From Citrobacter portucalensis (lineage in GTDB: Bacteria; Pseudomonadota; Gammaproteobacteria; Enterobacterales; Enterobacteriaceae), in contig NZ_MVFY01000002.1 in the NCBI RefSeq assembly GCF_002042885.1, positions 478,995 to 510,994 on the forward strand: 32,000 nt of DNA. Direction: 5' to 3'. Shown piece by piece: positions 1 through 32,000 of this stretch (position 1 is the first letter of the stretch; each line of letters starts with the position of its first letter). Made by a program: the position numbers and the translations under genes. The notes beneath the pieces were generated by a model. The model did not search any database and had not been told where the DNA came from. It saw nothing but the letters and a program-made list of their open reading frames with translations.

Positions 1-1
1 A

Positions 2-130
2 ACGGCTATGAGCCAGTTGGTGAATAACGTCCGTGAGAAGACTGCGATCACCGGGGCTGACTACCCGCCAACGCTTATCACCAAAGAGAACCTGCAGCAG
101 GCCGAGCGTATTAGTGAGGCCGGTAACTGA
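2..130 (+). CDS. C-terminal end of a probable periplasmic sugar-binding protein of the downstream ABC transporter (5' partial, runs off the window)
   Basis: The frame is open from the window edge to TGA at 128-130 (..TAMSQLVNNVREKTAITGADYPPTLITKENLQQAERISEAGN*). It lies 53 nt upstream of the ATPase gene on the same strand. Function is inferred from position only. Confidence 0.5.
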   Translation, partial: TAMSQLVNNVREKTAITGADYPPTLITKENLQQAERISEAGN

Positions 131-183
131 TATGTCCGCAGCCGCCGCGCAAGTGGCGGCTCTCTATGAGGAGGAGCAGACCG

Positions 184-1731
184 ATGTCGCAACCCTTACT
201 GAAAGTGACCGACCTGGCGAAAAGCTTTTCCGGCGTTTGGGCGCTGAGCAGCGCACAGCTGACCGTCGGAGCAGGCGAAATTCATGCGCTGTTAGGTGAG
301 AACGGTGCCGGAAAATCGACCCTGCTGAAAGCGCTGGCGGGCGCGCAGCCGCAAACACGCGGGGATATTTGGTTCAACGGCGAAACATTGCCGGTAGAAG
401 ACTCTCCGGTTGAGCGGCAGAACAAGGGCATTATCACGATTTATCAGGAATTTAATCTGCTGCCCAATATGACCGTCGCCGAGAATATGTTTCTCGGACG
501 CGAACCGCGCAAACGCAATCTGATTGTTGACGAAAAGGCGGTAAATCAGGAAGCGCAGGTGATTCTGGATTACCTGCAACTGAACGTTGCGCCAACCACG
601 GCCGTGGCCCGACTGAGCGTGGCGCAGCAGCAAATGGTGGAAATTGCGCGGGCGCTGACGCTGAACGCAAAGCTGATCATTATGGATGAACCTTCCGCCG
701 CGCTGAGCGACAGCGAAGTAGAAAGCCTGCATCGTGTGGTGCGGGAACTTAAAGGGCGTGGCGTGAGCATTATCTACGTCACCCATCGCCTGCATGAAGT
801 TTTTCAACTCTGCGACCAGTTCACCGTTTTCCAGGATGGACGATTCACCGGAAATGGCGCGGTTGCACAGACCACCGTAGAACAGCTGATCCGCCTGATG
901 GTGGGGCGCGATGTGGCCTTTAATCGCCGTCCGGCCAGCGAAACTCACCATGAAGATAAACCTGTGCGTCTGGCGGTGAAGGGGCTTAGCCGCGAAAAAC
1001 CGCCGCTGGATCCGCATGGTATCGCGCTGCACGACATTAGCTTCCACGTGCATGCTGGCGAAGTGTTAGGCATTGCCGGACTGGTGGGTGCCGGGCGCAC
1101 CGAAGTGGCCCGCTGCCTGTTTGGCGCCGACAGTTTTACTTCCGGCAGCTTTGAACTTGATGGCGTGTCCTATCAGCCGCGCGATCCGCTGTTTGCGCTG
1201 GATCAGGGGCTGGCGCTGGTACCGGAAGATCGTAAAAAAGAGGGCGCGGTGCTTGGGCTGTCGATCCGCGACAACCTGTCGCTCTCCAGCCTCTCGTCAC
1301 TGCTGCACTGGCGCTGGTTCGTGAATACCCGCAAAGAGGATGCCCTGATCGAGTCATACCGCCAGGCGCTGCAGATCAAAATGGTCAACAGCGCGCAAGA
1401 GGTGCGCAAGCTCTCCGGCGGGAACCAGCAAAAAGTGATCCTCGCGCGCTGCATGGCGCTTAATCCTCGGGTGTTGATCGTGGATGAACCAACGCGCGGC
1501 ATCGATGTTGGCACCAAATCAGAAGTCCATCAGGTGCTGTTTGATATGGCGAAAAAGGGCGTGGCGGTGATCGTGATCTCCTCCGATCTGCCGGAAGTCA
1601 TGGCGGTTTCCGATCGGATCATCACGTTAAGTGAAGGCCGGGTGACTGGCGAGATCCACGGCGACGACGCTAATGAAGAGCGGCTAATGACGATGATGGC
1701 CATCAACCACAACGCCCTGAATGCGGCATAA
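184..1731 (+). CDS. Sugar ABC transporter ATP-binding protein with two nucleotide-binding domains (RbsA/MglA type)
   Basis: Within ORF 166-1731; ATG at 184 preceded by GAGGAGGAG. Two Walker A motifs (GENGAGKST, GLVGAGRTE), signatures LSVAQQQ and LSGGNQQK, Walker B IIMDEPSA and LIVDEPTRG. Confidence 0.9.
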   Translation: MSQPLLKVTDLAKSFSGVWALSSAQLTVGAGEIHALLGENGAGKSTLLKALAGAQPQTRGDIWFNGETLPVEDSPVERQNKGIITIYQEFNLLPNMTVAENMFLGREPRKRNLIVDEKAVNQEAQVILDYLQLNVAPTTAVARLSVAQQQMVEIARALTLNAKLIIMDEPSAALSDSEVESLHRVVRELKGRGVSIIYVTHRLHEVFQLCDQFTVFQDGRFTGNGAVAQTTVEQLIRLMVGRDVAFNRRPASETHHEDKPVRLAVKGLSREKPPLDPHGIALHDISFHVHAGEVLGIAGLVGAGRTEVARCLFGADSFTSGSFELDGVSYQPRDPLFALDQGLALVPEDRKKEGAVLGLSIRDNLSLSSLSSLLHWRWFVNTRKEDALIESYRQALQIKMVNSAQEVRKLSGGNQQKVILARCMALNPRVLIVDEPTRGIDVGTKSEVHQVLFDMAKKGVAVIVISSDLPEVMAVSDRIITLSEGRVTGEIHGDDANEERLMTMMAINHNALNAA

Positions 1732-1742
1732 CGGAGTGATTC

Positions 1743-2771
1743 ATGACGCAGATTATTTCTAAAACGCAGGTTCCTGCCAAACGCGGCGGACGTCTTGATC
1801 CCATTGCCTTTTTTGAGCGCTTTGGGGTACTGATTTTCATGATCCTGCTGCTGATTTTCTTTCAGTTGCAGAACAGCAATTTTCTTTCTGAACGCAATAT
1901 TTTCAACATTCTGACCGAAGTCTCCATCTACGGGATCATGGCGGTGGGGATGACGTTTGTCATCCTGACCGCCGGGATCGATCTGTCGGTGGGCTCCATC
2001 CTGGCGGTCTGCGCCATGACCGCCGCGTATGTGATTAAGGGCGACAACTTCACCACCGTCGACCCGAACGCCTGGGGAGGCATGAGCTGGCTGATTGGCC
2101 TTGGTATCTGTATGGCGATGGGCACCGCGATTGGTTTTCTGCATGGCCTCGGCGTGACCCGCCTGCGTCTGCCGCCGTTTATCGTCACCCTCGGCGGGAT
2201 GACTATCTGGCGCGGCCTGACGCTGGTGATTAACGACGGCGCGCCAATTGCCGGTTTCGACGCGGGATACCGCTGGTGGGGACGCGGCGAACTGCTTGGT
2301 ATCTCCATTCCAATCTGGATATTCGCGCTGGTGGCGGTAGGCGGTTATCTGGCGCTACATAAAACCCGCTGGGGGCGCTTCGTGTACGCCATCGGCGGCA
2401 ACCCGGAGGCGGCGCGTCTGGCAGGGGTTAACGTGAAGCGCGTGCTGGTGAGCGTCTACGTGTTAATTGGCTGTCTGGCAGGGCTGGCGGGCTTCATTCT
2501 CAGCGCGCGGTTGGGCAGTGCAGAAGCGGTCGCCGGGATCTCTTTTGAGCTACGCGTCATTGCCTCGGTGGTCATTGGTGGTACCTCACTGATGGGCGGC
2601 TACGGGCGTATTGGCGGCACCATTATCGGCTCGATCATCATGGGCATCCTGATTAACGGTCTGGTGCTGATGAACGTCTCGGCTTATTACCAACAAATTA
2701 TTACCGGCTTAATTATCGTTCTGGCGGTGGCGTTCGATACCTACGCCAAGAGCCGTCGCGGCGCATTGTGA
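1743..2771 (+). CDS. Sugar ABC transporter permease (RbsC/AraH-like, multi-pass membrane protein)
   Basis: 342-aa highly hydrophobic ORF with GGAG 6 nt upstream of the ATG. It immediately follows the ATPase gene. Typical ribose-family permease sequence ([16 protein letters not shown]). Confidence 0.9.
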
Positions 2772-2779
2772 GGATCATG

Positions 2780-3913
2780 ATGAAAGAAGTTCGTATTGGA
2801 TTGATTGGCACCGGGTATATCGGCAAGGCGCATGCCATCGCCTATGCCCAGGCCCCGACGGTGTTTAACCTGCGCGGCAAGCTGGTGCGCGAAATGGTGG
2901 CGGAAGTCTCTCCAGAGCTTGCCGCCGAGCGGGCGCAGGCGTTTGGCTTCAATCGCTCAACCGGAGACTGGCGTGCGCTGGTGGCTGACCCGGCCATTGA
3001 TGTCGTAGATATCTGTTCTCCTAATCATCTGCACAAAGAGATGGCGCTGGAAGCGATTCGCCATGGCAAGCATGTGTATTCAGAAAAGCCGTTGGCGCTG
3101 AACGCCCACGACGCACGTGAAATGGTTGAAGCTGCACAGCGGGCAGGAGTGAAAACGCTGGTGGGGTTCAACTATATGAAGAACCCAACGGCGCAGCTGG
3201 CGAAAGAGATCATTGCGCGCGGAGAAATTGGTGAGGTGATCCATTTCTACGGCACCCACAACGAAGACTACATGGCCGATCCGCTTGCGCCGATCCACTG
3301 GCATTGTTTTAAAGAGACCGCCGGACTTGGTGCGCTTGGCGATCTGGCGGCGCATATCGTCAATATGGCGCAGTACCTGGTTGGGGATATTCAGCAGGTC
3401 TGCGGCGACCTGAAGATCGTGGTGCCACAGCGTCCGGCGAAAGTCGGTTCCTCGCAAATGGTGACGGTAGAGAACGAAGATCAGGCCCACGCGATGGTGC
3501 GCTTTGCAGGCGGTGCGCAAGGGGTGATTGAAACCTCGCGCGTTGCCTGTGGCCGCAAGATGGGGTTGTCGTATGTGATTACCGGGACCAAAGGAACCAT
3601 CAGTTTTACTCAGGAGCGTATGGCTGAGCTGAAGCTCTATCTGCATGACGATCCGGTCAACCGCCAGGGGTTTCGCACTTTACTGGTTGGCCCGGCGCAC
3701 CCGGACTACGGCGCGTTTTGCATGGGAGCCGGGCATGGTATCGGCTTTAACGACCAGAAAACAGTAGAAGTACGTGACCTGGTGGACGGCATTGCCGCCG
3801 ATGCACCGATGTGGCCGGACTTTGAAGAGGGCTGGAAGGTGTCGCGCGTGCTTGACGCTATCGCACTCTCGCACCAGGAAGGCCGCTGGCTGAACGTGAA
3901 CGACATTGTCTGA
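2780..3913 (+). CDS. Gfo/Idh/MocA family NAD(P)-dependent oxidoreductase (IolG-like inositol dehydrogenase candidate)
   Basis: N-terminal Rossmann motif IGLIGTGYIGKAH and the EKP motif (YSEKPLA). Start chosen at ATG 2780 (GAGGA at 2770-2774); ATG 2777 and GTG 2768 are alternatives. Substrate is inferred from operon context. Confidence 0.8.
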   Translation: MKEVRIGLIGTGYIGKAHAIAYAQAPTVFNLRGKLVREMVAEVSPELAAERAQAFGFNRSTGDWRALVADPAIDVVDICSPNHLHKEMALEAIRHGKHVYSEKPLALNAHDAREMVEAAQRAGVKTLVGFNYMKNPTAQLAKEIIARGEIGEVIHFYGTHNEDYMADPLAPIHWHCFKETAGLGALGDLAAHIVNMAQYLVGDIQQVCGDLKIVVPQRPAKVGSSQMVTVENEDQAHAMVRFAGGAQGVIETSRVACGRKMGLSYVITGTKGTISFTQERMAELKLYLHDDPVNRQGFRTLLVGPAHPDYGAFCMGAGHGIGFNDQKTVEVRDLVDGIAADAPMWPDFEEGWKVSRVLDAIALSHQEGRWLNVNDIV

Positions 3914-3925
3914 AGAGGTATCAAC

Positions 3926-5830
3926 GTGGAAAAGCAGTTTGATGTGATATGCATGGGCCGCGTGGCGGTTGACCTCTACAGTCAGCAGATTGGCGCACGC
4001 CTGGAAGATGTGTCGAGCTTTGCCAAATATCTTGGTGGTTCGTCCGGCAACGTGGCTTACGGCACGGCACGCCAGGGGCTGCGCTCCTCAATGCTGGCGC
4101 GGGTTGGCGACGAACATATGGGGCGTTTCCTGCGTGAAGAATTAAACCAGGTAGGCTGCGATACCAGCCATCTGATCACTGATAAAGACCGCCTGACGGC
4201 GCTGGTGTTACTCGGCATTAAAGACCGGGACACCTTCCCTCTGATTTTTTACCGTGATAACTGCGCGGATATGGCGATTACCGCCAGCGATGTTGATGAA
4301 CAGTACATCGCTTCTGCTCGTTGTCTTGCCATCACCGGGACGCATCTTTCTCATCCGCAAACCCGCGAGGCGGTGTTGACGGCGCTCACTTACGCCCGGC
4401 GTCACGGCGTGCGTACGGCGCTGGATATCGATTATCGCCCGGTGCTGTGGGGACTTACTTCCTTAGGCGACGGCGAAACACGTTTTATCGCCGCTGTTCA
4501 GGTCACCCGCCAGTTGCAGGAGGTGCTGCATCTTTTTGATGTAATTGTCGGCACCGAGGAGGAGTTTCATATCGCGGGCGGCAGTACCGATACGCTGCAG
4601 GCGCTGTCGCAGGTTCGCGGCGTGAGTCACGCGACGCTGGTCTGCAAGCGCGGTGCGCTTGGCAGTTCGGTGTATACCGACGCGATCCCGGCCCGGCTGG
4701 ACGATGGCCTGACGGTGACCGGCGTGCGCGTGGAGGTGCTGAACGTGCTGGGGGCAGGGGACGCGTTTATGTCCGGTCTGCTGCGCGGCTACCTCAACGA
4801 TGAGGGATGGGAGCAGGCGTGCCGCTACGCCAACGCCTGCGGTGCGCTGGTGGTGTCGCGTCACGGCTGTGCGCCGGCGATGCCGAGCAAAGTGGAGCTT
4901 GATGATTATCTTTCTCGCGCCGCAGAGGTTCCTCGTCCGGATCTCGATCCGCATCTCAACCATTTGCATCGCGTGACGACCCGTCGTCGCACATGGCCGG
5001 AACTGTGCGTGATGGCCTTCGATCACCGTAGCCAACTGGAAGAGATGGCGTTGCAGTGCGGCGCGTCTTTGAAGCGTATTCCGGCATTGAAACAGCTTAT
5101 TTTGCAGGCCAGCCGTGAAGCGGCCAACAGCGCCGGGCTGGAGGGCAAGGCCGGGCTGCTGTGCGATGGTACGTTTGGTCAGGATGCGCTGAATGCGATA
5201 ACCGGAGAGGGCTGGTGGATAGGTCGTCCTATCGAACTGCCGGGGTCGCGCCCACTGGAGATGGAACACGGCAATATAGGCTCGCAGCTCATCAGTTGGC
5301 CGCAGGAACATGTGGTGAAGTGTCTGGTCTTTTTCCATCCGGAAGATGCCCACGCGTTGCGTCTGGAACAAGAACAAAAAATCGCTGAGGTGTACCGCGC
5401 CTGTTGCCAGTCCGGTCATGAGCTGCTGCTGGAGGTGATTTTACCGGCCAGTATGCCGCGCAGTGATGAACTGTATTTGCGCGCCATTTCCCGCTTCTAC
5501 AACTTAGGGATCTACCCCGACTGGTGGAAACTCCCACCGCTGACGTCTGCTGGCTGGACGGCGTTGAGTGACATTATCGAACGGCGCGATCCGCACTGCC
5601 GTGGCGTGGTGATCCTGGGTCTGGACGCTCCGGCAGAGCAACTGCGTGCTGATTTTAAAGCGGCTGCGGGTCATGGGGTGGTGAAAGGTTTTGCCGTGGG
5701 GCGCACGCTGTTTGGCGACGCTTCCCGCGCGTGGTTGAAACACGATATTGACGATGCGCAGCTGGTGGCGCGCATTAAAGATAACTACCTGCAGCTTATC
5801 GCCTGGTGGCGCGAGCGCGGACAAGCATAA
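3926..5830 (+). CDS. iolC: Bifunctional IolC-type 5-dehydro-2-deoxygluconokinase (PfkB domain) fused to a DUF2090/aldolase-like C-terminal domain
   Basis: 634 aa. The N-terminal half has PfkB kinase motifs (GGSSGNVA, NVLGAGDAF). A long C-terminal extension matches the long enterobacterial IolC form. GTG start with GAAGAGG 7 nt upstream. iolE and iolB follow directly downstream. Confidence 0.8.
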   Translation: MEKQFDVICMGRVAVDLYSQQIGARLEDVSSFAKYLGGSSGNVAYGTARQGLRSSMLARVGDEHMGRFLREELNQVGCDTSHLITDKDRLTALVLLGIKDRDTFPLIFYRDNCADMAITASDVDEQYIASARCLAITGTHLSHPQTREAVLTALTYARRHGVRTALDIDYRPVLWGLTSLGDGETRFIAAVQVTRQLQEVLHLFDVIVGTEEEFHIAGGSTDTLQALSQVRGVSHATLVCKRGALGSSVYTDAIPARLDDGLTVTGVRVEVLNVLGAGDAFMSGLLRGYLNDEGWEQACRYANACGALVVSRHGCAPAMPSKVELDDYLSRAAEVPRPDLDPHLNHLHRVTTRRRTWPELCVMAFDHRSQLEEMALQCGASLKRIPALKQLILQASREAANSAGLEGKAGLLCDGTFGQDALNAITGEGWWIGRPIELPGSRPLEMEHGNIGSQLISWPQEHVVKCLVFFHPEDAHALRLEQEQKIAEVYRACCQSGHELLLEVILPASMPRSDELYLRAISRFYNLGIYPDWWKLPPLTSAGWTALSDIIERRDPHCRGVVILGLDAPAEQLRADFKAAAGHGVVKGFAVGRTLFGDASRAWLKHDIDDAQLVARIKDNYLQLIAWWRERGQA

Positions 5831-5841
5831 TTCAGGAGAAG

Positions 5842-6735
5842 ATGATGACGGTACAATTAGGTATTAATCCACTGACATGGACGAATGACGATCTTCCTTC
5901 ACTGGGCGCTGAGACGTCGCTTGATACGTGTCTGAGCGAGGGCAAAGAGGCTGGATTTGCTGGTTTCGAACTGGGTAATAAATTCCCGCGCGAGGCGCGA
6001 CTGCTCGGCCCCATTTTGCAGCGCCACGACCTGCAACTGGTTTCCGGCTGGTACTCCGGACGTCTGCTGGAACGCAGCGTGGAGGAGGAGATTGCCGCTG
6101 TGCAATCGCACCTGACGTTACTGCGCGAACTGGGAGCGAAGGTGCTGGTCTTTGCCGAAGTCAGTGGCTGCATTCACGGCGAGCAGCAGACGCCGGTACA
6201 TCTGCGTCCGCGCTTCCCGCAAGAGCGCTGGCAAGAGTACGGTGAAAAGCTCACTGAGTTTGCGCGCTACACCCAGCAGCAGGGAGTACAGATTGCCTAT
6301 CACCACCACATGGGAACGGTGATTGAATCTGCTGAAGATGTGGATAATCTGATGACGAATACCGGTGATGAAGTTGGCTTGTTGCTCGACACCGGGCATT
6401 TGACCTTTGCGGGTGCCGATCCGTTGGCTGTGGCGCAGCGCTGGGCATCACGTATCAACCATGTTCACTGCAAAGACGTACGTGCCGACGTGCTGGCGGA
6501 TGTCAAAAACCGCAAAACCAGCTTCCTCGATGCGGTGCTGAGCGGCGTCTTTACCGTGCCGGGAGATGGCTGCGTTGACTATCCGCCAATTATGGCATTG
6601 CTGAAGGCGAACCAGTATCAGGGGTGGCTGGTGGTGGAGGCGGAGCAGGATCCAGCCATCGCGCATCCGCTGACGTATGCGCGTCTGGGCTATAACAACC
6701 TTAGCTGTCTGGCACGAGATGCCGGGCTTATCTGA
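5842..6735 (+). CDS. iolE: Myo-inosose-2 dehydratase (xylose-isomerase-like TIM barrel)
   Basis: The translation MMTVQLGINPLTWTNDDLPSLG matches the IolE family as I recall it. AGGAGA lies upstream of ATG 5842/5845. The longer form from 5806 was rejected because it overlaps the iolC end and has no RBS. Confidence 0.8.
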   Translation: MMTVQLGINPLTWTNDDLPSLGAETSLDTCLSEGKEAGFAGFELGNKFPREARLLGPILQRHDLQLVSGWYSGRLLERSVEEEIAAVQSHLTLLRELGAKVLVFAEVSGCIHGEQQTPVHLRPRFPQERWQEYGEKLTEFARYTQQQGVQIAYHHHMGTVIESAEDVDNLMTNTGDEVGLLLDTGHLTFAGADPLAVAQRWASRINHVHCKDVRADVLADVKNRKTSFLDAVLSGVFTVPGDGCVDYPPIMALLKANQYQGWLVVEAEQDPAIAHPLTYARLGYNNLSCLARDAGLI

Positions 6736-6744
6736 GGAGGTGAT

Positions 6745-7563
6745 ATGTCACGTTTATTATCACGCTGGCAGCAGCCGGACGCGCAAGGGTGTACGCAGTC
6801 AGTGACGCCGGAAAGCGCCGGATGGGGATATGTTGGCTTTAGAGCGTATGAACTGGAGGAAGGGCAGCAGCTTACGCTGCCCGCCGTCAGCGAAGAACGT
6901 TGTCTGGTATTGGTTGCCGGACGCGCGACCGTCACCACGCCGGGCGCAACTTTTACGGATATCGGTGAGCGGATGAGCCCGTTCGAGCGTATCAAACCGT
7001 GGGCGGTTTATGTCACTGCTGGTGAAACCATACAGGTTCAGGCGGTGACCAGACTGGAGCTGGCGGTCTGCGCTGCACCGGGGAAAGGCACGCACCCAAC
7101 ACGGCTGATCGCACCTAAGGATATCGACGGGGAAGCGCGCGGCAAAGGTCACAACCAGCGCTACGTGCACAACATCTTACCGGAAGATAAACCCGCAGAT
7201 AGCCTGCTGGTGGTGGAGGTGTGGACCAACGAAGGTTGTACCAGTTCTTACCCAAGCCATAAACATGACACCGATAATCCCCCGCAGGAAACCTATCTGG
7301 AGGAGACTTACTACCATCGCCTCAACCCGCCGCAGGGATTCTGTATGCAACGGGTGTACACCGATGACCGGTCGCTTGACGAGTGTATGGCAGTCTATAA
7401 CCGCGACGTGGCGATGGTGCCGAAGGGGTATCACCCGGTGGCAACCCTGGCGGGATATGACAGTTACTACCTTAACGTGATGGCCGGCCCGGTTCGCAAA
7501 TGGATGTTTACCTGGGAAGATGAACATGCGTGGATTAACAGGGATTATCCGGTTGATAAGTAA
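6745..7563 (+). CDS. iolB: 5-deoxy-glucuronate isomerase (cupin)
   Basis: 272 aa with GAGGAGG 5 nt upstream of the ATG. Size and sequence agree with IolB (..YPSHKHD..ETYYH..), and it is the last gene of the iolC-E-B run. Confidence 0.8.
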   Translation: MSRLLSRWQQPDAQGCTQSVTPESAGWGYVGFRAYELEEGQQLTLPAVSEERCLVLVAGRATVTTPGATFTDIGERMSPFERIKPWAVYVTAGETIQVQAVTRLELAVCAAPGKGTHPTRLIAPKDIDGEARGKGHNQRYVHNILPEDKPADSLLVVEVWTNEGCTSSYPSHKHDTDNPPQETYLEETYYHRLNPPQGFCMQRVYTDDRSLDECMAVYNRDVAMVPKGYHPVATLAGYDSYYLNVMAGPVRKWMFTWEDEHAWINRDYPVDK

Positions 7564-7730
7564 GGTCATGAATGGCTTTGTTAAAAGTGAGTCGTTTTTT
7601 TCCCTCCTTTTGATGAGTAAAAGGGGGAGGAATGGGATGACGGTTGGCGCTATTTAAGTGCTCATTATTCTCATAGCTCGCCTGGCTATGAGAATAATGC
7701 AAGCGTCGATATATTTGAGGTTATGGCAGT

Positions 7731-7770
7731 AGCCGGGGTGCTCTCGAAAACACCCCGGCTATCTTTTGTT
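7731..7770 (+). terminator. Rho-independent terminator of the iol operon
   Basis: AGCCGGGGTG (7731-7740) pairs with CACCCCGGCT (7751-7760), a 10-bp GC-rich stem with a 10-nt loop, followed by ATCTTTTGTTT. Confidence 0.6.
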
Positions 7771-7780
7771 TATATCCCGA

Positions 7781-10700
7781 TCAGGAATTTGGTTGATGGT
7801 TCTCAACTACCCAGACGGTGAGTACTTTTTCCAACGTTTTATCTCCCGTCGTTGCCTTCGCTCTTACCCAACTTACACCGGCCGTATCCGTTCTCAGTTC
7901 AGAGTAAGCATTCCCTAACTTAAAGTTGGTTTTATCCGGCGTCATCGTAAAGGTTCCGCTGCCGGGTTTGGCTTTGCTGCCTGCGCTAAATTCGACACTG
8001 CCGTTTAACGGGTTACCGAATTTATCCTGCAACCGTGCCATAAAGCCTACCGGCTCAAGGTTGGCAACGGCATAGCCAGGATCCTGCTCCAGAGTGAGCA
8101 CTGGATTCTGGGCATCGGCATTCAGCGTTATCGAAGCATTTGCCGAGACATTGCTACCGTGTTCAGCCAATGTGGCGGTCAGCGTGTAACGACCCGCCTT
8201 ATTACCGTGGACATTTACAGTCGCAGTACCGGAACCATTGGTGGTGACAAGCGTATTGTCAATCACCAGAGGATCGCGTGGCGATGGGCCTGTAGCCGTA
8301 ATTTTCAGCTTACGGTTGCTGACGCCGTTCCCTGATGTATCGGTCAGATGCAGGGTAAACGCCACGTTATCCACATCACTGACTACGGCGGATGTAGTTG
8401 ACGGTTCGATCGTCAACGCGGCATTTTGCAGATCCGATACCACCTCAATCGCCTTACTCGCCGTAACGCGTTTACCCTCTTTGATGAAGGTTGCCTGCAA
8501 TTGATAGTGCCCAGCTTCTGCGGCAATAAAGGTTGTTGATGCCATTCCTTTCTCATCCAATGTCAGTTCGGACTGGCCCAGTTTTAATCCACTGGCAGGG
8601 GAACTGGTCAGGTGCACGTCACCACTAAATGGGTTGTTTTCACCGTCGACAACCTGTACCTGAATTTCATGTGCCGCTGATGCGTTTGCCACAATGCTCT
8701 CAGACGGTGCGGTCAAATTCAGCACTGCGCTGTTAATATCAGGTACGAATTCCAGGCCAACGCTTGAGGACTCAACGCTGTGCTGCCCATCTGTAACCCT
8801 GGCATTAACGGTGTAATGACCTGCCTTAACCGTAGTTAACGTTACCGTCGCGTAACCGTCTTTATTGGTGGTGATTTTGTCCGGGTACACGAGCCCTTGT
8901 GGCGTTACGATAAGCTCCACTTTCTGTCCTTCAACCGACGCGGCGGTATTGTTGAGCATGATCTCAAGCGTGGCACCATCGCGACCGTTTGCTGCAATAT
9001 TGGTGATTGCGCCATTGTCTTTGGCCGTCAGAGACAATGTCGCCCCCTCCATTGCAGAGGCAAATGTTACGCTTAGCGATGAGCTGATGTTCCCCGCGCT
9101 TAGCGTAATATCATAAGTTCCCGGCGTTGAACTGGTCAGTGAGAATCTTGCTTCACCTTTGGCATCGGTCTTCACAACGTTCTCCCCATTCGCGATCTTA
9201 ACCTGTGGCGGTAACGCCAGAGTGACCGTGTATCCGGACAGCGGGTTCCCATAACGGTCGGTCAGGGTAACGACCGCGACATTACTCTGTTTGCCATCCG
9301 CCAGCGCATTGTCCCTGGTCAGGTTAAAAGCCTGCACCACCGGCTGCGTTTTGTCGGCAATCCAGTTGGCTTGTTTTTCCAGTCCGGAGAAATCATGTTT
9401 TTGTGACGTCACACCAATGCGTGTCGCTTGAGCCAGTTCAGACGTTGCCTTAGCGCTGTACACGCCGTCTTTCTCTTCTACGGCAGTAAAACGGACTTCG
9501 CCGCTGGCTGAAACTGCATAAAAACGTAAGCTGTCGTCGCCGGTGATGGCATTCCCGTCTTTATCTTTTGCTTCTAACGCCAGGCTAATCGGGTGTCCAA
9601 CGACCTGCTCCATGGGCATTACCGTGAATGTCGATTTTGCCGCCTCTGCGGAAACCGCTTTTAGTTTCACCGTCAGGGTTTCTGTTTTACCCAGGACTTT
9701 AGCGGTGATGCGTGCCGTCCCCGCCGTTAAACCCGGCGTCAGCGTGGCGGTATACACCCCGGAGCGGGTTTCCTGCACTTCACCAAGTTTTGGAGCCTGT
9801 GCTGAACGCTCACGATTTCTCTGTGCGTCAGGCGTAAACGCTAAAGACAACTCAATGTCATGTGCAAGCCCTGTTAACGGATTACCATTGGTATCTTTAA
9901 GCACCAGCGTAACCGGATGCTGTGACTTCCCGTCAGCCGCGATGATCGGTTGCTGCTCGCCGTTCAATGTAAAATCCATTGTGCCGACAGAGGCTGAACT
10001 CCCCGTCACCGTCACGTTCATCACCGCATAGTTAGAGACATTTCCTTTAACATCTCGCGCCGTTGCACCGATTTGCCAGTGATTAGTGCCGCCTGGTGTA
10101 TAAGCGGGTAACGTCAGTTGCCATGATGTGCCGCTACCGGAAATGCGTCCGCCAGCGGCGGTAAATGCGCTATCGTTCCACTCTACCGACTGAATGCCCC
10201 AGTGGGATTTATCCAGCGAAATAGTCACCGGAATAACGGCGCCACCTTCCCCCTGTACGCTTTCAGGCAGGCGGATTTTCAGAACCGATTTTTTGCGGTA
10301 TTCCAGAACAATATTGTTATTTCGTTCGACAAAATCGTAGCGTCCGTGCTGAACTTCGCGCATTAACGCAACATTGTCGCTGTCCAACTGCTTCGCCAGC
10401 GGGATGCCGGGGCGATAGTTAATCTCTATGCCGAAGCGTGAATCATGAGTATTGCTCTGCCCCTGCTTGTGTTCAGCGGAAAGCGTAACTAGAGGAACCG
10501 GCGTATAGCTGATCCCGCCTGTAAAGGCGTACGGATTTTCCTGAAGATGATCGCTGCCAAAGAGGCCGACATTCTTGCCGTAATACTTTTCATATTTAAG
10601 CGATGCGCCCAGTTGCGGATACGATGGCAACCAACCTTGGGTATAGATATCCCAGCCATCCGCCGGACGTTCCTGATAATCATCCAGATCGTGAGAATCC

Positions 10701-11323
10701 TTCCATTTTGATAATCTTAAATAAGCATTTGCGCCTGCGCGTAAATAATCTCGCCAATACTCAACGCCTGCACCCATACGTGCGTGATGACGACTTAAAT
10801 CGTAGTCATAAAATAAGTTTGCGCCCAGCATTGAATTATCCGCCGTGAAGTAGCGATAACCCATACCGATATTAGTTTGGGTTCTGTCATCGGTACGGTG
10901 AAGCGATGTCTGGCTAAATAAAACATGCTGCTTTGTATCAACCCACGGATAAAGGAAATCGAACGCCGAATCTTTCAACGAGAAAGCGTCATCGACGTTG
11001 AGTTGAATACGCGCATTACCGTACTTCTGTAGCCACTCTACCACCTCCTTCGTTGCCTGTGCTGAGACGGTATTGGCAGCAAAACTGCCCGCATGGCCGT
11101 TTTCAATGCTTCTGCCAGCCTGCGCGGCGAGAGAAGACAGACCGCGCAGTTCTTGCTGTTCTGCGGTGGCCTGCGATGCCTTAACGGCTGACGCATGGCT
11201 GATGGTTGGCGTGAAGCTAAGAAGGGCAGGATACAGAGCCTGCAAAGCGATTGTTGACCATGCGACAACCTTATTAACGGGGCCTGTTGCCCCATTGCTC
11301 CGCGAAATTTTCTTATTTGACAT
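7781..11323 (-). CDS. Inverse autotransporter adhesin of the intimin/invasin family (beta-barrel plus a tandem Big_1 Ig-like domain array)
   Basis: Start moved to ATG 11323 (GGAG 7 nt upstream); the track start at 11341 is TTG. The N-terminal region matches the intimin/invasin beta-domain (GMGYRYF, GANLFYDYD, GAGVEYWRDYLR, GWDIYTQGWLPSYPQLGASLKYEKYYG). At least six Ig-like repeats carry the motif (D/K)xxGNP(L/F)(S/T/N)G. Confidence 0.85.
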   Translation of the reverse strand: MSNKKISRSNGATGPVNKVVAWSTIALQALYPALLSFTPTISHASAVKASQATAEQQELRGLSSLAAQAGRSIENGHAGSFAANTVSAQATKEVVEWLQKYGNARIQLNVDDAFSLKDSAFDFLYPWVDTKQHVLFSQTSLHRTDDRTQTNIGMGYRYFTADNSMLGANLFYDYDLSRHHARMGAGVEYWRDYLRAGANAYLRLSKWKDSHDLDDYQERPADGWDIYTQGWLPSYPQLGASLKYEKYYGKNVGLFGSDHLQENPYAFTGGISYTPVPLVTLSAEHKQGQSNTHDSRFGIEINYRPGIPLAKQLDSDNVALMREVQHGRYDFVERNNNIVLEYRKKSVLKIRLPESVQGEGGAVIPVTISLDKSHWGIQSVEWNDSAFTAAGGRISGSGTSWQLTLPAYTPGGTNHWQIGATARDVKGNVSNYAVMNVTVTGSSASVGTMDFTLNGEQQPIIAADGKSQHPVTLVLKDTNGNPLTGLAHDIELSLAFTPDAQRNRERSAQAPKLGEVQETRSGVYTATLTPGLTAGTARITAKVLGKTETLTVKLKAVSAEAAKSTFTVMPMEQVVGHPISLALEAKDKDGNAITGDDSLRFYAVSASGEVRFTAVEEKDGVYSAKATSELAQATRIGVTSQKHDFSGLEKQANWIADKTQPVVQAFNLTRDNALADGKQSNVAVVTLTDRYGNPLSGYTVTLALPPQVKIANGENVVKTDAKGEARFSLTSSTPGTYDITLSAGNISSSLSVTFASAMEGATLSLTAKDNGAITNIAANGRDGATLEIMLNNTAASVEGQKVELIVTPQGLVYPDKITTNKDGYATVTLTTVKAGHYTVNARVTDGQHSVESSSVGLEFVPDINSAVLNLTAPSESIVANASAAHEIQVQVVDGENNPFSGDVHLTSSPASGLKLGQSELTLDEKGMASTTFIAAEAGHYQLQATFIKEGKRVTASKAIEVVSDLQNAALTIEPSTTSAVVSDVDNVAFTLHLTDTSGNGVSNRKLKITATGPSPRDPLVIDNTLVTTNGSGTATVNVHGNKAGRYTLTATLAEHGSNVSANASITLNADAQNPVLTLEQDPGYAVANLEPVGFMARLQDKFGNPLNGSVEFSAGSKAKPGSGTFTMTPDKTNFKLGNAYSELRTDTAGVSWVRAKATTGDKTLEKVLTVWVVENHQPNS

Positions 11324-11693
11324 TTGTAACTCCAATATCAATTAAAAAAATCAAAGGTTATTCCATGTACTGAACGGGATGCGTAATATATGTATTTAGT
11401 AGGAAAATTCAAGAGTTGTTCATGGAGAAGTTAACTGGATATTTTTACACTATGCGGCATTGTGGGCTGGCTAACGATGTCGAACGTTTAAATGACGAAT
11501 GTATTTAATAAATACGTTTATTTTTATCGTGACGATTTTAAGCCTGTAGGGATATTATTTAACCATGGTCGTTCACTGTTAAATAAAAAGAGTTATCATG
11601 AAATTAATCTGCCTGTTCGTATTCAGCTATCATCACGTTCTCCGGATTTAAGTCTGGAACGTGTCAACGCTTTCAGGACGGGGCAAAGAGCAT

Positions 11694-11720
11694 AAAAAAG
11701 CCCGCATAAGCGGGCTTTTA
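11694..11720. terminator. Bidirectional-looking rho-independent terminator (possibly the displaced native ssrA terminator)
   Basis: AAAAAAGCCCGC-ATAA-GCGGGCTTTTA: 7-bp GC stem, 4-nt loop, A-run on one side and T-run on the other. The AAAAAAGCCCGC core also occurs at 22952-22963 next to ssrA. Confidence 0.55.
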
Positions 11721-11837
11721 TGTCACTCGGGAGCCGCGGCTCCTTTGCGTATCTTTTTTGTCTCCTCACCGTCTGGTCGGTGTCCAACTGAGACTGCTAA
11801 CTTCCTGTTATTGCTAGTGCTGTCCTGGCACTATCCA

Positions 11838-11867
11838 ATCATGTTTGGTGGGCTGGCGGAGTCTGAA
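11838..11867 (-). repeat. Degenerate copy of the ssrA 3' end plus junction; candidate distal att site of the satellite
   Basis: atcatgtttggtgggctggcggagtctgaa aligns with 23010-23041 atcatgatttggtggagctggcgggagttgaa. Differences are three single-base gaps and one extra base. Confidence 0.45.
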
Positions 11868-11921
11868 TAAAACATTCAACATTTTAAATATTAAGGCTTT
11901 TTCTGTATTCAACTTTCGGTT

Positions 11922-11944
11922 GTGTACCTAAACGTGTACCAATT
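11922..11944 (+). repeat. 23-bp exact direct repeat, copy 1 (putative integrase arm-type site)
   Basis: gtgtacctaaacgtgtaccaatt is identical to 22887-22909 and contains the internal tandem GTGTACC x2. It lies ~55 nt inside the left att candidate and overlaps the stop codon of the 166-aa ORF. Confidence 0.7.
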
Positions 11945-12443
11945 AAAAGATCTCAGGTTCAGCAACCTTGCTCCAGCGGAGTCTACTAATAGACTTGAAT
12001 TTTGCTATGCCTAGCTGATTTCGCTCATTTCTAGACTTTGATCCCGGAGCTTGAAGAGCTGCGACTACTACATCTCGTGATGCTTCATACATGGCAAAAG
12101 CATCATAATTTTCATCAAGCAAAACTAAAAGAACAGAATCAAATGGCTTAGATATATCAATAGCACCAATTCTCGCAGAAACTTTTTTACGATCAGGCAT
12201 GTATCGACCTTTGATTTGAACTCTATGCTCTTTCCCGTCCAAAAGCTCAGTTGCATCATATCCAGACTGACGTGCTGAACACAGTGATAACCCAAGAAGA
12301 GTTGCAGCCTCATATTCAGCTATTTCTCCAGTGATTCCGAGAGGCTTATTGGTTAATTTGTAATACCTTAGCGCCACATCTTTAGCTTCATTTAGTATGT
12401 TTAAAATTTTTTCATGGTTTTCTTGAAGCAAAATAGTCCCCAT
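11943..12443 (-). CDS. Hypothetical 166-aa protein with a PD-(D/E)xK-like core (satellite cargo gene)
   Basis: GAGGGA lies 6 nt upstream of the ATG. Motif series GE40IAE43...GYD63A...VQ76IK78 (nt 12210-12257). AT-rich relative to the satellite core. Function is inferred from the motif pattern only. Confidence 0.55.
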   Translation of the reverse strand: MGTILLQENHEKILNILNEAKDVALRYYKLTNKPLGITGEIAEYEAATLLGLSLCSARQSGYDATELLDGKEHRVQIKGRYMPDRKKVSARIGAIDISKPFDSVLLVLLDENYDAFAMYEASRDVVVAALQAPGSKSRNERNQLGIAKFKSISRLRWSKVAEPEIF

Positions 12444-12567
12444 AAAATTCCCTCTGGCTTAACACGTTACGAATTAATGTGCTGTCTTGGTTAGGCTTTC
12501 AGCTAACTTGGATCTTTCCATAGAGTATGGAGAGCTACATCATACTCAAAAATAGTTTTTTTGCATT

Positions 12568-12835
12568 TAACTGTTCACACTGTTCACCACGCTGATTTCC
12601 TATTTTAAATCATACAGATAAATGGTGATGAGTTGGTGAAGAGTGAACAGTCGACTCTTCACCTTTGTGATTTTTGCTCGTTCTGGATCTGCCCGGTCGG
12701 GCGATGTGAGGGGTGATAAAAAGTTTTTTCAGGTTTTACTGTTCACACTGTTCATCTCTGGTTTTTTATCAATAATTTCATGGTGATACAGGGTGAATAT
12801 ACGGTGAAGGGTGAACAGTGGATTGTTCACCTTGT
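12568..12835. repeat. crr-like cis replication region: two ~95-bp direct modules of TGTTCACC-type iterons
   Basis: Module 1 spans 12571-12663 (ctgttcacactgttcacc ... ggtgaagagtgaacagtcgactcttcacc). Module 2 spans 12739-12831 (ctgttcacactgttcatc ... ggtgaagggtgaacagtggattgttcacc). They are offset by 168 bp and lie just downstream of alpha, as in P4. Confidence 0.65.
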
Positions 12836-12850
12836 GGCAATGACCAGAAA

Positions 12851-12875
12851 GGAAAAGACCGGCTGTTGCCGGTCT
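12851..12875 (-). terminator. Rho-independent terminator after alpha
   Basis: Minus strand reads AGACCGGC-AACA-GCCGGTCT followed by TTTTCCTTTC, starting 9 nt after the alpha stop codon. Confidence 0.6.
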
Positions 12876-12883
12876 GAGTGAGG

Positions 12884-15217
12884 TTATGTTGCTGCGGGGT
12901 CGTCGCACTTCGGCAGCCAGTCGCCGTAGCTTTCCTCTTTCAGCGACAGATTGGTTTGTATCCCCTGCTTGGTGTGTCGCTTCTCATAATTCAGGCCGTA
13001 CTCTTTCAGCATCATGGGTAGCCCCAGCCCGAACATTTTCAGGCTGAGCACGTTCCTGTACCCGTTAGCCTCCATATACGTCAGATACGCGTGATAAAGA
13101 TATTTACGGTAATTACGTGGGATAATACTGGCATTACCCATAAACATCCCGTTGGTCTGCGGGAGCATTTCCAGATAGCCGCAAAAATCAAATGTCGGGT
13201 CAGCATCGCGCTTGATGCTGAGCGCCTCGTCGGAGTTCTGCTGCGACTGGAGCAGTGCGCGGGCGTTCATCGGATCGCTGAACTTCTGCATAAGCTGGCG
13301 CACAATGACGGCCAGCTCGCGCGCAATTTTATCCCTGAGCTGCGGGTCGCGTTCCTCCGGGGCAATCTGTTCCGGGAAGTGAATAATCACCCGGCGGCGC
13401 GACACACCGCCGCTGCGGTCGGTGAAGCGCATCGGGTTATTGTTCACGGCCAGAATCACCGCCGGAATATGTGTTGAGTAGGGGTTCTGGTATTTCGGGT
13501 CAACCGAGACCGCATCGCCGCCGGTGATGGCCTTAAGCCCTGCGCCGTCACCGCTCCATTTTTCCTGGTCAGGCAGACGGATTAGCGAGAAGCCAATCAG
13601 GGAGGCACGCTTGCGCGGGTCTTCCAGTGTGTCGATATCGGCTGACGTGGCGTTATCTTCCCCGGCGAGCAGGGTCGCGATTTCAGCCAGAATACTTTTG
13701 CCGCTCCCGCCGGGACCGGTGACTTCGAGAAAGAGCTGCCAGTCGTAACGGTTCGCCAGCACCATAAACAGCGCAGCCAGAATCACGTCACGTTTTTGGG
13801 GATTTTTACCGGCCGCACGGTCGAGCCAGCGCCAGAAGTTCGGCGCGTGAGTCTCCAGCGTTTCCCCCTCCACCGGCGGGGTAAAATCCACATCACACAG
13901 CGTGCGCAGCCAGTGCGATTTGTGGTGCGGGCTGAATACGCCGCTTTGGGTATCAAGTACCCCGTTGCGAAAGCCAATCAGACGACGTGCCGGTGTATCC
14001 TGCTGCTGAATAATCAGTTTCAGGGTCTCCACCACCGAGGCAATTTTCCCGGACGAGAACGGGGCGCGCAGACGCTGGAATAAGTCAGCCACATTTCGTG
14101 AGAAAGTGGCGGCAGGGATATTTTTCCAGATGCCGTTTTCATAGCGGGACAGGAGCTGGCCGTTCGCATCCACCGCCAGCGCTTCGCCGTAATGCTCATG
14201 CACCCGCAAGGCCTTGTCGCTGGCGCTCATGGCGGTAAATTCCGCCTCGCTCATGGTGTCGAACGGACTTTGCGCCGGTGGCCGGATAGCGTCATAAATG
14301 GCTTTCCGGGTGGCTTCTTCACCTTTCTGCATAAACGCATCATTCCAGTCACCGAACACCGGCGGCAGGGCAACAATGCCCTCACAGGCATTTGCGGCCG
14401 CAGCGGCTTTACTCTGGCCATCGCCGTTCAGGTCACGGTCGGCGGCGAGCACAATCTGACAGGCCGGATATTTCTGACGGGCAAGGCTCGCCAGAGAAAG
14501 GAGGTTTACCGACGACAGCGCCACCATGACGGTTTCCCCGGTCAGGTGATGCACGGTGAGCGCGGTCGCATACCCCTCCGCAATCCACAGGCGTTTTCCG
14601 GCCTGTTTTTTCCCTTCGATGATATGACATGCCCCTTTGACCTGACCGCCTTTCAGGGTGCGTTTGAGACCGTCTGCATTGATAAGCTGAAGGTTAACCA
14701 GTGCGCCGGTATCATCATACAGCGGGACAACCACATCACCGGCGCGGAACGTCACGCCGCCGGTTTTATGTATGGCGGTGAGCGTCAGACATTCCAGAGC
14801 GGGGAAACCCTTGCAGGTGAGGTAGGCATTGCCGGTGGCCGGTCGGGTTTTCTCCATGAGCCTGACGGCCAGCGCGGTCGCCGCTTTGCGGTCGGCCTCC
14901 GTTTCAGCCTCTGCGGCCGCAATCACTTCCGGGGCAACCGGCGGCAGGTTGCCGGTCACGGCGTTTATCTTTCCGGCAGCCTCTGACGGGGTTACGCCAA
15001 ACACTTTCTCTACCAGCTTAAGCCCGTCACCTGCGCCACACTGATTGCAGAACCACGTCCCGCGCCCTTCTTTATCGTCAAAGCGGAAACGGTCAGAGCC
15101 GCCACACACCGGACAGGCCTGATGGCGGTTTTTAATCACCTTCACACCCAGCGCAGGGAGAATGTGCGGCCAGTGGCCGTACGCCTGTTTTACCGTTTCT
15201 GTTACGTTCATTTTCAT
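12884..15217 (-). CDS. P4 alpha-type primase-helicase (origin-binding replication protein)
   Basis: Start moved to ATG 15217 (GAGGGAGA upstream), giving 777 aa, the length I recall for P4 alpha. Zinc ribbon CPVCGGSDRF..CNQCG, TOPRIM-like WIAEGYATAL and AADRDLNGDG, Walker A GPGGSGKS. Confidence 0.9.
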   Translation of the reverse strand: MKMNVTETVKQAYGHWPHILPALGVKVIKNRHQACPVCGGSDRFRFDDKEGRGTWFCNQCGAGDGLKLVEKVFGVTPSEAAGKINAVTGNLPPVAPEVIAAAEAETEADRKAATALAVRLMEKTRPATGNAYLTCKGFPALECLTLTAIHKTGGVTFRAGDVVVPLYDDTGALVNLQLINADGLKRTLKGGQVKGACHIIEGKKQAGKRLWIAEGYATALTVHHLTGETVMVALSSVNLLSLASLARQKYPACQIVLAADRDLNGDGQSKAAAAANACEGIVALPPVFGDWNDAFMQKGEEATRKAIYDAIRPPAQSPFDTMSEAEFTAMSASDKALRVHEHYGEALAVDANGQLLSRYENGIWKNIPAATFSRNVADLFQRLRAPFSSGKIASVVETLKLIIQQQDTPARRLIGFRNGVLDTQSGVFSPHHKSHWLRTLCDVDFTPPVEGETLETHAPNFWRWLDRAAGKNPQKRDVILAALFMVLANRYDWQLFLEVTGPGGSGKSILAEIATLLAGEDNATSADIDTLEDPRKRASLIGFSLIRLPDQEKWSGDGAGLKAITGGDAVSVDPKYQNPYSTHIPAVILAVNNNPMRFTDRSGGVSRRRVIIHFPEQIAPEERDPQLRDKIARELAVIVRQLMQKFSDPMNARALLQSQQNSDEALSIKRDADPTFDFCGYLEMLPQTNGMFMGNASIIPRNYRKYLYHAYLTYMEANGYRNVLSLKMFGLGLPMMLKEYGLNYEKRHTKQGIQTNLSLKEESYGDWLPKCDDPAAT

Positions 15218-15231
15218 TGTTGTTTTCTCCC

Positions 15232-15552
15232 TCAGTGCAGTACCTGCGACGTGATATGACGGGCGCAAAGCTCATCCATCACGGCCAGCCCGAGAAAGGA
15301 CAGCGACGGGGCGGCTTTCAGTGGTCCGGCTTCCATTAAATCTTCCAGCAGGGCACAGGCAATCTGACGGCCTTTTTCCTCGCCGTGCTGGCGCAGGTAG
15401 AAGCCCTCCAGCTCGGCGGCAATGGCGCTTTCCAGTGCATCAAGGGTGAGGTGCGGATAGCGGTGCTGGCGTTCGCACAGGGTCAGCCAGGCACAGGCCA
15501 CGGCGCGACGATACAGCGCGGCGCGTAATACAGGCGGTAATGGGTTTTTCAT
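15232..15552 (-). CDS. Hypothetical protein in the position, and of the length (106 aa), of P4 orf106
   Basis: ORF directly upstream of alpha. Its start overlaps the stop of the preceding ORF (15549-15552). No motif recognised. Confidence 0.65.
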
Positions 15553-15776
15553 ACATTGCCCTCCCCGGTCAGCCAGTGCTGATTGCAGCGTTCGACCACG
15601 CCATCGAGCTGGGCGGTCATGAGGTAAATCACGGAGGTGAGCTGTAACTGCTGCGCAGGGTCACGACGAACGGTGGCGCAGTCCTGTACCTGCATCAGAT
15701 CGCCGACGAGCTGGCCGACATTGCGCATATGCTCCAGACATTCGAGGTCACGGGCGGTAATGGTGGTGTGTCTCAT
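15549..15776 (-). CDS. Hypothetical 75-aa protein of the satellite left operon
   Basis: 4-nt overlaps with both neighbouring ORFs indicate translational coupling. No motif recognised. Confidence 0.5.
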
Positions 15777-15967
15777 GCGCGCTCCTCCGCAACCGGCAGG
15801 CGGCCAGCAAACGAGAGGACGTAATCGCGAACGAGGGAAAGGCGTGCGGCGTGCTCGTCATCGGCAACGGTGCGAAGCATACAGATACGGGGTTTACGGT
15901 CTGCGCGACGAACAGCGGCAAACACAAAGACAAACTGCGGGTGTGACGGGGTGAGGGTCGTAGCCAT
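15773..15967 (-). CDS. Small Icd-like (host cell division inhibitor-like) protein, 64 aa
   Basis: ATG 15967 with AGGAGG 7 nt upstream. The sequence [31 protein letters not shown]...[10 protein letters not shown] resembles the Icd-like small proteins of P4-type islands as I recall them. The 183-aa upstream extension was rejected. Confidence 0.55.
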
Positions 15968-15978
15968 GATGGCAACCT

Positions 15979-16019
15979 CCTGTGAATAGCGGTTATTGCC
16001 ACCACCGGAGTTCCTACGC
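15979..16019 (-). promoter_or_regulatory. seqC-like target of the immunity RNA, overlapping the Shine-Dalgarno of the Icd-like gene
   Basis: The RNA reads GCGUAGGAAC...UAUUCACAGGAGG. GUAGGAA and UUCACAGG are complementary to UUCCUAC and UCUGUGAA in the seqB candidate at 16044-16065. Confidence 0.45.
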
Positions 16020-16021
16020 TC

Positions 16022-16105
16022 ATGGGTGGTGACCCGAACGGGGGTAGGAATACCGGCTTCACAGAATACCGGCCAGCCCGAAAGCTGCCCCGCCCGGACC
16101 ACCAT
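16022..16105 (-). ncRNA. Candidate P4 CI-type immunity RNA (contains the seqB element); ends approximate
   Basis: An outer stem AUGGUGGU/ACCACC(C)AU encloses ~70 nt containing AUUCUGUGAAGCCGGUAUUCCUAC. This is complementary to two flanking sites (seqA 16201-16226, seqC 15979-16019). It sits in a non-coding gap between orf88-like and the first left-operon ORF, as cI does in P4. Confidence 0.45.
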
Positions 16106-16170
16106 TATCTGACAGGGGCTATGGAATAAGCACCACAGCCCGAAAAATGGGTGTGCCTGAGCAACGACGT

Positions 16171-16193
16171 AAAAAAAGACGCATGGCGCGTCT
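16171..16193 (-). terminator. Rho-independent terminator immediately after seqA (immunity terminator candidate)
   Basis: Minus strand reads AGACGC-GCCAU-GCGUCU followed by UUUUUUU. Confidence 0.6.
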
Positions 16194-16200
16194 GTTGTCG

Positions 16201-16226
16201 CCTGTGAATTACACGGGTTCCTACGC
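16201..16226 (-). promoter_or_regulatory. seqA-like target of the immunity RNA
   Basis: The RNA reads GCGUAGGAACCCGUGUAAUUCACAGG, with the same two half-sites as seqC, complementary to the seqB candidate. Confidence 0.45.
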
Positions 16227-16255
16227 CCGGCTGCCGATTTTGCGGCAGCGGGAAA

Positions 16256-16285
16256 ACTATACCTGGAAACGGCGAAAAGAAGCAA
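16256..16285 (-). promoter_or_regulatory. Sigma70 promoter candidate for the left operon (PLE-like)
   Basis: Minus strand has TTGCTT (16285-16280), an 18-nt spacer, then TATAGT (16261-16256). The predicted start is just before a GCTGCCG/CGGCAGC hairpin and seqA. Confidence 0.5.
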
Positions 16286-16320
16286 GCCAGAAAAAGAGGC
16301 TGTTTGCTGAATGGTCATCA

Positions 16321-16587
16321 TCATGCGTCATAGCCCCGGTTGCGTTCGGCGATGCGATCCGCCATCCATGCGGTGATTTCAGACTGCGCCCACGCCACGT
16401 TTTTACCACCGAGGGAGATTTGTTTCGGGAAGGCTTCCCGGCTGATGAGGTCGTAAATGGTCGAGCGGGACAGGCCGCACAGATGCATCACTTCGGGCAG
16501 ACGGATAAAACGCTCGTGAACGGTATCAGAAACCGGCATCAGCGGCACGGCAGGGGCAGAAGACGGGGAAGAAAAAGCGGTGTGCAT
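16321..16587 (-). CDS. AlpA-family / P4 orf88-like helix-turn-helix regulator (88 aa)
   Basis: [50 protein letters not shown] is the typical AlpA/prophage CP4-57 regulator motif. GAGGTAG lies upstream of the ATG. Same length as P4 orf88. Confidence 0.8.
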
Positions 16588-16726
16588 CGGGCTACCTCAC
16601 AAAGTCCATACAGTGCCGGTCGTGTCCGTCCGGCTTCGGGTAGCTCTCTATTTTGTGAATATTTTCCCTCAGGGCAACAAGTCATTTTGTAGTGCTTTAC
16701 CACACAACAGAACGATTTTTATACAG

Positions 16727-16763
16727 TGGTAATCGTTGGCAATCTTTTGGTAATTGTTGGCAA
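16727..16763 (+). repeat. Two 16-bp direct repeats, 21 bp apart centre to centre, in the divergent control region
   Basis: tggtaatcgttggcaa (16727-16742) and tggtaattgttggcaa (16748-16763) share 15/16 identity. Confidence 0.5.
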
Positions 16764-16855
16764 ACTGATGGCCTATTCATGATTACTTTTATTTATATAT
16801 TTTCACTTTTTAATCGTTAAAAAGTCTAAGTGATTGGCTGACTGAAAAAAGGGAG

Positions 16856-16906
16856 GGTGAACAGTGGTGAACAGACGGTGAACAGTCAGCCCCCTAACTG
16901 TTCACC
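16856..16906. repeat. ori-like iteron cluster (GGTGAACAG x3 plus an inverted CTGTTCACC)
   Basis: ggtgaacag at 16856, 16866 and 16877; ctgttcacc at 16898-16906; degenerate gttgaacag and tagtgaatag at 16942-16960. This is the same octamer core as the crr modules. Confidence 0.6.
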
Positions 16907-17037
16907 ACTTATCTTACTGTATTACTTATCTTTTTTCTTAAGTTGAACAGTAGTGAATAGTTAATCGTAAAAAAACAAACAGAGAGAGGGGTTTTCCTGC
17001 GACCTTTCTCTGGCCAGCCGGGTTTTGAAGTCCTGTT

Positions 17038-17055
17038 TGTGCCATGTCTGCTACA
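17038..17055 (+). promoter_or_regulatory. P2/P4 late-promoter activator site (TGT-N12-ACA dyad) upstream of sid
   Basis: TGT (17038-17040), 12 nt, ACA (17053-17055). A CAGAAT -10-like hexamer at 17090-17095 puts the predicted start near 17102, about 55 nt from the dyad centre. That is the spacing known for Ogr/Delta-activated promoters. Confidence 0.45.
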
Positions 17056-17129
17056 ACCGCAATGAATCGAGTTGTTGTCTGAGGGACGGCAGAATGGCGT
17101 CAGGTTGAAAACACAGAGAGAACCCGACG

Positions 17130-17933
17130 ATGAAACCAGATTTGTTTACCGCAGTAATGAAAACCATCGGCAGCACGCAGGATGAGAAAATCCGCACGGC
17201 CATTGACAGCGCACTGGATACCCTTAACGAGAAAGCAAACCAGAACGCCGAGGTCACGATAAATAACGCTCTTGATGTGTTCAGCAAGGCCAAATCCGCA
17301 CACACGGAAAATATGCTGAAACTGAATGATATTGATGCCGCCATTATCCGCAGCGGGAAAGAGCGTCAGAACGCGCTGAATGAAAGTGCCGAAGCCGAAC
17401 AGAACTGGCGTACCCGTTTTCGCGAACTGCGCGGCATGATGACCCCGGAACTGAAAACCGAACACAGTCAGCGAGTGGCCGGTCGGGAGCTGGCGGAAGA
17501 ATTCACCGCCCTGATTGATGAGCTCAACGATGATAAAGCCAGTACCATGCTGGCCGCCTGTACATCAGGAAAAGAATACGTCAGCGCCCATTCAGAGGCG
17601 CTTTCTGCCCATGCCCGGAATGAGTGGTCGGCGGTCATGAAAGAGATTCCCCCGGCGCTGGTACGCGCTTTTGCGTTACGCCTGCGTGAGCTCGAAATTA
17701 AGGGAGAAGAACACCCTCACAACGTTCTCATTCAGGAGTTGGGTGAGAATGTACTGGCGCAAAGCAGGTTCTACACATTCAACATGGCGCAGGAGCCGGT
17801 AATTTCAATAATTGGGCTTCACCGTCCGGCTCTTACCGGCGTGGACATGAAACTCTATAAAAGCCCTGCTCTCAGAATGGCGCGGGCTAAAGAGCTGGCG
17901 CAGAAGAAAAAATCACAGGGGGTTAAGCCATGA
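17130..17933 (+). CDS. sid: Sid-like capsid size-determination (external scaffold) protein
   Basis: First gene of the sid-delta-psu order. The segment WRTRFRELRGMMTPELKTEHSQRVAGRELAEEF resembles my recollection of P4 Sid. Predicted to be largely helical. Its stop overlaps the delta start in ATGA. Confidence 0.6.
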   Translation: MKPDLFTAVMKTIGSTQDEKIRTAIDSALDTLNEKANQNAEVTINNALDVFSKAKSAHTENMLKLNDIDAAIIRSGKERQNALNESAEAEQNWRTRFRELRGMMTPELKTEHSQRVAGRELAEEFTALIDELNDDKASTMLAACTSGKEYVSAHSEALSAHARNEWSAVMKEIPPALVRAFALRLRELEIKGEEHPHNVLIQELGENVLAQSRFYTFNMAQEPVISIIGLHRPALTGVDMKLYKSPALRMARAKELAQKKKSQGVKP

Positions 17934-18172
17934 TGCGCTGCCCGTACTGCAAACAGGCTGCCCATGTCCGTACCAGTCGCTACCTGTCGGATAACGTCAA
18001 ACAGAGCTACCTCCAGTGCGTGAATGTCTTTTGCTCCACGACCTTTCGCACCATCGAGTCTATTGACGAGGTGATACGGCCACCGGCAGAAGAAAAGCCC
18101 GAACCACCACAGACGGTATCAGAAACACCGACCCGAATTCTGGACTGCGCCCGCTCATCGCTGCGCCACTGA
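17930..18172 (+). CDS. Ogr/Delta-family zinc-finger late transcription activator
   Basis: 80 aa with CPYC-x22-C-x4-C (C4, C7, C30, C35), the Ogr/Delta zinc-finger spacing. Single-domain form rather than the duplicated P4 Delta. Confidence 0.8.
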   Translation: MMRCPYCKQAAHVRTSRYLSDNVKQSYLQCVNVFCSTTFRTIESIDEVIRPPAEEKPEPPQTVSETPTRILDCARSSLRH

Positions 18173-18188
18173 TTCAGGAGAAAAGAAA

Positions 18189-18764
18189 ATGGCACGAGCA
18201 CTACTGGAACAGGCCTTTGAAACCTGTCAGAAGAATAAATCGGACTGGATGAGCAGCAAGTCAGCACTGGCGCGGGCTGAAATGGCGCTAAAAGAGCTGG
18301 AGCTGACCTGTACCCGTTATGAACCGGAGGCAGCACAGGCGCTGCGTGATGATATTGACCTGAAAATATGGGCGGTAAATCAGTCGGCCGGGCAGTACAT
18401 CCGGTCGCATGAAGCCGTGCAGCGTATCAGTATCCGTCGTCAGCTCCACGCCTTTATGCAGGTAAGCGGCGACGCACTGGCCGCCGTACTGGCACCAGAA
18501 TTAATGCATCTCAGCGAACAACCTGACATCGTCAGAGAACGGGCTCTCGATCGGGCGGTCGCCAGTGTTCGCGAAGCGCTGTCCGTTCATGTAACCCGCG
18601 GAGGAAATATTGATTACGCAGAGGAAGATCGCGACATTCTGACAACCATCGGTTTCCGGCCTGACAGAGCATCGAGAGACGACAACCGGGCAAAATATAC
18701 GCCTGAACAGAGTCAGATTTTCATACGCCGACAGGCCGCACAGACCCGCAAAAAATCAGCATAA
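18189..18764 (+). CDS. psu: Psu-like polarity suppression / capsid decoration protein
   Basis: 191 aa (P4 Psu is 190 aa). Conserved stretches I recall from P4 Psu are present: LEQAFETCQ, YIRSHEAVQRISIR, ILTTIGFRPD. Confidence 0.8.
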   Translation: MARALLEQAFETCQKNKSDWMSSKSALARAEMALKELELTCTRYEPEAAQALRDDIDLKIWAVNQSAGQYIRSHEAVQRISIRRQLHAFMQVSGDALAAVLAPELMHLSEQPDIVRERALDRAVASVREALSVHVTRGGNIDYAEEDRDILTTIGFRPDRASRDDNRAKYTPEQSQIFIRRQAAQTRKKSA

Positions 18765-18928
18765 AACACCCCGAAAATACCCGTCTTTTTAATAAAAATA
18801 GCCATGCATGCCTACGCTGCATGGCTTTGCATGCAAAAACCTGAATTTTCCACACCCTGCCGCACCAGTACTGGCGCGGCCTGAGCCCCTTCATGCTCCT
18901 GCATTAAAAACGCCCCAGGAAGCGGGCA

Positions 18929-18947
18929 GGCGTGGCGGGGAGAGCAT
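18929..18947. other. cos-like 19-mer (P2/P4 cohesive-end sequence candidate)
   Basis: GGCGTGGCGGGGAGAGCAT matches the P2/P4 cos sequence as I recall it (GGCGAGGCGGGGAAAGCAC) at 16/19 positions. It is at the expected place after psu. Confidence 0.45.
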
Positions 18948-19271
18948 TGCGCGCAAGAACTACAAAGTGTGTGTTTATTTTGGCAGTAAAATACAATGCT
19001 ATACAGTACTGATTCTTTGGGGGTTGTGATAATGAGAACCTCATTAACCTTATGAAGATACTAGGATGCAGGTTTTGGCATAAAGCAAATATTTACGGAG
19101 GGAAACGTAATAAGTAAAATTAGTTATGCGTGTAGATGTTAGATTGGATTAACGCATTGTAATATATAGAATTATTAAAGTGGAATTGTCTTTGCTTTTA
19201 AAGTTTTAAATATGCGGATTTACGCCTCCGAATGTAAAAATATCTTGGAGGCGTGTTTTGTATATTAATAA

Positions 19272-20009
19272 TTACCGCTGAAACTCCGTGTCTATGAAGT
19301 TTTCATCAGTTATGGCCGTCATTATCTGGAAAAACATTTCTTCTGGCTGGATGAATGCTAGTTCACGGCATAGGATTGTTATGTCATCATTGTAAACTAT
19401 TCCCATTCTAGGATTGAATAATTCAAACTTTTGGAGAGGGCGTTTTTCTCTGGAGTAGAAGTTAAGTGTAAAATAGATTAGTAATTGTCTTAAATCATAT
19501 ACACTAAATTTCCTATCGCCAGATTTTATTTCTACAAGTGTATTTGGGTAGTAAATGTCTCCGTATGAGTTATTGATTATCCCACAACCTGAAAATAAAG
19601 GTGAGGAGATGGTTTGGTATATGCGATACCTATTTAATATATTCCACGCTATACTTTTAATGCTGTTATATTCGGGAACTGATAAAGGTAATTCAAAATT
19701 AGAACCGTAGCTAAATTTTCTTAATTCAAGCTCTGTTTTCTCTATAACTCTCGAGAATTCTGGGGCGTAAAAAAGATCATTCGACAAAAGTAATTGCTCG
19801 CTAATAATATTGTTATGTATTGCAACATACAGATTAAAACCACACTCATTAACAAAAACATTATTTTCCTTTTTCCCATTTTCATCAAGGGGGGGATAAA
19901 CATCATCAATCAAACTACCGTTAACTATTCTTATGAAATTATTGGCGTTTGGAAGAAGTTGATTCCAATATGAAGTGAATTTTCTTGAAAAAGTCAATTC
20001 AGAAATCAT
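19272..20009 (-). CDS. RecB/Cas4-like PD-(D/E)xK nuclease-fold protein, partner of the reverse transcriptase (245 aa)
   Basis: The start ATG overlaps the RT stop in ATGA (20006-20009). Core GCGIINNSYGD151IYYPNTLVE160IK162SG (nt 19524-19559), followed by Q175LLIY179 (QxxxY). About 30% GC. Confidence 0.65.
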   Translation of the reverse strand: MISELTFSRKFTSYWNQLLPNANNFIRIVNGSLIDDVYPPLDENGKKENNVFVNECGFNLYVAIHNNIISEQLLLSNDLFYAPEFSRVIEKTELELRKFSYGSNFELPLSVPEYNSIKSIAWNILNRYRIYQTISSPLFSGCGIINNSYGDIYYPNTLVEIKSGDRKFSVYDLRQLLIYFTLNFYSREKRPLQKFELFNPRMGIVYNDDITILCRELAFIQPEEMFFQIMTAITDENFIDTEFQR

Positions 20010-21634
20010 AAAGCATCCTCCAGATTACGTGATGTTTGTCTGTAACTAGCCCAATCTCTGTATATTACTTCAATGAAGTTAAAGGTTGCTTTATTGTGGT
20101 CTCTCCAGTGCCTCCCTTCGTCACCGAGTAAGAAACTGGAGATTATCAATAATCTGCGTTGCAAAGGATGTAATCCAGCAAAGTTTTTCTTTATGTCTGA
20201 GAGCCAAGGAATTACTCTTAGCTTTGCCATTGATTGAGTTACAGTATTTTTTATCAATTGACTTTCTGGGTTTTTTTTATAAATCTCAGTAAGTATAAGT
20301 ACTGATTTTTCACTATTTTCTTTAGATAGCATTCTGGCGACATAAGCAATGTTTAACTCTGCTTTGAGAATGTAAGATTCATCTCTAATTAATTGAATTA
20401 TTTTATCCAGGATAATATTTTTTGTGGTGGTGTCAATTTTTTGCCAATTAGCAGATGCTACTTGCATTATTGTGGTGAATATTGGATATAGTTCATTTAA
20501 ATTATTGAACATAACTTTAAATGCACTTGAAATAGTTTCATTCGATGTTACGGAAAATGCTTTAATCAAATGCTTGCTAAATGATTGATTTATTTTTGAT
20601 TTTTGTAGTTCGCTATTGAGCATGGCTAAGAGATCAAAATCTTTTAGAGCCTCTTTAATTTCTTCATACTCCTCAACTGCATTTGCTGAATAAGGGTCAA
20701 ATCTGATAGGTAAGCTCATGAATTTTGCTTTCATAGGGGCTTCTTCATCTTCCTCGCTTCCATGTAATTTTGCTTTAGTTACAGATAAAAATTCTTCTTT
20801 TGAGACAATGTTGGTTTTATGTTTTTGCAACGTCAGACCTTCATTCTCCATTAATTTTTTGCTGATAAAGGTTAATATGTTATGAGCTTCCTCTTTAGAT
20901 TGGCAAAAAATAATGAAGTCATCAACATACCGTTTATAGCTTATTTGATTCATTGAGAGTAACTGGTCAATGGAGTCTAAGGCAAGTTCAGCAAGTATTC
21001 TAGATGCAGGGCATCCTACTGGTACACCATATGATTTTGTTTCAGTGAATAATTGTAGCAGTTTTTTTATTTTATATGAGTATTCCCTTTGCGGATCAAT
21101 GCGATCTAAGGCGTTCTCTAATCGGTGATGATATATCCTTGGATAGAAATCAGCAATATCACAAGTAAGTATATACTTGATACTATCATCTTGACATTTA
21201 GTTATGCTGTCCTCCTGATATTTTCGCCATGATATTCCTTTATCAAAAAGAGTTCCTTCATCTAAGTTAGGAGAAAATCTATATGAGTACACTTTATCTG
21301 AGTTCGCTCTTCTGTCTTCAATATCTTTAGATAAACGTATGACAAGCCCTAAGAAAAAAGCGTTCCAGTATGGATCTATTTGAGTTGCCCATCGATAACC
21401 ATAATAGCCTACACTTGAAAAACTGTTAATTAGAGTCGGCTGATAATCAACTTTATGTTGTTCGAAGTTTTCGAATGTATCCATTAAAGCATCAATGACT
21501 ATGTCTTTTTTGTCCTCGAATAAACGACTCTCGAAAGGATATGGGAAAATATCAGTATCACCATGTTTAATGATGTTTAATAAAGCCAAATTAAAACAGT
21601 CTTCTAACTTATTATTATTAAATACGTTAGGCAT
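20006..21634 (-). CDS. Abi/UG-like reverse transcriptase with a helical C-terminal domain (542 aa)
   Basis: Motif A ILTCDIADFYPRI (aa 155-167), motif B GVPVGCPASRILAELAL (203-219), motif C YKRYVDDFIIF (YVDD = nt 20918-20929), motif D/E GLTLQKHKT (266-274). An acidic linker (SEEDEEAP) is followed by ~240 aa with no signature I recognise. AGGAG lies 9 nt upstream of the ATG, inside the end of int. Confidence 0.9.
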   Translation of the reverse strand: MPNVFNNNKLEDCFNLALLNIIKHGDTDIFPYPFESRLFEDKKDIVIDALMDTFENFEQHKVDYQPTLINSFSSVGYYGYRWATQIDPYWNAFFLGLVIRLSKDIEDRRANSDKVYSYRFSPNLDEGTLFDKGISWRKYQEDSITKCQDDSIKYILTCDIADFYPRIYHHRLENALDRIDPQREYSYKIKKLLQLFTETKSYGVPVGCPASRILAELALDSIDQLLSMNQISYKRYVDDFIIFCQSKEEAHNILTFISKKLMENEGLTLQKHKTNIVSKEEFLSVTKAKLHGSEEDEEAPMKAKFMSLPIRFDPYSANAVEEYEEIKEALKDFDLLAMLNSELQKSKINQSFSKHLIKAFSVTSNETISSAFKVMFNNLNELYPIFTTIMQVASANWQKIDTTTKNIILDKIIQLIRDESYILKAELNIAYVARMLSKENSEKSVLILTEIYKKNPESQLIKNTVTQSMAKLRVIPWLSDIKKNFAGLHPLQRRLLIISSFLLGDEGRHWRDHNKATFNFIEVIYRDWASYRQTSRNLEDAL

Positions 21635-21636
21635 TC

Positions 21637-22836
21637 TTATTTACTCCTAGCTTCTTTGATATATTCTCCCCACCACGTAAGTAGTTGGGTTCTCTGTTCT
21701 AAATAAAGAGCATGATTATATGCTCTCCTAACTTCATTTTTATCCGTATGTGCAAGAGTTGATTCTATTACATCTGCATTGAATCCTTGTTCATTTAACG
21801 TTGTACTTGCGATAGACCTTAAGCCATGTGCAACAAGTTTTCCACCATAACCGATCCGCTTAAGTGCAGCATTAGCCGTCTGGCTATTCATTGCTTGTTT
21901 GGGATCGTTTCTGCTCGGGAAAATATGTTCTCGGTGAGCACTTATAGGTTTCATTATCTCCAAAATATCTAATGCTTGGGATGATAAAGGAACAATATGT
22001 TCACGCTTAGCCTTCATCCTATCGGCTGGAATCGTCCAGAGCTTTGTATCGAGATCGATCTCAGCCCACCGAGCGCCAGAAGCCTCAGAAGGGCGCACAA
22101 CAGTCAGGAGCTGCCACTCAATAAGACAGCGAGTCGGTACAGACAAATTTGACATAATCAAAGAGCGCATGAGCTTCGGCAATTCTTCTGGTCGTAGCGT
22201 CGGCATGTTTTGTTTTTTGGGTTTCTCAAAGGCCATACCAACACCTGATGCCGGATTTGCATCGATTAAGCCAGTGTTCACCGCATAAATCATAACCTCA
22301 TTTACACGCTGTACTAAGCGGCGAACTGTCTCCAGAGCTCCGCGCGCTTTGATTGGCTCCAATGCTTCAACAATCGTTCTGGCCTTTATCTCCTGAACGG
22401 GTATTGCACCGATTGCCGGGAACACGTCCTTATCTAAAGAGCGCCATATATCTTTCGCGTAATCCTCTGTGACGCTTTTGCTTTTCATTTTGAACCAGTT
22501 GGCGGCCACTGTTGAGAAAATGCTATCCAGCTCAATCTGACGTTGCTCTGATGCTTGCTCTTGCTGCTGTTGTGGATCCATCCCCTGCGCGAGCGTAGCC
22601 AAATATTGGTCGCGTATCTGACGAGCTGTTGCGAGTGTAAGGGCAGGATATGAGCCGAGACTCAAATTTGTGCGGCTGCTGCTTCCCGGTCGTTGATAAC
22701 GGAAGCGCCAGAGTTTTTTACCAGTGGTTTTGACGAGCAAGAACAAGCCATCACCATCATGAAGGGTGAAGTCTTTTTCACGGGGTTTGGCTTTAAGGAT
22801 TTCATTGTTAGTGAGGGGGCGTGTGATACGCGCCAT
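21637..22836 (-). CDS. int: P4-family tyrosine integrase
   Basis: 399 aa. N-terminus LTNNEILKAKPREKDFTLHDGDGLFLLVKTTGKKLWRFRY is the typical P4-integrase arm-binding domain. C-terminal catalytic boxes HGLRSIASTTL and RRAYNHALY. Adjacent to the ssrA 3' end. Confidence 0.9.
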   Translation of the reverse strand: MARITRPLTNNEILKAKPREKDFTLHDGDGLFLLVKTTGKKLWRFRYQRPGSSSRTNLSLGSYPALTLATARQIRDQYLATLAQGMDPQQQQEQASEQRQIELDSIFSTVAANWFKMKSKSVTEDYAKDIWRSLDKDVFPAIGAIPVQEIKARTIVEALEPIKARGALETVRRLVQRVNEVMIYAVNTGLIDANPASGVGMAFEKPKKQNMPTLRPEELPKLMRSLIMSNLSVPTRCLIEWQLLTVVRPSEASGARWAEIDLDTKLWTIPADRMKAKREHIVPLSSQALDILEIMKPISAHREHIFPSRNDPKQAMNSQTANAALKRIGYGGKLVAHGLRSIASTTLNEQGFNADVIESTLAHTDKNEVRRAYNHALYLEQRTQLLTWWGEYIKEARSK

Positions 22837-22853
22837 GTCTGGATCCTTTCCAT

Positions 22854-22909
22854 AATTGGTACACGTTTAATGGACCACAGTATAGCGTGTACCTAAACGT
22901 GTACCAATT
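22854..22909. repeat. Inverted repeat upstream of int that includes copy 2 of the 23-bp direct repeat
   Basis: aattggtacacgttta (22854-22869) is the reverse complement of taaacgtgtaccaatt (22894-22909). 22887-22909 is identical to 11922-11944. The element lies 18-73 nt upstream of the int start codon. Confidence 0.65.
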
Positions 22910-22950
22910 TTCTCTGGATTTAGCCGGATGTTCTCGGACAACGACAGACA

Positions 22951-22986
22951 CAAAAAAGCCCGCAGGGCTTGTGCCGTGCGGGCTTT
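22951..22986 (-). terminator. Rho-independent terminator downstream of ssrA (supplied by the island side)
   Basis: Minus strand reads AAGCCC-UGC-GGGCUU followed by UUUUG. The alternative longer stem is GCCCGCA...UGCGGGC. It lies 35-70 nt after the tmRNA CCA end. Confidence 0.6.
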
Positions 22987-23019
22987 CTGTACTTCACCGG
23001 ACGTATCCGGATCATGATT

Positions 23020-23383
23020 TGGTGGAGCTGGCGGGAGTTGAACCCGCGTCCGAAATTCCTACATCCTCGGCACTACATGCTTAGTCAGTCTTTACATTCG
23101 CCTGGCACCTGCGGACAGACACGCCACTACCAGACTAGCCTGATTAGTTTTAACGCTTCAACCCCAGGCAGGGCCTCCACGCGATCTCTTTTGGGTTTGA
23201 CCTCTCTTTGATCCCCGTCTTAAGAGCGGAAGCTAGGGAGAGAGGGCTCAGAGCAGGTTATTAAGCTGCTAAAGCGTAGTTTTCGTCGTTTGCGACTATT
23301 TTTTTGCGGCTTTTTACGAGGCCAACCGCCCCTCGGCATGCACCTTGGGTTTCGCGAATCCCGTCGAATCCAGAATCAGCCCC
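23020..23383 (-). ncRNA. ssrA: tmRNA (SsrA)
   Basis: The reverse complement starts GGGGCTGATTCTGGATTCGACGGGATTTGCGAAACCC and ends GGTTCAACTCCCGCCAGCTCCACCA. The tag reading frame GCAAACGACGAAAACTACGCTTTAGCAGCTTAA (ANDENYALAA*) is at 23261-23293. Confidence 0.95.
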
Positions 23384-23455
23384 AATGTGTTAGAGCAAGT
23401 ATAACAGACTTGTGACACGCGTGACCAGCCCCCGCAACCCCTAATCCTCAAGGAT

Positions 23456-24646
23456 TTAGCGCTCGCGCAGCGCTTCTTTTGCGCGATTAAACGGTTTGAT
23501 TAAATAGTCGACGATGTTTTTTTCACCTGTTTTTATATCCACTGTGGCAATCATGCCTGGTACGATGGAGAAATGGCGTCCCAGTTTGTTCTGTAAGAAG
23601 TCCTGATGCGTGCGGATAAACACGCGGTAATAGAAGATTTCCGGTTTCACTTTGTCCTGAATGGTGTCCGGAGAGATGGTTTCGACTACGCCTTCCAGAC
23701 CGCCGTAAATGGCGTAGTCATAGGCGGTAATCTTCACCAGCGCCCGTTGTCCAGGATGGATGAAAGCGATATCACGCGGTGACAGTCGGGTTTCTATTAG
23801 TAGATGATCGTCCAGCGGCACAATCTCCATCATCTCGCCGTTGGGCGGGATAACGCCGCCGATGGTGGTGACCTGGATGTTTTTCACAATACCGCGCATC
23901 GGCGCGCGTACGGTCAGGCGGGTGACGGAATCCTCGCGTCCTTTTAAAATCGCCGCCAGCATATCCACTTCGGCGTTGGCCTTTGACAGCGCTTCCCGCG
24001 CCTGCACGAAATATTGTGAGCGCAGGTCGGTGATTTTTAATCCCAGATCGCTTTTTTGTCGTTGCAGGCGCAGCACTTCTACGTGGCTGGCGGCACCGCT
24101 TTTCTCCAGCCGTTGGGTGATGGCCAGTTCTTTATTTACTGAGACCAGTGCATCTTGCAGTTCTGCCATTGAATCCGCAAGCTGCGCGCGGCGGCTTTTA
24201 TACAGGCGAGTTTCGGAGGCGATGAGGTCCGGCCAGGCGCGCAGTGAATCGGGAAAGACCAGCGGCAGATCGTTAACTTCGGCATTAAGCCTTGCGCTGG
24301 AAGCCAATGAGGCGCGATAACGGGCGGCGCTCTCCCCAACATTGGACTCAGAACGGGTGGGGTCGAGGCGGGCGACTATTTGATTGGCCTGCACTTTATC
24401 TCCCTCGCGTACAGTAAGCTCGGCGAGAATGCCGCCATCCAGCGACTGCAAGACTTGCTCTCGCGAGCTGGGGATCACTTTTCCGCTGCCGGTTGAGACT
24501 TCATCCAGCTTGCCGAAATATGCCCAGATACCCAGGACGGCAAACAGCAGCGTGCTGAGCAGAATAATACGGCTGGCCCCGGAAAAACGGTGCTCGCGGC
24601 GGATATCGAGGTCGTCCATGGCGGCATCATGCGGATTGGTTTTCAT
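23456..24646 (-). CDS. bapD: Type I secretion membrane fusion protein (HlyD family)
   Basis: Start moved to ATG 24646 (MKTNPHD..), which overlaps the ABC gene end by 20 nt. N-terminal TM segment IILLSTLLFAVLGIWAYF, a long coiled-coil middle, and a HlyD-type C-terminus. The symbol follows the Salmonella bapABCD order (OMP, ABC, MFP) as I recall it. Confidence 0.8.
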   Translation of the reverse strand: MKTNPHDAAMDDLDIRREHRFSGASRIILLSTLLFAVLGIWAYFGKLDEVSTGSGKVIPSSREQVLQSLDGGILAELTVREGDKVQANQIVARLDPTRSESNVGESAARYRASLASSARLNAEVNDLPLVFPDSLRAWPDLIASETRLYKSRRAQLADSMAELQDALVSVNKELAITQRLEKSGAASHVEVLRLQRQKSDLGLKITDLRSQYFVQAREALSKANAEVDMLAAILKGREDSVTRLTVRAPMRGIVKNIQVTTIGGVIPPNGEMMEIVPLDDHLLIETRLSPRDIAFIHPGQRALVKITAYDYAIYGGLEGVVETISPDTIQDKVKPEIFYYRVFIRTHQDFLQNKLGRHFSIVPGMIATVDIKTGEKNIVDYLIKPFNRAKEALRER

Positions 24647-26813
24647 TTTTCCACTCCCGACCGTGAGTTGGGGCGGGTGCCCGGCTCGCATTTAATGCCT
24701 GCGCTTTCGGGGCATCCATAACCAGTTGGCCTTCTTTTAATACCACCACGCGTTCGACCAGCTCCAGAACCGGTACGCGATGGGTGGCGACAATCAATGT
24801 GCGGTTGCCCAGCCACTGGTTCAGGCGCTGAATAAACTCCCGCTCGGTATGTTCATCCAGCGAGGCGCTGGGTTCGTCGAGCAGCACGATATTGGGCGAT
24901 CGCAGCAGCATTCTTGCCAGCAGGATCGACTGCCGTTGTCCACCGGACAAACCGTTGCCGCCCTCCATAATGGGATGCGCCAGCCCTTTGGCGAGCTGTT
25001 TAACGAAAGCTGCCGCGCCGCTGACCTCCAGCGCTTCGAAGATCTGCGCGTCGCTGGCATGCGGTGCGCCGAGGGTCAGGTTCTCGCGCAGGGTGCCGAA
25101 AAACAGCCGCGCGTTCTGGCTAAGAAAACCGATGTTGCGGCGTAAATCAGCCATATCGATCTGCGCCAGACTCAGGTTGTCGAGCCGGACATCGCCCTGG
25201 ATAATCTCCACACCACCCGCCATGGCCTGCAGCAGGGTTGATTTCCCTGCACCGTTACGCCCGAGGATTGCCACGCGCTCGCCGGGCATGACCTCCAGGC
25301 GCGAGATGCGCAGCGGAACGCGCTGATCGTCGCTGTGGTAGCGAAAGTGTGCGTTCTCAAACAGATAATGGCCGTGAAAAATCTCCTGATGCACCCGGTC
25401 TTCGTCGTACTGCGTTTCGGTGGGAAGCTGCATGATGCTGTCTAACCCCATCTTCGCCGCCTTGACCTGTTGCCAGCGGGCCAGCACGCCGCACAGATTA
25501 GCCATTGGGGCAATCATTCTGGAACCGAGCATCGAAGCGGCCACCACGGCGCCGGTGGTCATCGTGCCTTCAATGACCATCGGCGCGCCGAACATAATGA
25601 TCGCGGCGTAGACCAGGCTTTGTACCGACATGCCCCAGCCAATCAGCCCCTGAGTCAGCCTGCGCGTGCGCAGCCCGGACTCTCCGGTAATGCGGATGTA
25701 GCTGTTCCACTGCTGTAAAAAGCGGTTTTCCGCCTGCATCAGCTTGATGTCTTCCAGCCCCTGAACGCTCTCGACCAGCACCGCGTTGCGCAGGGTGGAT
25801 TCATGGGCAGCCTGGTTGGCGAGCACCGCCAGCTTCTTCTGTAACAGCAAACCTGGCAGGATCATCAGCAGGGCCGCGACGGGCGCTATCCATGCCAGCG
25901 GCGGGGCGATAAAAGCCAGCACCACGATAAACAAAAAGAAAAACGGCAGATCGACAATGGTCGACATGGTCGAGGAGGTGATCATCTCGCGAACCTGTTC
26001 CAGCTCGCGCAGTTGAGAAATGAAGCTCCCCGTCGAGCGGGGGACGGCGCTGTTGCGCAGGCGCAATGCATGGCTGAACACGCGATCGGAAATGCGCATA
26101 TCGGCGCGTTTGCCGAGCAGGTCCATTATGTGGGTACGCGCTTCGCGCAGCAAAAAGCCAAACAGCACCGCCACCAGAACGCCAGTGGAGAGAACATACA
26201 GCGTTGGATAAGACTGGGCGGGGATCACCCGGTCATAAACCTGCATGGAAAAGATAATCCCGGCGAGCGACAGAACGTTAATCAGAAAGGCGGCAATCAT
26301 GACCGGCAGATAAGGACTAATGTCTTTTAACACCAGTTCGCGCATCCAGTCGGGCTTGAAGCGCGAAATATAGCGGTCTACCCGACTGTCCTTCAGCGCC
26401 GACAGCGGGCGCATCGCGGTAATACTCACGATCTCCGGCAGAAGCTCTGCGACCGTGAGCCGGTTACGCTGGCCCTCTTCGGCGATGATAAACACATCCA
26501 GTGCATCTTCGCCGTTGAAATGTTCTATCACCATTAGCTGGCCGTCGCGCAGTTCCGCCACCACCGGCAGACGCCACTGACCGAACACCTGCGTGGCGGT
26601 ATCCAGCGCATGAAATGACAGTCCCGCCTGACGCGCCAGTTGCGACAGGGCCGTTGCCCGGCTTTTTCCCGCAAACCACGGGGCGTTGGCCTGGATTGCG
26701 CCGGGAGAACAGGCCACGCGATAGTGATTGGCAATATGCGTCATCGCCTGCGCCCACTGGCTAAGAGCGTGTTCGCTAATCGCATCTTTTGCATGTGAAT
26801 CGAGGTCGCTCAT
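24627..26813 (-). CDS. bapC: Type I secretion ABC transporter (ATPase/permease with an N-terminal C39-like domain)
   Basis: 728 aa. Six-TM core, Walker A GRNGAGKST, signature LSGGQRQ, Walker B IVLLDEPSA. The start overlaps the OMP gene stop in ATGA (26810-26813). Confidence 0.85.
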   Translation of the reverse strand: MSDLDSHAKDAISEHALSQWAQAMTHIANHYRVACSPGAIQANAPWFAGKSRATALSQLARQAGLSFHALDTATQVFGQWRLPVVAELRDGQLMVIEHFNGEDALDVFIIAEEGQRNRLTVAELLPEIVSITAMRPLSALKDSRVDRYISRFKPDWMRELVLKDISPYLPVMIAAFLINVLSLAGIIFSMQVYDRVIPAQSYPTLYVLSTGVLVAVLFGFLLREARTHIMDLLGKRADMRISDRVFSHALRLRNSAVPRSTGSFISQLRELEQVREMITSSTMSTIVDLPFFFLFIVVLAFIAPPLAWIAPVAALLMILPGLLLQKKLAVLANQAAHESTLRNAVLVESVQGLEDIKLMQAENRFLQQWNSYIRITGESGLRTRRLTQGLIGWGMSVQSLVYAAIIMFGAPMVIEGTMTTGAVVAASMLGSRMIAPMANLCGVLARWQQVKAAKMGLDSIMQLPTETQYDEDRVHQEIFHGHYLFENAHFRYHSDDQRVPLRISRLEVMPGERVAILGRNGAGKSTLLQAMAGGVEIIQGDVRLDNLSLAQIDMADLRRNIGFLSQNARLFFGTLRENLTLGAPHASDAQIFEALEVSGAAAFVKQLAKGLAHPIMEGGNGLSGGQRQSILLARMLLRSPNIVLLDEPSASLDEHTEREFIQRLNQWLGNRTLIVATHRVPVLELVERVVVLKEGQLVMDAPKAQALNASRAPAPTHGREWKNENQSA

Positions 26814-28219
26814 AGCTTGATCTCCACCGATTGAATGCTGCGATTATTTAAGGCGAACGCCTGGCGAAGCGAGCCAGTGTTATAGAGGCAGTTCAGCTGG
26901 AGCTGGCGCAGCTGGTTTTGAGTCTGGAGTTCGGCAAAACGGGCCTGATACACCTCTTGCTCGGCGTTAAGCACGTCGAGCAGCGGGCGCGAACCGAGGT
27001 CCAGATACTGCTGTTGATAAAGCTCGCGCGTTTGTTCACTCAGTCGCTGCTGGCGGCGCAGAATCTGCAGGGCGGTGGCGAGGCTCATTGCCTGGCTGCG
27101 GGACTCCAGTAATTTTTGTCGTACTTCGAGTCGGGTGCGCTGGATGGAGTATTGTGCAGACTCTACCGCATGGCTGGCGGCGTTGTGCCTGGCGGTGAGT
27201 CCGCCCCCCTGATACAGCGGCATCTCAACTTTTACCCACGTTGAGTACTGGGTTTTGTCGAGCACCTCATGGCTGGGGTATTTGTCGTTGAGATAATGCT
27301 GCACCGACGGTTCCAAAGAGATGGTGGGCGTCATCTGCGCGTTGGCGTAATCGAGATTTGCCTGTGCCACATTTGCCTGCGCCCAGGCCGCCAGAACCGC
27401 GGGAACCAGTTTATCTTCCGGTTTGACCACATCGCAGCTGCTGTCCAGTTTGGCCGGGAATTCGTTGCTGATGCCGTTAAGTGAGTTCCAGCCGAGGTAA
27501 CTCATCAATGTGGCCTTACTGCTGTCGAGATTGGCCTGATACTGCGCCAGCTGAGAACGCGCAGACTCGATACGCGCATCGGTTTGCACCACGTCGGACA
27601 GCGAGGTTGCCCCTTCATCATTGCGTTGTCGGGTCAGTCGACCAATGTCGTTTAAGGCGGTGAGCTGTTCTTCGGCGGCGTCCACCATTTGCTGCCACGT
27701 CTGCACCTGGACTATCGCGTTGGCGGTTGCGTGGGCGATGGTATCAATACTGAGTAACACATTCGCCTGCTGTTGTGCGGCTCCGGCGGTCTCGGCGCGG
27801 ACCTGGCTTGCCACTTTGCCGAAGTCGTACAGCATTTGTGACACCGAAATAACCAGCGCCGGGCTAAAGCCGTGGTCGGTATAGGTATTGCTGTAACCGT
27901 TATTCATTCCGGCAGAAACCTGCGGGTAATATTTCGATTTCGCCACGTCGATCTGTTCGTTTTGCGAAAGCAGTTTGCCGATCGATTCACGAATAGAAGG
28001 ATGCCAGCTCACGGCACGACTTACCGCGTCGTTGAGCATCAGGTTGCCGGGGGCGGCAGCGCTCAGCGGCAGATCGGCAACCGCGCCGTCCAGCGAGGGA
28101 AGCATCTGGCTGGTGGCCAGTCCTTCCGGCGTAATAATTTGCGGTTCATCTTCGGCATTCACCCGCAGGGTACAGAGCGTTAATGCCAGAAGTAATGCAA
28201 CAGGCGCGACATTTCTCAT
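26810..28219 (-). CDS. bapB: TolC-family outer membrane channel of the type I secretion system
   Basis: 469 aa. Signal peptide MRNVAPVALLLALTLCTLRVNA, then two TolC-like repeat halves rich in coiled-coil sequence. Confidence 0.85.
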   Translation of the reverse strand: MRNVAPVALLLALTLCTLRVNAEDEPQIITPEGLATSQMLPSLDGAVADLPLSAAAPGNLMLNDAVSRAVSWHPSIRESIGKLLSQNEQIDVAKSKYYPQVSAGMNNGYSNTYTDHGFSPALVISVSQMLYDFGKVASQVRAETAGAAQQQANVLLSIDTIAHATANAIVQVQTWQQMVDAAEEQLTALNDIGRLTRQRNDEGATSLSDVVQTDARIESARSQLAQYQANLDSSKATLMSYLGWNSLNGISNEFPAKLDSSCDVVKPEDKLVPAVLAAWAQANVAQANLDYANAQMTPTISLEPSVQHYLNDKYPSHEVLDKTQYSTWVKVEMPLYQGGGLTARHNAASHAVESAQYSIQRTRLEVRQKLLESRSQAMSLATALQILRRQQRLSEQTRELYQQQYLDLGSRPLLDVLNAEQEVYQARFAELQTQNQLRQLQLNCLYNTGSLRQAFALNNRSIQSVEIKL

Positions 28220-28319
28220 AGTTTATCCCTTACAAAATACGGCAGCGACGACTGTTATTGCCCCGGACGTCATGGCATCCGGGGCTGTAGTTATGGCGCT
28301 TTAACGCATTGCGTTAACG

Positions 28320-31300
28320 TCAGGGCACGATGTGATTTTGTTGCACCAGCTCATCGAGCGTGGTGTGTACGTTCTCCAGCGTTATGAGATTGGTTGAGTG
28401 ATATGTGTTGCCCGTACCGTCGCGGTCGATGGCAATCACCGTGTTGTTACCGCTGGTGGTTACGGTGAGGTAGTTGCCGAGCGTAGCGTTCTGCCCGTTC
28501 CAGCCCACCAGCAGGTCGCCGATATCGATTTTGTCACCCTGGGCCAGTGAGAAGTTGGTCCAGGTGTCGGTAGCACCATTGCTAATGTTGCCGCCGGTAG
28601 CGTCGTTGGCGTTGAGCAGGTGATAAATCAGCGTATCGCCGTAGGCCGAACCGGTGATTACGTCATGCTGTGCGCTGCTTGCCATCTGCGGATTCATATT
28701 GATGGTCAGCGTTGCGGTGTCCGTATGCCCGTTTTGGTCGTTAAGCGTATAGGTAAAGGTCTCTTTACTGGTGAGCGATGCTACGGTTGTACCCGGTTTT
28801 AGCGTGTAGATGTATGAGCCATCCAGGTTCATAGTCAGTGAACCATAATGACCCTGAATTGTTGCGCTACTGGCGCTGCTGGCCGGATTAAGGGTGGCAG
28901 TACTGCCGTTAAAGCCAATGACGGTGAGCTGGGTATGGACGGTTGAGAGCTGATCGTGCGCACCTGCGGCATCACTACCATCAAAAATATTGCCATTCAC
29001 CGTGGTGGCGTTAACGTCATAGGTATTGAGGTGCCATGTCGTACCCGTGACGTTCGGTGTAATACTGACGTTGCCAACTGCCAGTCCTCCCATCGTTCCT
29101 GTGAAGCTGATGTTGTAATGGCCTGCGGCTAACTCAGCATTACCCAGTGAGACGGCAATTGAACTGCCTAACAGGCTGATTGAACTGGCGGGTACAGAGC
29201 CAGAAAGCGAGAATCCGTCAGGACCTGTTATTGTCCAGGTAATGCCCAGCGTACCGACGGTGATAAGCGTGCCGATATTGAAGTTGAGCGTGGCGCCTTT
29301 CAGAACGTCATTTGTCGCGATATCAAACGAACCTGTACCGGTTGCTTTGCTCCCCAGCGTCGGAATTGTCGCTGTTCCCAGCGCGCCGCTTCCGTACGCA
29401 GCAGAATCCTGAACGGTACTAACCGCCATCGTGCTGCTGACGTCATTTACTGCATCCAGCGCCTGTGGGGTTGGTTTGATATTCAGCGATGCACTGCCGG
29501 TATCGCCGTTTGGCGCTTTGATCTTATACACGAAACTGTCCGGCGTATTGATACCGTCTGCGCCCAGTCCGCTTCTCAGCGTGTAGGTGTAGTTCCCTTT
29601 CGCATCAATAGTCAGCGTGCCGTACTGCCCGTTAATGGTGGTTGTACCCGTTCCGTTTACGGTGACACCGTTAACTTCGGTGATAACGGTATTGGCCGGA
29701 GCCGAGTCGTTGACCAGCAGGTTTCCATTGGTTGTCGCACTCAGGCTGTCGACGGCGTAGGTGTGATCGGCCTGTATATTCAGGGTATAGCTGGTCAGCA
29801 GCGTCAGACCGCCGGAGGCGTTAAGCAGGAACAGATAGTCACCGCCAGGCAGGGTGATGGTGTAATCCGTTGAGCTACCTCCTAGCAGCGCCGTGACCCA
29901 GTTGGGCTTCACGCGGAACTGCTCATACTGCTGAATGGACTCGTTGAAGCGATAAACATAGAGGTCAAAACCGCCAACCGTGACGCCGAGAACGCTGGCC
30001 TTGACGGTCAACGTGCGGGTTGCGCCATCATCCACATTAAATTTGATCGGATTGGTTAAACCGTTAACCAGACTGACATCCAGCACATTGCCCAGTCCGA
30101 CGTTGGCGAGGGTGAAGCCGGTTTGCTGTGATGTGCCATGATCAACCGCGATGACCTGCGTCCCGTAAGTCAGCGCAGCCACATCGTCTGCCGCGGTTAC
30201 CGTACTGGTGGTGGGCGCCTGACCGAGCGTTACCACCAGTTTTGCCGAGGAGTGATCGCTGCCATGCGTCAGCGTGTAGGTGAAACTTTCGGAACGGCCA
30301 TACACCGAGATTGACGTATTGGTCAGGGTATAGGTGTAACTACCGTTCTGATTGATATGCAGGATGCCGTATTTCCCCTGCACATCAATGCCGCCCGCCG
30401 GGATGTTCACGACGTTGCCGTTACCGTCGGTGATGGCGGTGACCAGCGTGCCGGAAGGGGCATTATCCTGCCCGTTGGCGGGATCGGTATCGGTGATGAT
30501 ATTGCCAGACTCGGTAGTACCGCCGGTGATGGTTCCTGCGCTGGCTTTTACCACTGAGACATCAAGGCTGGTGTATGCCCCGGTCGCCAGCAGGTTGGTG
30601 TTGTAGCTGACCACGCGGTAATCACCGCCAGTCAGTCCGCTGTAATTGAGCGTTACGCCTGAGGCGCCCAGAGTGAGGAGGCTGGCAAAGTCTGGTTTCC
30701 CGGTATCCACCACCGTCACCCAGGCATTCAGCGCGGTGTCAAAGCGCTGGATGACGACTTCAAGTGTGTTTAACAGCGACAGCACCACGCCGGTCGCTGC
30801 GGCATTGATTGTAATGGATCCGCTGCCACCAGAAGCGATGCTGAAATTCACGCTTGCCGTATCGTTCCCCAGCACGTTGGCGACATTTCCCAGCGCATTG
30901 ACCAACAGGAAACCATAATCGCTTTGATGCTCGGTGCTGACGGTGACATCGGTTTGTAGCGGCAGGCTGGTGACATTGTCTTCAGCCAGCAGCGGCAATA
31001 CTGGTGCGAGAGCGCTTGTCGGCGATGAGGTATTTCCCGCAGCATCGGTCGCCGTGGCGGACAGCGACTGCCCTTCAATCTGGCGAACCGGCAGGTTGAC
31101 GCTGTAGACACCGCTGCTGTTGGCGATTGCCGTCACGCTGGTGCCGCCGGGCAGAGAAATGGTGACCGTGCTTCCCGCTTCGGCGACGCCGCTGACGGTA
31201 CCGCCATCGGCGCTGATCAGGAGCGTTGGCGCGGTCGGTGGCGTGGTGTCCACGATCACGCTGAACGAACCGGACAACCCACTTGCGCCGTTGGCGTTGG

Positions 31301-32000
31301 TTGCCGTGGCGGTAAACGCATGGTTACCTTCGCTGAGTGCACCGGATGGGGTAAAGCTCCAGATCCCGTTACCGTCTGCGGTCGTGAAGCCCATTAGCAC
31401 ACCGTTGTTGTACAGATTGATGACGGCGTTAGCCTGCGCCGTTCCGCTGAGCGTTGGCAGGGTGTCATTGGTGGTTTTACCGGGAGCGACGGGTCCCATG
31501 ATAGTGCCGACGTCATCGAGCACGCTGGCAATAACAGGCGCAGGCGGTACGCCGGTAAACGGTGCCAGCACGTTACCCGCCGTACCGATGTTGCCTGCGG
31601 CATCCTGTGCGCTGACCAGCAGAGTTTGCCCACTGATTTGCGGTGGGTTCAGAGTGAAGGTGAAATTACCGGAGGCGTTGGCGGTTGCCGTGCCGAGCAC
31701 CGTTCCGCCGCTGGAGGTAATAATGACCGTGCTGTTTGGCTCGGCAACGCCGGTGAGCGCGGTGCCGTTGGCGTTTACCGCCAGCCCGGCTGGAATACCC
31801 GGGGCAACGGTATCGACCACGATCGCTGCCGCAGACGATATGCCACTGGTATTACCCGCACTGTCCGTTGCAGTGATGGTAAACGAGTGGGTACCTTGTG
31901 CCAACACGGTAGTCGGGGTGTAGCTCCAGTTGCCGCTGCCGTCCGCCGTTACGCTGGTGACAAAGCTGCCGTTATCATAAATATCAACTCGCGCGTTGGC
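28320..32000 (-). CDS. bapA: C-terminal ~1226 codons of a giant BapA-like repeat adhesin secreted by T1SS (5' partial, continues beyond the window)
   Basis: I checked the frame codon by codon from 31908 to 32000 and found no stop, so the CDS runs off the window; the track start at 31907 is only an internal GVG codon. Ig-like repeats with VDTVAP/VDTTPP and DAAGN/DSAGN motifs. The C-terminal region (GDKIDIGDLL..., ...NTVIAIDRDGTG...) is typical of type I secretion substrates. Confidence 0.85.
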   Translation of the reverse strand, partial: ANARVDIYDNGSFVTSVTADGSGNWSYTPTTVLAQGTHSFTITATDSAGNTSGISSAAAIVVDTVAPGIPAGLAVNANGTALTGVAEPNSTVIITSSGGTVLGTATANASGNFTFTLNPPQISGQTLLVSAQDAAGNIGTAGNVLAPFTGVPPAPVIASVLDDVGTIMGPVAPGKTTNDTLPTLSGTAQANAVINLYNNGVLMGFTTADGNGIWSFTPSGALSEGNHAFTATATNANGASGLSGSFSVIVDTTPPTAPTLLISADGGTVSGVAEAGSTVTISLPGGTSVTAIANSSGVYSVNLPVRQIEGQSLSATATDAAGNTSSPTSALAPVLPLLAEDNVTSLPLQTDVTVSTEHQSDYGFLLVNALGNVANVLGNDTASVNFSIASGGSGSITINAAATGVVLSLLNTLEVVIQRFDTALNAWVTVVDTGKPDFASLLTLGASGVTLNYSGLTGGDYRVVSYNTNLLATGAYTSLDVSVVKASAGTITGGTTESGNIITDTDPANGQDNAPSGTLVTAITDGNGNVVNIPAGGIDVQGKYGILHINQNGSYTYTLTNTSISVYGRSESFTYTLTHGSDHSSAKLVVTLGQAPTTSTVTAADDVAALTYGTQVIAVDHGTSQQTGFTLANVGLGNVLDVSLVNGLTNPIKFNVDDGATRTLTVKASVLGVTVGGFDLYVYRFNESIQQYEQFRVKPNWVTALLGGSSTDYTITLPGGDYLFLLNASGGLTLLTSYTLNIQADHTYAVDSLSATTNGNLLVNDSAPANTVITEVNGVTVNGTGTTTINGQYGTLTIDAKGNYTYTLRSGLGADGINTPDSFVYKIKAPNGDTGSASLNIKPTPQALDAVNDVSSTMAVSTVQDSAAYGSGALGTATIPTLGSKATGTGSFDIATNDVLKGATLNFNIGTLITVGTLGITWTITGPDGFSLSGSVPASSISLLGSSIAVSLGNAELAAGHYNISFTGTMGGLAVGNVSITPNVTGTTWHLNTYDVNATTVNGNIFDGSDAAGAHDQLSTVHTQLTVIGFNGSTATLNPASSASSATIQGHYGSLTMNLDGSYIYTLKPGTTVASLTSKETFTYTLNDQNGHTDTATLTINMNPQMASSAQHDVITGSAYGDTLIYHLLNANDATGGNISNGATDTWTNFSLAQGDKIDIGDLLVGWNGQNATLGNYLTVTTSGNNTVIAIDRDGTGNTYHSTNLITLENVHTTLDELVQQNHIVP

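Follow-up and report, generated by a model that had tools for sequence, protein, structure and literature searches.

Genomic context of the cassette

The window analyzed here, a 32,000-nucleotide stretch of the Citrobacter portucalensis genome, contains a P4-like satellite of ~11 kb that is inserted beside the ssrA gene and carries a two-gene cassette between int and cos/psu (Table 1). The satellite is made up of int, psu, delta, sid, alpA, an ash-type repressor region with the C4/CI RNA, and an alpha primase, along with a cos-like site and att repeats; its core genes were recognized with PHROG profiles, the C4 antisense RNA was detected together with isrK, and the element is bounded by the two exact 23-nt att repeats (GTGTACCTAAACGTGTACCAATT) that are spaced by 10,965 bp. 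The psu product is identical to a RefSeq protein annotated as 'phage polarity suppression protein', and the cos-like site (GGCGTGGCGGGGAGAGCAT) matches, at 16 of 19 positions, the sequence that we take to be the P2/P4 cohesive end. The same gene order, with the Pfam families Psu, Ogr_Delta, Phage_AlpA and Phage_ASH, is found in one of the related loci that we retrieved (L012), and identical copies of the cos-like site are located ~120 nt past the nuclease gene in several others (L002-L006); the 200 nt around this site belong to the conserved backbone.

Table 1. Positions in the window of the two cassette genes, their motifs and the surrounding satellite features
Feature	Position	Strand	Basis or remark
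Predicted drt8 RT gene	20006..21634	-	542-aa ORF
RT catalytic motif YVDD (Y236-V237-D238-D239)	20918..20929	-	translation
Predicted RecB-like PD-(D/E)xK nuclease gene of DRT8 (RT-associated; 'cluster 17' of Mestre et al.)	19272..20009	-	245-aa ORF
Nuclease motifs II-III, D151 ... E160-x-K162	19524..19559	-	invariant in 27 family members
Nuclease motif IV, Q175-x3-Y179 (RecB-family QxxxY; QLLIY)	19473..19487	-	invariant; helix 170-184 of the model
Stem-loop	19222..19254	-	18 nt past nuclease stop; sequence and fold
Satellite tyrosine integrase (int), int-side hotspot border	21637..22836	-	PHROG integrase, E=3.9e-70
psu (polarity suppression), oriented convergently to the cassette	18189..18764	+	PHROG 6366, E=3.3e-60
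cos-like site, psu-side hotspot border	18929..18947	+	likeness to P2/P4 cohesive end
att repeat, right	22887..22909	+	beside ssrA
att repeat, left, at the other satellite end	11922..11944	+	exact 23-nt direct repeat of 22887-22909
ssrA (tmRNA)	23020-23383	-	RNA search

The core genes, the cos-like site, the att repeats and ssrA bear out the first-pass annotation of this DNA, which had placed the cassette in the int-psu defence hotspot of a P4-like satellite. As in the P4 hotspot described previously (Rousset et al. 2022, PMC9122126; NAR 2026, PMC13586616), the interval from int to cos/psu holds AT-rich cargo that varies among satellites that are related in other respects, and the present satellite shares with the described ones a second cargo region between the primase and att, the attachment site here being ssrA rather than a tRNA gene.

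The sizes and coordinates of the two ORFs, the 4-bp ATGA overlap (20006-20009) in which the RT gene stops and the nuclease gene starts, and the gap of 2 bp between the int stop codon (21637-21639) and the RT ATG were all reproduced from the ORF translations. The cassette tract has a GC content of 33%. Its initial description as an AT-rich cassette holds for composition (GC fraction of 0.25-0.42 per 100 nt over 19001-21800 against 0.5-0.6 in the flanks) but not for extent, given that the AT-rich tract runs from ~19000 to ~22000, is wider than the cassette and takes in the last ~360 bp of int, where the GC fraction is 0.38 compared to 0.50 in the remainder of this gene. A stem-loop (ACGCCUCC...GGAGGCGU) downstream of the nuclease gene is a probable end-of-operon hairpin; it was missed by the simple terminator scan, and in loci L002-L004 an inverted repeat occupies the corresponding position (+10 to +39). 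A scan of the cassette for promoters and terminators gave no excess over shuffled sequences. Transcription of the cassette may proceed by read-through from int or from a promoter inside the AT-rich 3' end of int.

The reverse transcriptase

The translation of the first gene carries the RT palm motifs reported originally, namely DIADFYP, GVPVGCPASRILAELAL, YVDD and GLTLQKHKT, and V237, D238 and D239 of the catalytic motif are invariant across 32 RT homologues. The Pfam RVT_1 profile matches this protein with E=1.4e-18, and a comparison with the PADLOC models identified Drt8 as by far the best hit (E=4.1e-159), with residues 11-530 aligned to profile positions 4-490 of 493. The second-best PADLOC RT model, RT_UG21 (9.1e-34), is 125 orders of magnitude weaker, and AbiP2 yields only 1.9e-19.

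In the AlphaFold2 (AF2) model (pLDDT 88), an N-terminal region is followed by the fingers, palm and thumb (residues ~60-300), a flexible linker (~293-316) and a C-terminal helical-repeat (alphaRep) domain (~319-541) that consists of consecutive helices (pLDDT ~90), as in Class 1 UG/Abi RTs. The ~240 residues that follow the palm, in which no signature had been read at first, thus do have an assignable architecture, that of an alphaRep-type domain, according to the model and the Foldseek search. The top Foldseek matches of the RT model are UG15/DRT4, DRT6 (TM 0.61/0.66), Abi-P2, AbiA and AbiK, and the structural alignments to these proteins are near-full-length (~420-650 alignment columns). Together with the Drt8 match, these neighbours agree with the earlier reading of the first gene as a UG/Abi-type RT, and we classify it, on the basis of the predicted structure, as a Class 1 UG/Abi enzyme with a helical-repeat C-terminal domain. 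Two tyrosines, Y118 and Y315, are invariant among the RT homologues, and Y315 is part of the D313-P-Y315-S motif, itself invariant, of the disordered linker; this conservation is only suggestive of these residues being candidate priming tyrosines.

The partner nuclease

The product of the second gene matches the PADLOC RTasPDDEXK profile with E=1.4e-62, residues 1-239 being aligned to profile positions 1-225 of 226. The D151-x8-E160-x-K162 pattern followed by QLLIY, from which a RecB-like PD-(D/E)xK nuclease had been predicted, is present in the translation, and G150, D151, E160, K162, Q175 and Y179 are invariant in 27 members of the family down to 27% identity, so that these motif residues cannot be attributed to chance; E113 (motif I), located on a helix, is at least 90% conserved. 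In the AF2 model (pLDDT 88.9), D151 lies just ahead of strand 152-154, and E160 and K162 lie within strand 157-161 or at its end, so that the residues of motifs I-IV occupy the expected strands and helix, or positions beside them, of the alpha-beta-beta-beta-alpha-beta core of the RecB-like nucleases. The top Foldseek matches of the model are Dna2, Cas4, AdnA, RecE and MGME1; the E-values are poor (3.8e-3 at best, with TM ~0.3-0.4), and all the best matches are RecB-family nucleases. Taken together with the RTasPDDEXK match and the invariant motifs, they support the assignment of the second gene.

A search of the PDB sequences with the profile of the nuclease family retrieved no match even at E<=10; the fold was accordingly assigned from the model and the motifs. 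Thus, the protein shares the core fold and the motif series with the RecB-family nucleases (Cas4, the Dna2 domain, AddB/AdnA, RecE and MGME1) and differs from them in the lack of sequence homology to PDB chains that these searches can detect. It also lacks the four-cysteine Fe-S cluster of the Cas4, Dna2 and AddB subgroup, with C142 as the sole conserved cysteine in the family alignment, and therefore appears to resemble the cluster-free RecE/MGME1-type enzymes rather than Cas4 proper. The N-terminal ~130 residues are helical in the model and have no close match in the PDB.

Assignment to DRT type 8

The combination of a UG7 RT with a PD-(D/E)XK effector ('cluster 17') has been defined as DRT type 8 (Mestre et al. 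2022, NAR, PMC9226505). In that study, a UG7 system provided robust protection against T5 in E. coli, mutation of the active site of either the RT or the nuclease led to the loss of defence, and the presence of UG7 in P2/P4 hotspots was noted; no ncRNA was reported for UG7, and approximately half of the UG7 RTs were found to lack an adjacent nuclease, which led the authors to propose either that the nuclease is an accessory or that nucleases act in trans (PMC9226505). In one described DRT8, the usual nuclease gives way to a PNP ATP-nucleosidase as the effector. In the present locus, the Drt8 match places the RT in the UG7 clade, the adjacent, co-oriented gene that overlaps it belongs to the RTasPDDEXK family, and the catalytic residues are intact in both proteins (YVDD; D151, E160 and K162). 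Judging from these sequence features, the cassette is almost certainly a DRT type 8 anti-phage system that consists of a UG7-clade RT and a translationally coupled PD-(D/E)xK nuclease. The two genes, the full-length family matches, the intact YVDD and D-ExK motifs, the Class 1 alphaRep and the P2/P4 location all correspond to the published DRT8 (PMC9226505), from which we found no architectural difference, the present locus being one allele from C. portucalensis. The defence role of the family is established by the published experiments on another UG7 member.

These results contradict the headline of the first-pass annotation, where the cassette was called uncharacterized and no named architecture was thought to combine an RT with a separate RecB-like nuclease: DRT type 8 is exactly such an architecture (PMC9226505), and the two genes match its dedicated models (E=4e-159 for Drt8 and E=1.4e-62 for RTasPDDEXK). 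The cassette falls into an already characterized two-gene DRT type, an outcome that removes the claim of novelty and leaves the proposed function standing. The phage challenge and the active-site mutants of both genes envisaged for this locus have already been done for DRT8 (Mestre et al. 2022, PMC9226505), so that the architecture, the defence role, the dependence on the two active sites and the P2/P4 location have been known since 2022. A new RT plus RecB-like nuclease architecture outside the UG/DRT types is accordingly highly improbable: the generic labels that might suggest it (RefSeq contains these very proteins, from C. portucalensis, as 'RNA-directed DNA polymerase' and 'hypothetical protein', and neither gene has a specific name in Pfam or NCBIfam) are outweighed by full-length, very strong matches to two dedicated DRT8 models and by a published definition and validation that fit precisely (PMC9226505). 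Such uninformative naming makes DRT8 genes easily mistaken for novelty. The notion that the RT comes from a group II intron, a retron or a DGR, and thus from a mobile retroelement, next to an unrelated ORF can be practically dismissed, given that the RT models of group II introns and retrons match it weakly, in the palm domain, and far under their cutoffs (77.6 bits against 300 for the RT-maturase model TIGR04416, and 60.4 against 235), no maturase/X domain and no intron or msr/msd RNA in Rfam were found, and the pairing with the nuclease is strictly conserved.

Distribution and synteny of the pair

Related loci were collected by a single-protein contig scan, which yielded 2 loci only, by look-ups of the exact proteins and by a scan of IMG/VR. 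The RT and the nuclease, whose association had been proposed for a check of co-occurrence, are syntenic in all 22 loci fetched, which come from Klebsiella, Citrobacter, Brenneria, Vibrio, Acinetobacter, a MAG and IMG/VR contigs; in each of these, the nuclease gene starts at or overlaps the RT stop codon, with RT identity down to 46%. Copies that are 96-100% identical occur in Klebsiella, Cronobacter and Enterobacter, and a megablast search with positions 19030-21640 against all complete E. coli genomes gave no match, indicating that this allele is absent from that collection.

In Vibrio cholerae, the pair by itself constitutes a cassette of an integron, where the RT gene starts ~50 nt from attC. 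This arrangement delimits the functional unit of DRT8 to two ORFs and might be useful to those who work on this system. The same could apply to another comparative observation, namely that the module of int and DRT8 is 99-100% identical between satellites that share only 26-58% identity in psu, delta and sid. The tight int-RT junction recurs in loci with unrelated integrases (36-41% identity). We also considered that the AT-rich 3' end of int travels with the cassette; the int 3' ends in the loci with unrelated integrases are only ~61-63% identical at the DNA level to that in the window, which does not demonstrate a shared int fragment and lends this idea no support.

Possible mechanism

The mechanism of DRT8 is listed as not established in a 2026 review. 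The closest structural relatives of the RT, namely DRT4, DRT6, Abi-P2, AbiA and AbiK, are template-independent, protein-primed polymerases (PMC12783706), and because of this relationship we consider AbiK/Abi-P2-like untemplated synthesis, toward which the first-pass annotation had also leaned, to be the most plausible chemistry for the RT. Among solved folds, DRT4 (UG15) and DRT6 (UG12) come nearest (Foldseek E~1e-11, TM up to 0.61-0.66), and they have the RT and alphaRep in common with the present protein; like DRT8, they are active against T5, and they are T5 ORF55-triggered, protein-primed, template-independent ssDNA synthases. Unlike DRT8, both are single-gene systems without a dedicated nuclease, their sequence similarity to the present RT does not extend beyond the palm (~135 residues, E=2.6e-15), and the priming Tyr125 of DRT4 has no demonstrated equivalent in it. 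AbiK, Abi-P2 and AbiA likewise are Class 1 UG/Abi RTs with an alphaRep and untemplated, protein-primed synthesis; Abi-P2 is also carried in a P2-family hotspot, and AbiA primes from a tyrosine in the linker between the RT and alphaRep, to which D313-P-Y315-S of the present RT is comparable. They differ from DRT8, with its separate nuclease, in that AbiK and Abi-P2 lack a separate effector and AbiA carries its effector as a fused HEPN domain.

By analogy with these systems, the RT would make protein-primed, template-independent ssDNA with no need for an ncRNA; infection, for example through a T5-type protein that binds ssDNA ends or through the loss of host exonuclease control, would allow this DNA to persist or change; the product would then license the nuclease; and the latter, as the effector, would degrade DNA and abort the infection. 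We put this chain of events at slightly less than an even chance. The effector role is assigned to the nuclease because its active site is needed for defence and because an ATP nucleosidase takes its place in one DRT8; the nuclease-free half of the UG7 RTs fits an accessory, not an obligatory, effector. More tentatively, and with doubts of our own, we suggest that the protein-linked, untemplated ssDNA might be the activating ligand or substrate handle of a nuclease that threads DNA ends, rather than the toxin itself. If so, DNA synthesis would serve as a second-messenger-like signal, a coupling new to DRTs, and the effector would be modular, as the ATP nucleosidase swap suggests. For the locus as a whole, a DRT8 system in a P4-like hotspot that combines the RT with its dedicated nuclease is the best overall explanation, and we regard it as highly probable.

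Several other relationships between the two proteins can be envisaged. The nuclease could be a processing or regulatory partner that trims or releases the RT-linked ssDNA, with the ssDNA itself being toxic or a decoy, as proposed for DRT4, DRT6 and DRT9. The ssDNA of DRT4 and DRT6 is indeed the proposed toxic agent, its level being set by ExoI/SbcB-type nucleases, the relatives Cas4, Dna2, RecE and MGME1 are enzymes that process ssDNA ends, and the accessory or in-trans role suggested for nucleases in UG7 systems (PMC9226505) is compatible with such a function. Nevertheless, we consider it unlikely, given that the active-site mutation of the nuclease abolishes defence, unlike what would be expected of a purely negative regulator, and that the substitution of an ATP nucleosidase is a classic swap of effectors, not of DNA-processing enzymes.

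Also unlikely, in our view, is a retron-like or toxin-antitoxin-like arrangement, in which the RT together with its DNA product would restrain an intrinsically toxic nuclease until phage factors remove or alter this DNA and so free it. The conservation across loci of the translational coupling through ATGA suggests a stoichiometric complex, and the RT catalytic mutant loses defence, as it does in retrons; however, the closest relatives of the RT are not retron-like and have no msr/msd, the NCBIfam retron models, as well as Drt2 and Drt3, score far below their cutoffs, and toxicity of the nuclease alone has no support.

Finally, it appears very improbable that the RT copies a specific RNA template, in the manner of DRT2, DRT3 and DRT9, that resides in the coding sequence, in the 3' end of int or elsewhere. 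Several DRTs (2, 3 and 9) do require an ncRNA, the AT-rich tract reaches 360 bp into int, and the comparison of flanks is blind to embedded RNAs. The ncRNA beside the RT that characterizes DRT2, DRT3, DRT9 and retrons is, however, not evident here, as the first-pass annotation had anticipated from the 2-bp gap to int: Rfam searches of the cassette region at the gathering and E-value thresholds gave no ncRNA match, flank-to-flank blastn across the loci showed no conserved non-coding flank, and the 322-nt 3' tail contains no small ORFs and folds only into a hairpin past the stop codon (z=-1.9). Furthermore, UG7 belongs to Class 1 UG/Abi, whose characterized members are untemplated, and has no reported ncRNA, the V. 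cholerae integron cassette consists of the two genes only, and the same cassette is found in satellites whose integrases are only 36-41% identical.

Under the favoured reading, in which ssDNA made by the RT would license the nuclease, the present locus offers a clean natural example for studying the coupling between DNA synthesis and the nuclease in DRT8. The DRT8 locus is compact (2.4 kb) and naturally mobile.

Identification of the cassette as DRT type 8

Translation of the window bears out the two overlapping minus-strand ORFs of the first-pass annotation, including their coordinates and the ATGA shared by the RT stop and the nuclease start. The motifs quoted there are also in place, namely DIADFYP, GVPVGCPASRILAELAL, YVDD (20918-20929) and GLTLQKHKT in the RT, and D151/E160/K162 (19524-19559) followed by QLLIY in the nuclease. 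The pair looks anonymous because the sole Pfam match of the RT is RVT_1, the 245-aa partner has no Pfam match at all, and no NCBIfam model scores above its cutoff. The RT matches the Drt8 model of PADLOC-DB (E=4.1e-159; residues 11-530 aligned to positions 4-490 of the 493-position profile; RT_UG21, the second-best RT model, 9e-34), and the 245-aa protein matches, over its full length, the 'RTasPDDEXK' model (RT-associated PD-(D/E)XK; E=1.4e-62). Mestre et al. 2022 described two variants of UG7 RTs, one of them with a 'cluster 17' PD-(D/E)XK nuclease-like protein, reported UG7 RTs from P2 phages and P4-like satellites, within their variable regions, and rebuilt a UG7 system in E. coli K-12 that provided robust protection against T5, which was lost when either the catalytic site of the RT or the active site of the PD-(D/E)XK protein was mutated; they named this system DRT type 8 (PMC9226505). 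Thus, an RT with a separate RecB-like nuclease, an architecture for which the first-pass annotation had no name and which it proposed as a candidate uncharacterised system, is a published and tested type.

All the testable defining features of DRT8, Class 1 UG/Abi RTs and P4-like satellites were found, as were those of RecB-like nucleases, with the exception of the one specific to the Fe-S subgroup. The defining features of group II intron RT-maturases (NCBIfam, 77.6 bits; cutoff, 300), retrons (NCBIfam St85, 60.4 bits; cutoff, 235) and ncRNA-dependent DRTs were not found. RefSeq contains identical RT, int and psu proteins under Citrobacter portucalensis, labeled only 'RNA-directed DNA polymerase', 'integrase' and 'phage polarity suppression protein'. 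The cassette was therefore read correctly from the sequence but is a rediscovery of DRT8: the system type, its function, the hotspot location and the exact proteins are already public. Its remaining value is that of a compact natural example for work on the DRT8 mechanism.

Coordinates of the DRT8 cassette and the surrounding satellite features
Feature	Position	Strand	Basis	Remarks
alpha primase	12884-15268		gene content of satellite	
C4/CI antisense RNA + isrK	16022-16262		Rfam	
psu	18189-18764		gene content of satellite	phage polarity suppression protein
stem-loop	19222-19254		fold of 322-nt tail	18 nt after nuclease stop
nuclease ORF	19272..20009	-	translation	245 aa
RT ORF	20006..21634	-	translation	542 aa
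int	21637..22836			integrase, 399 aa; RT start 2 bp past its stop
att direct repeat	11922-11944 and 22887-22909			exact, 23 nt; spacing 10,965 bp; bounds element
ssrA (tmRNA)	23020-23383			3' end ~110 bp from satellite right end

Structure models and conserved residues

In the AF2 model of the RT (pLDDT 88, pTM 0.87), fingers, palm and thumb are followed by a linker with low-confidence segments at 293-298 and 314-316 and by a helix stack from ~319 to 541. As modeled, this stack is an alphaRep domain, the hallmark of Class 1 UG/Abi RTs, and explains the ~240 aa beyond the RT motifs in which the first-pass annotation could read no signature. The top Foldseek matches are UG15/DRT4, DRT6 (TM 0.61/0.66), Abi-P2, AbiA and AbiK. 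A sequence search detected no solved DRT8 protein structure, the best match being UG15, palm only (E=2.6e-15). The candidate priming residue Y118 is invariant, within S-Y-R, and so is the D313-P-Y315-S motif of the disordered RT-alphaRep linker, which is analogous to the linker tyrosines of AbiA.

For the nuclease (AF2 pLDDT 88.9, pTM 0.86), the model places D151 just ahead of the strand 152-154, E160 and K162 on or at the end of the strand 157-161, and Q175 and Y179 on the helix that follows. Across 27 family members with identities as low as 27%, no variation occurs at G150, D151, E160, K162, Q175 or Y179; E113, located on an upstream helix, is at least 90% conserved in the same alignment. 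The best Foldseek PDB matches, Dna2, Cas4, AdnA/AddA, RecE and MGME1, are all RecB-family nucleases, with modest scores (best E=3.8e-3, probability 0.98-0.99); sequence profile search found no PDB relative. Together with the invariant motif residues, these matches support a RecB-like PD-(D/E)xK assignment. Unlike Cas4 and Dna2, the nuclease lacks the Fe-S cluster, given that only one cysteine is conserved.

The P4-like satellite and its cargo

The cassette lies between int and cos/psu of a P4-like satellite that also encodes an ash-type repressor, AlpA, Sid and Delta. A cos-like site (18929-18947) matches the P2/P4 cohesive end at 16 of 19 positions, and loci from Citrobacter and Klebsiella have an identical copy ~120 nt downstream from the nuclease gene. 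The gene content, the att repeats and this site thus place the cassette in the int-cos/psu hotspot, in agreement with the psu-int slot proposed from the sequence. The hotspot has been described by Rousset et al. 2022 (PMC9122126) and surveyed again (NAR 2026, PMC13586616).

The AT-richness noted previously is evident, with GC of 0.25-0.42 per 100 nt from ~19000 to ~22000 against 0.5-0.6 in both flanks. The low-GC tract extends past both cassette ends. On the nuclease side it takes in ~320 nt of non-coding sequence beyond the stop, and on the other side the final ~360 bp of int (21637-22000, minus strand), a segment as AT-rich as the cargo (GC 0.38 versus 0.50 in the remaining int). The RT ATG follows the int stop by 2-20 bp, even with satellite integrases of only 36-41% identity. 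The cassette may be transcribed by read-through from int or from a promoter within the AT-rich int 3' segment.

Several other elements were detected in and around the satellite. The isrK match (16172-16249, minus strand; Rfam, 77.5 bits) is located beside the C4/CI RNA and overlaps an a1/b1 C4-target element, as expected of P4-type immunity regions, and isrL (27938-28291, plus strand; Rfam, 331 bits) is in the chromosomal flank. A 37-nt repeat with ACTGTTCACACTGTTCA at its end is present twice (12550-12586 and 12718-12754, 168 bp apart) in the AT-rich region beyond the alpha primase gene; in position and sequence the two copies resemble the P4 ori/crr primase-binding repeats (TGTTCAC iterons). 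An imperfect direct repeat, CAYAAAAAAGCCCGCA (15/16; 11691-11706 and 22949-22964), flanks the att repeats just on the outside, its right copy overlapping a terminator-like hairpin (22956-22970) downstream of ssrA. This repeat may belong to a longer attB segment that was duplicated, or it may have been left by an earlier insertion. A 166-aa ORF immediately inside the left att repeat (11943-12443, minus strand) lies in a low-GC stretch (0.39-0.44) and matches PADLOC mREase_II over its full length (E=6.7e-100) as well as Pfam DUF6998; by sequence, this second defence cargo, which occupies the minor hotspot between primase and att in P4-like satellites, is a predicted type II methyl-directed restriction enzyme. 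An inverse autotransporter of the intimin/invasin type (7781-11341, minus strand; 1186 aa; IAT_beta, Big_1 and Invasin_D3 repeats) is encoded directly beyond the left att site.

Distribution and mobility

The pairing suggested for a co-occurrence check is conserved: a homologue of the 245-aa protein begins at or overlaps the RT stop in 22/22 fetched related loci. These span Brenneria, Citrobacter, K. quasipneumoniae, V. cholerae (61% RT identity), A. baumannii (50%), one metagenome-assembled genome (46%) and seven IMG/VR contigs; protein searches added 14 RT/nuclease match pairs, paired by an identical length of the longest contig. RT alleles of the same cluster (at least 90%) occur in Klebsiella, Cronobacter and Enterobacter, and a K. 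quasipneumoniae genome with the order smpB-ssrA-int-RT-nuclease-psu-delta-sid-alpA-ash-alpha encodes a 100% identical RT and nuclease. Six of the fetched loci are complete P4-like satellites with integrases 41-99% identical to that of the window, so that different satellite lineages carry the same cargo in the same slot. In V. cholerae (L007, 5830-8510; also L008 and L009), the pair is an integron cassette between VCR/attC repeats, among DUF3709/DUF645 cassettes; hence satellite hotspots and the superintegron both carry this defence unit.

Comparison of window positions 17927-23432 with a K. quasipneumoniae satellite (L012, 6580-12088) revealed a ~93% identical DNA block that includes the cos region and encodes 99-100% identical int, RT and nuclease proteins, whereas, within this block, Psu, Delta and Sid are only 55%, 58% and 26% identical, respectively (Alpha, 91%). 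This pattern indicates modular exchange, with either the helper-subversion genes or the int and cargo module having been swapped. At four other K. quasipneumoniae loci (L003-L006; L004, 4061-7717), a split integrase (113 + 232 aa) downstream of proA precedes the DRT8 pair, followed by the cos-like site, ~200 nt of satellite backbone and chromosomal genes (UDG, MalT-like). With no psu, delta, sid or alpha at these loci, they look like decayed P4-like satellites that retained the defence cargo; the RT cluster has 854 member sequences.

ncRNA and mechanism

The first-pass annotation saw no room for an upstream ncRNA, a point addressed here by four approaches. An Rfam search of 18700-22950 (E<=1) yielded a single match, to a Drosophila lncRNA model and at chance level (E=0.86). 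Comparison of the flanks between loci recovered nothing but integrase coding sequence on the upstream side and, downstream, the cos region of the satellite backbone. Folding of the 322-nt AT-rich tail gave z=-1.9, mostly owing to the stem-loop. In V. cholerae, the interval between the upstream attC and the RT ATG is only ~50 nt, and on the other side attC begins at the nuclease stop; the integron-mobile unit consists of the two ORFs alone. A flanking DRT2/DRT9-type ncRNA is very unlikely.

The present analysis or published work establishes DRT8 family membership, conserved pairing, intact active sites, the need for both active sites and the anti-T5 activity of one family member. The mechanism is given as not established in a 2026 review. 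The closest characterised relatives of the RT are constitutive, protein-primed, template-independent ssDNA synthases; for DRT4/DRT6, host ExoI keeps the product low until T5 ORF55 caps the 3' end and the product accumulates (PMC12783706). From the chemistry of these relatives, the DRT8 RT would be expected to make untemplated, protein-linked ssDNA, possibly primed by Y118 or the linker residue Y315. The nuclease is most likely the effector, because its active site is required for defence in the published system (PMC9226505), and because in one DRT8 a Cap17-type ATP nucleosidase replaces 'the usual nuclease effector'. The conserved ATGA coupling hints that RT and nuclease form a complex of fixed stoichiometry. 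Alternatively, the DNA itself may be toxic and processed by the nuclease, or, in a retron-like arrangement, the RT-DNA may restrain a toxic nuclease. A third, less likely possibility is that the RT uses a hidden RNA template, for example, one embedded in the coding sequence.

In Brenneria bubanii (L001, 9626-10363), the nuclease homologue stops after 196 codons, although the similarity runs on to 246 aa; either a sequencing error or pseudogenisation of the effector may explain this. An 896-aa ENA metagenome protein (P0078) combines a UG7-like RT, with 56% identity across 99% of the query, and protein-kinase domains (PF07714/PF00069) in one fusion and may represent another DRT8 effector or sensor variant.
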